A DNA stretch of 62,547 nucleotides, the filler included. It is 6 parts of 6 records of this genome, joined end to end, with 100 filler letters (N's around TTAATTAATTAA, not from the genome) between each part and the next. Parts side by side here need not be neighbours in the genome. Positions count along the whole stretch, not along the records: positions 11,597 to 27,080 come from SRR22947725_1445; 5 more parts are not named here. One strand, written 5' to 3'. Within the stretch, counting starts at the first letter, position 1. Every line of letters begins with the position of its first letter. Position numbers and translations under genes: made by a program. Shown here in pieces: positions 1 to 62,547 of the stretch. The notes under the pieces were generated by a model. It was not told where the DNA came from, searched no databases, and worked only from the letters and a program-made list of their open reading frames with translations.

Positions 1-72
1 GGTACCTCCAGGAATCGAACCAGGGACACATGGATTTTCAGTCCATTGCTCTACCAACTGAGCTAAGGTACC
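1..72 (-). tRNA. tRNA-Phe(GAA)
   Basis: Reverse complement GGTACCTTAGCTCAGTTGGTAGAGCAATGGACTGAAAATCCATGTGTCCCTGGTTCGATTCCTGGAGGTACC folds as a cloverleaf with anticodon GAA; discriminator base lies outside the window. Confidence 0.97.
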
Positions 73-84
73 ATACAAGGTGTG

Positions 85-148
85 CAAATATAGATTCATT
101 TTTATTATTCGCCAAAATAAATTCGTAAAATTCCTTTTTGTAAATTTG
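85..148. promoter_or_regulatory. Divergent Bacteroidetes-type -7 promoter elements (TAnnTTTG)
   Basis: TATATTTG on the minus strand (85-92) before tRNA-Phe and TAAATTTG on the plus strand (141-148) before coaX. Confidence 0.6.
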
Positions 149-163
149 TATCAATATTTTATT

Positions 164-886
164 ATGAATTTAACTTTAGATATTGGAAATACACAAGCCA
201 AATTAGCTGTCTTTGACGACAAGTTGTTAGAGCATTGTAGTTTTGATGTAAAATTTATTGACGATAAGATTGGTGATCTTTTAATACTATTTCCAGAAAT
301 TATAAACCTTATTGTTTGTTCCGTTATAAAAATAGATTTTAATTTCGAGAAGTATAATTTTAAAAATATTCATTTTGTATCAAAAAAATCTAACCTACCA
401 TTTAAAAACTTGTACAATACCAAAAATTCACTTGGGAACGATAGGCTAGCTCTAGTTTCACGTGCATCTATAAAACACCCTAATAAAAATGTTTTAATTA
501 TTGATTCGGGTAGCTGTATTACTTATGATTTTATAAACGAAAACAATCAATATATTGGAGGTGCAATATCCCCAGGACTTAATATGAGATTTAAATCATT
601 AAATGAGTTTACATCAAATTTACCATTAATCAAACTTATAAATAAGCCTAAATTTGTTGGCTCAAACACACAAGAGTCTATTAATTCTGGAGTTTTGAAT
701 GGAGTAATTAATGAAATTGAAGGATTTATTGGTCAATATTCATCCAAATACAAGAATTTAACAGTTATTTTAACAGGTGGGGACTCAGATTTCTTGTCTA
801 AACGATTAAAAATTAGCATCTTTGCGAATCAAAATTTTTTATTAGAAGGATTAAATGATTTAGTTAAATTAAATATCTCAAATTGA
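164..886 (+). CDS. coaX: Type III pantothenate kinase
   Basis: LDIGNT, LGNDR, IIDSGSCITYD, GGAISPG, LTGGD motifs; ATG 164 preferred over the ORF-track start at 80. Confidence 0.93.
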   Translation: MNLTLDIGNTQAKLAVFDDKLLEHCSFDVKFIDDKIGDLLILFPEIINLIVCSVIKIDFNFEKYNFKNIHFVSKKSNLPFKNLYNTKNSLGNDRLALVSRASIKHPNKNVLIIDSGSCITYDFINENNQYIGGAISPGLNMRFKSLNEFTSNLPLIKLINKPKFVGSNTQESINSGVLNGVINEIEGFIGQYSSKYKNLTVILTGGDSDFLSKRLKISIFANQNFLLEGLNDLVKLNISN

Positions 887-2187
887 AAAAAAATCTATTT
901 TATATAATTATATCTTTATTTTCTATCGCTTCTTTCTCTCAAGGAAGTGCATCTCCTTATTCTTTTTATGGAATAGGTAGTTTGAATTTTAATGGCACAA
1001 CAGAAAATAGAGCAATGGGTCGTCTAAGTATTCTTACCGATAGTATTCATATGAATTTCAGAAACCCAGCTTCCTTTACCGGCAATGATTTAAAAGCATT
1101 TAACAATGAAGGTAGGTTAGTAAAATTCACAGTTAGTGTTGGTAACTCAGACATTAATTTTAAAACAAATAGTACTTCAGCAAAATCATCTACAACAAAT
1201 TTTGATTATTTGGGCTTATCTTTACCAATGGGCAAATTTGGAGTTGGATTTGGTTTAATGCCACACTCTTCAGTTGGCTATAAGCTTGAATCTTTGGATG
1301 ATGCCGATTTAATTAAATATAAATATTATGGGAAAGGAGGTTTGAATAAAGTTTTACTAGGTTTTGCATATCAATTTTCAGAAAGTTTTGCATTAGGAAT
1401 TAATTTAGATTATAATTTTGGCAATATTCAAAACAATGGAATTGAATTTCTTTATGATGATAATTTAGATCCACTTGATTATCACAGTAGAGAAGCCAAC
1501 AGATCCGATTTGAGCGGATTTAATTATAATATGGGATTAACTTTCAAGCCTATGTTGTCTAAATTAATACAACTTCATACAGCAATTACTTATTCACCTG
1601 ATTATGAGTTAAATTCTGAAAACTACAGAACATTCTCGTCTATTGTTATTAATTCTAATTCTGGTGAAGAATTTCCAATTAATGAAATTAATGTAGATTT
1701 AGAATCTTTAGGTTTAAAAGAAACAAGTTTATCAATGCCTTCCAAAACATCTATTGGTATTGGCATCGGAAAACTAAGAAAATGGTTTATCGGTTCAGAA
1801 TATACCTTTGTTAATACCAGTGTATTTAAATCCGACCTTATAAATATAGATAACACTAGCTACGAAGACGGATCAACTCTTTCTATTGGAGGATATTTTA
1901 TCCCTGATTACTCTTCATTTAAAAGTGTTTTAAATAGAGTTGTTTACAGATCAGGAATTTATTTTGAAAAAACTGGATTAATAATTAATGATCAATCTAT
2001 TAAAGAATTTGGTATGACTTTTGGAGTAGGTATTCCAGTGGGAAATATGTTTTCTAATTTAAATTTGGCTTTAGAGGTCGGTAAACGTGGTACTACAGAT
2101 GCAAATTTAGTTGAAGAAAAATTTGCAAATTTAAAAATGAGTCTTTCTTTAAACGACAGATGGTTTATTAAAAGAAAATACAATTAA
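883..2187 (+). CDS. Outer-membrane beta-barrel protein (FadL-like Bacteroidetes family)
   Basis: Signal peptide, SPYSFYGIG N-terminus, NPAS motif, alternating beta strands; usual position after coaX in Bacteroidetes. Confidence 0.75.
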   Translation: MKKNLFYIIISLFSIASFSQGSASPYSFYGIGSLNFNGTTENRAMGRLSILTDSIHMNFRNPASFTGNDLKAFNNEGRLVKFTVSVGNSDINFKTNSTSAKSSTTNFDYLGLSLPMGKFGVGFGLMPHSSVGYKLESLDDADLIKYKYYGKGGLNKVLLGFAYQFSESFALGINLDYNFGNIQNNGIEFLYDDNLDPLDYHSREANRSDLSGFNYNMGLTFKPMLSKLIQLHTAITYSPDYELNSENYRTFSSIVINSNSGEEFPINEINVDLESLGLKETSLSMPSKTSIGIGIGKLRKWFIGSEYTFVNTSVFKSDLINIDNTSYEDGSTLSIGGYFIPDYSSFKSVLNRVVYRSGIYFEKTGLIINDQSIKEFGMTFGVGIPVGNMFSNLNLALEVGKRGTTDANLVEEKFANLKMSLSLNDRWFIKRKYN

Positions 2188-2189
2188 TT

Positions 2190-3569
2190 ATGAAAAAATT
2201 ATTTAGTTTAATATTAATACTTACAGTAATTTCTATTTCATTTTCACAACAAAATGAAGATGACATAAATGCACTTTCAATATTTAATGAATATTCAAAA
2301 GCAAAGAATTATGAAGCAGCATATGGTCCATGGATGGAATTAAGAAATAGAAATCCAAAATTTCATTTAGGTATATACAGTGAAGGAGAAAAAATATTAA
2401 TGTATAAAATCAAAAACTCAGTTGGAGAAGAAAAAATTGCCTTCATCAGAGATTTAATTTTTTTATACTCCCAAAGAAGAGAGTTTTTTAAAACAAAAAC
2501 TCCAATGGGGAAATTCCTTGCAAAATCTGCTAAAATACAATATGACTTTAGAAAAGAGTTAAATATTTCAACATTAGACTTGTTTAATTCATATGATAAT
2601 GCTTTTAAATCTGACTTAAAATCATTTAATAATCCTGTTGATTTATTAACATATTTTAAACTTGCTGTTGAATTATTTGATGATGGAATTAAAACTGCAG
2701 AAGAACTTTTTACTAAGTATGATGAAGTTTCAGAAAAGGTTGAATCTGAAGTTGAAAATTATACTGTTAAGCTTAATGCTTTTTTACCATCTGATGACTC
2801 AATGGAAGTTACTTATTCAAAAAAGGATGCTCAAAAAATCAGAGCCTATAATAGTTATTTAAAAGGGTATGAGCAGATTTCAAAGGGAATGGATATTTCT
2901 TTAGGTATTAGAGCTAACTGTGAAAATCTAGTGATTCTTTATCAAAAAAATTATGAAGAAAATAAAAATGATGGGCTTTGGTTACAAAGAGCTATGAACA
3001 GATTAGCCGGCAAAGATTGTATTGATACAGAATTATTTGTTACAATTTTACAGCAAAAAAATAATTTAGATCCAAATCCTGATACTTCATACTACCTTGG
3101 AATTATTAAAGATAGAGAGGGTAAAACTGCTGAAGCACTTGAGTACTATAATCAAGCAATTGAACTACAAACAGATGGTTATAAAAAAGCAAAGATTTTG
3201 TTTAAAATTGCAACAAATTTTAAAAAGAATGGCTCGTTCTCAAAAGCAAGAAGTTATTATAGAAAAGCTTTAAGGTTTAATCCGTCAATGGGTAAATGTT
3301 ATATAGCAATTGCACAAATGTATGCTTCTAGCGCTAAAAATTGTGGTTCAGATAATTTTAGTCAAAGAGCAGTGTACTGGTTGGCATCTTCTGAAGCTTT
3401 AAAAGCTTCTAAAGTTGATCCTAATCTAAAAAAAGCTGCAAATAATTCATCAAAAAATTATTTAGCTAAAGCTCCTCAAAAAAGTGAAATATTTTCATCT
3501 GGAAGAGAGGGTGAATTAATTAGTATTGGATGTTGGATAGGTTCTAGTGTTAAAGTGCCTAATCTATAA
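2190..3569 (+). CDS. Exported TPR-repeat protein
   Basis: Signal peptide; TPR-like helices (YYLGII...ALEYYNQAIEL, ARSYYRKALRFNP). Confidence 0.8.
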   Translation: MKKLFSLILILTVISISFSQQNEDDINALSIFNEYSKAKNYEAAYGPWMELRNRNPKFHLGIYSEGEKILMYKIKNSVGEEKIAFIRDLIFLYSQRREFFKTKTPMGKFLAKSAKIQYDFRKELNISTLDLFNSYDNAFKSDLKSFNNPVDLLTYFKLAVELFDDGIKTAEELFTKYDEVSEKVESEVENYTVKLNAFLPSDDSMEVTYSKKDAQKIRAYNSYLKGYEQISKGMDISLGIRANCENLVILYQKNYEENKNDGLWLQRAMNRLAGKDCIDTELFVTILQQKNNLDPNPDTSYYLGIIKDREGKTAEALEYYNQAIELQTDGYKKAKILFKIATNFKKNGSFSKARSYYRKALRFNPSMGKCYIAIAQMYASSAKNCGSDNFSQRAVYWLASSEALKASKVDPNLKKAANNSSKNYLAKAPQKSEIFSSGREGELISIGCWIGSSVKVPNL

Positions 3570-4096
3570 TGAAATATTTATATCTCTTATTGTTATTTCT
3601 GTTTTTTTTTTCATGTAAAAATGAACTAGAGGATGTTCGATCATTAGATTATAATAATTCTCCAATTACCATCGCCAAAAGTATAAATTCAATCTACACT
3701 GACTCAGGAATTGTTTCTTCAAAGTTAATTAGTCCTAAAATGTATAACTTTTCTAACATGGACTTCCCTTACTTTGAATTTCCTGAATCTGTTGAAATAA
3801 TTTTATATGATAAAAGTAAAAATGAAAGTATTATTACTGCTGATTATGTTATTTCATACAACAATACTGATCTTGTTGATTTAAGATCAAATGTCATTAT
3901 AATAACAAGCTCTAAAGATACACTTTATACTGACCAACTGTATTATAATAAAAAAGACGAATGGTTATTTACTAATTATCCTTTTAGATATAAATCAATA
4001 GATAAAAATATTACAGGAGTTGGTTTTGATTCAAATATTGATTTTTCAAAAATCAATTTTCTTGATGTTAATGGTTACGTACTATTAAAAGAATAA
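3569..4096 (+). CDS. lptC: LPS export ABC transporter periplasmic protein LptC
   Basis: Lipobox FFSC; beta-jellyroll features (YTDSG, DTLYTDQLYY); conserved Bacteroidetes context. Confidence 0.8.
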   Translation: MKYLYLLLLFLFFFSCKNELEDVRSLDYNNSPITIAKSINSIYTDSGIVSSKLISPKMYNFSNMDFPYFEFPESVEIILYDKSKNESIITADYVISYNNTDLVDLRSNVIIITSSKDTLYTDQLYYNKKDEWLFTNYPFRYKSIDKNITGVGFDSNIDFSKINFLDVNGYVLLKE

Positions 4097-4124
4097 TTAC
4101 TATATTTATTTACTACAAAATACT

Positions 4125-4313
4125 ATGAAACAATTAAGTTTTTTTAAATACGTATATCTTTTTTTTGCAGTTATTTTTTTTGTTGAGTTTATCTCAAATT
4201 TAGGTACTAACTTAACAAGATCAATCATTTCTTTTCTTCTGTGTATACTCGCTGTTTTTATTTTCTTTTTTAGAAAGAAAATTCAAAATCGTTTTAATTC
4301 TAGAAACAAATAG
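4125..4313 (+). CDS. Small two-TM membrane protein, hypothetical
   Basis: 62 aa, two hydrophobic segments and a basic tail; fills the gap between lptC and the CBS gene. Confidence 0.65.
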   Translation: MKQLSFFKYVYLFFAVIFFVEFISNLGTNLTRSIISFLLCILAVFIFFFRKKIQNRFNSRNK

Positions 4314-4318
4314 TTAGA

Positions 4319-5602
4319 ATGTATATTGATTATATTATAGTAATTATTTCTTTATTATTTTCAGCTTTTTTTGAAGGAATGGAAATCGCCTATGTTTCGT
4401 CCAACAAAATCTCTATCGAGATAGAAAAGAAAAAAAAGAATATTTCTTCAAAAATACTTTCAAAATTAACTTCAAACCCTTCAAAGTTTATTGTTTCTAT
4501 GTTAATTGGAACTAATTTAGCTTTGGTTGTTTATGGTTATTACATGGGAGATATTTTGATCGATGTTTTTAAACAACTTTCAAAATTTAATTTCCCTATA
4601 CTAGAAATATTGTTGAATGATTTTAATTTGCTTTCACAAACAATAATTTCAACAGTAATTATTTTAATGACTGCACAATTTTTGCCAAAAGTTTTTTTTC
4701 AAATTTATTCATTTAAGTTTTTAAAACTTTTCTCGATACCTGCCTATTTCTTTTATTTGAGTTTTTACTATATTTCCGACTTTGTTCTTTGGATTACTAA
4801 TTTAACACTTAAGTTTTTCTTTAAAACTCAAGGCGATAACATCCAATTATCCATTAGTAAAGATGATTTAGGTAACTATATAGATGAGCAAATTGATGCA
4901 TCTTCTCAAGATCAACCTATAGACAATGAAGTTCAAATTTTTCAAAATGCATTAGATTTTTCAGATTCAAGAGCTAGAGACGTTATGGTTCCTAGAATTG
5001 AATTATACTCCTTAGAAATTCATGATTATGTGTCAAAATTAAGAGAGATTTTCGTTTCAACAGGATTTACTAAAATTTTGATTTATAAAAATACAATTGA
5101 CGATATAATAGGATATGTACATGCACATGATTTATTTAAAAATCCAAAAACCATTAAATCAATGTTATTACCAGTAGAATTTGTGCCTGAATCTATACTG
5201 ATCAAGGATCTTTTAAGTATTTTGACCAAGAAAAGAAAAAGTATAGCTATTATTCTAGATGAATATGGTGGTACATCAGGTATGATAACAGTTGAAGATA
5301 TAGTCGAAGAACTATTTGGTGAAATAGATGATGAATTTGATGTAAGTGACTTAATTGAGATAGAAGTAGAACCCGATAATTATAATTTTTCTGCCAGGTT
5401 AGAAGTTGATTATTTAAATGAACAATATAAATTAGATTTACCAGAGAGTGAAGACTATGGAACTTTAGGAGGCCTAATTGTTAATTACACTCAAGAAATT
5501 CCTAAATTAGGTGAGGAGGTTATAATTGACAAATGTCTATTTAAAATTATTGATGTTTCAGAGACAAAAATCAATACCGTTTCATTAATTATCAAGGAAT
5601 AA
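4319..5602 (+). CDS. Hemolysin-family CNNM/CBS/CorC transporter
   Basis: SAFFEGMEIA (DUF21), VMVPR, DEYGGTSGMITVEDIVEELFGEI, TLGGL CorC tail. Confidence 0.9.
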   Translation: MYIDYIIVIISLLFSAFFEGMEIAYVSSNKISIEIEKKKKNISSKILSKLTSNPSKFIVSMLIGTNLALVVYGYYMGDILIDVFKQLSKFNFPILEILLNDFNLLSQTIISTVIILMTAQFLPKVFFQIYSFKFLKLFSIPAYFFYLSFYYISDFVLWITNLTLKFFFKTQGDNIQLSISKDDLGNYIDEQIDASSQDQPIDNEVQIFQNALDFSDSRARDVMVPRIELYSLEIHDYVSKLREIFVSTGFTKILIYKNTIDDIIGYVHAHDLFKNPKTIKSMLLPVEFVPESILIKDLLSILTKKRKSIAIILDEYGGTSGMITVEDIVEELFGEIDDEFDVSDLIEIEVEPDNYNFSARLEVDYLNEQYKLDLPESEDYGTLGGLIVNYTQEIPKLGEEVIIDKCLFKIIDVSETKINTVSLIIKE

Positions 5603-5667
5603 TTTGTTTTTATTATTAACAAGAAAATGGTACTTTTGGCGACTATATATATTTAAAATAATTAATA

Positions 5668-7815
5668 ATGGCAATATTAAATACAATAAGAGGTAAATCA
5701 TCAGTATTAATAATAGTAATAGGTATGGCGCTATTTTCATTTGTTTTTGCTGAACTTATTAAAAGTGGTGATAGTTTTGGTACTGAGCAAAGTGTTGTTG
5801 CTAATGTTAATGGAATAGATATAGAGCGTGATGATTTTATGAACAAGGTGGAAACTACCGAGAGACAAAATGCCGGAACTAGATCAAACATTCAATCAAT
5901 GAATCTTGTATGGGATACTGAATTAAGAGGAGTTGTACTAAAAAATCAATTTAATAAAATTGGAATTTCAGTTGAAAGAGACCAGATGAGATCTTTATTG
6001 AAAAATAATTTAATTTCATTTGACGAATTTTTAAATGATGATGGTTTATTTGACGAAAACAAGTTAAATGAGTTCATAATAAACTTAAAAGAAATCTCAC
6101 CTGAGACTTCACCTTTACAAGGAAATCTTATAAATTATGACGCATGGGTTAACTTTGAAAACACTATTGCGCAAAACGGTTTAGAATCTAGTTATTTTAA
6201 TTTAATTAACTCTGGATTAAGGTCTACACTCTTTGATGGAAAAACAAATTATCATTTTCAAAATGATAATGCTGATATTAAATTTTTGTATTTTCCATAC
6301 ACTTCAATTCCTGATTCTTTAATATCTGTTTCCAAAGCAGAATTGAGAGGTTATATTAAAAATAACCCTAACGATTACTCTGTTGAAAATTCTAGGGATT
6401 TAATATATGTTAAGTTTGATGAAACACCATCAATGCAAGACGAAAATGAGATAACTAATCAATTAAAGAGCTTAATTAATGATAAAGAAGAGTATAATAT
6501 AGACACTAATAAAACAGAAAAGGTTTTAGGCCTAAAAAATACTAATGATCCTGAGTCATTTTTAAATAGATACTCAGATATTAAACTTTATGATGGTTAT
6601 GTTTTTGAAAATTCTTTTTCTAAAGAAATGTCTTCGAAATTGTATAACTTAAATGAAGGTGAATTATATGGTCCTTACAAAGAAGGTCCTTATATGAAAG
6701 TCACAAAAATGTTAGATGTAATAAAATTGTCTGATTCTGTAAAAGTTAGACATATTTTAATTCCTTACGCAGGTTCTACTAGAGCTGGAGATCAAGAATT
6801 TAGAACATTTGATCAATCCAAAAAAACTGCTGATAGTATTTTTAGAGTAGTTAAACGAAATAGAAGTAAATTTAAAAACTTATTAAACCTTTCTTCTGAC
6901 AAAGTAAGTAATGAAAATGGTGGCGAAATCGAATTTGCTTATACTGATGGTTTTGCCCCAGAATTTAGAGATTTTTCTTTTGAAAATAATGTTGGTAATA
7001 TTTCTGTAGTTGAAACTAGTTTTGGTTTTCACATTATTGAAATATTATCACAAACTAAGAAAAGAAAAGCCGTAAAAGTTGCTAATCTTGCTCTTAGAAT
7101 TGAGTCTTCCGAAAGAACTATTGACAGCATTTTTAATATTGCATCAAAGTTTGAAGTTATGGCCTCAAAATCAGACTTTAGAGATGTGGCCAAAGAAAAT
7201 GATTATTCAGTTAGGTCAATTAATGCAATAAAAGATTTAGATGAAAACATTCCAGGACTAGGTTCACAAAGAAGTATAGTAAGATGGATGTATGAATCTG
7301 GCACTAATACTGGTGACTTTAAGAGGTTTAACTTACAAAATGGTGGTTACGTTGTTGCAATGTTGAGTTCTGTCAATAAAGCTGGCTTAATGTCTAATGA
7401 TAAAGCTTCTGTTACTGCATTACCAATGGTTAAGAATAAAAAGAAAGCTGAATTAATTATGAAAAAAATAAGTGGTAAAACTCTTACTGAAATTTCAAAT
7501 AATCAAAATCAAAATATTCAAACTGCTTTAGCTGTTAATATTTCAAGCCCTACACTTTCAGGAGTTGGAAATGAGCCTGAAGTTATTGGAAATTCTTTTG
7601 GATTAGCTGTAGGACAAACATCAAAAGCTATTTTAGGAAATAGTGGTGTGTTTTATGTTTATTTAGAAAAATTAAATATAGCTGAAGATCTTCCGAACTA
7701 TTTATTGTTTGCTAATAATTTAAGTTCATCTAAGACAAACAATCTTAATACAAAGGTTTATGAAGCTTTAAAAGATGCCTCTGAAATTGATGACAAGAGA
7801 AGTTTATTTTATTAA
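5668..7815 (+). CDS. Periplasmic parvulin-type peptidyl-prolyl isomerase (PpiD-like, SurA N-terminal domain)
   Basis: N-terminal membrane anchor; VKVRHILI and ETSFGFHIIE rotamase motifs. Confidence 0.88.
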   Translation: MAILNTIRGKSSVLIIVIGMALFSFVFAELIKSGDSFGTEQSVVANVNGIDIERDDFMNKVETTERQNAGTRSNIQSMNLVWDTELRGVVLKNQFNKIGISVERDQMRSLLKNNLISFDEFLNDDGLFDENKLNEFIINLKEISPETSPLQGNLINYDAWVNFENTIAQNGLESSYFNLINSGLRSTLFDGKTNYHFQNDNADIKFLYFPYTSIPDSLISVSKAELRGYIKNNPNDYSVENSRDLIYVKFDETPSMQDENEITNQLKSLINDKEEYNIDTNKTEKVLGLKNTNDPESFLNRYSDIKLYDGYVFENSFSKEMSSKLYNLNEGELYGPYKEGPYMKVTKMLDVIKLSDSVKVRHILIPYAGSTRAGDQEFRTFDQSKKTADSIFRVVKRNRSKFKNLLNLSSDKVSNENGGEIEFAYTDGFAPEFRDFSFENNVGNISVVETSFGFHIIEILSQTKKRKAVKVANLALRIESSERTIDSIFNIASKFEVMASKSDFRDVAKENDYSVRSINAIKDLDENIPGLGSQRSIVRWMYESGTNTGDFKRFNLQNGGYVVAMLSSVNKAGLMSNDKASVTALPMVKNKKKAELIMKKISGKTLTEISNNQNQNIQTALAVNISSPTLSGVGNEPEVIGNSFGLAVGQTSKAILGNSGVFYVYLEKLNIAEDLPNYLLFANNLSSSKTNNLNTKVYEALKDASEIDDKRSLFY

Positions 7816-8721
7816 TTGTGAGTACTCAAATATAATTTTATAGTCTTTTTTTAAGAAATATTCCATATCTTTTTTTGAGCCTGTTGCTAGAATAAAATCA
7901 CCACCCCACGCACCTAAGCTTTTAATTGCTCCTTTTGAGTAATCTTTAAATAATTCCTCTTTAACAGTATTAAGACCAACTAGCTTAGATATTAGTAGCT
8001 CATGTTTAGTTAAATATTTTTCAAATTCTTTTATATCTTTTGTCTTTAGAATAGATTGGTTAATATGTATAAATTCTTTTTTAATTTCGTGAATTAGGTC
8101 ATTATTTCTCGATCTATATTTTTCAATTCCCTCTCTTGTATTTTGTTTTTCACCTAAGTAAATGAAAAAAATATTTTCTTTAAAAACTGGATCAAAATTG
8201 ACTTCTTTTACAGATATTTTATTTTTTAAATTACTAAATTGAATTGGTTTATCATATTTTGCACATGCTATATCATAGCCACTTCCTCCAAAGGTTAATT
8301 TGAGTAATTTATATGCGTCAACTTTAGCCCAATTAGCCAAATTATTAATAAGAGTAGATGAAGATCCAAGTCCCCAATTTTTTGAAAATGATAATTTAGA
8401 AATAAAATCATATCCGAAATTATCACTTAGTAAAGATTTATTTAATTTAAAAATTGAATTAAATATTTTTAGTAATGTATCAGAAATATCATTTTTATCT
8501 CCTATGTAAAGTAATGTTTTATTTTTGTTAATTATGTATTTTTCCCTAAACCATAGATGATTTCTGTAGTCATAACTTTCCCAATTAATCACATTTAATT
8601 GATTTTTATTAACTTCTAAAGATTGTCCAAACTTTGTTGGTAAAGCTATGCATTCTATACCATCTAATACTACATATTCAGATGTTAATAGCAGTTTTCC
8701 GTTACTGTAGAATTCATCCAT
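7804..8721 (-). CDS. GYDIA-family GHMP kinase
   Basis: NGKLLLTSEY, WGLGSSS, GGSGYDIAC, KSLGAWGGD; overlaps the HMG-CoA reductase gene. Confidence 0.88.
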   Translation of the reverse strand: MDEFYSNGKLLLTSEYVVLDGIECIALPTKFGQSLEVNKNQLNVINWESYDYRNHLWFREKYIINKNKTLLYIGDKNDISDTLLKIFNSIFKLNKSLLSDNFGYDFISKLSFSKNWGLGSSSTLINNLANWAKVDAYKLLKLTFGGSGYDIACAKYDKPIQFSNLKNKISVKEVNFDPVFKENIFFIYLGEKQNTREGIEKYRSRNNDLIHEIKKEFIHINQSILKTKDIKEFEKYLTKHELLISKLVGLNTVKEELFKDYSKGAIKSLGAWGGDFILATGSKKDMEYFLKKDYKIIFEYSQLIK

Positions 8722-10015
8722 TAGACCTTAATTTATTAATAAACAAGTCTACTTCGAGATGACTAACAGTATTAGTTTTAAAATATTCTATCGCTTTTTC
8801 TTTTTCTATATCTGAGGCCCTATGTTGGTTTAGAATATTTATTAAATGCATCTTCATGTGACCGTGTTGAATCCCTGTAGTAATTAATGATTTTATAGCA
8901 GCAAAATTTTGAGCTAATCCAGCAACTGCTGTTATTTTCATTAAATCTTTAGAATTAGGTTTGTCTAGTATCTCCAAAGCCAGATTTGCAAGTGGATGTA
9001 ATTTAGTTAATCCACCAACAGTTCCAAGAGCCAAAGGGATTTCTATTGAAAATTTAAATAAATTATTTTCTATACTAGCATTTGTTAAACTCTTATAAGT
9101 ACCACTCTTTGATGCATAAGCGTGAGCTGCTGATTCAATGGCTCTAAAATCGTTTCCTGTAGCTATTACCACAGAATCAATACCATTCATTATTCCTTTA
9201 TTATGAGTAACAGCTCTGTATTTATCTACTTCAGCTATTTTCACTGCTCTAACGAATTTATTGGCAAAATCAAATGGATCAATAATGCTGGTGTCTGATA
9301 ATTTTTCTATCTCACATGATACTTCAGCTTTAACAATACATTGGGGAACATAATTGGAAAGAATCGACATTATTATTTCAATTTCATTTTTTTCTGTAAA
9401 ATTATCCTTGAAAGTTTTAGCAAATTGTTCTAAGCAAGAATTAATAAAATTTGCACCCATTGCATCTCGCGTCTCAAAAATTGCTTTGATTTGAAAGTAA
9501 TTTTCAATTTTATCAGTTAAGTTTAATAATTCAATACTTATAATACCTCCCCCTCTTTTGTTCATGTTTGATGTTATAGAGCTAACATCTGAAATTAGTT
9601 TAGGTTTAATTTTATCAAAATATTGTTTTAATGTTTTAAAATCACCTTTAAATAAAAAATGAACTTGACCAACTTTATTTGTTGATAATACTAGAGCTCT
9701 AAACCCACCTTTGTCTAACCAAAATTTAGCAGATTTACTTGCAGCAGCAATTACAGAGCTCTCTTCAGTTACCATTGGAATAGTGTAGGGTTTGTTGTTA
9801 ATAATAAAGTTTGGAGCTATTGCAAAAGGTAAATAAAAATTTGAGATTGTATTTTCAGCAAACTCATCATGAAGTTTTTGTAACTTCTCGTTACTATTAC
9901 AATATTGTAATAAAATATTTTTGATATTTATATCAGAGGAGAATGAATTTTTTGATAGCCATTCAATTTTTTCAGATTTGTTGAGTTTTGAGAAACCAGA
10001 AATAGGCTTTTTCAT
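8714..10015 (-). CDS. mvaA: Class II hydroxymethylglutaryl-CoA reductase
   Basis: ENTIS, TEESSVIAA, DAMGAN, THNKGIMNG, GIQHGHMKMH motifs. Confidence 0.93.
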   Translation of the reverse strand: MKKPISGFSKLNKSEKIEWLSKNSFSSDINIKNILLQYCNSNEKLQKLHDEFAENTISNFYLPFAIAPNFIINNKPYTIPMVTEESSVIAAASKSAKFWLDKGGFRALVLSTNKVGQVHFLFKGDFKTLKQYFDKIKPKLISDVSSITSNMNKRGGGIISIELLNLTDKIENYFQIKAIFETRDAMGANFINSCLEQFAKTFKDNFTEKNEIEIIMSILSNYVPQCIVKAEVSCEIEKLSDTSIIDPFDFANKFVRAVKIAEVDKYRAVTHNKGIMNGIDSVVIATGNDFRAIESAAHAYASKSGTYKSLTNASIENNLFKFSIEIPLALGTVGGLTKLHPLANLALEILDKPNSKDLMKITAVAGLAQNFAAIKSLITTGIQHGHMKMHLINILNQHRASDIEKEKAIEYFKTNTVSHLEVDLFINKLRSNG

Positions 10016-10140
10016 GAAAAAAATTTATATCAAAGATACTATTCTATTCTAAATTAAATAACTAATAATAAATTTTCAATTATTTATGGATATTTATATT
10101 AAATATGCTATTTTGAGTCGAATTTAAAAAAAAACATAAA

Positions 10141-11490
10141 ATGATTAATGCAGATACATTAAACTCACAAAAGCAAATATTTGGACATCCAGCAGGTCTG
10201 TATGTATTATTTTTTACAGAAATGTGGGAAAGGTTTTCCTATTACGGAATGAGAGCAATTTTAGTATTATACTTAGTTGCTGAGTCTACTCCTGATACGA
10301 TTAATCCAGGATTAAATTGGGAGACCGGAGCTGCACTATCTCTTTATGGTACTTACACCATGTTAGTATATGTTGCATCCATTCCAGGAGGTTGGATAGC
10401 TGATAACATATTGGGTCAAAAAAAATCTGTTCTTTATGGAGGTATATTACTTGTGTTAGGTCATTCAATTTTAGCTGTGGAAGAAATGTGGGCTTTCTAT
10501 ACAGGTCTGGGTCTTATTATTGCTGGAGTTGGGATGCTAAAGCCAAATATTTCATCCATGGTCGGAGGTCTTTATGCCCAAGGTGATGTTAGAAGAGATA
10601 AAGGTTTTATAATTTTTTACATAGGAATTAATATAGGAGCTTTTTTATCTAGTTTAATTGTTGGATATGTTGGAGAAACTTATGGCTGGCATTATGGGTT
10701 TGGTTTAGCAGGAATTGGAATGACTCTTGGTCTTATTCAATATCTATTTGGTCAAAAATATTTAAGTCAAGTAGGTGATTTTATAGGTAACAATAAATCT
10801 GATGAAGGGAAAGATATACTAAAAAAACCTTTAACTTCTATCGAAAAAGACAGGTTAGTAGTTTTGTTTTTATCTTTTATTCTTGTTATTGTATTCTGGG
10901 GTGCTTTTGAACAAGCAGGTGGTTTAATGAATATTTATGCATCTGAAAAGACAGATAGGTTATTTATGGGTTGGTTAGTTCCAGCTTCATGGTTTCAATC
11001 TTTAAATGCTATGTTTATCATATTTTTAGGAACAACTGTAGCAACGTACTGGGCTAAACGTAAATTGAAAAATCAATTATCATCTTCTTTATTTAAAATG
11101 ATTATTGGACTTATAATTATGGGAACTGGATTCTTTTTTATGTCTGCAGCAGCTACACAATATGAAACTCAAGGTAGTTCAGCTATGTATTGGTTAGTTC
11201 TAGCTTATTTATTTCATACTATTGGTGAATTATGTATCTCTCCAGTTGCATTATCATTTATTACAAAATTAGCTCCTTTAAAATATGCTTCTCTTACAAT
11301 GGGTGTTTATTTTGCAATGACAGGCTTCGGAAACAAACTAGCTGGTATACTTGGTGAAGCTTCACAAAGCATGGGAGAGTTTACTATATTTACAGGAATA
11401 GCAATTTTTTGTGTTGTTTTCGGTTGTTTAGTTTTATTATTTAGAACTAAACTTGAAAAACTTACTCACGGAGCTGAAGACGATAATTAA
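10141..11490 (+). CDS. POT/PTR proton-dependent oligopeptide transporter (MFS)
   Basis: FFTEMWERFSYYGMR signature, FYIGINIGA, GELCISP. Confidence 0.93.
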   Translation: MINADTLNSQKQIFGHPAGLYVLFFTEMWERFSYYGMRAILVLYLVAESTPDTINPGLNWETGAALSLYGTYTMLVYVASIPGGWIADNILGQKKSVLYGGILLVLGHSILAVEEMWAFYTGLGLIIAGVGMLKPNISSMVGGLYAQGDVRRDKGFIIFYIGINIGAFLSSLIVGYVGETYGWHYGFGLAGIGMTLGLIQYLFGQKYLSQVGDFIGNNKSDEGKDILKKPLTSIEKDRLVVLFLSFILVIVFWGAFEQAGGLMNIYASEKTDRLFMGWLVPASWFQSLNAMFIIFLGTTVATYWAKRKLKNQLSSSLFKMIIGLIIMGTGFFFMSAAATQYETQGSSAMYWLVLAYLFHTIGELCISPVALSFITKLAPLKYASLTMGVYFAMTGFGNKLAGILGEASQSMGEFTIFTGIAIFCVVFGCLVLLFRTKLEKLTHGAEDDN

Positions 11491-11496
11491 AATCAA

Positions 11497-11596
11497 NNNN
11501 NNNNNNNNNNNNNNNNNNNNNNNNNNNNNNNNNNNNNNNNTTAATTAATTAANNNNNNNNNNNNNNNNNNNNNNNNNNNNNNNNNNNNNNNNNNNN
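11497..11596. other. Artificial contig spacer 1 (N44-TTAATTAATTAA-N44)
   Basis: Linker with stops in all frames flanked by Ns; taxon changes across it. Confidence 0.97.
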
Positions 11597-11625
11597 TGGG
11601 GGTTCGACTCCCTCCATCCCTACCA
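11597..11625 (+). tRNA. 3' fragment of a tRNA (T-arm, acceptor strand, CCA); isotype not determinable
   Basis: GGGGG-TTCGACT-CCCTC T-arm followed by CATCCCT-A-CCA; truncated by the contig edge. Confidence 0.8.
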
Positions 11626-11640
11626 TGTATACTATTTACA

Positions 11641-12267
11641 ATGAAAAAAATAGCTATATTTGGAAAAAAAGGCTCAATAGCAAAATTTGATATTACATCA
11701 AACAATGCTATTTGGATCGGAAAACTTGAGGATAAATACACCCCCAGTTCTATAGCACAAATAAATGATTATTTATTGGTTTACAGCAATACATCATTTA
11801 CAGGCAAAGGTATGATTCATTGTTTTTTGGAGGATAATGGAAAACTTTTATGGTCATATGAAACTAAGGATATTTGTAATGCATCGCATCCCTTTGCTCC
11901 GTTAATGCTTGATAACTATTTATACTATATGCCGTCTTCAAAAGAAGTTGCGAAACTTTCACTTAACAATGGCGAACTAATGTTTCGCAAAAATTTTGAA
12001 AAATCTATGTTTAAGGCTTATGGTTTAATGATTATATCTGATAGTGTTTTTCTAATTTCAAAAAAAGACGCTCTTAAAGTGAATAAAGAATCTGGTGATG
12101 TAAGCCCCTATCCCAAAATTTCTGAATCCATAAACTTAAAAGAGATTTCAGCTTCATTGGGAAATGGCACATCATACTTGTCATCGATATCATTAGCTTA
12201 TCCTCAATCAGGAGATTCAGGCATGATGATGACTGGTGGCGGAGATGCTGGTGGCGGAGGAGAATAG
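11641..12267 (+). CDS. Hypothetical protein with PQQ-like beta-propeller repeats and a Gly-rich tail
   Basis: DNGKLLWSY, NNGELMFRK, KESGDV blade-like repeats; C-terminal GGGDAGGGGE. Confidence 0.65.
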   Translation: MKKIAIFGKKGSIAKFDITSNNAIWIGKLEDKYTPSSIAQINDYLLVYSNTSFTGKGMIHCFLEDNGKLLWSYETKDICNASHPFAPLMLDNYLYYMPSSKEVAKLSLNNGELMFRKNFEKSMFKAYGLMIISDSVFLISKKDALKVNKESGDVSPYPKISESINLKEISASLGNGTSYLSSISLAYPQSGDSGMMMTGGGDAGGGGE

Positions 12268-12287
12268 TTTTCATGTCAGCTCACAAG

Positions 12288-12315
12288 TTTACAAAATTAA
12301 ATTTATATATATACT
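12288..12315 (+). promoter_or_regulatory. Putative sigma70 promoter of the arg operon
   Basis: TTTACA (12288-12293), 16-nt spacer, TATACT (12310-12315). Confidence 0.55.
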
Positions 12316-12323
12316 TAGCACCG

Positions 12324-12368
12324 ATGAATAACTATTTAACACAAGAAAGACGGGCTTCAGCTATATAG
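12324..12368 (+). CDS. Putative arg operon leader peptide MNNYLTQERRASAI
   Basis: 14-codon ORF with tandem Arg codons AGA CGG, overlapping alternative hairpins upstream of a terminator. Confidence 0.7.
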   Translation: MNNYLTQERRASAI

Positions 12369-12418
12369 CTGGATCTTTCCTATTGTGAATTAGACCCAGC
12401 TTTTGCTGGGTTTTTTTT
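12340..12418 (+). promoter_or_regulatory. Putative transcription attenuator (1:2, 2:3 antiterminator, 3:4 terminator)
   Basis: 12340-12362 pairs with 12367-12387 (with bulges); 12367-12376 pairs with 12392-12401 (9/10); 12393-12400 pairs with 12405-12412, followed by the U tract. Confidence 0.72.
12392..12418 (+). terminator. Intrinsic terminator in the arg leader
   Basis: GACCCAGC-TTTT-GCTGGG then T8 (12411-12418), ending 19 nt before the argF' ATG. Confidence 0.85.
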
Positions 12419-12437
12419 ATTTTAAAGAAAGTGAATT

Positions 12438-13439
12438 ATGAAAAATTTTATATCAACAAAAGATTGGACAAAGAATGAACTTCAAGACATTTTAGATTAT
12501 GCAAAAGATCTTAAAGTTAACAAGTTTCAAAATACATTAAAAAATAAATCAGTTGCATTATTGTTTTTTAATCCTTCTATGAGAACAAGGACAAGTTTTG
12601 AGCTAGGTATTCAAGAGTTAGGCGGATATGCTGTTGTTCTTCATCCAGGAAAAGACGCCTGGCCAATAGAATTCAAGCCAAATGCCATCATGGACGAGGA
12701 TTCAGAAGAACATATTATAGAAGTTGCAAAGGTGCTTTCTGAATATTGTGATTTAATAGCGATTAGAGCATTTCCAAAATTTATAAATCTAGAAGAAGAC
12801 TTAACAGATCATGTAATTAATAGTTTTGCTAAATACGCATCAGTACCTGTTGTTAACATGGAGACTATTACCCATCCTTGCCAAGAATTGGCGCACATAC
12901 TAACAATGCAAGAAAAATTAGGAGATCTAAAAGGTAAAGATTATCTATTAACTTGGACATATCATCCTAAGCCATTAAATACAGCAGTTGCTAATTCATC
13001 ATTAATGATAGCAAGTAAATTTGGTATGAATGTGAAGTTACTTTGTCCAACTGAGGATTATATTTTGCATGAAAGCTATATTAATCAAGCTCAGCATAAT
13101 TGTGATCAAAATAACACAAGTTTTGAGATTACCCATGATATTGATTACGGGTATGCAAATGCCAATATTGTTTATGCAAAAAGCTGGGGTTCTCTAAAAT
13201 ATTATGGCAAACCAGAAGAGGAAAAAATTATTAGAGATAAATTTAAGCATTTTATTGTTGATAAAAGAAAAATGGATATGACTAATAATGCTTTGTTTAG
13301 TCATTGCTTGCCCTTAAGAAGAAATATTAAAGCAACAGATGAGGTTATGGATTCAGATTCTTGTGTTGCCATTCAAGAGGCTGGTAACAGGATTCATGTT
13401 CAAAAATCATTACTAACTAAATTACTAAAGGATAATTAA
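12438..13439 (+). CDS. argF: N-acetylornithine carbamoyltransferase (AOTCase, ArgF')
   Basis: FFNPSMRTRTSF, AWPIEF, EEHI, ETITHPCQELAH, TWTYHPKPLNTAVANS, SHCLPLRRN: Xanthomonas-type AOTCase motifs. Confidence 0.92.
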   Translation: MKNFISTKDWTKNELQDILDYAKDLKVNKFQNTLKNKSVALLFFNPSMRTRTSFELGIQELGGYAVVLHPGKDAWPIEFKPNAIMDEDSEEHIIEVAKVLSEYCDLIAIRAFPKFINLEEDLTDHVINSFAKYASVPVVNMETITHPCQELAHILTMQEKLGDLKGKDYLLTWTYHPKPLNTAVANSSLMIASKFGMNVKLLCPTEDYILHESYINQAQHNCDQNNTSFEITHDIDYGYANANIVYAKSWGSLKYYGKPEEEKIIRDKFKHFIVDKRKMDMTNNALFSHCLPLRRNIKATDEVMDSDSCVAIQEAGNRIHVQKSLLTKLLKDN

Positions 13440-13441
13440 AA

Positions 13442-14632
13442 ATGAAAAAAATTGTTTGTGCATTTTCAGGCGGCTTGGATACAAGTTTTTGTGTCCCATA
13501 CTTAATAGAACAAGGTTTCGAAGTTTATACAATTTTTGTTAATACAGGAGGCACCGCAACTAATGAGGAAAAGAAAATATCAAATAGAGCATTAGAACTT
13601 GGTGCTAAAAAACATTTAAACGTAAATGTTGAACTTAAACTTTGGAATCAAATTATAAAACCTCTTATATGGTCTGGATCAAACTATCAGAATAAGTATC
13701 CTGCGCTTTGCTCTGATAGATACTTAATTGTCTCTGAAGCTATCAAGCTTTGTAAAAAACTGAATACTAAATATATATCTCATGGCTGTACTGGTATGGG
13801 GAATGATCAAGTTAGATTTGATTTATCAATTCAAGCATTTGGAAATTACAAAATAATCACACCTATAAGAGAAATTCAAAATAAAGTTTCTGATGTAAGA
13901 GGCTATGAGAAGAAATATTTAACTGAGAGAGGCTTTAAAGTTTCTTCTTTGCATACTAAATACAGTATTAATGAAAACTTGATGGGTGCTACAGTCTCAG
14001 GTTCAGAGATTGATGATTGGAAAGAACCATCAAAGGAAAGCTATATCTTGTGTAGCACTCCAGATAAATATCCTACTAAAACTAAGAAAATAACTATTGA
14101 GTTTGCAAAAGGCGAAGCTAAAAAAATAGATGGTAAACCCATAAAAGGTGCAGATTTATTAAGAATGTTAAATAAAATTGGTGGCAAGTATGGAATAGGT
14201 AGAGAAATCTTTGCTGGTGACACTATTATAGGAATCAAGGGAAGATTTCTTTTTGAATCTCCTGGAATATCAATATTACAAAAAGCGCATAGAGCTCTAG
14301 AGGAATCTATTTTTACCGATAAACAGAACTTCTTTAAACCAACAGTTGGTAAAAAATGGGTTGAGCTTGTATATGGTGGTTTTTATTTTGATCCACTCGC
14401 TAGAAATCTTGAAACTTTTCTTGAGGATATTCAAAAACCAGTGAGTGGAAAAGTTACAGTATTACTTAGCCCTGGAAGGGCTGACGCTGTCTGTGTTGAC
14501 GCAAAGAAAATTTTAATCAGCAAGGATGCTATCTATGCTCAATCAGCATCATGGGGCGTAGAAGAATCAGCTGGATTTATTAAGCTTTTAGGAAAAAGTA
14601 CTTCTACATGGACAGAAGTTAATAAAAAGTAA
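13442..14632 (+). CDS. argG: Argininosuccinate synthase
   Basis: AFSGGLDTS, HGCTGMGNDQVRF, YSINENL, IGIKGR. Confidence 0.96.
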   Translation: MKKIVCAFSGGLDTSFCVPYLIEQGFEVYTIFVNTGGTATNEEKKISNRALELGAKKHLNVNVELKLWNQIIKPLIWSGSNYQNKYPALCSDRYLIVSEAIKLCKKLNTKYISHGCTGMGNDQVRFDLSIQAFGNYKIITPIREIQNKVSDVRGYEKKYLTERGFKVSSLHTKYSINENLMGATVSGSEIDDWKEPSKESYILCSTPDKYPTKTKKITIEFAKGEAKKIDGKPIKGADLLRMLNKIGGKYGIGREIFAGDTIIGIKGRFLFESPGISILQKAHRALEESIFTDKQNFFKPTVGKKWVELVYGGFYFDPLARNLETFLEDIQKPVSGKVTVLLSPGRADAVCVDAKKILISKDAIYAQSASWGVEESAGFIKLLGKSTSTWTEVNKK

Positions 14633-14633
14633 T

Positions 14634-15941
14634 ATGAACAAAAGTTATAAAAAAGATACTATCTTAAAACTTCTCAGCGGAATGAGTAGTGAGAAGGAAA
14701 TTAGAAAATATTTGAATAGGTTTTCATCTGACGATTATAGATTTGCTGTAATCAAAGTTGGTGGGGCAGTTATTCAAAATGATCTTGATAATCTAGTATC
14801 TTCTTTAGCTTTTTTAAATGAAGTTGGATTAAAGCCAATTATTGTTCACGGAGGAGGACCAAAGTTATCTGAAGAGCTTAAAAGAAAAAATATTTCATTC
14901 TCTTTTAAAGATGGGCAAAGGGTTACATCAAAAGAAGTTCTAGATATTGCCTTCAAAGTATTTAGCGGTGAGAACAAAAAAATTATATCTGCACTTATTG
15001 ATAACGGTGTTAACGCTATTCCAGTTATTGGAAATTTATTTAAATGCAATATTGATAATAAAGAGCTTGGTTTTGTAGGAGAGATAAAAGAAATAAACTC
15101 TGATGAAATAAAAGAAATTATTAACTCTGGAGGAATTCCAGTCGTAGCACCAGTAGGACATACAGAGGATAAACAACTAGTAAATATAAATGGTGATAAA
15201 GCCACACTCGCCCTAGCGCAAGAAATCACACCAGATAAAGTAATCTTTCTAAGTGAGATCGGAGGAATTTTTGATGAAACAAATAAGTTGATATCAAATA
15301 TTAATATTAAAGATGATTACGACAGATTAATGAATGAAGATTGGCTTCATTCTGGAATGAAGCTTAAGCTTCAGCAGATAAAGTTGCTTTTAGATATTTT
15401 ACCAAGCCATAGTTCTGTATCAATTACCAAGCCACTTCATCTAAATAGAGAGCTTTTTACTGATGCCGGATTTGGAACATTAGTCAAAGCTGGCCATCAA
15501 ATAGATAAATATCAAAACCTTGATCACGAGCAGGAGACAACAATAACATCAATTCTTGAATCCTCTTTCAAGGGAAAATTGATAAATAGATACTTTGAGA
15601 ATAATAAAAAAGAATTTTATCTTAGCTCATGTAATAGAGCTTCTATAGTGATTTCTCATGATCAAAACATTGCCTATATGGATAAGTTTGCAGTTATTAA
15701 CTCTGCAAGAGGTGAGGGTCTAGGTAATGCAATGTGGAATAAAATGCTATCAGATCACAAGCAAGTTTTCTGGAGATCGAGAACAAATAATGCGATAAAT
15801 AATTTTTATAAAGATGTGTGTGATGGATTTCAAAAATATGATGAATGGAGTATTTTTTGGATAGGAATAAATGATCTTAATAGATTAACTAAGTGTATTG
15901 ATTATGCAGCAAAACAACCTGCAACTATTAATTATGAATAA
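14634..15941 (+). CDS. argB: N-acetylglutamate kinase with C-terminal NAT domain (bifunctional NAGS/K type)
   Basis: VIKVGG, VHGGGP, NINGD in the kinase domain; ELFTDAGFGTL linker; YMDKFAV...RGEGLG...FWRSR..N.INNFY NAT domain. Confidence 0.9.
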   Translation: MNKSYKKDTILKLLSGMSSEKEIRKYLNRFSSDDYRFAVIKVGGAVIQNDLDNLVSSLAFLNEVGLKPIIVHGGGPKLSEELKRKNISFSFKDGQRVTSKEVLDIAFKVFSGENKKIISALIDNGVNAIPVIGNLFKCNIDNKELGFVGEIKEINSDEIKEIINSGGIPVVAPVGHTEDKQLVNINGDKATLALAQEITPDKVIFLSEIGGIFDETNKLISNINIKDDYDRLMNEDWLHSGMKLKLQQIKLLLDILPSHSSVSITKPLHLNRELFTDAGFGTLVKAGHQIDKYQNLDHEQETTITSILESSFKGKLINRYFENNKKEFYLSSCNRASIVISHDQNIAYMDKFAVINSARGEGLGNAMWNKMLSDHKQVFWRSRTNNAINNFYKDVCDGFQKYDEWSIFWIGINDLNRLTKCIDYAAKQPATINYE

Positions 15942-16878
15942 TAAATATAATATTGCTTTGTTAGGTGGCAGAGGTTATGTGGGTCAAGAGATAATTGCCA
16001 TTTTAAATAACCATCCCAACTTTATCTTATCTAAAGTATTTTCTAAAAATGCAGCAGGTGAAAGCATTAAAGAGTATACAAAATTATCAAATTTGGAATA
16101 TAGCTACCTAGATGAACCGGAAATGATTGATCTATCAGATATAGATATTGCAATCATGGCTCTTCCTAATAATAAATCTCATGAGTATGTAAAAAAAATT
16201 GAAGAATACAATTCAAATATGATCATTATTGATTTAAGCGCTGACTATAGATTCAGTGATAATTGGACATACAGCATTCCTGAAATTTGCAAACCAGCAA
16301 AAAAAAATAGAATTAGTAATCCTGGATGCTATGCATCTGCAATCCAGTTTTCTTTATTTCCAATTAAAAATATCATTAGTGGAAAAGTCAGCAGTATGGG
16401 CATTTCAGGATACAGTGGAGCTGGCGCAACTCCTAATGAAAAAAATAATCTAGAGAATTTAAAAGATAATATTATGCCTTATTCTCTTTCGGGGCATCTG
16501 CACGAAGATGAAGTTAGATGGCACTGCTATAATGATCTTGCATTCAGCCCTCACGTTGGAAATTTTTTTAGAGGTATTCTTATCACCTCACATATTAAGC
16601 TGAAGACCAAGCATGCAAATTCTGAAATATATGATATTTATAAAGACTATTATCAGGACTATAAGCTAATAAAAATTAGCAAAGAGATACCAATGATTAA
16701 CAAAATATCAAATAGCCATTTTGTTAATATTGGTGGATTTGATATAGATGAGAGCGGATTAGAATTAGTTGTATGTTGCACCTTGGACAACCTTCTTAAA
16801 GGAGCTGCAACGCAGGCTGTTCAAAATTTAAATTATGCATGTAATTTACAGGAATTAACTGGGATATATTATGAGTAA
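15934..16878 (+). CDS. argC: N-acetyl-gamma-glutamyl-phosphate reductase
   Basis: GGRGYVG, DLSADYR, ISNPGCYA, SGYSGAG, DNLLKGAATQA; ATG 15934 overlaps the argB stop. Confidence 0.95.
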   Translation: MNNKYNIALLGGRGYVGQEIIAILNNHPNFILSKVFSKNAAGESIKEYTKLSNLEYSYLDEPEMIDLSDIDIAIMALPNNKSHEYVKKIEEYNSNMIIIDLSADYRFSDNWTYSIPEICKPAKKNRISNPGCYASAIQFSLFPIKNIISGKVSSMGISGYSGAGATPNEKNNLENLKDNIMPYSLSGHLHEDEVRWHCYNDLAFSPHVGNFFRGILITSHIKLKTKHANSEIYDIYKDYYQDYKLIKISKEIPMINKISNSHFVNIGGFDIDESGLELVVCCTLDNLLKGAATQAVQNLNYACNLQELTGIYYE

Positions 16879-18154
16879 AAAAATATGGAATACAAAAGGT
16901 GTTGAGTCTTCATATGAGATAGCATCATTTCTAGCTGGTGAGGACATTGAGCTAGATAAATCTATCTTTATATATGATATTGATGCAACTATCGCTCACA
17001 TCAAAGGTCTAGCCTCTATAGGCGTTATAAAAAAAAATGAATTAGCTAAATTGATTAAATCGTTAAAAGATTTAAGACTAAAATTCTTAAATAAATCCTT
17101 TAAATTAAATGAGAAATATGAAGACTGCCATTCAGCTATTGAATTTTATTTAACAAAAGAACTTGGAGAGCTTGGTAAAAAAGTTCATACAGGTAGAAGT
17201 AGAAACGATCAAGTTCTTGTGGCAATGAGACTTTTTGCTAAAAAAAATCTAATAGATTTCAAGAAATCTAATAAATCTATTGCAAGGGTTTTGCTGAGAA
17301 TGGCAAAAAAACATGAAAACAATCCAATGCCTGGTTATACCCATCTTCAAAGGGCAATGCCATCCTCATGGGGTCTTTGGTTTGCATCTTATGCTGAGTC
17401 ATTTATTGATAATGTTGATTTAATAAATAGCACTATAGAGTGGATAGATTCAAACCCTCTTGGAAGCGCTGCTGGTTATGGAGTGGCACTACCCTTAGAC
17501 AGAAAGCTGACAACAAAAGAACTAGGATTTAAGAGAACCCAAATAAATACTTTGTATATTCAAAACAGTAGAGGTAAATATGAAATGCAAATAATAAATA
17601 CATTAAAACAGTCAATGCTGGATGTAAGAAAGTTTTCCTGGGATATGAGTTTATTTCTATCTCAAGAATTTGATTTACTCAAAATTGATAAAGCATACCT
17701 AACAGGCTCTTCTATTATGCCTAATAAACATAATCCTGATGTGATAGAAATTCTTAGAGCTAATTATTCCATACTTGCAGGTCAAGCTTCAGAACTTGAG
17801 AACCTTCTTTCACTTCCAAGTGGCTACCAAAGAGATCTTCAATTAACAAAAAGAAGTTTAATATCAAGCTTTGATATCTCCCTTAAATCATTAAATATTC
17901 TTCCAAAATTAATAGATTCCATTAAAGTAAATAAGTCAAAATCGATTGCTTATATTGATGAAGAGATGAAAATGACTGATAAAGTCTATGCTCTTGTTGC
18001 TAAAGGAAAACCTTTTAGAGACGCATATAATTTAATCAAAAATTCTGATGATTTATCAAGCTACGCTCAATCTAATTCAAAAGATTATTCAGAGGGATCG
18101 CCTGGAAATTTAGCCTTAGACAAACTCGACGCAAGGCTTAAAAAGCAAAAATAA
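16871..18154 (+). CDS. argH: Argininosuccinate lyase
   Basis: HTGRSRNDQ, PGYTHLQRA, GSSIMPNKHNPD. Confidence 0.96.
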   Translation: MSKKIWNTKGVESSYEIASFLAGEDIELDKSIFIYDIDATIAHIKGLASIGVIKKNELAKLIKSLKDLRLKFLNKSFKLNEKYEDCHSAIEFYLTKELGELGKKVHTGRSRNDQVLVAMRLFAKKNLIDFKKSNKSIARVLLRMAKKHENNPMPGYTHLQRAMPSSWGLWFASYAESFIDNVDLINSTIEWIDSNPLGSAAGYGVALPLDRKLTTKELGFKRTQINTLYIQNSRGKYEMQIINTLKQSMLDVRKFSWDMSLFLSQEFDLLKIDKAYLTGSSIMPNKHNPDVIEILRANYSILAGQASELENLLSLPSGYQRDLQLTKRSLISSFDISLKSLNILPKLIDSIKVNKSKSIAYIDEEMKMTDKVYALVAKGKPFRDAYNLIKNSDDLSSYAQSNSKDYSEGSPGNLALDKLDARLKKQK

Positions 18155-18257
18155 TATACTTGAGCATATAAAGGCTTACGAGTATCAATTTAAGCTTATA
18201 TATCTATGGATAGAAATACTGCTAAGATGTAATTCTGATGCCATATATTCTTAAATA

Positions 18258-19514
18258 ATGATAATGCCTGCTAGATTTAAGCTGGTCTTTATGTCATTTC
18301 TGGCTGTTTTTATTTGCTACATTGATCGTATAAATATCTCAGTGGCCATCATTCCAATGCAAGAACAGTTTGGGTGGAACGAAGCTCAGATTGGTATTAT
18401 TTTTTCTATTTTTTATGTCGGTTATTTTATCTCAATGGCTCTTGGAGGATTTTTAGCTGATAAATATGGAGGTAAGGTAGTTTTAGGTATTGGGGTATTA
18501 TTATGGTCACTATTTACAATACTAACCCCAGTATTTTCTTATAATGGCTTTCTTGCGTTGCTTTTTATAAGAGTGTTAATAGGTTTGGGGGAAGGGATAA
18601 CTTTTCCATCATGGCATTCTATGTATGCCCATTGGATACCATTCAAAGAAAGAACTAGAGCTGTAGCAATTACGAATAGTGGTATACCTATTGGTACAAT
18701 ATTTGCCTATATTATTTCAGCTCTAATAATTGCATCTTATGCATGGGAGTGGGTATTTTATTCTTTTGGTGCGCTTGGCGTAATTTGGTTCTTTTTCTGG
18801 CACAGATATATTTACGCATACCCTCATCAGGATAAAAAAATCACATATGAGGAATTGACACTCATTAAAAATGAAGCACCCGCTAACTCAATCGCATCAA
18901 AAATTCCATTATCAAGTTTGTTAAGAAATCTTCCTTTTCTATCGATTTCTATTGCAACATTTTGTAATAATTGGGCTTTATTTACTTTTTTATCTTATTT
19001 ACCCAAGTTTGTTAATAGTTTAGGAGTGAGTTTAGATTCATCTGCTTTTGTATTAATGATTCTTATTCCAAGCATTGTTTCAGTAGCAGCTCTTATTTCA
19101 GGAGGTTATTTAGCTGACTCCTTAATAAAAAATGGATATAAGGTTATTAAGGTTCGAAAAACTGTAAATACAATAGGTTTCTTTGGAGCTGCTTTTTGTT
19201 TATTTATGGTGCCACTACAAGAATCTCATATATTCATTGTTATCTTGCTATGTATTACTAATTTATTTAGTGGAATAGGCGCTGGAGGCTTTGGAGTAAA
19301 TCATGCAGATCTAAGCCCAAATCATACTGGTACGCTTTTTGGTATCGCTGGAAGTATTGGTATGATAGCAGCAATAATAAGCCCATTAGTTGCAGGCTTT
19401 ATTCTTGAGCTTACAGGTTCATGGACTTTAATATTTCATATATGTTCTGCTGTTTTAATTTTTGGTGGGACCTTTTATTTAATTTTTGCGAGCGCTACCA
19501 AACAGTTTAAATAA
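18258..19514 (+). CDS. MFS transporter, anion:cation symporter (ACS/SLC17-like) family
   Basis: YIDRINISVA, GGFLADKYGGK, GLGEGITFP; about 12 TM segments. Confidence 0.88.
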   Translation: MIMPARFKLVFMSFLAVFICYIDRINISVAIIPMQEQFGWNEAQIGIIFSIFYVGYFISMALGGFLADKYGGKVVLGIGVLLWSLFTILTPVFSYNGFLALLFIRVLIGLGEGITFPSWHSMYAHWIPFKERTRAVAITNSGIPIGTIFAYIISALIIASYAWEWVFYSFGALGVIWFFFWHRYIYAYPHQDKKITYEELTLIKNEAPANSIASKIPLSSLLRNLPFLSISIATFCNNWALFTFLSYLPKFVNSLGVSLDSSAFVLMILIPSIVSVAALISGGYLADSLIKNGYKVIKVRKTVNTIGFFGAAFCLFMVPLQESHIFIVILLCITNLFSGIGAGGFGVNHADLSPNHTGTLFGIAGSIGMIAAIISPLVAGFILELTGSWTLIFHICSAVLIFGGTFYLIFASATKQFK

Positions 19515-19563
19515 CTTAAAAATTATTTTTTCTACATAAATTCATCTATGGTTATAATGATGA

Positions 19564-20337
19564 ATGGATACAAAATTAGAAATAGCAAAAAATTGGCTTC
19601 CTAGATACACTGGAATGCCATTAGAACAATTTGGTGAATATATTCTTATCACCAATTTTAAAGATTACGTAACTAAATTCTCAGAAAGGTTCTCTGCAGA
19701 AATTTATGGTGAAGGAAGAGCAATGCAAGCCTCAACTAATAGCGATGGCTTAACAATAATTAATTATGGTATTGGCTCTCCCAACGCTGCAACAATTATG
19801 GATTTATTAGTTGCTGTAGCCCCTAAAGGAGTTCTTTTCTTAGGTAAATGTGGTGGTTTGAAGGATTCATCAGAGATTGGTAATTTTATTCTTCCAATTG
19901 GTGCCATTAGAGGCGATGGAACATCAAACGACTATTTTCCACCCGAAGTTCCTGCACTCCCATCATTTAAATTACATAAGTTTGTTTCAGATATTGTCAT
20001 TGAAAAAAATAGCGATTATAGAACGGGTGTAATCTTTACAACAAATAGAAGGGTATGGGAGCATGATAAACGCTTTCTAAAGAGGTTAAAAAAGACTACT
20101 GCTATAGGTGTTGATATGGAGACAGCAACTGTTTTTTCTGTTGGACACTATAACGAGATAGCTCGAGGAGCTTTATTACTAGTATCTGATGTACCTTTAA
20201 CTCCAGAGGGAGTTAAAACAGAGACTTCCGACAAACAAGTCACTCAAAAGTGGGTAGATCTTCATCTAGAAATTGGTATAAAAGCAATGACAGATATAGG
20301 TCAAAGTGGTGAAGAAATAAAGCATTTTAAATACTGA
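19564..20337 (+). CDS. amn: AMP nucleosidase (short form)
   Basis: NWLPRYTG, GIGSPNAATIMDLL, FLGKCGGL, TTNRRVWE, DMETAT. Confidence 0.88.
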   Translation: MDTKLEIAKNWLPRYTGMPLEQFGEYILITNFKDYVTKFSERFSAEIYGEGRAMQASTNSDGLTIINYGIGSPNAATIMDLLVAVAPKGVLFLGKCGGLKDSSEIGNFILPIGAIRGDGTSNDYFPPEVPALPSFKLHKFVSDIVIEKNSDYRTGVIFTTNRRVWEHDKRFLKRLKKTTAIGVDMETATVFSVGHYNEIARGALLLVSDVPLTPEGVKTETSDKQVTQKWVDLHLEIGIKAMTDIGQSGEEIKHFKY

Positions 20338-20340
20338 TAA

Positions 20341-20853
20341 TTATTGAATTAGTGACTGGAAATAGTTAAATATTTCTTGTTGCTTCCTATCTCTTGCAGT
20401 TGTCCATTCTTTGGTAGAGTCCATGTTTAGAATATTTTTCTTTTTATCAAAAACAAGAACTCTAGGCACACCTTCTTCTTTTGGTATATTGAAGTAACTT
20501 ATTAGGTTCATATTCTTATCATATCTACCAACATCTACATGCATAATTCTATAGTATCGATCCATATATTTTTTTATGGTTGGAAGTTGAAGAGTTCCAT
20601 CCAGTATTCTGCAATCGGGACACCAGTTTCCGCCAAATATAATTATAGGTTGCTTTGATTGTTTAATAGTTTTATTTAAAAATTCTTCAACATCATTCTC
20701 AGAGTATATTTCTCCATTGTAAGGAAGGGGTAATGGCATCTCTAAGACTTCATTGGAGGGTATGTTTATATTATTAGCAGTCATGGTTAATGGAAAAATA
20801 ATGATATAAAAAAAAGAACAATATTTAATTACATTTAAAATCATATAAGGCAT
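20341..20853 (-). CDS. Exported thioredoxin-family protein
   Basis: FGGNWCPDCR active site, cis-Pro GVP, N-terminal hydrophobic segment. Confidence 0.85.
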   Translation of the reverse strand: MPYMILNVIKYCSFFYIIIFPLTMTANNINIPSNEVLEMPLPLPYNGEIYSENDVEEFLNKTIKQSKQPIIIFGGNWCPDCRILDGTLQLPTIKKYMDRYYRIMHVDVGRYDKNMNLISYFNIPKEEGVPRVLVFDKKKNILNMDSTKEWTTARDRKQQEIFNYFQSLIQ

Positions 20854-20885
20854 ATTACAATATTAAAAGATAAGGGAGAATTAAA

Positions 20886-21296
20886 ATGTTATGGATTATT
20901 AGATTATATTTATTTTTGATGGGTTTAATTTATCTTGCCATAGGAGTTTGGGCAATTTTTGATTCACTATTTGACTTATTGCCATCATTCATGGAGGCTG
21001 TTGGACTAGGTGTAACCTCTGAAATTGGTTATTCAGAGATTGCAGGATTGTATGGGGGACTTAATATATGTATAGGTTTCATGTGCTTACTTGGTCTTTT
21101 TAAAGAGGAAGTAGTGGTATTTTCAATTCAATTTCTAACTTTCTTAACAGGATCAATAGCATCAGGAAGAGTTATATATTCTTTCATTCCAGCCACTCCA
21201 AGTTTCTTTAATACTTTTTTTATATTTGAGATGATTGCATGCCTTTTAGGGCTTTGGTTTTTAAGATCGTTTAAAAAATTAGATCAAGTTGCTTAA
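20886..21296 (+). CDS. Four-TM membrane protein (DUF4345-like)
   Basis: SEIAGLYGG motif, GR before the last TM; SD GGGAG upstream. Confidence 0.7.
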   Translation: MLWIIRLYLFLMGLIYLAIGVWAIFDSLFDLLPSFMEAVGLGVTSEIGYSEIAGLYGGLNICIGFMCLLGLFKEEVVVFSIQFLTFLTGSIASGRVIYSFIPATPSFFNTFFIFEMIACLLGLWFLRSFKKLDQVA

Positions 21297-22232
21297 ATTT
21301 AAGATATAAGCCAAATAGCCTAAAAGAAAAGTAAATCCAACAAATCTTATAAATTTAAGATTTACTTTTGAAGAAGAATAACCCCAAGCAATTAAAACAA
21401 ATAAAACCGATACTATTGCCAAAATTAAAAAATCTCTTGAAAGGATGCTTGCCTCAAAAGTTGTATCTGAAAATAGTCCAATAATTGGAACAACCAAAGC
21501 AATGTTCATTACATTTGAGCCAATAACATTCCCAATTACCATGTCATTCTTCTTCTTAATTATTGCTGAAATAGTTGCAGCCAGCTCTGGCAAGCTAGTC
21601 CCAATAGCAATTATTGTTAGACCTATTATCACTTGAGGTACGTTTAGTATGACTGCTATTTTTTCTGCATTAACCACAGCATAGTTAGAGCCAATAATTA
21701 ATGCTAGAAGCCCAATAACTAAAAATATTATTGTCTTTATAGTATTTATCTCTGAATGATGCTCTTCATTGTTATTAGTATCTGGGGTTCTAAAAACATA
21801 AGTTATATACATAAAAGCAACAAAGAGAAATAGAAATTCTATACTTTCACCTTTAGTAATTTTTAAATCAAGAAGACCAAGGCCCAAAATAATTACACCG
21901 AGAATAAATGGTAAAAATTGAATAGGATTTGTTTTAGCAGGTCTAATCGAGATTCCTATACACGACACCCCAAAAATCAGAGCAATATTTGATATATTGG
22001 ACCCAAGAACAGTTCCCATAGCAATAGCTTCAGTTCCATTTAATACCGATGAAATGCCTACAAATATTTCTGGAGCTGAAGTTCCAAGTGCAACTATAGT
22101 TAACCCAATTGTTAGCTCACTTAGGCCAAACTTTTTTGCAATCAATGAAGCATTATCAACAAATTTGTCAGCTCCCCAGACAAGAACTGCCAAAGCAACA
22201 AACAAACCAAAAAGATTATAAAGAATCATCAC
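21279..22232 (-). CDS. Calcium/sodium antiporter (YrbG family)
   Basis: Duplicated GTSAPE / GTSLPE and GSN motifs. Confidence 0.92.
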   Translation of the reverse strand: MMILYNLFGLFVALAVLVWGADKFVDNASLIAKKFGLSELTIGLTIVALGTSAPEIFVGISSVLNGTEAIAMGTVLGSNISNIALIFGVSCIGISIRPAKTNPIQFLPFILGVIILGLGLLDLKITKGESIEFLFLFVAFMYITYVFRTPDTNNNEEHHSEINTIKTIIFLVIGLLALIIGSNYAVVNAEKIAVILNVPQVIIGLTIIAIGTSLPELAATISAIIKKKNDMVIGNVIGSNVMNIALVVPIIGLFSDTTFEASILSRDFLILAIVSVLFVLIAWGYSSSKVNLKFIRFVGFTFLLGYLAYILNLSNLI

Positions 22233-22355
22233 TCATTCTAACATTTATATACTGATATATTATGCTCATTAATAAACGTATTTAGAAACATTTTTAAAGC
22301 CAATATTTCAAACTATTCAATATATAATGATGCTCTAAGTTAAAGGGAGACTATT

Positions 22356-23153
22356 ATGGAAATAAGTAATTTATTTAGTGTTAAAAATAAGGTTGCAGTT
22401 GTTACAGGTGGTTCTAGAGGCATTGGAGAGATGATTACTGCTGGATTTTTAGCAAATGGTGCAAAAGTTTATATTACCGCAAGAAAAGCTCCTGCACTTA
22501 TTGAAAAAGCTAAAGAGCTATCTGAGAAGTATGATGCAGAATGTATAGCTTTTCCTTGTGATCTAAGCACTATGGAGGGTATAGATTCGCTTGTAAGTCT
22601 GATAGCAGAAAAAGAAGAAGGAATAGATTATCTTGTTAATAATGCTGGTGCTGCATGGGGAGAGCCTTTTGAGAGTTTTTCAGAAAGTGGCTGGGACAAA
22701 GTCATGGATTTAAATGTAAAGAGTCTCTTTTTTTTAACTCAAAAAATGAAATCATTGCTTGTTGTGAGAGCATCACTAGAAGATCCATCTAGAGTTATCA
22801 ATATTGGCTCCATTGATGGTCTAGATGTTCCTGCATTTCCAACTTTCTCTTACAGTGCATCTAAGTCAGCCGTCCATCACTTGACAAGACATCTTGCATC
22901 ACAGCTTGTGTCAGAAAATATTACAGTTAATGCTATTGCTCCTGGACCCTATCCAAGTGCAATGCTAGGCTCAGCAGTTAATTCTGATTATTCAGAAATT
23001 GAAAGAAGAAATCCAAGAAAAAGAATAGGTAGCCCTGAAGATGTTGCTGGCTTGACAATTTTCTTGTGTTCTAGAGCAGGGGCTTATGTAGTAGGTGAGA
23101 CTATTGCTTCAGATGGAGGAATAGTTAAAACAGGTGGTCATAATTTAGGCTAA
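22356..23153 (+). CDS. Short-chain dehydrogenase/reductase
   Basis: TGGSRGIG, NNAG, YSASK catalytic motif. Confidence 0.93.
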   Translation: MEISNLFSVKNKVAVVTGGSRGIGEMITAGFLANGAKVYITARKAPALIEKAKELSEKYDAECIAFPCDLSTMEGIDSLVSLIAEKEEGIDYLVNNAGAAWGEPFESFSESGWDKVMDLNVKSLFFLTQKMKSLLVVRASLEDPSRVINIGSIDGLDVPAFPTFSYSASKSAVHHLTRHLASQLVSENITVNAIAPGPYPSAMLGSAVNSDYSEIERRNPRKRIGSPEDVAGLTIFLCSRAGAYVVGETIASDGGIVKTGGHNLG

Positions 23154-23164
23154 AAAAAATTCTT

Positions 23165-24067
23165 CTATTTTTTTGCTTCAACAAAAGCTTTGATTATTAG
23201 ATCTTTCATCCAGATATGACCGCCGTCACCTTCATCACTCTTATGCCATATTAAGAAATACTCCATAGAAGGAATTTCTGCAGGTATTTCAATAAAAGAA
23301 AGGTCATGCGCTTTTGCAAAGCTTCTTGTTGCAAATAGAACTAAATCAGTTGATTTGATAATTGTTGGAGCAATTAAAAAATGTTGACATCTTAAGGCTA
23401 CATTTCGACTGTGCCCAATTTTATCAAGCTCTACATCAATTAAATGTGAGCCGGTTCTTCTGCTAGAAACGTGTAAGTGTTGTTGGGCAAGAATATCATC
23501 AATTGATGGGTTGTTTATTTGAGACAGTGAGTGGCCTTCTCTATGAATTGCTACGAAGTCATCTTCAAATACCTTATATGAATTTATTTCATCAGAAACA
23601 GGAATGACTGGGTCTACAACAAAATCTAAATTATGGGTAGCTAAAGCATGAACTTGATCGCTTCTTTTATAGGCATAACTTCCAACAGAAATATATTTTG
23701 CATGTTGGTCAATTTCTTTCATTATGTAAGGCAAGACTCTTCCTTCAGAAATATCACCAAGCGATAATTTAAAAGTCCTTGAGGTCTTATTTGCATCAAA
23801 GGTATCTGGCTCATTAACGCTTTGCTGCATTAGGGTTAATGCACTTTGAATATCATTTATAATATTTTCTGTTTTTTGAGTTGGAACCATCCCAGTACCA
23901 GTTCTAATAAAAAGATCATCATCAAACTTTTCACGCAAACGTGACAACGCATTACTTACAGCAGGCTGAGTTATGCCAACAACTTCGGCAGCCTTTGTTA
24001 GACTCCCTTCGGTATAAATTGCGTTTAATATAACAAATAGATTTAAATCAAAGGTACTTATTTTCAT
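23165..24067 (-). CDS. LysR-family transcriptional regulator
   Basis: DLNL...SLTKAAEVVGITQPAVSNALSRLR HTH. Confidence 0.95.
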   Translation of the reverse strand: MKISTFDLNLFVILNAIYTEGSLTKAAEVVGITQPAVSNALSRLREKFDDDLFIRTGTGMVPTQKTENIINDIQSALTLMQQSVNEPDTFDANKTSRTFKLSLGDISEGRVLPYIMKEIDQHAKYISVGSYAYKRSDQVHALATHNLDFVVDPVIPVSDEINSYKVFEDDFVAIHREGHSLSQINNPSIDDILAQQHLHVSSRRTGSHLIDVELDKIGHSRNVALRCQHFLIAPTIIKSTDLVLFATRSFAKAHDLSFIEIPAEIPSMEYFLIWHKSDEGDGGHIWMKDLIIKAFVEAKK

Positions 24068-24212
24068 AGTTATTAATTTCTACAGTAGTTATGCATAAGT
24101 GCATATAGCATTGATTGGAACATAAAGCTATTATAGGAGTAATAGTTAATTGTATTATTCATCACACTTATAATGGTACCAAATATTAGTGTATATAGGG
24201 AGTTAAAATAGA

Positions 24213-25433
24213 ATGTTACCTAAATTACGACCAGAAGCTGAAGATCTTATATCAAGAGTAAAAGACTTTATTGAAAAAGAATGTGTTCCAGTTGAACATA
24301 CTTTTCATAAACAAATTCAAGTTGGCGAGAACAGATGGAAGTCGTATCCACCAATAATGAATGAGTTAAAAGACAAGGCAAAATCACTTGGTTTGTGGAA
24401 TTTATTTTTACCTGAAAGTGAATTCGGTGCAGGTTTAACGAATTATGAATATGCTCATCTGGCGGAAGCTATGGGAACTTGTCATATTGCATCAGAAGCA
24501 ATGAATTGTCAGGCTCCAGATACAGGAAACATGGAAGTTATAGCTAGATATGGGAATGAAGATCATCAAAAAGAATGGCTTCAACCCCTTCTTGATGGTG
24601 AGATAAGATCTGCTTTTGGAATGACAGAGCCTGGGGTTGCATCTTCTGATGCTACAAATATGCAGGCATCTGCAGTCATGGATGGAGATGAATACGTAAT
24701 TAATGGTGAGAAATGGTGGACATCTGGTGCTGGAGATCCAAGATGTAAAATAATTATATTTATGGCCGTTACCAATCCTGATGCAGCTAAACACCAAAGG
24801 CATTCTATGATGCTGGTACCTATGGAATCTGAGGGCATAGAAATTAAACAAATGATGCATGTCTTTGGTTATGATGATGCTCCTCACGGCCATGCTCATA
24901 TCAAATTTAATAATGTAAGAATACCAAAAGATAATCTTTTACTTGGAGAAGGAAGAGGGTTTGAGATTGCTCAAGGCCGACTAGGCCCTGGAAGAATTCA
25001 TCACTGTATGAGAACAATAGGAGTGGGAGAACGAGCTATTGATCTAATGTGTAAAAGAGGCATTGATCCAACCAAGATGCCATTTGGTAAAAATATAGCT
25101 AACTTAGGTGCTAATTTTGACTATATAGCTGAATCAAGAATTGAATTAAATGCAGCCAGACTTTTAACACTTGATGCTGCTCATAAAATGGATACTGTAG
25201 GTAATAAAATTGCAGCCAGTGAAATCGCACAAATTAAAGTCTATGTTCCAAATGTAGTATTAAAGATAATTGATAGAGCAATTCAAATGCATGGAGGAGA
25301 GGGCGTTTCACAGTTAACACCATTGGCATCTATGTATGCTCATATTAGAACATTAAGATTGGCTGATGGACCTGATGAAGTTCATAGAAGAGCGGTGGCT
25401 AGGCTTGAGCTTGGCAAATATATGGCGAAATAA
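24213..25433 (+). CDS. Acyl-CoA dehydrogenase (ACAD10/11-like)
   Basis: [46 protein letters not shown]. Confidence 0.94.
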
Positions 25434-26837
25434 TTGTCCTCTATTAATTTAATTTTCTACGATACAGAAACGACTGGAATTCAAAAAGATTTTAGTCAAA
25501 TACTTCAGTGTGGCTCTGTATTAACTGATAAATCATTAAATACATTAGCTGAACAAAATATTGGCTGTGCACCATTGCCATGGGTCATTCCTCAGCCTAT
25601 GGCTATGCTCACAAATAAAAAGATTGATCTTTTTAATTCAAATACTTCTCACTATCAAATGATGAAAGATCTCCAACTTCAATGGAAGAAATGGTCTGCA
25701 GAAAATCCTGCAATTTTTATTACATACAATGGACATGCCTTTGATGAAGAGTTAATAAGGAGGCAGTTTTTTTGGAACTTACTTGAGCCCTACACAACAA
25801 ACACAAATGGCAATGGCAGACTAGATCTCATGTTGATGATTCATAATATTGCTGCATTTTTTTCAAATGAGATATCTATACCTTTGTTTGAAGGTGGGCC
25901 GGGAATTAGCTATAAATTAGAACACTTAGCTCAAGAGCATGGAATTGATGCTGGCGATGCTCATGATGCAATAGCTGATTGCAACCTTATGATTGATCTG
26001 TGTAGAATCATTCAATCAAGATTACCAGAAGTATTTGAGTCATTCATCAATATCTCAACCAAACCAGGGGTAAAGGAATTACTGTATTCAGATGATTTTT
26101 TAGCCCTTGGCGAAATTCATAGAAGGCACACATTTAGATATCCAGTAATTACATGCGGTAGTGACGCTAGCAGACCAAATGAAATTGTATTTTATGATTT
26201 AAGCTATGATCCTGAAGATATTTTAGATTTAGACTTTACAGAGATTAATAAATTAGTCCAATCAAAAGGAAGAGACGGCCCTTTAAAAAAATATAAAATA
26301 AACAAAACCATACCTATTTGCTCTCACAAGCTTCTAACAGATCCAAATGCTTTTGATATTGAATTCAGTGAATTGCAAAGAAGAGCTGATATCGTTAGAT
26401 CAAATAAAGATTTTCAGTCTAAAGTATCGCAAGCAATGGAAGATAGAATGATGGATTTTCCAGAATCTGAGTATATTGAAGGAACAATATATTCTGGCGG
26501 ATTCCCATCTTATAGAGATAAAGATTTGATGCAAGAATTTCACATGTCAGATAATTTAGAACTTTTGGTAAAAATATCTAGGAATTTTGAAGATGAGCGC
26601 TTAAGACTTTTTGCTGAAAGAATAATATGCAGCCAATATTCTTCAAATATTCCAGAAGATATTAACAAAAGATATCAAGATTTAATAAACGAAAGAAATA
26701 GTGAAGAAGGCCCCTGGGGTTCAATAGAGAAATCTCTTATTCAGATAGATAAACTTTTAGATGAAAAAGATGAGGAAGAGAGTCAAAAAATTCTTAAAGC
26801 TACAAAATTAAAAATTGAATCAATGAAAGTTTCTTAA
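25434..26837 (+). CDS. sbcB: Exodeoxyribonuclease I
   Basis: DEDDh motifs YDTETTG, YNGHAFDEE, HDAIAD; IYSGGF; TTG start abuts the upstream stop. Confidence 0.88.
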   Translation: MSSINLIFYDTETTGIQKDFSQILQCGSVLTDKSLNTLAEQNIGCAPLPWVIPQPMAMLTNKKIDLFNSNTSHYQMMKDLQLQWKKWSAENPAIFITYNGHAFDEELIRRQFFWNLLEPYTTNTNGNGRLDLMLMIHNIAAFFSNEISIPLFEGGPGISYKLEHLAQEHGIDAGDAHDAIADCNLMIDLCRIIQSRLPEVFESFINISTKPGVKELLYSDDFLALGEIHRRHTFRYPVITCGSDASRPNEIVFYDLSYDPEDILDLDFTEINKLVQSKGRDGPLKKYKINKTIPICSHKLLTDPNAFDIEFSELQRRADIVRSNKDFQSKVSQAMEDRMMDFPESEYIEGTIYSGGFPSYRDKDLMQEFHMSDNLELLVKISRNFEDERLRLFAERIICSQYSSNIPEDINKRYQDLINERNSEEGPWGSIEKSLIQIDKLLDEKDEEESQKILKATKLKIESMKVS

Positions 26838-26910
26838 AATGAAATGGAGAGCCTAAGCTCTCCATTTTTGAATATCAGCAATTCTAATAGGGGGAGAGGA
26901 GTGCTGATGT
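26836..26910 (-). ncRNA. Candidate small RNA with C/U-rich loop
   Basis: Promoter-like TTGATA-16-TAAAAT, hairpin ATCAGCA/TGCTGAT with loop CUCCUCUCCCCCUAUUAGAAU, then the terminator. Confidence 0.45.
26842..26869. terminator. Bidirectional intrinsic terminator
   Basis: Perfect 11-bp stem AAATGGAGAGC-CTAA-GCTCTCCATTT with T runs in both directions. Confidence 0.85.
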
Positions 26911-27054
26911 GGTCTATTTTATATATTTATAATCTATTATCAATATTATTTATAATACTTTTAAAACAATCGTATTAAGCATATATGTATATCTATTAGA
27001 TATATAAATGGTCATTACCAATAGTTAAAATTTCTGTATAATGACTCCTTTTTT

Positions 27055-27080
27055 AGACCCGTAGCTCAGTTTTGGTTAGA
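27055..27080 (+). tRNA. 5' fragment of a tRNA; isotype not determinable
   Basis: AGACCCG-TAGCTCAGTTTTGGTTAGA acceptor strand and D-arm, preceded by TATAAT (27037-27042); truncated by the contig edge. Confidence 0.8.
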
Positions 27081-27180
27081 NNNNNNNNNNNNNNNNNNNN
27101 NNNNNNNNNNNNNNNNNNNNNNNNTTAATTAATTAANNNNNNNNNNNNNNNNNNNNNNNNNNNNNNNNNNNNNNNNNNNN
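27081..27180. other. Artificial contig spacer 2
   Basis: N44-TTAATTAATTAA-N44. Confidence 0.97.
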
Positions 27181-27182
27181 TT

Positions 27183-27377
27183 GCATTACCAAATATTTCG
27201 TTTGAAGTATCCTGCTCAAAAGGTACTTATATTCGATCGCTAGCACATGATTACGGGCAAGAGCTGGGGTGTGGAGCGCACTTGGCTTCATTATGCAGAA
27301 CCTCCATTGGGAAGTATTTGCTTAGAGACAGCCTGAGTTTGGAAGAATTTTTACATAGCTTAGAGGAAAAATCCTGA
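27183..27377 (+). CDS. truB: tRNA pseudouridine(55) synthase, C-terminal part (5'-truncated)
   Basis: Manual translation [37 protein letters not shown]; absent from the ORF track. Confidence 0.92.
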
Positions 27378-27380
27378 GTT

Positions 27381-27965
27381 ATGGAATCTTCTCGATGTGA
27401 TTGGTGTTTAACAAATCCAACGTATATAATGTATCACGATACGGAATGGGGAGTTCCACTATATGATGACCAAAAATTGATTGAAGCCTTACTTTTAGAA
27501 ACCTTTCAATCGGGTTTATCTTGGTGGACTATCTTAAAAAAGAGGGCTAATTTTAGAAAGGCGTTTTACGATTTTGATCCGATTCGTGTTGCTCAAATGA
27601 CCAACTACGACGTAGAACAACTATTAAAAAACAAAGGGATTGTTCGCAGTCAAGGTAAAATTAGAGGTGCTATTTCAAATGCACAGTCATTTTTAAACAT
27701 CCAAAAAGAAGTGGGTAGTTTTAGTGACTTTATGTGGTCCTACACCAATGAAATTCCAATTCAACATGGATTTAGTCACTCATCGGAATTGCCTCAAACG
27801 ACAGCTCTTGCAAAACAAATGAGTAGTGACTTAAAAAAACGTGGCTTTAAATATATTGGGGAAGTTACCATGTATGCACATATGCAGGCCGTTGGGATGG
27901 TAAATGATCATGTTGTGGATTGTTTTAGGCACCGCGAGGTAGGCAATCTTAGTCGAGATACTTAA
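27381..27965 (+). CDS. tag: DNA-3-methyladenine glycosylase I
   Basis: RCDW, YHDTEWG, LETFQSGLSW, GMVNDHVVDC. Confidence 0.94.
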   Translation: MESSRCDWCLTNPTYIMYHDTEWGVPLYDDQKLIEALLLETFQSGLSWWTILKKRANFRKAFYDFDPIRVAQMTNYDVEQLLKNKGIVRSQGKIRGAISNAQSFLNIQKEVGSFSDFMWSYTNEIPIQHGFSHSSELPQTTALAKQMSSDLKKRGFKYIGEVTMYAHMQAVGMVNDHVVDCFRHREVGNLSRDT

Positions 27966-28581
27966 GAAACTCGGCGCGTGGTATTGGCGCTGCACCCATA
28001 CTTGCTAGGTGAGCAGTTGGCACCTGACAATCAATAAGTCTATATTTATTTTTCTTCAACTCTTGAGTAAGGTAAATTAAAGCTAGTTTGCTAGAATTAC
28101 TCGCTTTTGAAAACATGCTTTCTCCACAAAAAACATCTCCAATATCAATCCCGTATAGTCCGCCTACAAGCTCAGAACCATCCCATACTTCTACCGAATG
28201 TGCATGACCCTGTTCATGTAAAACACCATACACTTCCATAAGACCAGGTGTAATCCACGTGCCTGTTTGCCCAAAACGTTTTACACGAGCACACGATTTA
28301 ACTACCTGATTGAAGGCCTTATTAAACGTAATTTCATAGGGGTTTTTTCGCAAAAAAGCACGCATGCTTTTTGAGATACGAAGCTGGTCGGGTACAAGTA
28401 CCATTCGCGGATCTGGACTCCACCAAATCAAAAAATCATCTTGTTCAAACCAAGGGAAAATTCCTTTTTGGTAGGCAAGTAAAACCCGTTCGGGACGTAA
28501 ATCTCCACCAACAGCAACAATGCCCTCTTTAGTGGCAAGATGCGGCGAAGGAAAACGCAAAGATTCCGATAAATGATACAT
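27949..28581 (-). CDS. aat: Leucyl/phenylalanyl-tRNA-protein transferase
   Basis: AYQKGIFPW, WWSPDPR, TWI, FCGESMFS, IDCQ. Confidence 0.95.
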   Translation of the reverse strand: MYHLSESLRFPSPHLATKEGIVAVGGDLRPERVLLAYQKGIFPWFEQDDFLIWWSPDPRMVLVPDQLRISKSMRAFLRKNPYEITFNKAFNQVVKSCARVKRFGQTGTWITPGLMEVYGVLHEQGHAHSVEVWDGSELVGGLYGIDIGDVFCGESMFSKASNSSKLALIYLTQELKKNKYRLIDCQVPTAHLASMGAAPIPRAEFLKYLD

Positions 28582-28589
28582 TTTTTTAA

Positions 28590-28958
28590 TTAGAAGGGCA
28601 GGTCGTCTGCCTCTTCTTTATTTGATGGTGCATCGGGCATGGTTTCAAAGGGTGGAGCTGCTGGAGGTGGAGGTGTTGATGATTCCGCAGCATCAATACG
28701 CCATCCTTGTATGGAATTGAAATACTTAATTTCCCCTTGAGGGCTTTGCCACTCGCGCCCGCGAATGTTAATCCCCACTTTAATGCGCTGCCCTACTGAA
28801 AAAGAATCTAGTAAGCCACATTTATCCTGTACAAACTCAATAAGGATGTGTTGTGGATATTGCTCTTCAGTAGTAAGTACCAACTCGCGTTTTTGAAATC
28901 CGTTTGATCCGTATTCCTTAGTAGCGTCAATTTGTTTAATTTTTCCAGTAATTTCCAT
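28590..28958 (-). CDS. DUF3127 OB-fold protein with SSB-like acidic tail
   Basis: MEITGKI, FQKRE, QYPQ, IRGREW, YFNSIQGWRI; ends ADDLPF. Confidence 0.88.
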   Translation of the reverse strand: MEITGKIKQIDATKEYGSNGFQKRELVLTTEEQYPQHILIEFVQDKCGLLDSFSVGQRIKVGINIRGREWQSPQGEIKYFNSIQGWRIDAAESSTPPPPAAPPFETMPDAPSNKEEADDLPF

Positions 28959-29031
28959 GCTTTGGTTAGAATTGTTATTACAAATTTACTCAAAATTCAA
29001 AGAAAAAAACGAATGAAAATATACTATATTC

Positions 29032-30213
29032 GTGAATATGAGTTTGACTTTGTCATCATTTCAACAACGAAATACACGCATCTTAGTTTTTATATTGGTA
29101 TTTAGCTTTATTGGCATAACGCTTTGGAATACAAATATTCTAATTCAACGAATTGAAAAAGATGAACAAAAACAAATGGAGCTTTGGGGATTAGCTCAAC
29201 AGCAAATTGCCGCTAACAGCGACCTCAATCAGCCTATTGACCCACTTACTTTTGAGGTACTGACTACTGAAAATTCTATTCCTATGATTGTTGTGGATAG
29301 TGAAAAAAAGCTGTTGTTTTCCAACAATATTGAGTCGCGAAAACTAGCACAAGACTCCATTGGATATATCGAATTATTGATTGATGAGTTTAGTAGCATT
29401 CACGCTCCTATCGAAATCATGTACAAAGACAGCCTGTATCAAAAAATGTATTATGGTAACTCAAAAATCATCAATCAACTGCGTTACTATCCCATCGCAT
29501 TTTTCTTGATAATAGCCTTTTTGATTGGTTTATTAATTGCCTATTACAGAAGTTCACTATTGGTTGTAGAAAATAAGTTATGGACTGGAATGGCCAAAGA
29601 GACTGCACATCAATTGGGTACCCCCATCTCTTCCCTTTTAGGGTGGCTAACGATTTTAGAGCAACAAGAAGTCGAAGAAAAAATATTGGCGCAAATTAAA
29701 AATGATATTAAACGACTTGAAATTATTAGTGCTCGCTTTTCAAAGATTGGTTCGCTTCCACAACGTGAATCTGCTAACCTCAGTGATGTTATAGGAGATC
29801 TAATCAGTTATATGCAAATTCGGATGCCAAAAAAAATCTTGCTTTCTTTTGAAGAAATAGGTCGGGCAAAGCCAATAGAAATCAATACAGAACTTATTGC
29901 ATGGGTGCTCGAAAATTTAATTAAAAATAGTATTGACGCCATCCGTGGAAAAGGAGATATTCGTGTTGTTTTGAACTGGAGTAATAACGCAAGTATTGTT
30001 ATATATGATACAGGAAGTGGAATCCCAAAAAAACTTCAAAAGAAGGTGTTTAATCCAGGTGAAACGACAAAAAAAAGAGGCTGGGGACTTGGCCTATCAT
30101 TGGCAAAACGCATTGTGGAGCAATACCATGAAGGGGCTTTAATATTAAAAGAAAGTTCTAGCGAAGGAACTACTTTCGAAATTCAACTCCCTATTACACA
30201 AAAGCGGCATTGA
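29032..30213 (+). CDS. Membrane sensor histidine kinase
   Basis: Two TMs, ETAHQLGTP H-box, ENLIKNSIDA N-box, DTGSG, GWGLGL. Confidence 0.92.
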   Translation: MNMSLTLSSFQQRNTRILVFILVFSFIGITLWNTNILIQRIEKDEQKQMELWGLAQQQIAANSDLNQPIDPLTFEVLTTENSIPMIVVDSEKKLLFSNNIESRKLAQDSIGYIELLIDEFSSIHAPIEIMYKDSLYQKMYYGNSKIINQLRYYPIAFFLIIAFLIGLLIAYYRSSLLVVENKLWTGMAKETAHQLGTPISSLLGWLTILEQQEVEEKILAQIKNDIKRLEIISARFSKIGSLPQRESANLSDVIGDLISYMQIRMPKKILLSFEEIGRAKPIEINTELIAWVLENLIKNSIDAIRGKGDIRVVLNWSNNASIVIYDTGSGIPKKLQKKVFNPGETTKKRGWGLGLSLAKRIVEQYHEGALILKESSSEGTTFEIQLPITQKRH

Positions 30214-30586
30214 TTTTCTTGGCCATAGCATTCATTTCATCATCAGTTAGCTGAACTTTTTTCTGAAAGCTTGCATCAGCCATTTCGTTAAGTGGAATAA
30301 GGTGTACATGAACGTGAGGAACTTCCAATCCAATAACGCTAAGCCCAACGCGTTTACACGAAATAGTTTGTCTAAGTGCGTTGGCAACACGCTTGCTAAA
30401 CTGCATTAGCTCAATATAGGCTTCGTTGTCTAAATCAAACAACTTATCGATTTCCTTTTTGGGCACACACAGTGTATGACCGGGTGCATTAGGATTAATA
30501 TCTAAAAAGGCGATATGATCCGTATCCTCAGCTACAATATATGCTGGTATTTCATGGGCGATAATACTACTAAATAGAGAGGCCAT
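30194..30586 (-). CDS. HIT family protein
   Basis: AFLDINP, GHTLCVPK, VPHVHVHLIP histidine triad. Confidence 0.95.
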   Translation of the reverse strand: MASLFSSIIAHEIPAYIVAEDTDHIAFLDINPNAPGHTLCVPKKEIDKLFDLDNEAYIELMQFSKRVANALRQTISCKRVGLSVIGLEVPHVHVHLIPLNEMADASFQKKVQLTDDEMNAMAKKINAAFV

Positions 30587-31059
30587 TAGCGGCTGATAGA
30601 AAGTATCTCGAATTTTAAGAATCCGTTAGGGACGGTTACCTCAGCAATCTCTCCAACAGATTTACCTAAAAGTCCTTTACCAATAGGAGAGTTTACAGAA
30701 ATTTTTCCAGCCTTAAGATTGGCTTCACTTTCTGCTACGAGCGTGTAATCCATCTCCATATTATTGTTGAGATTTTTTATACGCACTTTGGAAAGCACCA
30801 ATGCCTTTGAAACATCCAGTTGTGATTCGTCAATGACTCGAGCGCCAGCAAGAATTTCCTCCATTTTGGAAATCTTCATTTCGAGCATTCCTTGGGCTTC
30901 TTTTGCGGCATCGTACTCTGCGTTTTCACTTAAGTCACCTTTGTCACGCGCTTCTCCAATTGCTTGTGATGCACGCGGACGCTCGACATCTTTCAATTGA
31001 TTGAGCTCTTCTCGTAATTTTTTTAGCCCTTCGGCTGTATAGTATGAAACTGTACTCAT
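30586..31059 (-). CDS. greA: Transcription elongation factor GreA
   Basis: GDLSENAEYDAAKE, ISVNSPIGKGLLGK. Confidence 0.97.
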   Translation of the reverse strand: MSTVSYYTAEGLKKLREELNQLKDVERPRASQAIGEARDKGDLSENAEYDAAKEAQGMLEMKISKMEEILAGARVIDESQLDVSKALVLSKVRIKNLNNNMEMDYTLVAESEANLKAGKISVNSPIGKGLLGKSVGEIAEVTVPNGFLKFEILSISR

Positions 31060-31071
31060 TGGGGTATAGTT

Positions 31072-31113
31072 AAAAAAAAACCCTTAATTTTAAAAAGGGA
31101 CAATACAAATATA
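31072..31113 (-). promoter_or_regulatory. greA promoter -7 element followed by a leader hairpin and U9 tract
   Basis: TATATTTG (31113-31106), then CCCTT-9nt-AAGGG and T9 on the minus strand. Confidence 0.5.
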
Positions 31114-31143
31114 CAATTTTCATTTTTCTTGCGTTATAATACG

Positions 31144-31557
31144 ATGAAATACGGGTTTATCTTTGCAGTTTTTTTTCTTTTGGGCTGTTCAGAAAACAGC
31201 GTAGAGCGTAATCCGCATCTCTTTGAAACACGATTTGACCAAAGTATCAATCTTGCGCTTCCTGCATTTGATAATTTGAATTTTCAAGGGGGGAGTATGT
31301 ATTGGCCTAATGGTGGAATTAAAGGCTTGTTACTCTTTAATTTGGCTGGCACCATTATGGCTTGGGAGGCGAGTTGTCCCAACCACACCCCTAGCAGTTG
31401 CTCCACAACACAGCTAAATGGCGTTACTGCATTTTGTCCCTGTGAAGATTACCAATACAGTTTGGCTACTGGCCAACCCCTTACTGAAGGAGCAACCTAC
31501 AGCCTGTTGTTTTATAAAGTACAACAAAACGGAACTACCGTTCGTATTTACAATTAA
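31144..31557 (+). CDS. Lipoprotein with Rieske-like Cys/His cluster
   Basis: Lipobox LLGC; ASCPNH...C...FCPCE..YSLATG; ATG 31144 preferred. Confidence 0.75.
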   Translation: MKYGFIFAVFFLLGCSENSVERNPHLFETRFDQSINLALPAFDNLNFQGGSMYWPNGGIKGLLLFNLAGTIMAWEASCPNHTPSSCSTTQLNGVTAFCPCEDYQYSLATGQPLTEGATYSLLFYKVQQNGTTVRIYN

Positions 31558-33761
31558 AACTTTAGCGTTATTCCTGCCATAAAATGACGGCCTGCCTGTG
31601 GGTAATAACCAACACCTTCAATCGTTGTCAATGATCCAGGGGAACTCCAATCATCATCATAAGTATAAAAATAGCCGTTAGCGCTGTATAGTTCATCAAA
31701 TATGTTATGTATGTGAAGGTTGAAATTTAATAGTGGACCATTCTCTTTTTGCAGCAGTATGGCTTGCAATTGAATGTCATGCGCCGAATAGCTATCTAAT
31801 GTGGACAACGCTGCATCTATATTACTCATGAACTGCTCACCAACATATTTACTCACAAATGAAATTGACCAATTGTCCTGGTTAAACGTTAGCTGGTTTG
31901 CTGCAATAATTGAAGGTGAAAATGCCAAGTGTGTATCACCCAATGATTGCAATACGCCATCCCGCTTAAAATATTTGTCTTTGTTTCGGTTTTTACTCCA
32001 AGAAAGGTTGGCCTGCCAGTTCCAATGAGTAGCAAAATCCCAACCGCCCTCAAGTTCAACACCCCGTCGGTAACTATCCCCTGAGTTTTCTCGAATAGGT
32101 GCACCCACAGCATCTATTGCGCCCGTTAGAACCAATTGATTTTTATAACCCATATAATATAGGTTTGCGTTTAGAAAAGCTGTTTTTGACTTCCAACGCC
32201 ATCCCAGTTCAAAATCATCTAGTTCCTCAGGAACAGGGTTTCCATTTTCATAGTCAGTTCTGTTTGGCTCCTTATGTGCCTTTGCATACGAAGTATAAAA
32301 TTGATTTTTTGCATTGAAAGTATACACCACCCCTGCTTTAGGATTAAAGAAGGTATGTGCGTCCTGAACGGAAAAAGATGCTGGCCCTGCAATTTCTCCA
32401 GAAACCCTGTAGTCTGTCCACCTAAGCTGTGCATCGACATAAAGATTCCATTGGCTTGAAAGCGTATAACCCCATTTGGCAAAAATATTACCGTCCTTCT
32501 TTTCACCTGTGTTCTCGTAAAATCGATGGTTTGGATTTGCATTTGCTGTTGTCGCCCACATAAGTTCACCAAAATGCAAGCCTTTATACATGCTGTAATA
32601 AGCGCCTGCGCTCAAACTTTGCTTTCCTTTTTGATGTTGGAACATAAGATTCGCAACATAAAAATCATTGTCTAGCCACTTGCGAACGACATTTTCAGTC
32701 GCTGTCAGGCTTTGACCATTGATTTGCAAGGCAGGTAGCTTTAAAAAAGAGTAGGAAGTAACTCCGCTAAAACTACTGTTCTGATCGTACCATAGATCAT
32801 TGAATTCTTCATAATATCCGTAACCATGGGTGTAATTTAACCCTAAGGATAATCTTGAAGAATTACTAAGTCGGTGTTCTATGTGTATTTGTGTGTGGTC
32901 TTGGTTGTAATTATCCACTTGATCCTCGTAATAGCCTTCGATATCTCCGCTTTCAGCATATTGTTCCCCAGCTACATTATAAGTTCTATTGGCAGCCAAT
33001 GTAATAGGATCAACTCCATACCACGATTGATAAGTACGCTCATGACCACCAAACGTCAATGCCTTTATCTTGGTATTGGTAGAAGTATACGTTCCTTGCA
33101 GGAAATATCCTTTCAAGTCAGAAGAAGCTCTATCAATATATCCATCAGATGAAAGTTGTGATAAGCGTCCGCTAAGTTCTAAACCACTTTTGGAAATTCC
33201 TGTAGAAAATTTGATCGTGTTTTTAAAAGTATTAAAACTACCTGCGCTAGACGAAAGTTGCGCAAATGCTTTTTGTGAAGCTTGGTCAGTACCTATATTA
33301 ATGCTGGCGCCAAACGCTGCAGCTCCGTTAGTAGAAGTCCCAACGCCACGCTGGATTTGCAAGCTTTCAACAGAAGAAGCGAAATCAGAGAGGTTAACCC
33401 AAAAAGTTCCATGCGATTCAGCATCATTATAAGCAATGCCATTAATAGTAACATTTACACGACTGGCATCGCTACCACGAACACGAATTCCAGTATATCC
33501 TACTCCTGCTCCCGCATCACTCGTGGTAACAACACTGGGCAAATAGCGCAACAAAACAGGGAGGTCTTTCCCTAAATTTTGCTTGGCTAGTGCTTCTTGG
33601 GTTATGTTTGTATACGCCATAGGCGTATTTTTATTAGCCCTAAGTGCACTTACTGTGACAGATTTTAGCGCTACTGGGGTGACTGTTAGTGTATCTATTT
33701 TAGAATTTGCTTGTTGGGCTACTAGGCCAGTTGCAAGCATTAGTGCAATAATGGTTTTCAT
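31554..33761 (-). CDS. TonB-dependent receptor, probable thiamine transporter
   Basis: Plug motif IRVRGSDASRVNVTING, C-terminal Phe; directly downstream of a TPP riboswitch. Confidence 0.9.
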   Translation of the reverse strand: MKTIIALMLATGLVAQQANSKIDTLTVTPVALKSVTVSALRANKNTPMAYTNITQEALAKQNLGKDLPVLLRYLPSVVTTSDAGAGVGYTGIRVRGSDASRVNVTINGIAYNDAESHGTFWVNLSDFASSVESLQIQRGVGTSTNGAAAFGASINIGTDQASQKAFAQLSSSAGSFNTFKNTIKFSTGISKSGLELSGRLSQLSSDGYIDRASSDLKGYFLQGTYTSTNTKIKALTFGGHERTYQSWYGVDPITLAANRTYNVAGEQYAESGDIEGYYEDQVDNYNQDHTQIHIEHRLSNSSRLSLGLNYTHGYGYYEEFNDLWYDQNSSFSGVTSYSFLKLPALQINGQSLTATENVVRKWLDNDFYVANLMFQHQKGKQSLSAGAYYSMYKGLHFGELMWATTANANPNHRFYENTGEKKDGNIFAKWGYTLSSQWNLYVDAQLRWTDYRVSGEIAGPASFSVQDAHTFFNPKAGVVYTFNAKNQFYTSYAKAHKEPNRTDYENGNPVPEELDDFELGWRWKSKTAFLNANLYYMGYKNQLVLTGAIDAVGAPIRENSGDSYRRGVELEGGWDFATHWNWQANLSWSKNRNKDKYFKRDGVLQSLGDTHLAFSPSIIAANQLTFNQDNWSISFVSKYVGEQFMSNIDAALSTLDSYSAHDIQLQAILLQKENGPLLNFNLHIHNIFDELYSANGYFYTYDDDWSSPGSLTTIEGVGYYPQAGRHFMAGITLKF

Positions 33762-33811
33762 TTGCGATAGGGCAAATAAAGGGGTATTATTTACAGTGGT
33801 TTAAGTGAAAC

Positions 33812-33880
33812 AAAATTCCTTGGCAGCATTACCTGCCCAGGTTCAACGGGTATAATCTCAGCCGTTAGGCACCCCTAGAG
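33812..33880 (-). ncRNA. TPP riboswitch
   Basis: Minus strand AGGGGTGCC..GGCTGAGATTATACCCGTTGAACCTGGGCAGGTAATGCTGCCAAGGAA matches the TPP aptamer consensus; TATATTTG promoter element just upstream. Confidence 0.95.
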
Positions 33881-33900
33881 ACAATGCAAATATAAGACTA

Positions 33901-35421
33901 TTATATGTTTTGATGCATAGGACGCAACAAATCGTTTACTGTTTTTACGGGATTAAATGTTCGAACAGGTACTTCCACAAAAACAGTATTCCAGTCGGCC
34001 ATCGCACCATTCCAAAGGCCAGGGTGCTCTAATGCCTTGATATTGTTACCATTAAAAGACTTTTTAGTGATAAAAAAACTATCTTCATCTACGAACTTTC
34101 TTAGATCATATTTCTCTCCCTTAAAATTGTGCGTGGCGCAAACAATATCAACAGGATTAAAATGTGTTCCTTTTTTAAAAGTGCTTTTTTGATGTTTATT
34201 TTCAATATGTACTTGTGCTTCTTCAACAATTTGAAGACTTTTTTCATCTCCTTTTTGGATCCAGAAAGGACCTCCTCCAGGCTCTCCTTCGTTTTTAACC
34301 ATTCCACAAACTCGAAGTGGTCGAGAAAGTTTTTGCTTTAAAAAAAGTATTAATGCATCTTCATTAAGATCATCAGGAATTTGAATATTTAATTGTTGTG
34401 TCGCAAAAGTTTTTAGCTCAATCACATCTAGAACTTTCCCAAGTTCTAGGGCGCGGCAATAATGGTAGACTTGCTCTAGAAGAGACATAAGTACTCCCCC
34501 TAACAATTTTTTATACTTTGCTGTATACAGGTGATATTTTTGCACAGAAATATTGTCAATATTACTTAGAAAAATAATTTTTTCCTTCATACTATTCAAG
34601 TTTCCAATTAGTGATCCATGACCTCCAGCCCTTAAAACAAGTTGCCCATCGACATCTCTTAATGGCGTATTATCATGCGATAATGCAATGGTGTTAGTGG
34701 TTTCTTTTTGATGCGAAAATTCAAGGTTAGTGGTAATTGAAAAAGTGGTTTGTAAAAAGGATGTACCTGCTAAAAGAGCATTATCAAATGTCATTTTTGA
34801 TTTTGGCGGAATCGTAAAATGAATATTCATTTGATCTCGATTAACAATAAACTCTTTAGATAAAAACAATTGTTCTTCGGCTGCAGTTCTCAATGTGTTT
34901 TCATAGTTATGAAAAGGTATTAGGGCTTTAGGCAATACACTATACACATCTATGACCCTTTCTATAAAACGATTCCGATAATCGGTATGCAGCTCACCAC
35001 TTTGACGCTTATTTACCGCTCCTCTAACTTGAGCATAAAAAGGAAGTTTTTCAATCCCTCCCAAAAAAACAGCGAGTTTGTAAGTTTTTTTACGATTTAA
35101 ATAGCTTCTTAGTGTGTCTTTTTCAGGATTATAGTTTTTAAAAAAATAATGAAGGAATTTAAACATTCTACTGGCCATTCCAGAGGCAGGGATAAAACGA
35201 GCAATGGTGTACTGTTGTTTATTGGATTCAAAGAACGAACTATAATTATTTATCTCTTTTTCAGTAAAAGTCAATATGCCATCGCCAATAGTAGCTGGTC
35301 TATCCAAGTGTGTGTGTGTGGCTCCTTTTTCGAGTAATGCCAACTGTTCTTTTGCCGTAATAAGTGAAATCCCTATTTCGTTGAGAGACTTCTCATCTTC
35401 ATAAGTAAACGAATGCTTCAT
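33901..35421 (-). CDS. DUF4301 family protein (UDPGP-like nucleotidyltransferase motifs)
   Basis: FIPASGMASRMF, RAGGHGSL, SNIDN, RVCGMVKNEGEPGGGPFW, FNPVD, PGLWNGAMA, FNPVKTVNDLL. Confidence 0.88.
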   Translation of the reverse strand: MKHSFTYEDEKSLNEIGISLITAKEQLALLEKGATHTHLDRPATIGDGILTFTEKEINNYSSFFESNKQQYTIARFIPASGMASRMFKFLHYFFKNYNPEKDTLRSYLNRKKTYKLAVFLGGIEKLPFYAQVRGAVNKRQSGELHTDYRNRFIERVIDVYSVLPKALIPFHNYENTLRTAAEEQLFLSKEFIVNRDQMNIHFTIPPKSKMTFDNALLAGTSFLQTTFSITTNLEFSHQKETTNTIALSHDNTPLRDVDGQLVLRAGGHGSLIGNLNSMKEKIIFLSNIDNISVQKYHLYTAKYKKLLGGVLMSLLEQVYHYCRALELGKVLDVIELKTFATQQLNIQIPDDLNEDALILFLKQKLSRPLRVCGMVKNEGEPGGGPFWIQKGDEKSLQIVEEAQVHIENKHQKSTFKKGTHFNPVDIVCATHNFKGEKYDLRKFVDEDSFFITKKSFNGNNIKALEHPGLWNGAMADWNTVFVEVPVRTFNPVKTVNDLLRPMHQNI

Positions 35422-35975
35422 ACATATTGGTTTATTTGTTCAATGACACAATTCTTTCTGGTAGTGTTTGAACCGCGTAATGTTGTGTAGGTAAGATTTC
35501 GATGCTGCAATGCTCCCTTAAATTTATCAAACATTTCTTGGCGCTGATTGGGTTTGTCACGCAAGGCATCCGCTTTCCATGGAACGTCAATATCGGTTAA
35601 AAAGTATATATCGTAGCTGTTTTTAGTATTGGCAAGAATAACACGTTCATCACACCATCCATTAAAATAAGCCTCTGCATATACTTGTGTAGAAAGCAGG
35701 GTTGTGTCGCAAAAAACAAATTTATTCGAATTTTTAATCGCTTGATTTTCAAGTTTAATTTGGCCTAAAGCAATTGGATAAATATCCTCTGGGGCACATG
35801 TTTTTCCTGTTTTTTTTAATTTTTCTTCTAAATACTCTCTTGCAAATTCGGGAACCCATTGGGTATTGTAGTGTTCAGCTAAGGCTTTTGCTAAAGTTGT
35901 TTTTCCTGTAGATTCTGGACCAAACAACACCACTTTTATAAGCGAACTAGGGTGTTGGTTAAGGTTTTCTTCCAT
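35418..35975 (-). CDS. NadR-type P-loop kinase domain protein (AAA_28)
   Basis: GPESTGKTT, VPEFAREY, FCDT, DVPWKADALRD; no NMN adenylyltransferase domain. Confidence 0.88.
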   Translation of the reverse strand: MEENLNQHPSSLIKVVLFGPESTGKTTLAKALAEHYNTQWVPEFAREYLEEKLKKTGKTCAPEDIYPIALGQIKLENQAIKNSNKFVFCDTTLLSTQVYAEAYFNGWCDERVILANTKNSYDIYFLTDIDVPWKADALRDKPNQRQEMFDKFKGALQHRNLTYTTLRGSNTTRKNCVIEQINQYV

Positions 35976-36565
35976 GACAGATATCCAAAAATTGCAATTA
36001 CAGTAAATATAAGGTATTGAAAACTTGTAAGGGTTAGTCCTTTATGAAAATAAAGTGGTACAGAAATAACATCACCAACAATCCAAAAAATCCAATGTTC
36101 AATTTTACGACGCGCCATGAGCCACATACCCACAAAAAATATTCCTGTAGTTACTGTGTCAACGTAAGCCGTCCAATTTGACCATTTTCCAGCTGACTGA
36201 TAAACTCCAAAAACAAGGAATAGCGAGGCAATAAAAATTACGAACGAGATTCTTTTTTCATTCTTAGAAGTATTGCTAATTGGTGTGGGGTGTTCATTTG
36301 ATGTCCGTGTCCATATGTACCAGCCATAAATACTCATACTAAAGTAATACCCATTAATCAACATATCGCCCAATAACTCCCATTTAAACAATAGATATAC
36401 AAAGATTCCTGTGGAAACTAAGCCTGTAGGAAACACCAATACGTGGTTTTGTTTTGCATACCAAACACTTAAAAACCCAAAAATAATCGCGATGAATTCT
36501 AACACAATATCTAAGGGCAAGTATTCGGAATATTGCCCAAAAAGAAACTCAAAAAGAGGGCTCAT
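35936..36565 (-). CDS. pnuC: PnuC-family vitamin transporter
   Basis: YGWYIW, WLMARRKIEHWIFWIVGD, GYLSW; about 7 TMs. Confidence 0.9.
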   Translation of the reverse strand: MSPLFEFLFGQYSEYLPLDIVLEFIAIIFGFLSVWYAKQNHVLVFPTGLVSTGIFVYLLFKWELLGDMLINGYYFSMSIYGWYIWTRTSNEHPTPISNTSKNEKRISFVIFIASLFLVFGVYQSAGKWSNWTAYVDTVTTGIFFVGMWLMARRKIEHWIFWIVGDVISVPLYFHKGLTLTSFQYLIFTVIAIFGYLSWKKTLTNTLVRL

Positions 36566-36809
36566 AATCACTGCGATTTGATTTAACTATTTTCATATTT
36601 AAAATGATATGTTCCGATTGCTCAAAAACCTGATGGGTGGCATTTGTGATTAGTGCCATTACGGAAGCGTATTCACCATATACTTGCGTACTTAAAGGTG
36701 TTTCCTTTATAACACATCCTGGCGCGCGAAGGATTTTGATGAAATCAATTATCGGAGGCTCAAAATCGCTTTGTAGGGGTGTTAATGTTAGTTCAACGGA
36801 TATTTCCAT
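36549..36809 (-). CDS. Thiamine-binding protein family (DUF77/YkoF-like)
   Basis: 86 aa ferredoxin-like pattern ISVELTLTPL...ETPLSTQVYGEY. Confidence 0.75.
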   Translation of the reverse strand: MEISVELTLTPLQSDFEPPIIDFIKILRAPGCVIKETPLSTQVYGEYASVMALITNATHQVFEQSEHIILNMKIVKSNRSDYEPSF

Positions 36810-36810
36810 A

Positions 36811-37425
36811 TTAATCTATTTTGATGGCTAACGCACATGAATACCCCTCCCAATAAAATAGCCAATTTTTAAGGGTTGTAGTGGTGCCATTGTGTTGTAC
36901 TATGGCCTTGGGGTTATCAGAATCCATTTCAGTTGTACGAATATCTTTTAAAAAACTCAGCCCTTTTTTACCAAATACTTTATACGCAGATTCCTTAATA
37001 CACCATTGTGATGTACGGATTCTATCAGATGCATTATCTGTAAACTCGTTGCTATGCAAAAATTTAGGTGCTATTCGATGAATTTTTGAACCTTCCTTTT
37101 CAATGTCAACACCAATTGGCCTATCGCTAAGAGCTATAGCAGAAAACTCATGTGAATGAGAAATTGAAATGAATGTCCCATCTGACAGGTGGGGTTTACC
37201 AAAAGCGTCATAAAGAAGTGCATTTGGTGTGTATCCAGCTGCCGCTAATAAGTGTCTAACGCTTAAAAATCCACGTCTGTGAATGTCCGATTTCATGCTA
37301 GTCAACCTATTGACACACAAATCGGTAAGGGCAATTCCTTCGCTAAGGAAAGCTTCATCTTCTGTAATGTGCCAAACCAAAAGATTGGTGTTTGAAGATG
37401 CCTGGTATTTTTTGTAGATGGGCAC
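36811..37425 (-). CDS. 4'-phosphopantetheinyl transferase family protein
   Basis: GKPHL, ISISHS, IGVDIE, WCIKESAYK. Confidence 0.9.
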   Translation of the reverse strand: MPIYKKYQASSNTNLLVWHITEDEAFLSEGIALTDLCVNRLTSMKSDIHRRGFLSVRHLLAAAGYTPNALLYDAFGKPHLSDGTFISISHSHEFSAIALSDRPIGVDIEKEGSKIHRIAPKFLHSNEFTDNASDRIRTSQWCIKESAYKVFGKKGLSFLKDIRTTEMDSDNPKAIVQHNGTTTTLKNWLFYWEGYSCALAIKID

Positions 37426-37474
37426 AGATGTTGTAAATTTGCTTTAAAATTGCTAAAACACCAAATATACAATT

Positions 37475-38578
37475 ATGGCTACTAAAACTACTTCGTATGT
37501 TCCATTTAAGGTTAAAGATATTTCTTTGGCTGAATGGGGAAGAAAAGAAATCGGACTTGCCGAGGCTGAAATGCCAGGGCTTATGGCGCTTCGTGAAGAA
37601 TTTGCCGAGCAACAACCGCTCAAAGGAGCGCGAATTGCAGGCTGCTTACACATGACCATTCAAACGGCAGTACTTATTGAAACCCTTACTGCGCTTGGCG
37701 CAGAGGTTACATGGAGTTCCTGTAACATTTTCTCAACACAAGACCATGCAGCAGCAGCAATTGCGGCAGCTGGAATTCCTGTGTATGCGTGGAAAGGAAT
37801 GAATGAAGAAGAATTTGACTGGTGTATTGAACAGACCTTATTTTTCGGTGCTGATCGTGAGCCATTAAATATGATTTTGGACGACGGTGGAGATCTTACC
37901 AACTTGGTATTAGACCACTACCCAGAGCTTGCCGCAGCCATCAAAGGGCTTTCTGAAGAAACTACAACTGGTGTTCACCGCTTGTACGAGCGAGTACAAA
38001 ATGGAACCCTTCCGTTACCTGCCATCAATGTAAATGACTCGGTTACCAAGTCGAAGTTTGACAATAAATACGGCTGTAAAGAATCGGCTGTTGATGCAGT
38101 CCGTCGTGCTACAGATATTATGCTTGCTGGAAAGCGTGTAGTTGTTGCTGGATACGGCGATGTTGGAAAAGGAACCGTTGCCTCCTTCCAAGGGGCGGGT
38201 GCTATTGTTACCGTTACCGAGATCGATCCTATTTGTGCGCTTCAAGCATCTATGGATGGTTTTGAAGTTAAAAAACTAGATACGGTTATTGGAAATGCTG
38301 ATATCATTGTAACAGCCACAGGAAACAAGGACATTGTTGCTGAACGTCATTTCCGTGCGATGAAAGACAAAGCTATTGTTTGTAACATTGGCCACTTTGA
38401 CAATGAAATTGACATAACGTGGTTAAATGACAACTACGGCAGTACAAAGGATGAAATTAAACCTCAAGTAGATAAATATACTATTGAAGGCAAAGACATT
38501 ATTGTTTTAGCCGAGGGCCGTTTGGTGAATCTAGGTTGTGCTACGGGCCACCCTAGTTTTGTGATGAGTAACTCATTT
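37475..38578 (+). CDS. ahcY: Adenosylhomocysteinase (3'-truncated)
   Basis: [50 protein letters not shown]. Confidence 0.97.
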
Positions 38579-38678
38579 NNNNNNNNNNNNNNNNNNNNNN
38601 NNNNNNNNNNNNNNNNNNNNNNTTAATTAATTAANNNNNNNNNNNNNNNNNNNNNNNNNNNNNNNNNNNNNNNNNNNN
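38579..38678. other. Artificial contig spacer 3
   Basis: N44-TTAATTAATTAA-N44. Confidence 0.97.
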
Positions 38679-38680
38679 AG

Positions 38681-39985
38681 CAGCAACTTGTACATGATTT
38701 AGGTGAGCCAGGTTTACTTTTTGGTAATAGAGAAATGAGGCTTTATCCAAACGGAAAATTGGCTGCGCATATTCTTGGTGGTACGAGATTTGGTGAAGAA
38801 GGTGTCCGTGCTGCTGAGATTGTAGGTGTTGGAGGTGTTGAAAAGTACTTTGATAAAATGTTACGTGATCCAGCTTTAGAAGGCGAGCCATTAAAACTTT
38901 CAATTGATTTAACTGTCCAAGCAGCAACACGTCAAGTTTTGAAAGATGGAATGCGCTTAATGAATGCAAAAGGTGCTTCGGCAATATTAATGGATGTAAA
39001 CACTGGAGAAATCATTTCTCTTGTCTCATTGCCAGATTTTGATCCTAATAATCGACCTAGAGCTGCTATATTGGGGGATCCTTCTGAAAATCCATTATTT
39101 AATAGGGCTGCACAGGGGCTGTATGAATTAGGTTCGACATTTAAAATTTTTACTGCCGCGACTTCATTGGAAAAGGGGTTGGTAAACCCACAGACCATTA
39201 TTGATACGACGCCATTTAGATGGAATCGAAAAACTTATAAAGATTACAAAAATTACGGACCAACTAATTCTGTTGAAGATATAATAATGAAATCGTCTAA
39301 CGTTGGGACAATTAGAATGGCTTTGGCTGCAGGTACATCTGCACAAAAGAAAACTTTAAAAGATTTGGGTTTCTTTGAAGCAGTTCCTGTTGAGCTGGGT
39401 GAGGCTAGTCGGACAAAACCACAAATACCAAAAAATTGGTCGGACACTTCAACAATTACAATATCATTTGGGCATGGAATTTCTGCAACACCATTACATT
39501 TGGCAACGGCATACTCAATCGTTGCAAATGGTGGATTTAGGGTAAAACCAACAATAAAAAAAATTGATTTTGGGAATTTATCCAGGGAGCAAGTCATATC
39601 CCCGAAAACCTCACAACAACTGATATCTATGTTAAGGCGAGTTGTAAGTGAGAAAGATGGTACTGCCAAAATGGCAAAAGTTGAAGGATATGAAGTTGCT
39701 GGTAAAACTGGTACTGCTGAAAAAATAAAACCAACTGGAGGGTATTATGATGATAAAGTCATAGCGACTTTTGCATCAATTTTTCCAGCCAGCGATCCAA
39801 AATATACATTAGTGGTGTCACTCGATGAACCGGAGATAGAAGTATATGGTAAAAATCGCAGAACTGCTGGGTATACTTCGGTTCCTGTTGCTGCTGAGAT
39901 AATAAGCCGTGTAGCCCCTATTCTTAATCTTCGCCCAATTGTCCCTAACAATAAAATGACATACACTTCAATTAGCAGTCAATAA
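38681..39985 (+). CDS. ftsI: Penicillin-binding protein 3 (5'-truncated)
   Basis: STFK, SSN and KTG transpeptidase motifs; frame open to the contig edge; heads the dcw cluster. Confidence 0.93.
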   Translation, partial: QQLVHDLGEPGLLFGNREMRLYPNGKLAAHILGGTRFGEEGVRAAEIVGVGGVEKYFDKMLRDPALEGEPLKLSIDLTVQAATRQVLKDGMRLMNAKGASAILMDVNTGEIISLVSLPDFDPNNRPRAAILGDPSENPLFNRAAQGLYELGSTFKIFTAATSLEKGLVNPQTIIDTTPFRWNRKTYKDYKNYGPTNSVEDIIMKSSNVGTIRMALAAGTSAQKKTLKDLGFFEAVPVELGEASRTKPQIPKNWSDTSTITISFGHGISATPLHLATAYSIVANGGFRVKPTIKKIDFGNLSREQVISPKTSQQLISMLRRVVSEKDGTAKMAKVEGYEVAGKTGTAEKIKPTGGYYDDKVIATFASIFPASDPKYTLVVSLDEPEIEVYGKNRRTAGYTSVPVAAEIISRVAPILNLRPIVPNNKMTYTSISSQ

Positions 39986-39995
39986 GAGGCAGCAA

Positions 39996-41492
39996 ATGTC
40001 CCAAACTTTTTCAAAATATAAAAGACTAAATGAGTTAGGTTTGGTTCCCTCAAATGAATTTCAAGATAATCCTTTTATAACAAACATCACTGTAGATAGT
40101 CGTATTGTTAAAAAAGGTTATTTATTTGCAGCAATGCCAGGATCTAAATATCATGGTATCAGTTTTGTTAAGGCAGCTATAGATAACGAAGCGGCTGCAA
40201 TTCTGACAGATCATGAAGGCTTTACCATTGCAAAAAAAATATTAGGAAATATTAATATTCCCATAGTTATTGCCAAAGATCCAAGGATGAAACTGTCTAA
40301 GATTATGGCAAGATTTTATGGCGCTCAACCTTCAACAATGATTGCTGTAACTGGGACAAATGGAAAAACGTCAGTCGCAAATTTTACAAGACAAATTTGG
40401 GAATTGTTAGGCAAAAAAGCTGTGAATATTGGAACAGCTGGTGTCGAGGGTGCTGTTTCAATAAGTCTTTCGCATACAACCCCAGAACCTACTTTATTAC
40501 ATAAAATATTATATGATCTTGAAAACAGTGGTGTCTCGCATGCATCAATGGAAGCTTCAAGTCATGGTTTGGAGCAAAGAAGGTTAGATGGAGTTTATTT
40601 GACTGCAGCAGCATTTACTAATTTTACACATGACCATTTAGATTATCATAAAAATTTTGATGCTTATTTTGCTTCAAAGCTTGGATTATTTAAGCGTGTT
40701 CTATCGCCAGAAGGATCTGTAGTTATTAATATGGATGACGCAAGGGGGCATGAAATACATGAAATTTCAAAGTTGCGTGGGCAAGATATTATTACAGTTG
40801 GACAGCACAATTGTGATCTTACCTTGAAAAAATGTAACTTTGACGCCACTGGCCAACAAATACTATTCTCATGGCATGATGAAATCAAATCTATTCGATT
40901 AGATTTGATTGGATATTTTCAAGCTATGAATATATTGCAGGCTGCAGCTTTAGTGATTGCTTGTGGTGAACAGCCAAATAATGTTTTTGATACTCTAAGC
41001 GAATTAAAGACTGTTTCTGGCCGAATGCAATTAGCTGCTAAGCGTGCAAATGGTGCATCTATTTTTGTAGATTATGCACATACTCCAGATGCTGTTGAAA
41101 CTGCCCTAAAAGCAATGCGGCCACATGTTATGGGGCGTTTGCTAATTATAGTTGGAGCGGGTGGAGATCGTGATGTTAGCAAACGTGAGTTAATTGGGAG
41201 GGCTGCGGAAAAATATGCAGATGTTGTTTTCGTAACTGATGATAACCCAAGAAGTGAAGATCCTGAATTAATACGAAAAGCAATAATACATGGCTGCCCT
41301 AATGCAACTGAGATAGGTGATCGTGCTACAGCAATTCTAACTGGTGTTGATGCTCTGAATCCAGGCGATGCACTATTAATCGCTGGGAAAGGTCATGAAA
41401 CGGGTCAAATAATTGGCGATGATATTTTGGCTTTTAATGATGTAGAGCAGGCTAGTATAAGTGTTTCTACTTTAGATGAGTTGCTGCCGTGA
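39996..41492 (+). CDS. murE: UDP-MurNAc-dipeptide--meso-DAP ligase
   Basis: VTGTNGKTS, MEASSHG, DYAHTPDA, DNPR (DAP specificity), AGKGHE. Confidence 0.96.
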   Translation: MSQTFSKYKRLNELGLVPSNEFQDNPFITNITVDSRIVKKGYLFAAMPGSKYHGISFVKAAIDNEAAAILTDHEGFTIAKKILGNINIPIVIAKDPRMKLSKIMARFYGAQPSTMIAVTGTNGKTSVANFTRQIWELLGKKAVNIGTAGVEGAVSISLSHTTPEPTLLHKILYDLENSGVSHASMEASSHGLEQRRLDGVYLTAAAFTNFTHDHLDYHKNFDAYFASKLGLFKRVLSPEGSVVINMDDARGHEIHEISKLRGQDIITVGQHNCDLTLKKCNFDATGQQILFSWHDEIKSIRLDLIGYFQAMNILQAAALVIACGEQPNNVFDTLSELKTVSGRMQLAAKRANGASIFVDYAHTPDAVETALKAMRPHVMGRLLIIVGAGGDRDVSKRELIGRAAEKYADVVFVTDDNPRSEDPELIRKAIIHGCPNATEIGDRATAILTGVDALNPGDALLIAGKGHETGQIIGDDILAFNDVEQASISVSTLDELLP

Positions 41493-42868
41493 ACCTCTGG
41501 ACATCAAAAGATGCTGTAAAAGCAACTAACGGAATTTCTAAAATTAATTGGGTTGCAGATGGAATATCTATTGATACCAGAAATATAAAGCCTGGAGATT
41601 TGTTCGTTGCATTAAAAGATAAACGCGATGGGCATGAATTTGTAAAAGCTGCGTTTGAAAAAGGGGCCTCAGCTGCTCTCGTTTCAAAAGTCCCGGATGG
41701 AGTTAATGAAAACTTTCCGCTTTTAGTTGTAGAAGACGTTTTTGGAGCTCTTCAGAGTATGGCTAAATTTGCACGCGCCAGAACTAAGGCTAAAATTATT
41801 GGTGTAACAGGTTCCGTAGGTAAGACTTCAACTAAAGAAATGTTGAAAACTATTTTAACAGAAAATGGTAAAACCCACGCAGCTGAAAAAAGTTATAATA
41901 ATCATTGGGGTGTTCCCTTGACACTTGCACGCATGCCAAAAAATTCAGATTTTGCCATAATTGAAATTGGAATGAATAGCCCAAATGAAATTCGACCACT
42001 TGCTAAATTAGCAGCATTAGATGTTGCAATCGTTTTAAATGTTGCTCCTGTACATTTAAAAGCATTTAAAAATGTTGAAGAAATAGCGTTTGCAAAAGCT
42101 GAAATTTTTGAAAATTTAACATCAAAAAATTCAGCAATTGTTAATAATGATTTGTCTACGACTCAGATTTTGTTGAAAACTGTAAAAGCAGTTGGTGCTA
42201 ATCTTGTTACTTTTGGACAAAAGGATAAATCAGATTTTAGATTAGTTTCTAGTACATGGCATAAAAATAAAACTTCAGTTAAAGCTAAGATAAACGATCA
42301 AAATATACATTTTGATTTTTGTGCAGAAGGCGATCATTTTTCGATGAATGCATTAGCAGCTTTTGCTGCTGCTGAGTTAGTTGGAGCAGATCGAAAAATT
42401 ACAACACAAGCTTTTTCCAATTGGCAAGCGCCAAAGGGAAGGGGAGAACGAAAGAAAATAAAATTTGGATTAGGTAATATTGAGTTGATAGATGAAAGCT
42501 ATAATGCAAATCCAATATCTATGGCAGCTGCTCTTAAAGTTCTTTCTAATAGCAAATCTTCAGGTCGAAAAATTGCAATATTAGGTGAAATGGGCGAATT
42601 AGGTGTAGAAGAAAATCTTTTTCATTCAGATCTTGCAAGAATTGAAGGAATAAAAGAAATCGATGTTTTTTATCTTGTTGGACCATTAATGCGCTTCATG
42701 TGGAATGAGTTGCCAGATTATAAAGAAAGTAAATGGTTTGAGAGCATTGATGAATTAATTATGGAGATTGGAAGTTTGATAGCGGTAAATGATACTATTA
42801 TGGTCAAAGGTTCAAATTATACAAAAGTTTCAAAAATAGTTGAAGCAATAAAAAAGGTTAGTGTTTAG
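41489..42868 (+). CDS. murF: UDP-MurNAc-tripeptide--D-Ala-D-Ala ligase
   Basis: [31 protein letters not shown]. Confidence 0.96.
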
Positions 42869-42891
42869 GCACAAATGAAGGAGTTTTAATA

Positions 42892-43977
42892 ATGTTATAT
42901 TTTTTAAGCGAGTTATCTGATGGTGGCGATGCATTTAATCTTTTTAGATATATTACATTTCGTTCAGGAGGTGCATTTTTCACAGCACTAATCTTATCAT
43001 TCATTTTCGGCGCTCCTTTAATTCGTCGATTAAGGAAAATGCAAAAAAATGGGCAACCAATTCGTGAGGATGGACCTACAAGTCATATTATAGAAAAGGC
43101 TGGTACACCAACGATGGGAGGAGTTTTAATACTTGGAACCTTGCTCTTTTCATCTTTATTATGGGCACGTTCTGATAATGGTTATGTCTGGATTGTTCTT
43201 TTAGTAACTATAGGTTTTGGTGGAATTGGATTTCTTGATGATTATTTGAAAGTAACAAAAAATAATGTTAAAGGTTTTTCCTCTAAAGCGCGAATATTAT
43301 TAGGTTTATTAATCTCTTTAATTGCTGTTTACTGGGCCCAAAGGCTTCATTCAGAAGACTTAAGTCGGCATTTAGCTTTACCCATCTTTAAAGATACACT
43401 TATAAATTTAGGTATTATTTACTTCCCGTTTGCAATGATCGTTATTGTAGGAGCAGCTAATGCTGTTAATTTAACTGATGGCTTAGATGGGCTGGCTATA
43501 ATGCCAGTAATAATTGCTGGTGGAACGCTAGGTGTGATTGCATATGTAGTTGGGCGAACTGATTTTACAGCTTATTTAGATGTGCATTACGTGAAAGGTA
43601 CTGGTGAATTGTTAGTTTTTACTTCAGCATTAGTTGGAGCAGGTTTGGGATTTCTATGGTATAATGCCCCTCCTGCAGCAGTTTTTATGGGTGATACTGG
43701 ATCATTAGCATTAGGTGGTGCGCTTGGTGCAATAGCCGTTGCTACGAAACATGAATTAGTATTGGCAATTGTAGGCGGTTTATTTGTGGTGGAAGCATTA
43801 TCTGTAATAATTCAAGTTCTTTACTATAAGAAAACAGGTAAACGTGTTTTTTTGATGGCACCAATTCATCACCACTTTGAAAAAAAGGGTTGGGGTGAAT
43901 CTCAAATTGTGATCCGTTTTTGGATAATTGCGCTAATCCTTGCCTTAGTTGGCTTAGCTACATTAAAGTTACGTTAA
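42892..43977 (+). CDS. mraY: Phospho-MurNAc-pentapeptide transferase
   Basis: [38 protein letters not shown]. Confidence 0.97.
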
Positions 43978-45383
43978 TGATACCTGTTCGTGGATATAAT
44001 GGATGTAAAGTTGCTGTCTTAGGGCTAGGACGATCGGGCTTAACTGCAGCCAGAGCATTGCGAGCAGGTGGTGCAGTACCAATTGTTTGGGATGATAATG
44101 AAAAATCAAGAATCGCAGCAGATGCAGAAGATTTTGTTGTTCTAGATCTTAATAAAGATTCATCATGGCAAGATGTAGTTTGCTTAATAGTTTCACCTGG
44201 AATACCGCACTTATATCCACTTCCACATCCAATTGTTTCAAAAGCTTGGCACAATGGTGTTGTTGTTGATAATGATATAGGACTATTTTTCCGTTCTTTT
44301 GCTACTCAAGAATGGGATAATTTTGATGTTATACCAAAAGTCGTGTGTGTTACTGGCTCAAATGGTAAGTCTACTACAACAGCTTTAATTGCTCATTTGC
44401 TTGAAGGTTCAAGTAGAGATATTGTAGTGGCAGGAAATATTGGCCGAGGGGCTTTAGATATCCCTCCTGCGCAAGATGGCACCATTGTTATTTTGGAATT
44501 ATCTTCTTATCAATTAGATCTAGCTCGCGCGCTAGCACCAGATATTGCAGTATTTATGAATTTGTCACCCGACCACTTAGATCGTCATAATGGTATGGGT
44601 GGATATTTTTTTGCAAAGCGTAGATTGTTCGTAGATGGAAATCCAGATCGAGCAATAATTGGAGTGGACGAAATTGAAGGTCAATTCTTAGCAAATCAAT
44701 TACGACAAGATGCAAAATCTGGTGACCCTGTCATAAACGTTTCTGTAAATAAAAAACTTCAAAATAAGGATTGGTCAATTTTTGCTAGAAAAGGTTTCTT
44801 ATCGGAATGGCGAAAGGGGCGGCAGGTAGCATCGATTGACTTGAGGCCAATGTCTGGTTTGCCAGGAGAACATAATCACCAAAATGCTTGTTGTGCTTAT
44901 GCTGTTTGCAGATCGATTGGCATGGCTCCCAAGCAAATTGAGGAAAAGCTTATATCTTATGTTGGTTTGCCTCATAGGTGTCAAATAGTAGGTACTTTTG
45001 ATGGCGTAATGTATGTTAATGATAGTAAAGCTACAAATGTTGATTCTGCAGAAAAAGCACTACTTGCATTCAAAAATATTTTATGGATTGTTGGTGGAGT
45101 ACCTAAGGACGGTGGTATTTTACCTTTAAAACCATATTTTGATAGAATAAAAAAAGCTTACTTAATTGGAAATAATGTTTCTAATTTAGCTAAAGATTTG
45201 GATGGTCTTGATTTTGTAAATGTAGGTACAGTTTCTGATGCAGTTAAATTAGCATCTTCAGATGCTAAGGTTGGTGATGTTGTCTTATTGGCTCCAGCCT
45301 GTGCAAGCTTTGACCAATATGAAAACTTTGAGAAACGTGGTGACGATTTCATTAATAATGTCATTATGCTAAATAATGTTTAA
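43977..45383 (+). CDS. murD: UDP-MurNAc-L-Ala--D-Glu ligase
   Basis: [38 protein letters not shown] 43977 overlaps the mraY stop. Confidence 0.96.
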
Positions 45384-45537
45384 TTTTTAAATGAGCATAG
45401 TCTCGCTTTGATAATTATTTAAATATATGACCTACTAGAATTATAAATTTAAATATGTAATAATAATATCAATAATAATAATAAGCTGAACCCGAAAACG
45501 AGGCAGCAATAGAGCAGATGCAGACAGGCGATATCTT

Positions 45538-46710
45538 ATGACGGATATGGTATTTGGAACGGTTGCGCAGCAACCTACCGATCCAATTTTGCCGCGCTGG
45601 TGGCAAACAATCGACCGTTGGTCTTTAACCTTTGTAATGATACTTTTTGTCATGGGAATATTATTAGGATTAGCAGCTTCTGTGCCATTAGCTCAAAGGA
45701 ACGGTTTAGATCCATTTTATTATGTATATAAACAATTATTTTTTGGTGTAATTGCGCTCTTAGTTATGGTGTTTACATCAATGTTAACCCCTAAAATAAT
45801 TAGAAGGTTAGGAACAATTGGTTTTATTTTCTGCTTTATAGCAATTTGCTTTTTACCTATGCTTGGTACTGATTTTGGCAAAGGGGCGGTTCGATGGTAT
45901 TCTTTAGGATTTGCTTCTATCCAGCCTTCAGAGTTTCTGAAACCATGTTTTGTTATTTTTACAGCTTGGTTAATGGCTTCAAGCTTTGATGTGGGAGGCC
46001 CTCCCGGCAAACGGATGTCTTTTTTTGTATGTGTTTTAGTAGTTGGTTTATTAGCTTTACAGCCTGATTTTGGTCAAGCTTCCTTGTTCTTAGCGTCATG
46101 GGGTTTGATGTATTTTGTGGCTGGGGCTTCACTTATATTAATGTTTATAATCTTTGTTTGTGTTGTTGGAGTTGGAATATTTTCATATAATAATTCAGAG
46201 CATTTTGCACGAAGGATTGATGGATTTTTAAATCCTGATATCGATCCTCGAACACAATTAGGTTATGCAACTAATGCAATTCAAGAAGGTGGATTTTTTG
46301 GAGTTGGCTTAGGTGAAGGGTCAGTAAAGTGGTCTCTTCCAGACGCTCATACAGACTTTATTATTGCGGTTGCAGCGGAAGAATATGGCTTGATTTTAGT
46401 CTTAATAATAATTTCTCTATTTGCTGCAATTACAGTTAGATCACTTTTGCGCCTTATGAACGAGAGAGATATATTTGTTCGACTTTCTGGAACTGGGATT
46501 GCAGTGCTTTTTGGAATGCAAGCAATGATAAATATGGGTGTTGCAGTTAGACTCTTACCGGCAAAAGGGATGACATTACCCTTTGTTAGCTATGGTGGGT
46601 CTTCATTATTAGCTGGTGGAATTGGATTAGGTGTCTTGCTGGCTTTTACGCGTAGGCGAGCACAGGGCGATATTTCTGATATATTATCATCAGCGAAGAT
46701 AACAAAATGA
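45538..46710 (+). CDS. ftsW: SEDS peptidoglycan glycosyltransferase FtsW
   Basis: IQPSEFLK, LQPDFG, LPDAHTDFI, PAKGMTLPFVSYGGSS. Confidence 0.96.
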   Translation: MTDMVFGTVAQQPTDPILPRWWQTIDRWSLTFVMILFVMGILLGLAASVPLAQRNGLDPFYYVYKQLFFGVIALLVMVFTSMLTPKIIRRLGTIGFIFCFIAICFLPMLGTDFGKGAVRWYSLGFASIQPSEFLKPCFVIFTAWLMASSFDVGGPPGKRMSFFVCVLVVGLLALQPDFGQASLFLASWGLMYFVAGASLILMFIIFVCVVGVGIFSYNNSEHFARRIDGFLNPDIDPRTQLGYATNAIQEGGFFGVGLGEGSVKWSLPDAHTDFIIAVAAEEYGLILVLIIISLFAAITVRSLLRLMNERDIFVRLSGTGIAVLFGMQAMINMGVAVRLLPAKGMTLPFVSYGGSSLLAGGIGLGVLLAFTRRRAQGDISDILSSAKITK

Positions 46711-47807
46711 CAAATAAGCCTTTGATAATGATAGCTGCAGGGGGTACTGGAGGACATATGTTTCCAGCGCAAGCTTTAGCAGAAGAAATGTTAGACCGTG
46801 GATGGCAAGTCAAGCTTTCAACCGATTTGAGAGGAAAACATTATGCCACTGAATTTCCAAAAAAAGTAATAATCGAAACTGTAAAATCGTCAACATTTTC
46901 ACGAGGGGGCTTAAAGAGTAAAATACTGACACCAATATTAATTATTTTAGGTGTTTTAGATGCAATGCGATCTATAAATAAACACAAGCCATCAATTATA
47001 GTGGGTTTCGGCGGGTATCCAGCTGTGCCAGCATTATTGGCGGGAGGATTGAAAAAAATTCCTCGAATTATCCATGAGCAAAATGGAATTTTAGGGAGAG
47101 TAAATAAACTATTTGCTAAAAAAGTTCAGATAGTTGTTTGCGGTTCTTGGCCAACAGAGTTACCTAAAAATATAAAATCTATACACATTGGAAACCCTGT
47201 CAGAAATAAAGTGTTAAAATATGCAAGTTCACAATATATAGCGCCTGGTGATTGGCCATTGAGCTTACTAGTAATTGGAGGCTCCCAAGGCTCTAGCATT
47301 GTTTCAAAAATTACAGCGGAAGCAGTAACTTTATTACCTGAAAATTTGCGTATGAATCTTAGAGTGGCATGTCAGGTGCGAAAAGAAGATAGTTATAAAA
47401 TTAAAAAAATATTTTTAGATTCAAAAGTAGATGCTGAAATTCAAGAATTCTTTCAAGATGTACCAATGAGAATCTCACAGGCACAATTAGTAATTTCACG
47501 TGCTGGTGCATCATCAATTGCTGATATCTCTATCATAGGCCGCCCTTCAATATTAATACCATTTGCAGCTGCTACTAATGACCATCAAAGGGCTAATTCT
47601 ATGGGATTAGTTGAAGTCGGTGCAGCCGATGTGATAAATGAAAATGAACTAACTCCAAAAAAGTTAGCTGATTGTATTGAAAAAATATTATCATCAGATC
47701 AACTGGCTTCAAAAATGGCAAAAGCGGCATTAAAACAAAGTAAGCCAAATGCTGCAAACGAATTTGCGGATTTGATTGAAGCTACTATTAGGAATAATCA
47801 AAAATGA
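46707..47807 (+). CDS. murG: Lipid II GlcNAc transferase
   Basis: AGGTGGH, HEQN, GNPVR, GGSQG, SRAGASS. Confidence 0.97.
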
Positions 47808-49201
47808 TTTCCACAACCAAATTACCTTCGCAACTAGGTACAATACATTTTATAGGTATTGGAGGTATTGGGATGTCAGGAATAGCAGAGGTACTAATAA
47901 ACCAAGGGTATATTATCTCTGGCTCTGATTTAAAAGAATCGCTGATTACAAAACGTTTGGTGAAAATGGGAGCAAAAATTCAATATCCACAAAAGGCAGA
48001 AAACGTTGAAGACGTGGAAGTTGTGGTTATTTCGTCTGCTATTAAAACTGGAAACCCTGAATTAGATCATGCACGCATATTAGGATTACCGATTGTTCGC
48101 CGTGCAGAAATGCTTGCAGAATTAATGCGATTAAAGTCGAATGTTGCTATTGCGGGCACTCATGGAAAGACCACTACCACAACAATGGTAGCTACATTAT
48201 TAGATCATGGTGGAATTGATCCAACTGTCATTAATGGTGGAATAATTCATGCTTATGGATCCAATGCGCGAATGGGTACTGGTGAATGGATGGTAGTTGA
48301 GGCAGATGAAAGTGATGGTACTTTTAATAAACTCCCTGCGACAATAGCTGTTGTAACCAATATAGATCCTGAGCATATGGAGCATTATGGAACTTTTGAT
48401 AATTTAAGAGATGCTTTTTATCAATTTGTCTCAAATATACCGTTTTACGGTTTAGCAATTTGCAACACTGATCACCCAGAAGTGCAATCTTTAGTTGGAA
48501 GAATCGATGACAGAAGAGTTGTTACTTATGGTTTCAATAAACAAGCTGATATTCGAGCAGAAAATTTAAAATTTAAAAATGGTTGTGCATATTTTGATAT
48601 TTTACTGCAATCTGAAAATACTTATATTGATAATGTAATGCTGCCCATGCCGGGGGATTACAATGTTTCAAATTCCTTAGCTGCTGTTGCGGTGGCAAGA
48701 CACCTTGGTATGAATGCGAAACAAATTCGCAAAGGCCTCTTTTTATTTAAAGGTGTTAAGCGGCGCTTTACACTTGTAGGGGAGATTAATGGTGTAACTA
48801 TAATTGATGATTATGCTCACCATCCAGTTGAAATTTCTGCAGTTTTGAGTGCTGCAAGGCAAGCAACTAAAGGAAAAGTAATTGCTGTACATGAGCCGCA
48901 TAGATACAGCAGATTAGATAGTTTATTTGAAGATTTTTGTAATTCTTTTAATGATGCCGATATCGTTGGTATTACGGAAGTATACTCAGCTGGAGAAAAA
49001 CCTATAAAAAATCGAAACCGTGATAGTTTAGTAGCTGGATTAAAAGCAAGGGGGCATCGCAATGCTTTTGCAGTTAAAGATGAAGAAGATTTGAAAAGCT
49101 TTTTTGTAAAGAATTGTAATGAAGGTGATCTATTGGTTTGTTTGGGTGCTGGAACGATAAGTGCATGGGCATATGGACTATCTGATAACATAATATCATA
49201 A
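47804..49201 (+). CDS. murC: UDP-MurNAc--L-alanine ligase
   Basis: [33 protein letters not shown]. Confidence 0.97.
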
Positions 49202-49286
49202 ATTTAATTGATAAATTTATCTATTTTTAAATGAGGATGTATTTTAAGTGAGTATTTTAATCATAAATTTAAATGTAAGGTTAGAT

Positions 49287-49386
49287 NNNNNNNNNNNNNN
49301 NNNNNNNNNNNNNNNNNNNNNNNNNNNNNNTTAATTAATTAANNNNNNNNNNNNNNNNNNNNNNNNNNNNNNNNNNNNNNNNNNNN
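49287..49386. other. Artificial contig spacer 4
   Basis: N44-TTAATTAATTAA-N44. Confidence 0.97.
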
Positions 49387-50348
49387 AAAGTTCTTCCAAC
49401 ATAATGATTTCTAATTATGCCCATATCATAAGGTATTCCTGACTGGTGAGAATACCCGATGGCAGCAGGTATACCCGAATCTGGTACCGCTGAAACTATA
49501 TCTGCATCAATTTTAAGTTCTTTTGAAAGTTCTACACCAAGTTTTTTTCTATATTCGTGAACTGCATTACCTCCAACTATACTATCTGGCCTTGAAAAAT
49601 ATACATATTCAAAAACACATGGTCTTGGTTTTACTTTTGGAAAAGGTTTAATACTTTCTATTCCATTTTTATCTATTACCACCATTTCTCCATTATCTAT
49701 TTCTCTAATAAAATCAGCACCAATAATATCAAGTGCGCAGGTTTCGGATGATAAAATATATGAGTCTTTTAATTTTCCTAATACCAAAGGTCTAATTCCA
49801 AAAGGGTCACGAACCCCAACTAATTTTTTGTTAGTCATTATAGCCAATGCATACCCTCCATGAACTTGAAAGATTGCATCTATAATTTTATCAATTGTCT
49901 TCACTCTTTTTGACTTAGCTATAAGTTGCACGAGTGTTTCTGTATCAGATGTTGATTGAAATATAGCTCCATCTTTGACCATTTTTTCTCTTATACCGAT
50001 TGCATTTGTAAGATTTCCATTATGCGCAATTCCTAGGCCGCCTGTATGTAGGTCGGCAAAAAAAGGTTGAATATTTCTTATTAATGGAGCCCCTGTTGTA
50101 GAATATCTATTGTGACCTATAGCAGTATGTCCTTTAAGTTGTTCAATGATTTTAGGGTCTGTAAAATTATCACCAACAAGACCTCTTCTTTTTATTAAAT
50201 AAAAGTTCTTTCCATCAAATGAATTAATACCGCATGCTTCTTGACCTCTATGTTGTAAGGCATGCAAACCTAAAGCAACTAGCGCAGACGCCTCAGGATG
50301 GTTATAGACACCAAAAATACCACACTCTTCTTTTAATCTATCTTCCAC
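49387..50348 (-). CDS. purF: Amidophosphoribosyltransferase (3'-truncated)
   Basis: Propeptide ending EE before CGIFG, LQHRGQE, HNRYST, AHNGN, VPDSG. Confidence 0.96.
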
Positions 50349-50396
50349 GATTTACTAATATACTAAATAAAGTCAAAAGTCATTTTACAATTATTT

Positions 50397-50948
50397 TTAT
50401 TTTAAGTTATCCAGTTTTTTTTTACTTTTATCTAGATATTCATATCTTTTTGGAAAATTATCTAACAAGAATTCGTTTCCCCAAACTACATAATTAAATG
50501 TAAGACCTTTATTTATATTTTCTGACCATCTATCATATGGATGCAAGAAATTAATAATTGTAAAAATTGAAGCAAAATAAATATATCCTTTAATGATACC
50601 AAAAAAAAACCCAAAACTGGTATCTATGGTTCCTAGACCTGTCCAATTTATTGTTTTTTTTAAACCTTTATTTAATAATAAAAGTACAAAAAGAGTTAGC
50701 AAAAATATCATTGTACCTAAAATAATATCTGTCAAAATTTCAGATTTAATTATTCCATCCATATAAGGTCTTAATTCAGGTAATGAAATTTTTACCATTA
50801 TAAAGGCAATTACCCATTTAGAAAAAGATATTAGACTTGCAACAAAACCATTTCTTACACCTGAAGTTATATTTAAAATCATAAAAATAAAGAATACCAA
50901 ATCAAAAAGAGAAATTGAATTTTTTACTAAATCAAAAAAATTATCCAT
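50397..50948 (-). CDS. cvpA: CvpA family membrane protein
   Basis: GVRNGFV...IDTSFGFFFGIIKG; directly upstream of purF. Confidence 0.85.
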   Translation of the reverse strand: MDNFFDLVKNSISLFDLVFFIFMILNITSGVRNGFVASLISFSKWVIAFIMVKISLPELRPYMDGIIKSEILTDIILGTMIFLLTLFVLLLLNKGLKKTINWTGLGTIDTSFGFFFGIIKGYIYFASIFTIINFLHPYDRWSENINKGLTFNYVVWGNEFLLDNFPKRYEYLDKSKKKLDNLK

Positions 50949-53397
50949 TGGCACTATAAAACTTATTAAGTAAATTTGGTAGCAATGTTAAAACTAAAAA
51001 TAAAGCAGTCAACATCGCTAGTCCTGTAAAAACACCAAAATATATAGTTGGCATAAAATTTGACAAAACTAAAATTGAAAAACCAAAAATTATCGTAAAA
51101 GAAGTACTTATAATTGCCTTGCCTACAGATTGATTACAATTATTTGTTATATCTGTATCTTGAATATGGTTTTTTTCTTTTTCAAATTTAAATCTATAAA
51201 TATAGTGGATACTATTATCAACTGCTATACCAATTGTAATAGCTGCTATTGTGATAGTCATCATGTCCAATGGAATATTGAGAAGGCCAATAAAACCAAG
51301 AACAAAAGTTGCAGCTATAAAATTAGGAATTATACCTATAAGTGATAATTTTATAGATCTAAATAATACTATAAACATTAGAAAGATACCAAGCATAACA
51401 ATACCCAAGGTTTTTATTTGAGAGTCAAATAGACTTTGAAGCAAATTATTAAATATTATAAGTACACCCGCTAATTTAAATTCGTTTTCTTTTAAATCAA
51501 ATTTTGTTTTTAAATCATTTTCAATTCTGTTTATCAGTTCCTTCCTTCTAAGATTTTTTTTTGAGTCTATGATTCTCATTGAAATTCTAGCCTCATTTTC
51601 TTCAATAGAAATATAAGGTTTGATAATTTGTTCCTTAATGTTTTCGGGTAACTTTTCATAAAGAACGCCCATTTCTAGACTTCCTAACTTTTTATTATTA
51701 TTTAAACTTTCAGCTATACTTAAAATTGAAGAAAAAGATAAAACTTTACCTATTTCACTTTGAGATTCTAAATATTTATGAATGTCTATAATTTTGTCAA
51801 TTTTATCACGTGTAAACCAGTATTTATAATTATCGTTATTTGAATTACTTTCACCTAAGAAGTTATCTTTGTTATCTGAGGTGCCTAAAAAATTATCATC
51901 GTTACTTGTGTTTACAGATGGCTTTTTAAATTTTAAAATAATTTCCAACGGTGTAGTTCCACCTAATTTTTCATCAATATTTTTCATACCTTTATAAATT
52001 TCAGTATCGGAGTCAAAATAATTAATAAAACTATTTTCTACTTTTAGTTTAGAAATCCCAAAGAAAGAGGAAATGATTAGTACTAAAGTTACTGGATAAA
52101 TTATTAAATTTTTTCTTGATATTTTAAGAAATATATTTGCAATTTTGGAATCTTTAATTTTTAAATTATTAGATAGTGGCGGATCAAAAACTTTAACCAA
52201 TGCTGGCAGAAATAGGAAAGTAGTTATAAAAGAAACTATCAGTCCAATCGTCATCATCCAGCCAAAGTCAATAACTGGTTTAATTTCACTAAAAACTAAA
52301 GATAAAAATGCACATATAGTTGTTAAAACCGCATATAAAATTGGAAATAAAATAGATTTAGATGTTTGTTCAATTCTTAAATCGCAATTATTTTTAAATT
52401 CATCACCTTCAATTTGCATGTATCTAACAAGGTAATGGATATTCATTGACATAGTTAATATCAACATTAGAGCAATAAAATTTGAGGAAATTACTGTTAC
52501 CTTCCAACCTAGCGTACTTAGAAAACCAATCATTAAGGCTATTGATAATGTACAATTTAATAAGGGGAATATTACCCAACTTATATGCCTAAACACTAAC
52601 CACAATGTTACGATGATAAATAAAAAAACTCCAAAACCAAATATTACGATATCACTTTTTATGAAACTGATCATATCATCAGCAATCATAGGTATTCCAC
52701 TAAGTCTAATTTCTGCGTTGGTCTCGTATTTCTTAATGACTCCCTTTATTTCAGAATTATATTTACTGATATTTTTAGATTGAATTTTTTGAAAATCCTT
52801 AATTTTTTTATCTAGAATTTTGATATTACTTTTTTCAACTTTTTTAGAATTTAATAGATTACTCTTTTCTTCAATTGCATTTAAGTATGGTTTATTATCT
52901 TTTAAATACACAACGATACCAAAAGTTTTAGCATCTTCACTAATGATTAAGTTTTTATAAACTGGACTAGAAGTGAGCTCTTGAAGAGCTTTATCTACTT
53001 TCACTTCTTTGTTTGTTATATACTTTAAATTTTTTATTCTATCTATGAGAGGCTCGTTTGTTGATTGAAGTAGAGGAGCGTTTATAATTGATATAGTTTT
53101 ACTGACCCATTTAAAACTATTTATTTCATTAACTAATTTTTGCAATTCACTTATTGACATTTCTATATTTGAATTTTTTGGACTAAAAGTGATTATAAAA
53201 AAATCTTCAGATTTATATCTCTTATTTAATTCTCTTAGATAAACTAAATCAGGATCATTCTCTATTAGCAATGTATCTGAGGATGCGTCTAATTCAAAAT
53301 TTTTTGATTGATAAATAGAACCTAAAAATATTAGGAAAAAAATTGATATTATTGATAATGGATATTTTAAAAGATTTGTATAAATTTTTTTAAGCAT
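50941..53397 (-). CDS. MMPL/RND family transporter
   Basis: Two repeats of TM + periplasmic loop + 5 TM; GGTTPLEI, GIAVDNSIHY. Confidence 0.88.
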   Translation of the reverse strand: MLKKIYTNLLKYPLSIISIFFLIFLGSIYQSKNFELDASSDTLLIENDPDLVYLRELNKRYKSEDFFIITFSPKNSNIEMSISELQKLVNEINSFKWVSKTISIINAPLLQSTNEPLIDRIKNLKYITNKEVKVDKALQELTSSPVYKNLIISEDAKTFGIVVYLKDNKPYLNAIEEKSNLLNSKKVEKSNIKILDKKIKDFQKIQSKNISKYNSEIKGVIKKYETNAEIRLSGIPMIADDMISFIKSDIVIFGFGVFLFIIVTLWLVFRHISWVIFPLLNCTLSIALMIGFLSTLGWKVTVISSNFIALMLILTMSMNIHYLVRYMQIEGDEFKNNCDLRIEQTSKSILFPILYAVLTTICAFLSLVFSEIKPVIDFGWMMTIGLIVSFITTFLFLPALVKVFDPPLSNNLKIKDSKIANIFLKISRKNLIIYPVTLVLIISSFFGISKLKVENSFINYFDSDTEIYKGMKNIDEKLGGTTPLEIILKFKKPSVNTSNDDNFLGTSDNKDNFLGESNSNNDNYKYWFTRDKIDKIIDIHKYLESQSEIGKVLSFSSILSIAESLNNNKKLGSLEMGVLYEKLPENIKEQIIKPYISIEENEARISMRIIDSKKNLRRKELINRIENDLKTKFDLKENEFKLAGVLIIFNNLLQSLFDSQIKTLGIVMLGIFLMFIVLFRSIKLSLIGIIPNFIAATFVLGFIGLLNIPLDMMTITIAAITIGIAVDNSIHYIYRFKFEKEKNHIQDTDITNNCNQSVGKAIISTSFTIIFGFSILVLSNFMPTIYFGVFTGLAMLTALFLVLTLLPNLLNKFYSANG

Positions 53398-54476
53398 TAA
53401 TTTTTGTAATTTCTTAAATATCTTTTAGAAATACAAGTGATTATTCTATATGGAATTGTTCCTGTTAAATCTGCAAAGTCGTCTATAGTAAACTTATCAT
53501 CATAAACATTTACAAAATTTCCAATTTTAATTTTATTTTTTAATTTAGTGATATCGAGAATTATTAAATCCATTGAGATTCTACCAAGCATTGGAATTTT
53601 ATATCCTTTAAAATGAACAAAACCTTTGTTGGATAATCTTATTCCAATCCCATCAGCATAGCCCATCGGTATGGTAGCAGTTATCATATTTTTTTGTGCC
53701 TTAAAGGTTCTTGAGTATCCAGCAGTTTCTCCCTTTTTTAAGTTATTAATTTGGATAATTGGAGATTTTAAACTTACCACGTGCCTGATGTTTTTGTTAA
53801 AACTTCTACTACCCCCATATAGATTAATTCCTGGGCGAACTAAATCATAATGATATTTTTGTCCTAGATAAATACCTCCTGAAGCTGCCAAACTGTATTT
53901 GAATCCTGGTAATTGTTTTTTTATTTTTTCAAATCTTTTTCTTTGTATTTCATTAAACGGATCTTTTTTATTACTAGCACATGCTAAATGACTCATTATT
54001 ATAACTTCTTTAAATTGATCTAGATGACTTTTAAGTTTAATAACTTTTTGTATATCTTTTTCTTGGATTCCCAGTCTACACATCCCGGTATCAAAATGAA
54101 TAACCATTCTTTCTTTTTTTTTATTTTTAATAAATTTTAACCAGCTTTGTAATTGAGAAATACTATTGATTACCGGATTAAGATTATATTTATATAAAAT
54201 TTTTTCTTCATTACGATTTACTCCGTTTAAAATATTAATTATAATTTTTTTAAATTTCTTTCTAATAAAAATACCTTCATTAATATTAGCAACAAAAAAT
54301 CTTTTACACCCTGACTTCATCAATTTTTCAACGATTTTATTGTGACCCCCAAGGCCATAACTTGATGCTTTTACAGTCCCGCAGACTTCTGATTTTTTAC
54401 AGATTTTTTTAATTACAAGATAGTTTTGCTTTACAGCATTTAAATCAATATCTAAAGACGGAGTTGAATATTTCAT
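53397..54476 (-). CDS. alr: Alanine racemase
   Basis: VKASSYGLG (PLP Lys), HFDTGMCRLG, MSHLAC, VRPGINLYG, GYADG, GRISMD. Confidence 0.93.
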   Translation of the reverse strand: MKYSTPSLDIDLNAVKQNYLVIKKICKKSEVCGTVKASSYGLGGHNKIVEKLMKSGCKRFFVANINEGIFIRKKFKKIIINILNGVNRNEEKILYKYNLNPVINSISQLQSWLKFIKNKKKERMVIHFDTGMCRLGIQEKDIQKVIKLKSHLDQFKEVIIMSHLACASNKKDPFNEIQRKRFEKIKKQLPGFKYSLAASGGIYLGQKYHYDLVRPGINLYGGSRSFNKNIRHVVSLKSPIIQINNLKKGETAGYSRTFKAQKNMITATIPMGYADGIGIRLSNKGFVHFKGYKIPMLGRISMDLIILDITKLKNKIKIGNFVNVYDDKFTIDDFADLTGTIPYRIITCISKRYLRNYKN

Positions 54477-54527
54477 GTTTAAATAAAAAGTTGGTATATA
54501 ATTAATTGAATAAAAAGTAACTAATTT

Positions 54528-55205
54528 TTAACTAGTTGCGTCTTTAAACTTAGTAAATGCACTCTCAAATTCAAGTTTGATTAAACCTGTTGGACCGTGT
54601 CTTTGTTTTCCAATGATAATTTCTGCTTGATTATGAACTTGATTCATTTTTTCTTGCCATTCAACATGTTCTGCAGTCCCAAGTTTCGGTTCCTGTTTTT
54701 CTAAATAATATTGTTCTCTAAAAACAAACATAACAACATCTGCGTCCTGTTCAATTGAACCGGATTCTCTTAAATCAGAAAGCTGAGGTTTTTTATCATC
54801 TCTTTGTTCAACCTGTCTTGATAATTGCGATAATGCAAGTACTGGTACATCAAGTTCTTTTGCTAGCGCTTTTAATCCTTGGGTAATTTGTGCTATTTCA
54901 ATAACCCTTCCTTCATTTTTATATCCACTAGATTTCATTAACTGAATATAATCTATCACAATAAGATCTAATCCTTGTTTTCTCTTTAATCTTCTTGCTC
55001 TGTTACTAACTGCTGCAATTGATATGGCCGGGGTATCATCAATATGAAGAGGGAGATTTTCTAAGTTTTTCGAAGCTTCAATGAATTTTTCAAAATCTTC
55101 CTGGTTTATTTTACCTCTTCTAATATCATTTGATTTAATTCTTGATTGTTCAGATAAAATTCTTGTCGACAATTGTTCAGATGACATTTCTAAAGAAAAA
55201 AAAGC
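54528..55205 (-). CDS. dnaB: Replicative DNA helicase, C-terminal part (5'-truncated)
   Basis: FSLEMS, IDYIQL, LSQLSR, SDLRESGSIEQDAD, KQRHGP. Confidence 0.97.
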   Translation of the reverse strand, partial: AFFSLEMSSEQLSTRILSEQSRIKSNDIRRGKINQEDFEKFIEASKNLENLPLHIDDTPAISIAAVSNRARRLKRKQGLDLIVIDYIQLMKSSGYKNEGRVIEIAQITQGLKALAKELDVPVLALSQLSRQVEQRDDKKPQLSDLRESGSIEQDADVVMFVFREQYYLEKQEPKLGTAEHVEWQEKMNQVHNQAEIIIGKQRHGPTGLIKLEFESAFTKFKDATS

Positions 55206-55305
55206 NNNNNNNNNNNNNNNNNNNNNNNNNNNNNNNNNNNNNNNNNNNNTTAATTAATTAANNNNNNNNNNNNNNNNNNNNNNNNNNNNNNNNNNNNNNN
55301 NNNNN
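55206..55305. other. Artificial contig spacer 5
   Basis: N44-TTAATTAATTAA-N44. Confidence 0.97.
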
Positions 55306-55822
55306 TATCTAATTGTTTTGCTTTAATGAAAGATAGCTTAGTTTCATTTGTTTCAATTTCATTAGATATTTGATGCTTTTTTTGATCAGTGATTAATACT
55401 GCAAGATTAGAATGGCGCTCATCAATATAATTAATTATTTCATTCAATATATTTTCATTTTGTACAGCTGAGCTTGAAGTAGTTTTCAAGTTAATTAATT
55501 TCTCCTCAAATGAATTCATTGAGATGTTCTGACTGAATTTATCATCTTGATTTTTCATTATTAAAACTTTTAAGTCAGAAATTAGATTAGAGGGTTTCTC
55601 GATTAATTTCTGAGTTCCATCAGGCTTTTCATAATAACCAATTTCAAGAATTGTCGATGATTTAAATTTAGGCTTTAGAGAAAGAGAATAAATAATGCTC
55701 ACTATTGTAAAAATTAATATAGTTGAGATTATTAATTTTTTAGATTCTATGAGTATTTTGAATATTTCTCGTAAATCTATTTCATCTTCATAAGGTGAGG
55801 GTTGTGTTAAATTTTTAGTCAT
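55306..55822 (-). CDS. Wzz/FepE-type polysaccharide chain-length determinant (3'-truncated)
   Basis: EDEIDLREIFKIL..SKKLII followed by a TM helix and P.F.S. Confidence 0.85.
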
Positions 55823-55902
55823 TTCCAATTAGGTTTATTAATTTAAATTTTATTTTATATAATTAAGCCAGGGGAAAGGGTCAATTTGACTCTAAAGGGA
55901 GT

Positions 55903-56355
55903 TTATTTTCTACGTAATTTAAAGAATGATTGTAAGATATTCTTACATTCGTACTCTAGAACTCCCCCACTAACTGATATTTGATGGTTAAAGATTGATT
56001 CCGATGAGAGATCAATAGTTGAGCCACAGACCCCACTTTTAGGATCTGAAGCCCCAAAAACCACTCTTTCAATGCGAGCATGAATCATTGCCCCAAGGCA
56101 CATGGTACAGGGCTCTAAAGTGACATATAAGGTTGTTTTCGGTAATCTATAGTTATGTAATTTTGCACCAGCCTTTCGAAGAACCTCAATTTCAGCATGA
56201 GCAGTTGGGTCGTTATTTTTTATTGGTCGATTATGAGCTTGTACAATTAATTTATTGTCTTGAACAAGAACTGCGCCAACAGGTATCTCATTTTCATTCA
56301 TTGCTAAAAGAGCTTCACTAATAGCAACCTTCATCCATTTTTCATCTCTAGTCAT
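55903..56355 (-). CDS. tadA: tRNA adenosine(34) deaminase
   Basis: EIPVGAV, DPTAHAE, NYRL, TLEPCTMC, FFKLRR. Confidence 0.95.
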   Translation of the reverse strand: MTRDEKWMKVAISEALLAMNENEIPVGAVLVQDNKLIVQAHNRPIKNNDPTAHAEIEVLRKAGAKLHNYRLPKTTLYVTLEPCTMCLGAMIHARIERVVFGASDPKSGVCGSTIDLSSESIFNHQISVSGGVLEYECKNILQSFFKLRRK

Positions 56356-56380
56356 AAATTCATTTTAACAATAGACAAGA

Positions 56381-57001
56381 TTAAAACCAACCACCTTGGG
56401 AGGCTAGATTAAAAGCGATAATAAACATAATTGATGCAATAAATGTGTCAAGGATTCGCCAATGTCTGGGAGTTTGCATGATGGGGGTAAGTAATTTAGC
56501 ACCATAAGCAATACCAAAAAACCAAACAAAACTTGCAATACTTGCGCCAAATGCAAAATATACTCTATTCAAATCAACAAACTGTTGAGAGATAGACCCA
56601 ATCAGAATCATAGTGTCGAGATAGACATGAGGGTTGGCAAAAGTAAAAATAGCTGCAATTGATATAGAGTTTAAAAGACTGCTTGGTTCTATATTGCTTG
56701 TAATAATTGCAGAGTTAGCTTTGAAAACTGAATTAAGTCTTAATAATCCATAAGCTAATAACCATAGTGCAGCAAAACCAAAAATTATTTTTGAATGTTC
56801 ATTAATAAAATCATTAAAGAAATATGAGATCCCTGTAACCCCAAGAACAATTAATAAGGCATCAGAGATTGAACAAAAAAGAGCAACATAGAAGACATGC
56901 CGCCTGAGAATTCCTTGTCTTAGAACAAAAGCATTTTGCGCACCGATTGCTACAATTAATGAAAGCCCAAGAAAAAAACCAGTAAAAAATGCTGAAACCA
57001 T
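56381..57001 (-). CDS. LysE/ArgO family amino-acid exporter
   Basis: LIVAIGAQNAFVLRQG, NPHVYLDT. Confidence 0.92.
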   Translation of the reverse strand: MVSAFFTGFFLGLSLIVAIGAQNAFVLRQGILRRHVFYVALFCSISDALLIVLGVTGISYFFNDFINEHSKIIFGFAALWLLAYGLLRLNSVFKANSAIITSNIEPSSLLNSISIAAIFTFANPHVYLDTMILIGSISQQFVDLNRVYFAFGASIASFVWFFGIAYGAKLLTPIMQTPRHWRILDTFIASIMFIIAFNLASQGGWF

Positions 57002-57010
57002 TAATTATTA

Positions 57011-57658
57011 TTAACTTTTATTAATACATCTGAAAGCAATATTACGAGCAAACATCTCAGGAAATTTTTTGGATAGTTTTCCGCCTTTAAGAATAGTAAT
57101 CTCTTCAATATTAAAGAAGTTAGACATTAATTTTTTAACATCTTTATAAGATAAGAACTGTAAGTGAGTTGGATCACCAGAGATTAATAGCCTCCTTCCT
57201 CTTATTATTTGCCATCTATCTTTTAAATGATAGGCTAGGGGAAGATTGCCAATAAATTCACCATTCTTTTTTAAAACCCGTTTTATTTCACTCAGTGTAA
57301 TATTGGGGTATGGTAGATGTTCCAATACTTCGGCCATCACAACCACATCAAAACTATTATCCTTAAATGGCAATGATTGATTGAGATCCACCTTCATTGT
57401 TTCAACTTTGTAATTTCTTTTGGCATATTCGAGTGCATTCTCATCAATATCTGCAAGAGTCACATTATTTTTTTCAATAAAATGTTTTGTTAGGGTTCCA
57501 TCTCTTCCCCCCAGGTCAAGAACTTTTTTATTTATACCAATCCATGCAGCAAACAAAAGGCCTCGCCTATTCTCAAGAAAGCTTTGTTTTAACCTTTGAC
57601 CATCCTCATGATGAGACTCATAAAAAGACTGAATTAAACTTTTTTCATTATCAATCAT
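57011..57658 (-). CDS. Class I SAM-dependent methyltransferase
   Basis: VLDLGGRDG, LPFKDNSFDVV, EVLEHL, RVLKKNG. Confidence 0.88.
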   Translation of the reverse strand: MIDNEKSLIQSFYESHHEDGQRLKQSFLENRRGLLFAAWIGINKKVLDLGGRDGTLTKHFIEKNNVTLADIDENALEYAKRNYKVETMKVDLNQSLPFKDNSFDVVVMAEVLEHLPYPNITLSEIKRVLKKNGEFIGNLPLAYHLKDRWQIIRGRRLLISGDPTHLQFLSYKDVKKLMSNFFNIEEITILKGGKLSKKFPEMFARNIAFRCINKS

Positions 57659-57705
57659 AATTAAGTATAAAAAAATTAATTTTATTAAATGGCTGTTTCA
57701 TTTAA

Positions 57706-59280
57706 CTATTCCCACTCAATAGTAGAAGGAGGTTTTCCAGATATGTCATAGACCACTCTGGAAACTCGATTAATTTCATTCATGATACGATTAGAAACAT
57801 GATCTAAGAAATCATATGGAAGCCTTGCCCATCTTGCAGTCATAAAGTCTATCGTTTCTACAGCCCGCAATGCAATAACATAGTCATATCTTCTCTCATC
57901 GCCGGTGACACCAACTGATTTTACTGGAAGAAATACAGCAAAGGCTTGATCTACAGAATCAAATAAATTGTTTTTATTTAGCTCTTCCATAAAAATATGA
58001 TCAGCATGCCTTAAAATTTCTGCAAATTCTTCTTTGACTGGCCCTAAAATTCTAACCCCTAAACCAGGGCCAGGGAAAGGATGACGATATAACATTTTTC
58101 TTGGAAGGCCAAGCTCTACTCCAATCTCTCTCACTTCGTCTTTGAAAAGCTCCTTAAGAGGCTCAACCAAATCAAATTTCATATCTTCAGGAAGGCCACC
58201 AACATTATGATGAGATTTAATTACTTTTGCCTTGCCAGATGCAGCTCCAGCAGACTCAATAACGTCAGGATAGATTGTCCCTTGAGCTAGAAAGTTTATA
58301 TCTTTTAACTTTTTTGCTTCAATATCAAATATTTCAATAAATGCGTTACCAATAATTTTTCTTTTGAGCTCAGGATCACTTTCATCAAGTAATTTTTCAA
58401 AGAAATATAGCTGAGCATCTGCTCTAATAACATCTAAACCAAGGTTTTCATTGAAGGTATTCATTACTTCATCACCCTCGTTGAGCCTCAATAATCCATT
58501 GTCAACAAAGACACAGGTTAGTTGATCACCTATCGCTTTCTGAAGAAGAACAGCAACTACTGAGGAATCAACACCACCAGAAAGGGCTAAGAGAACTTTT
58601 TGTTTGCCAACCTGCAACTTAATTTTTTGAATTAAGCTTTCAATAATATTTTCTGTGGTCCATTTTTTTTCACAATTACAAATATCTACGACAAACCTCT
58701 CTAAGATTTCCTTCCCTTGTTTTGTATGCGTGACTTCTGGATGAAACTGAAGGCCATAATAATTTTCATCATTATTTACAAACCCAGCAATAGGGCAGTT
58801 TTCAGTTGATGCAATTAGCTCAAAGCCAGGAGGCAGACTAGTAACTTCAATACCATGACTCATCCAAACATCTAATAAACTATGCCCTTTGGAATTCACT
58901 TCATCCACAATGTCTGTTAAAAGTTTAGAATGATTTCTTGCACGAATTTTTGCGAAACCAAATTCTGATTTTTTGGCACTTTTTGCATTTCCACCGAGTT
59001 GTACAGCCATAGTCTGCATTCCATAACAAATCCCTAGAATTGGTACCTTTAGGTCGAATACAATTTTTGGAGCTCTAGCAGATCTCTCTTTAATAACTGT
59101 ATCAGGTCCGCCTGAAAGAATAATTCCACTAGCACCAAAATTTTTAATAAAATGTACATTTACATCGTATGAGACTAATTCACAATAAATACCAATCTCT
59201 CTAACTCTTCTAGCTATTAATTGAGTATATTGAGAGCCAAAATCAAGAATTAAAATTTTATGTTGATGTATGTCAGACAT
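57706..59280 (-). CDS. guaA: GMP synthase (glutamine-hydrolysing)
   Basis: [44 protein letters not shown]. Confidence 0.98.
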
Positions 59281-59328
59281 TTAAATAGTTTTACTTTCAG
59301 ATTCAATTAAAAATATTATGATATTTTA

Positions 59329-60414
59329 ATGAAAATTAAAGATCGCTACATTGCTAAAACATTATTAAATTACACATTAGTTGTAATGTTAGTTTGGCTG
59401 AGTATATATAGTTTTTTTAATTTTTTATCAGAATTAAACTCGGTTGGAAAAGCTAATTATACGATTTTGGAGGCATTTCAATATATTGTGTTGCAGATGC
59501 CAGAGGTTGCATATGATCAATCATCTGCATTAATTCTGCTGGGATGCATTCTTGGAATGGGTCATTTGGCTACCACTGGCCAGCTTCTTATCTTAAGAGC
59601 TTCAGGGGTTTCAGTTTTCAAAATTACTTGGCTTACTATAAAAAATGCGATGATATTTTTGTTTATATTGATTTTAGTTGGTGAAACTCTAGCTCCAACT
59701 TTAACACAGTATGCTGAAAATGACCGATCTAATGCCTTGGGTCAGACAACCCTTTCAGAAAGTCAAGATGGATTCTGGATAAGAGACGGAGATAACTTTA
59801 TTAATGTTGAAAATAATATAGATGGCAGCATATTTAAGGGAATTACTGTTATTGAGGTTAACAAAGAAAATCGGATTGAAAGAGTCATCAACTCAGATAG
59901 TGGCCTTTTTGATGGCAAATCTATTAATCTCAATGACGCAAATATTTTTTCAATTAATACTAAAAATAAATTTGAAAATATTTTATTTAAAGAGCGTTTT
60001 GAGTATAAAAAAGGCGTTGCCTTTGATCAAGATTTAATTACTAGTTTTGAAAAAAAACCAGAAGATCTGTCAACATTTACAATTATTAAACAGATACAAT
60101 TTTTAACAGACAATAAACTAAGATCTGGAGTATTTGAAGTAGAGTTATACAAAAGGCTTGGTAAACCCGTATCACTTTTGGCTATGATCTTGATAGCTAT
60201 GCTATTTATTTTTGGATCTACTAGGACTGTTACCTTGGGTAGAAAAATTTTTTTAGGAGTTGCAATCGGCTTAACCTTCGAATTGATTTCTAGAATTAGT
60301 GGTGCATTATCATTGAGTTATGAATTTAGTCCATTTTTAAGCTCTTTTATTCCCTCACTTTTGGCCATAATTATTGCAGTTATGATTTTGATAAAGAAAT
60401 CAACTCACTCCTAG
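59329..60414 (+). CDS. lptG: LPS export ABC transporter permease LptG
   Basis: DRYIAK, GQLLILRASGVS, GFWIRDG; 3+3 TM LptF/G topology. Confidence 0.85.
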   Translation: MKIKDRYIAKTLLNYTLVVMLVWLSIYSFFNFLSELNSVGKANYTILEAFQYIVLQMPEVAYDQSSALILLGCILGMGHLATTGQLLILRASGVSVFKITWLTIKNAMIFLFILILVGETLAPTLTQYAENDRSNALGQTTLSESQDGFWIRDGDNFINVENNIDGSIFKGITVIEVNKENRIERVINSDSGLFDGKSINLNDANIFSINTKNKFENILFKERFEYKKGVAFDQDLITSFEKKPEDLSTFTIIKQIQFLTDNKLRSGVFEVELYKRLGKPVSLLAMILIAMLFIFGSTRTVTLGRKIFLGVAIGLTFELISRISGALSLSYEFSPFLSSFIPSLLAIIIAVMILIKKSTHS

Positions 60415-60415
60415 G

Positions 60416-60715
60416 ATGACACAAGTTATATCAAAAATATCAAAACAAAAGCTAAAAATTCCTAATCGTTTTGATGTGCTTATAATAAATGATGATTACA
60501 CATCGATGGACTTTGTGGTGGATGTACTTAAGAGATTTTTTCATAAAGAATTTTTGGCCGCTGAGGCTATTATGCTTAAAATTCATATTGATGGAGAGGC
60601 TGTATGTGGAACATATTCATTTGATGTTGCGCAAACTAAAGTATCACAAGTGATAGAATATTCTCGTAAAAATGACCAACCCTTGATGTCAGTTGTAAGA
60701 GAAGTTATCTTATAG
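60416..60715 (+). CDS. clpS: Clp protease adaptor ClpS
   Basis: NDDYTSMDFVV, MLKIH..G, AQTKV. Confidence 0.93.
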   Translation: MTQVISKISKQKLKIPNRFDVLIINDDYTSMDFVVDVLKRFFHKEFLAAEAIMLKIHIDGEAVCGTYSFDVAQTKVSQVIEYSRKNDQPLMSVVREVIL

Positions 60716-60738
60716 TTTATTTTGTTTGGAGATTCAAT

Positions 60739-61845
60739 ATGACAATTCAATCAATAAAGCCTCAAAATGATGGTTTAAATGTGTTTTGGAATAATGGCAC
60801 TTCTAGCTGCTTTCCTTGGCTTTGGATAAGGGATCATAGTGAAAATGAGATTGATCTTCATCCAGACTCAAAGCAGCGCCAAATTGATGTATTTACCGAG
60901 ACGCCAGATAATTCTGTAAATAAGGCAATCTTAGACCAAAATAAAAAAAATATTACTGTTAAGTGGTCAGATAATTCTGAAAGTAGTATTTCGTTTGATT
61001 TGCTTCAGTCGATGTCAACAGTTAGTTCACCATCAGCCCAAGCTTTAAGTGATAGCGCCTATTGGAATTCGCCCAGTGATATTAAAATTTTTCCAGAGAT
61101 TTCTTACAATGAGTTTATGGATGATGGAGGGCTAAATAAATGGCTTGGTCATATTCAGGCAAATGGCTTTATTTTGGTAACAGACACTCCAGCTTCAGCT
61201 GATGCAACAAAAGAACTTATGGAAAGGATGGCTTATGTAAGAAATTCAATTTTTGGTGGTTTCTCTGTCTGGGATAACAAGCTTGAAGACCCAGATGATA
61301 CTGCCTTTACATCACTTTCAATTGAGCCTCATACTGATGGGACCTATGTTCATGATGCGCCAGGATTACAAACCCTTCACTGCTTAAAGAAAGACTCAGT
61401 TGGCGGTGAAAATCAATTAGTAGATGGGCTTGCAATTGCTGAAAAAATGAGAATTGAATATCCTGAATATTTCAAATTACTTTCTAAAATCAACATACCT
61501 GGAAGATATATTAAGACTGATACATATTTAGAGGCTAAGAGGCCTTTATTTAGGGTTAATGATGAAGAAAAGGTCGTTCAAGTCAGTTTTAATAATCATG
61601 ATAGAGCACCATTTAGACTTGATAACGAATCAATGCAAGAATTTTATGAGGCTTACAAGGTTTTTCATAATTTGGCTAATGACAAAAATCGTCAATTTCA
61701 ATTCATGTTGGAACCTGGTAAGGTTTTAACTTTTGACAACTGGAGAGTACTTCATGCGAGGTCTTCATTAACTGGTTACCGGCAGCTTTGTGGTGGCTAT
61801 CATAATCGTGAGGATTTTGAAAGTAAGTTGAGGTTAATTCAGTAG
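60739..61845 (+). CDS. Fe(II)/2-oxoglutarate dioxygenase, gamma-butyrobetaine/trimethyllysine hydroxylase-like
   Basis: N-terminal WIRDH...QR domain, HTD iron motif, DNWRVLHAR. Confidence 0.87.
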   Translation: MTIQSIKPQNDGLNVFWNNGTSSCFPWLWIRDHSENEIDLHPDSKQRQIDVFTETPDNSVNKAILDQNKKNITVKWSDNSESSISFDLLQSMSTVSSPSAQALSDSAYWNSPSDIKIFPEISYNEFMDDGGLNKWLGHIQANGFILVTDTPASADATKELMERMAYVRNSIFGGFSVWDNKLEDPDDTAFTSLSIEPHTDGTYVHDAPGLQTLHCLKKDSVGGENQLVDGLAIAEKMRIEYPEYFKLLSKINIPGRYIKTDTYLEAKRPLFRVNDEEKVVQVSFNNHDRAPFRLDNESMQEFYEAYKVFHNLANDKNRQFQFMLEPGKVLTFDNWRVLHARSSLTGYRQLCGGYHNREDFESKLRLIQ

Positions 61846-61941
61846 GGGAAAAACCACATAATTCAAATTATTTTTTGAATCAAATTTCTTTTAGAGATGT
61901 TAAAATTAAGATTAATGACAAAGTTAAATAAATAATATTCT

Positions 61942-62547
61942 ATGATTGAACAAGGTCTGCAGCAAGAAATAAATATGGTAATGACTGAGGCGAGAAATCG
62001 TCGCCTTGAGTTTGTTACTGTTGAGCATCTTTTATTGGCCCTTCTTAATATGGACGAGGTGATTGCATTCCTAAGAGGAAAAAGAGTAAATATTGATGAG
62101 CTGAGAGCGGAGCTCGAACAGTATATAGATTCTCATACACCTATTATTTCTGAAGATGCAGAAATTGATATTGTTCCAACTGTTGGCTTTCAAAGGGTTT
62201 TACAACGAAGCGTATATCAGGCGCAGTCTGCTCAAAAAAATTCTGTCAATGCTATGAATGTTTTTGTTAGTATTTTTTCTGAGAAAGAATCACATGCTGT
62301 CTATATGCTTAAGTTAAATAATATTTCAAGGCTGGATGTGATGGAGGGTATTTCATCTCAATTAGCTGACACCCCGCCAGAAGAAACTAAAAAAGTTGAA
62401 AGTGAGAAGTCAACAAAACCTTCTTCATTGGAGTCTTTCACTAGCAATTTATGTGAAAAGGCTAGGCTTGGTGAAATAGATCCGTTACTTGGTAGAGAGG
62501 AAGAAGTCCTGAGGACAGTTCAAGTTTTATCAAGGCGAAGAAAAAAT
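61942..62547 (+). CDS. clpA: Clp protease ATP-binding subunit ClpA (3'-truncated)
   Basis: Manual translation MIEQGLQQEINMVMTEARNRRLEFVTVEHLLLALL...PTVGFQRVLQR...IDPLLGREEEVLRTVQVLSRRRKN; absent from the ORF track. Confidence 0.94.
   Translation, partial: MIEQGLQQEINMVMTEARNRRLEFVTVEHLLLALLNMDEVIAFLRGKRVNIDELRAELEQYIDSHTPIISEDAEIDIVPTVGFQRVLQRSVYQAQSAQKNSVNAMNVFVSIFSEKESHAVYMLKLNNISRLDVMEGISSQLADTPPEETKKVESEKSTKPSSLESFTSNLCEKARLGEIDPLLGREEEVLRTVQVLSRRRKN

Follow-up and report, generated by a model that had tools for sequence, protein, structure and literature searches.

The locus considered here raises the question of whether arginine biosynthesis, like that of several other amino acids, can be governed by a ribosome reading a short leader. 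The classical leader-peptide attenuators are those of the trp, his, leu, thr, ilv and phe systems, whereas arginine biosynthesis is the domain of repression by ArgR; to our knowledge, arginine is not among the amino acids sensed by such attenuators. In the window (the whole stretch of DNA analyzed, 62,547 nucleotides with filler), the interval directly ahead of an arginine operon had been read in the original prediction as just such a device, sensing arginyl-tRNA. The conservation of the element, its Arg codons, the failure to find ArgR in relatives and the recurrence of the design in other lineages lend support to that reading, and the locus, which belongs to a marine SAR86 bacterium, is very probably a ribosome-mediated, arginine-specific transcription attenuator controlling argF'-argG-argB-argC-argH.

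The leader and the operon behind it

The putatively regulated operon (12438–18154, like all features described here on the plus strand) is made up exclusively of arginine biosynthesis genes: argF' (12438–13439), coding for N-acetylornithine carbamoyltransferase (AOTCase), argG (13442–14632), a long form of argB (14634–15941), argC (15898–16878) and argH (16871–18154), all with NCBIfam matches (the models being NF003384, at 527 bits, NF003385, NF003387, TIGR01850 and TIGR00838). Ahead of it lies a promoter (12288–12315) with a -35 element TTTACA (12288–12293), a 16-nt spacer and a -10 element TATACT (12310–12315), followed by the 14-codon leader peptide ORF MNNYLTQERRASAI (12324–12368; ATG at 12324, TAG at 12366–12368). 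The ORF contains the candidate regulatory Arg codons (12348–12353), namely AGA (12348–12350) and CGG (12351–12353). An intrinsic terminator (segments 3 and 4, 12392–12418) comes next, consisting of AGACCCAGC (12392–12400), TTTT and GCTGGGTTT (12405–12413), i.e., a 9-bp stem with a T8 run (12411–12418) that ends 19 nt before the argF' ATG. The promoter, the ORF, the AGA-CGG pair and the terminator with its T8 run are thus all found where the original prediction had placed them. The region shows no excess of promoter-like matches (41 observed versus 55.8 expected), and hence the promoter call rests on its conservation. The leader ORF has no Shine-Dalgarno sequence and its ATG lies 8 nt past the -10 element; initiation there is probably leaderless or almost leaderless.

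The two Arg codons come from opposite ends of the usage spectrum. AGA is the commonest Arg codon in the window (51.9%), and CGG, whose rarity had earlier been judged by eye, is by count the rarest sense codon of all (19 of 18,532 codons in 53 ORFs, or 3.0% of Arg codons). By chance, a tandem Arg pair would appear in about 1.4% of random 14-codon ORFs.

Around these codons, three mutually exclusive pairings can be drawn. Segment 1 (12340–12362), comprising CACAAGAAAGA and TTCAGCT as the 5' arms of the 1:2 anti-antiterminator, overlaps the Arg codons, while segment 2 (12367–12387; AGCTGGA, TCTTTC and TTGTG) starts within the stop codon and has as its partner either segment 1 or, via 12367–12376, segment 3. 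Bases 12392–12401 double as the 3' strand of this 2:3 antiterminator, and the duplex that they form with 12367–12376 (-12.2 kcal/mol, 9 pairs, one mismatch) agrees with the 9 of 10 pairs foreseen for it. The unconstrained minimum free energy (MFE) fold of 12318–12425 is exactly the anticipated combination of 1:2 and 3:4 (-30.7 kcal/mol, z = -4.38, with 0 of 200 shuffles as good), in which the anti-antiterminator spans 12340–12387 and holds AGA within its 5' arm. The helix energies are -14.5 kcal/mol for 1:2, -11.8 for 2:3 and -14.8 for 3:4, so that at equilibrium the terminator is more stable than the antiterminator. Of the behavior expected under constrained folding, the mutual exclusivity of the helices stood, but the switch itself did not emerge: when the footprint of a ribosome on the Arg codons is masked, the MFE structure of the full-length leader retains the terminator, and the antiterminator was not obtained by equilibrium folding. 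The switch must therefore be kinetic, and co-transcriptional switching is assumed in what follows.

The spacing of these parts is that of an attenuator. In SAR86, segment 2 begins at the stop codon, 12 nt past CGG; for the other lineages, discussed below, it starts 16–17 nt past the Arg run and ends at or before the stop, giving 12–17 nt past the last tandem Arg codon across all of them. In most loci, the segment 2 copy of the terminator 3' arm overlaps the stop codon of the leader or sits right ahead of it, and in Kangiella-type loci it lies 12–29 nt upstream of the stop, still within the ORF. Taken with the generally known footprint sizes of ribosomes, this bears out the geometry originally proposed, wherein segment 2 is masked by a ribosome that has reached the stop codon but stays free when the ribosome sits on the Arg codons.

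Thus, the leader shares with the classical attenuators a short ORF in which codons for the amino acid made by the pathway stand in tandem, the mutually exclusive 1:2, 2:3 and 3:4 pairings, a terminator before the first biosynthetic gene and a stop codon whose position lets a ribosome terminating there mask segment 2. It differs from them in its amino acid, in the lack of a Shine-Dalgarno sequence and in a start codon 7–10 nt past the -10 element that is probably leaderless. Transcription would start about 7–9 nt past TATACT, placing the leader AUG at or within 1–2 nt of the 5' end. With arginyl-tRNA plentiful, the ribosome would reach UAG (12366) and its footprint would cover segment 2 (12367–12376), whereupon segments 3 and 4 would fold as the terminator and RNA polymerase would stop at the T8 run; with no translation, 1:2 would form and termination would likewise ensue. 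With arginyl-tRNA scarce, the ribosome would stall with AGA or CGG in its A site and its leading edge at roughly 12361–12364, holding segment 1 and leaving segment 2 free to pair with segment 3 as it emerges, by which the terminator would be blocked and the operon transcribed. In this scheme we infer the transcription start, the translation of the SAR86 ORF, the stalling and the response to arginine; the frame and length of the ORF are conserved, and, given the missing Shine-Dalgarno sequence, its translation would depend on the predicted start site and leaderless initiation.

Conservation and compensatory change

The comparison set of SAR86-type loci comprised 25 other genome loci along with the window, plus 28 metagenome loci, and in all 53 of the others examined the promoter, the ORF, the Arg codons and the terminator are kept. 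The promoter, as TTTACA-16-TATA[C/A]T, is present in 25 of 26 loci (window included), with 7–10 nt between the -10 element and the ATG in 24 of 25. Among 36 distinct leaders, the ORF is 14 codons long in 32, tandem Arg occurs in 33 and CGG also in 33; the three exceptions to tandem Arg comprise two leaders with CGG alone and one with R-I-R. The pair is retained through different codons (AGG AGA, CGG AGA, CGA AGA CGG), and the peptides vary outside it, as expected under attenuation because only the codons matter. The ORF and its Arg codons, without whose conservation the original prediction would have been hard to sustain, are thus retained among relatives.

A covariance model (CM R1) scores the SAR86-type loci at 47–122 bits and finds one strong copy of the leader per SAR86 genome, upstream of argF'. 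Weak matches to it elsewhere in SAR86 and Kangiella genomes (21–38 bits) were considered as further leaders and rejected; four that were inspected turned out to be ordinary terminators (AACCCAGC...GCTGGGTT type), often bidirectional. A separate observation concerns a sister group within SAR86, in which the attenuator-type leader is replaced by a terminator-less one with a peptide ending in ...KLRSL or ...RRRRRSI immediately before the stop; this hints at a further arginine-sensing mechanism, be it translational or Rho-dependent.

The stretch is also contained, as Logan contigs, in 14 RNA runs, though contigs cannot show transcript ends. Those from four RNA runs (four studies) break at 12323–12363, where strains differ, and a relative's 1388-nt RNA contig with a depth of 74.6 stops at 12407 inside the terminator, this being a contig end and not a transcript end.

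Over 45 distinct sequences, the structure of the terminated form (1:2 plus terminator) is 87.8% paired, with 10 of its 27 pairs changing on both sides. The changes are compensatory in 8 of 11 pairs of the two outer helices of 1:2 among SAR86-type loci, and the middle helix is paired in only 71–73% of cells. Alignment A4 was fitted to the model. The terminated form has a covariation score of 0.144; shuffles give 0.102 +/- 0.006, with 0 of 500 attaining the observed value, and slid controls 0.03–0.06. Across the 45 distinct sequences, 94.5% of cells are paired in the 2:3 helix, and the terminator stem is invariant or nearly so. Between lineages the stem does change: terminators with CCCAGC have CTGGG upstream in 20 of 21 cases and CCGGG in 0 of 21, CCGGG being found solely with CCCGGC terminators (8 of 27), and one locus (L153) has a different stem altogether (CCTGG/CCAGG), which its segment 2, GCCAGGTT, matches. 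Judged from these counts, a change of terminator sequence between lineages goes along with a matching change in the antiterminator strand. The antiterminator duplex is better than 200 shuffles (p <= 0.05) in 46 of 62 loci and no better than shuffles in the other 16, mostly GC-rich ones.

Other lineages and the proposed signal

The same design recurs beyond SAR86. Kangiella leaders upstream of argF' contain RRR..R..R and RRRRR; they show no clear -10 near the leader ATG, and a leaderless start is consequently not claimed for them. In the order of Luteimonas, a peptide with ...GMTSRARR... followed by a terminator lies upstream of argF' in 29 of 30 sampled genomes, with Xanthomonadales-type leaders carrying RARR or RRRR, and metagenomes add 8 Kangiella-like and 8 Xanthomonadales-type loci. 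The M-T-S-R-A-R-R core occurs in 23 distinct nucleotide versions, every difference among which is a synonymous third-position change; such synonymous-only variation argues for translation of the Xanthomonadales leader. A class-wide sample found AOTCase in only 10 of 400 gammaproteobacterial genomes, and in the six newly found ones argF' follows an aminotransferase gene, so that any leader would lie elsewhere.

The feedback control of arg genes by arginine is otherwise the task of ArgR acting on ARG boxes, a protein repressor acting on DNA as opposed to the RNA-level leader described here. No ArgR domain was found in any of ten genomes, some of them metagenome-assembled and possibly incomplete, comprising 3 from SAR86 and 7 other AOTCase carriers (PF02863 in 0 of 10; PF01316 in 0 of 5, G001–G005), with controls positive for the two domains in 8 and 9 of 14 named genomes. 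The search for argR that had been suggested for the source genome was hence run on relatives and came back empty for SAR86, including for G001, whose ArgF' is 99% identical to that of the window. As a correlate of the leader, the presence or absence of ArgR proved uninformative and was set aside, for it is missing also from five AOTCase genomes devoid of an attenuator-type leader.

If the leader is translated, it might still report something other than arginyl-tRNA: either general translation capacity, via CGG, or free arginine sensed by the nascent peptide, after the manner of TnaC, SpeFL and the fungal AAP. The rarity of CGG lends itself to this, since the rarest codon, for which a complete SAR86 relative's genome yielded no Watson-Crick tRNA (tRNA-Arg(CCG) was not found there), would be slow whatever the arginine supply, and in Xanthomonadales G-M-T-S-R-A-R-R is conserved as amino acids, beyond what the Arg codons alone would call for. 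Yet, the genes regulated are those of arginine biosynthesis and nothing else, leaders in the other lineages carry three to five common CGN Arg codons in a row, with no rare codon among them, and SAR86 peptides are unconserved outside the Arg pair. Moreover, stalling by free arginine has the wrong sign, as it would turn the pathway on at high arginine. A signal other than arginyl-tRNA is thus improbable, albeit the best surviving of the alternatives. Under arginyl-tRNA sensing, as part of the wider reading taken up below, CGG would be read in SAR86 solely by wobble via tRNA-Arg(UCG), and the sensor would consist of one common and one rare codon.

Xoo5 and the place of the leader among known systems

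A known RNA occupies the corresponding position in Xanthomonas. Rfam family RF02242, "Xoo5" (sRNA-Xoo5, Xanthomonas oryzae), lies, like the leader in the window, directly upstream of the gene for N-acetylornithine carbamoyltransferase. Northern blotting and 5' RACE showed it as a discrete small RNA ahead of PXO_00353, the AOTCase gene; it is 124 nt long, and the blots gave bands of about 130 and 100 nt (Liang et al. 2011, PMC3039613). Loci L042–L044 and L046 match the Rfam model (54–126 bits), which in them spans the RARR-containing leader ORF. In L043, the model starts 2 nt before the leader ATG and the Xoo5 3' end falls before the terminator, the predicted terminated RNA there being about 155–160 nt. 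Only 4 of 15 scanned loci from the Luteimonas order reach the gathering score of 50 bits; in the window, the interval 11500–13500 has no RF02242 match even at E <= 10, and the whole of it has none at the gathering score. Neither attenuation nor arginine codons are mentioned for Xoo5 in the parts of Liang et al. 2011 (PMC3039613) and Schmidtke et al. 2012 (PMC3300014) drawn on here. On sequence grounds, Xoo5 is the Xanthomonas version of the SAR86 leader design.

Xoo5 is filed in Rfam as "Gene; sRNA" and discussed as such, against the cis-acting attenuator proposed here. This classification, together with the discrete RNA seen on the blots, would suit an element that is primarily a trans-acting small RNA, or else a mere terminator insulating a tRNA or other upstream gene, with the short ORF incidental. 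Insulation gains some plausibility from the tRNA-Leu gene just upstream in many SAR86 relatives (e.g., L001, L005 and L014) and from the 208-aa ORF that takes its place in the window, which is followed by no terminator ahead of the one at 12392. However, the promoter follows the upstream gene and precedes the terminator, and it is kept together with argF' while the neighbor changes; similarity to relatives starts exactly at the -35 element, the DNA upstream of it being different. The concern attached to the original prediction, that the terminator might simply belong to the upstream gene, is dispelled by this pattern. Likewise, the ORF keeps its frame, its length and, through changes of codon, its Arg pair, the variation in the Xanthomonadales peptide is purely synonymous, and the element is always directly 5' of argF', once per genome. 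A small RNA or an insulator as the primary role is accordingly improbable as well, a little more so than a different signal, even if the terminated leader of an attenuator could additionally act in trans. Least probable of all is recognition of AAGACGGG or TAGCTGG by an RNA-binding protein or small ligand, in the fashion of a riboswitch or of TRAP and PyrR, with no role for the ORF: at the nucleotide level, both motifs hardly vary across the core SAR86 group, in excess of what codon identity alone requires, but divergent SAR86-type leaders swap the motif (AGG AGA, CGG AGA) while keeping in-frame Arg-Arg, the leaders of Kangiella and Xanthomonadales have Arg runs without it, the conservation of TAGCTGG is explained by its pairing with the terminator arm, and no Rfam family reaches its gathering score on the leader, the sub-threshold matches being terminator-driven (Leu_leader, 22.1 bits versus a gathering score of 50; SorY, 31.7 versus 111).

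An arginyl-tRNA attenuator thus being preferred, its separate traits have parallels elsewhere. In the Cys-rich leaderless uORFs of mycobacteria, the leader start codon is likewise at or near the transcript 5' end. Leaderless leader peptides of Deinococcus deserti, too, have their start codon at or within 1–2 nt of where the transcript begins (de Groot et al. 2014, PMC4007540), but this is another phylum and the genes named in the main text include cysS, trpEGD, tyrS and thrS; the word arginine occurs 0 times in that main text, and no leader-peptide entry beside argG or argS was found in supplement file 2. The orf34 leader of Salmonella speF also couples arginine supply to downstream expression through Arg codons, but what it controls is polyamine (ornithine decarboxylase) expression and not arginine biosynthesis (PMC6386406). 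Arg-specific T-box leaders of Firmicutes (PMC1262725) likewise read tRNA-Arg charging at the RNA level and thereby control a terminator; they differ in binding uncharged tRNA directly, with no need of translation, and no T-box match was found by Rfam on the leader in the window. A leader-peptide attenuator of arginine biosynthesis was not found in searches of the open-access literature, wherein "arginine attenuator" denotes the fungal AAP. The mechanism may thus be seen as classical, with its arginine specificity apparently unreported.

The wider reading, whose chances are about evenly balanced when all its parts are taken jointly, is that an unrecognized class of leaderless or near-leaderless arginine attenuators governs arginine biosynthesis in Gammaproteobacteria without ArgR (SAR86, Kangiellaceae and Xanthomonadales), and that Xoo5 would be the terminated leader of such an attenuator. 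If true, classical attenuation would extend to another amino acid, and an Rfam sRNA family would be reassigned to a cis-regulatory role. It would likewise furnish a natural leaderless leader peptide in Gammaproteobacteria and a sensor codon with no cognate tRNA, both testable in culturable carriers such as Kangiella. It would further explain the feedback control of arg genes in lineages that lack ArgR, including SAR86, which is among the most abundant bacterioplankton of the ocean and has a streamlined 1.3-Mb genome, and Xanthomonadales, among which are plant pathogens.

The proposed arginine leader and its genomic setting

The leader upstream of argF', the gene for N-acetylornithine carbamoyltransferase (AOTCase), contains promoter hexamers TTTACA (12288-12293) and TATACT (12310-12315) with a 16-nt spacer, an ORF running from the ATG at 12324 to the TAG at 12366-12368 and coding for MNNYLTQERRASAI, tandem Arg codons AGA-CGG within it (12348-12353), and a terminator AGACCCAGC-TTTT-GCTGGGTTT (12392-12413) whose T run reaches 12418. 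Inspection of the sequence finds each element where the original prediction of an arginine attenuator had placed it, and the unconstrained fold of 12318-12425 (-30.7 kcal/mol, z = -4.38; 0 of 200 shuffles equally stable) yields exactly the proposed 1:2 (anti-antiterminator) and 3:4 (terminator) helices, confirming the observation as a whole. Taken separately, 1:2, the 2:3 antiterminator and 3:4 have energies of -14.5, -11.8 and -14.8 kcal/mol, respectively. The rarity of CGG, earlier judged by eye, is borne out by a codon count across the window, where it is the rarest sense codon (19 of 18,532 codons; 3.0% of Arg codons), AGA being the commonest Arg codon at 51.9%. Promoter-like matches show no enrichment in the AT-rich DNA here (41 found against 55.8 expected), and the promoter is called because it is conserved in relatives rather than on match enrichment.

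After the leader come argF' (NF003384, N-acetylornithine carbamoyltransferase, 527 bits), argG, a long argB, argC and argH. ArgB (14634-15941) is the 435-aa long form of the NF003387 type, acetylglutamate kinase by its NCBIfam name, with weaker matches also to amino-acid N-acetyltransferase models; the operon (12438-18154) is without argD, argE and argJ, and argC and argB overlap by 44 nt. The upstream neighbour varies: the window has a 208-aa ORF (11641-12267) with a Gly-rich C-terminus and no family match, whereas a tRNA-Leu(TAG) gene occupies this place in L001, a SAR86 MAG contig with an ArgF' 99% identical to that of the window, and in the argF' loci L005 and L014. Similarity between the window and these three starts at the -35, so that the breakpoint coincides with the leader promoter; the element is therefore linked to argF' and not to the upstream gene. 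Upstream of the -35 the DNA of the window (12200-12290) and L001 (2750-2870) is unrelated despite the 99% ArgF' identity. Across the whole window ARAGORN finds no complete tRNA gene, and Rfam gives only a cut one at its start (1-72, - strand, 63.6 bits).

Conservation, proposed sensor codons and pairing among SAR86-type loci

The genome collection held 41 argF' loci, of which 39 were usable (L038 is without the gene start and L025 has only 92 nt upstream), and 25 of these are SAR86-type. All 25 have a short Arg-codon ORF, TAGCTGG at the stop codon and a GACCCAGC terminator, and 24 have TTTACA-16-TATA[C/A]T, the promoter of L021 being different. A metagenome scan added 80 argF' loci, 73 with at least 200 nt upstream, and the SAR86-type leader is present in 28 of these 73. 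A covariance model from 20 sequences scores 54/54 SAR86-type sequences at 47-122 bits and finds a single strong copy in each SAR86 genome searched, always before argF'. The weaker matches inspected were rejected as extra leaders, being ordinary terminators. In the genomes G001, G002 and G004, ordinary terminators often share the stem AACCCAGC...GCTGGGTT of the attenuator terminator; hence, terminator likeness between lineages is by itself no proof of the leaders' common descent.

Among 36 distinct SAR86-type ORFs, 32 are 14 codons long, 33 carry CGG and 33 have tandem Arg codons (mostly AGA CGG, but also CGA AGA CGG, AGG AGA and CGG AGA); two of the remaining three have CGG alone and one has R-I-R, and the peptide shows no conservation beyond the Arg codons. 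The complete 1.30-Mb SAR86 chromosome G002 (loci L167-L198; ArgF' 83% identical to that of the window; leader MINTNTRLRRVPAI) has 33 tRNA genes, four of them for Arg (anticodons UCU, CCU, ACG and UCG) and none with a CCG anticodon. Thus, the conserved CGG has no Watson-Crick tRNA in G002 and has to rely on wobble, with tRNA-Arg(UCG) as its presumed decoder; AGA and CGG, the two sensor codons, would then each draw on a separate isoacceptor.

No Shine-Dalgarno sequence precedes the leader ATG, which lies 7-10 nt after the -10 in 24/25 SAR86-type loci (exactly 8 nt in 18). With this spacing, transcription would begin on the ATG itself or no more than about 2 nt from it, and leaderless translation is probable, as proposed for leader peptides of Deinococcus deserti (PMC4007540). 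In L043, an argF' locus matched by the Rfam model Xoo5, that model starts 2 nt before the leader ATG, its first position being taken as the 5'-RACE end reported for sRNA-Xoo5. We infer from sequence that the SAR86 leader ORF is translated.

Over 45 distinct SAR86-type sequences the terminated form is 87.8% paired, with double-sided changes in 10 of 27 pairs, all within 1:2. For covariation it scores 0.144, compared with 0.102 +/- 0.006 for shuffles (0/500 reach 0.144) and 0.03-0.06 with slid partners; A4, the alignment used, had been fitted to the model and is thus biased in the structure's favour, and a hand-made 20-sequence alignment agrees with this result. The antiterminator is 94.5% paired in the same sequences, mainly through conservation, and the cross-lineage comparison of terminator arms offers stronger evidence for it. 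Among 21 distinct non-SAR86 leaders with the arm CCCAGC, an upstream CTGGG occurs in 20 and CCGGG in none, while among 27 with CCCGGC, 8 have CCGGG, 5 the G-U-compatible CTGGG and 14 neither 5-mer. In L153 the stem is a distinct one, CCTGG/CCAGG, and the upstream strand repeats the 3' arm over 8 nt. Compared with 200 shuffles, the best duplex that the post-Arg region forms with the terminator 5' arm does better (p <= 0.05) in 46 of 62 loci; most of those in which it does not are GC-rich.

Leaders in other lineages

In Kangiella the leader ORF is longer and carries RRR..R..R or RRRRR; GGCTGGG and a terminator, AAACCCAGCC...GGCTGGGTTT, come next. In the order containing Luteimonas, AOTCase occurs in 56 of 61 sampled genomes, and 29 of 30 fetched loci, L070 being the exception, combine a terminator with a leader that ends ...GMTSRARR(P)...AG*. 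The core M-T-S-R-A-R-R is encoded by 23 distinct nucleotide versions that differ only by synonymous third-position changes, which argues that this Xanthomonadales-type frame is translated. In L042-L071, G-M-T-S-R-A-R-R is kept at the amino-acid level, more than the Arg codons alone would need; part of the pausing may come from the nascent peptide itself. Metagenome loci added eight leaders like those of Kangiella, with RRRR or RRRRR, and another eight of the Xanthomonadales type; L152 in the first set and L159 in the second were assigned by eye.

The terminator-type leader was not seen in SAR92/Porticoccaceae (L027, L030-L032), Wenzhouxiangella (L035, L036), L024 or 29 metagenome loci, namely L118, L123, L140, L143, L145, L148 and 23 that share a second type of leader with L024, again with no terminator before argF'. 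L024, a SAR86-cluster MAG of a sister SAR86 group (ArgF' 70% identical), has this type 2 leader at 2790-3003, in the stretch of about 215 nt that precedes argF'; the metagenome loci are L117, L119, L121, L122, L124-L129, L131-L133, L135-L139, L141, L142, L144, L146 and L147. Most have a 37-61-codon ORF starting 9 nt after TGCATACTT and ending ...KLRSL*, ...R(L/I/F)RS(L/V)* or ...RRRRRSI*; in L119 and L146 at least, the Arg-ending ORF instead resembles the C-terminal part of the gene upstream. In the spacer to the argF' ATG (32-38 nt, mostly 35 nt), compensatory changes (CACC/GGUG, UACC/GGUA) mark a small hairpin, and a UUCAU/AUGAA stem spans the argF' AUG; folds here are no more stable than shuffles. 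Type 2 may serve to sense arginine, acting through translation or through Rho.

Proposed mechanism, ArgR and the Xoo5 connection

Segment 2 starts at the stop codon in SAR86 (12 nt past CGG), ends at it in the Xanthomonadales type and lies 12-20 nt before it in Kangiella, and in all three it begins 12-17 nt downstream of the tandem Arg codons. With a ribosome of the usual footprint, one paused on AGA or CGG would hold segment 1 and leave segment 2 free to capture segment 3; one at the stop codon would cover segment 2, letting the terminator form; and with no ribosome, 1:2 would form, followed by termination. Equilibrium folding favours the terminator even with the ribosome masked, and the choice must therefore be assumed to be co-transcriptional, as it is for classical attenuators.

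Searches of G001-G005 (three SAR86 genomes, Kangiella and Luteimonas) detected neither ArgR domain, and PF02863 was not detected in five further AOTCase genomes; the positive controls gave hits in 8-9 of 14 named genomes. As the five further genomes are also without the leader, the absence of ArgR fits the idea but does not discriminate. No arginine-biosynthesis leader-peptide attenuator was found in full-text searches of the open-access literature; a 2005 survey (PMC1262725) names T-boxes as RNA-level control for arginine, and 'arginine' occurs nowhere in Naville and Gautheret 2010 (PMC2965389).

Of 15 Luteimonas-order loci scanned, 4 have a leader that matches the Rfam family RF02242 (Xoo5), at 54-126 bits. 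Liang et al. 2011 (PMC3039613) placed sRNA-Xoo5 between PXO_00354 and PXO_00353, the latter listed as N-acetylornithine carbamoyltransferase, and reported a 5'-RACE end, a clone of 124 nt and, on Northern blots, bands of about 130 and about 100 nt; the main text of that paper has 'arginine' 0 times and 'attenuation' once, of virulence. For the Xcv homologue, Schmidtke et al. 2012 (PMC3300014) noted a start site. In L043 the cloned Xoo5 3' end falls before the terminator, and the predicted terminated RNA (about 155-160 nt) is longer than the reported bands.

Comparative evidence from three lineages supports the arginine-attenuator reading, under which the element is, as predicted from sequence, mechanistically a classical attenuator. 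There appears to be no earlier description of its arginine specificity, its probable leaderless translation or its use of a sensor codon read only by wobble, and its Xanthomonas counterpart, a leader of the same design read here as an attenuator, is currently filed as an sRNA.
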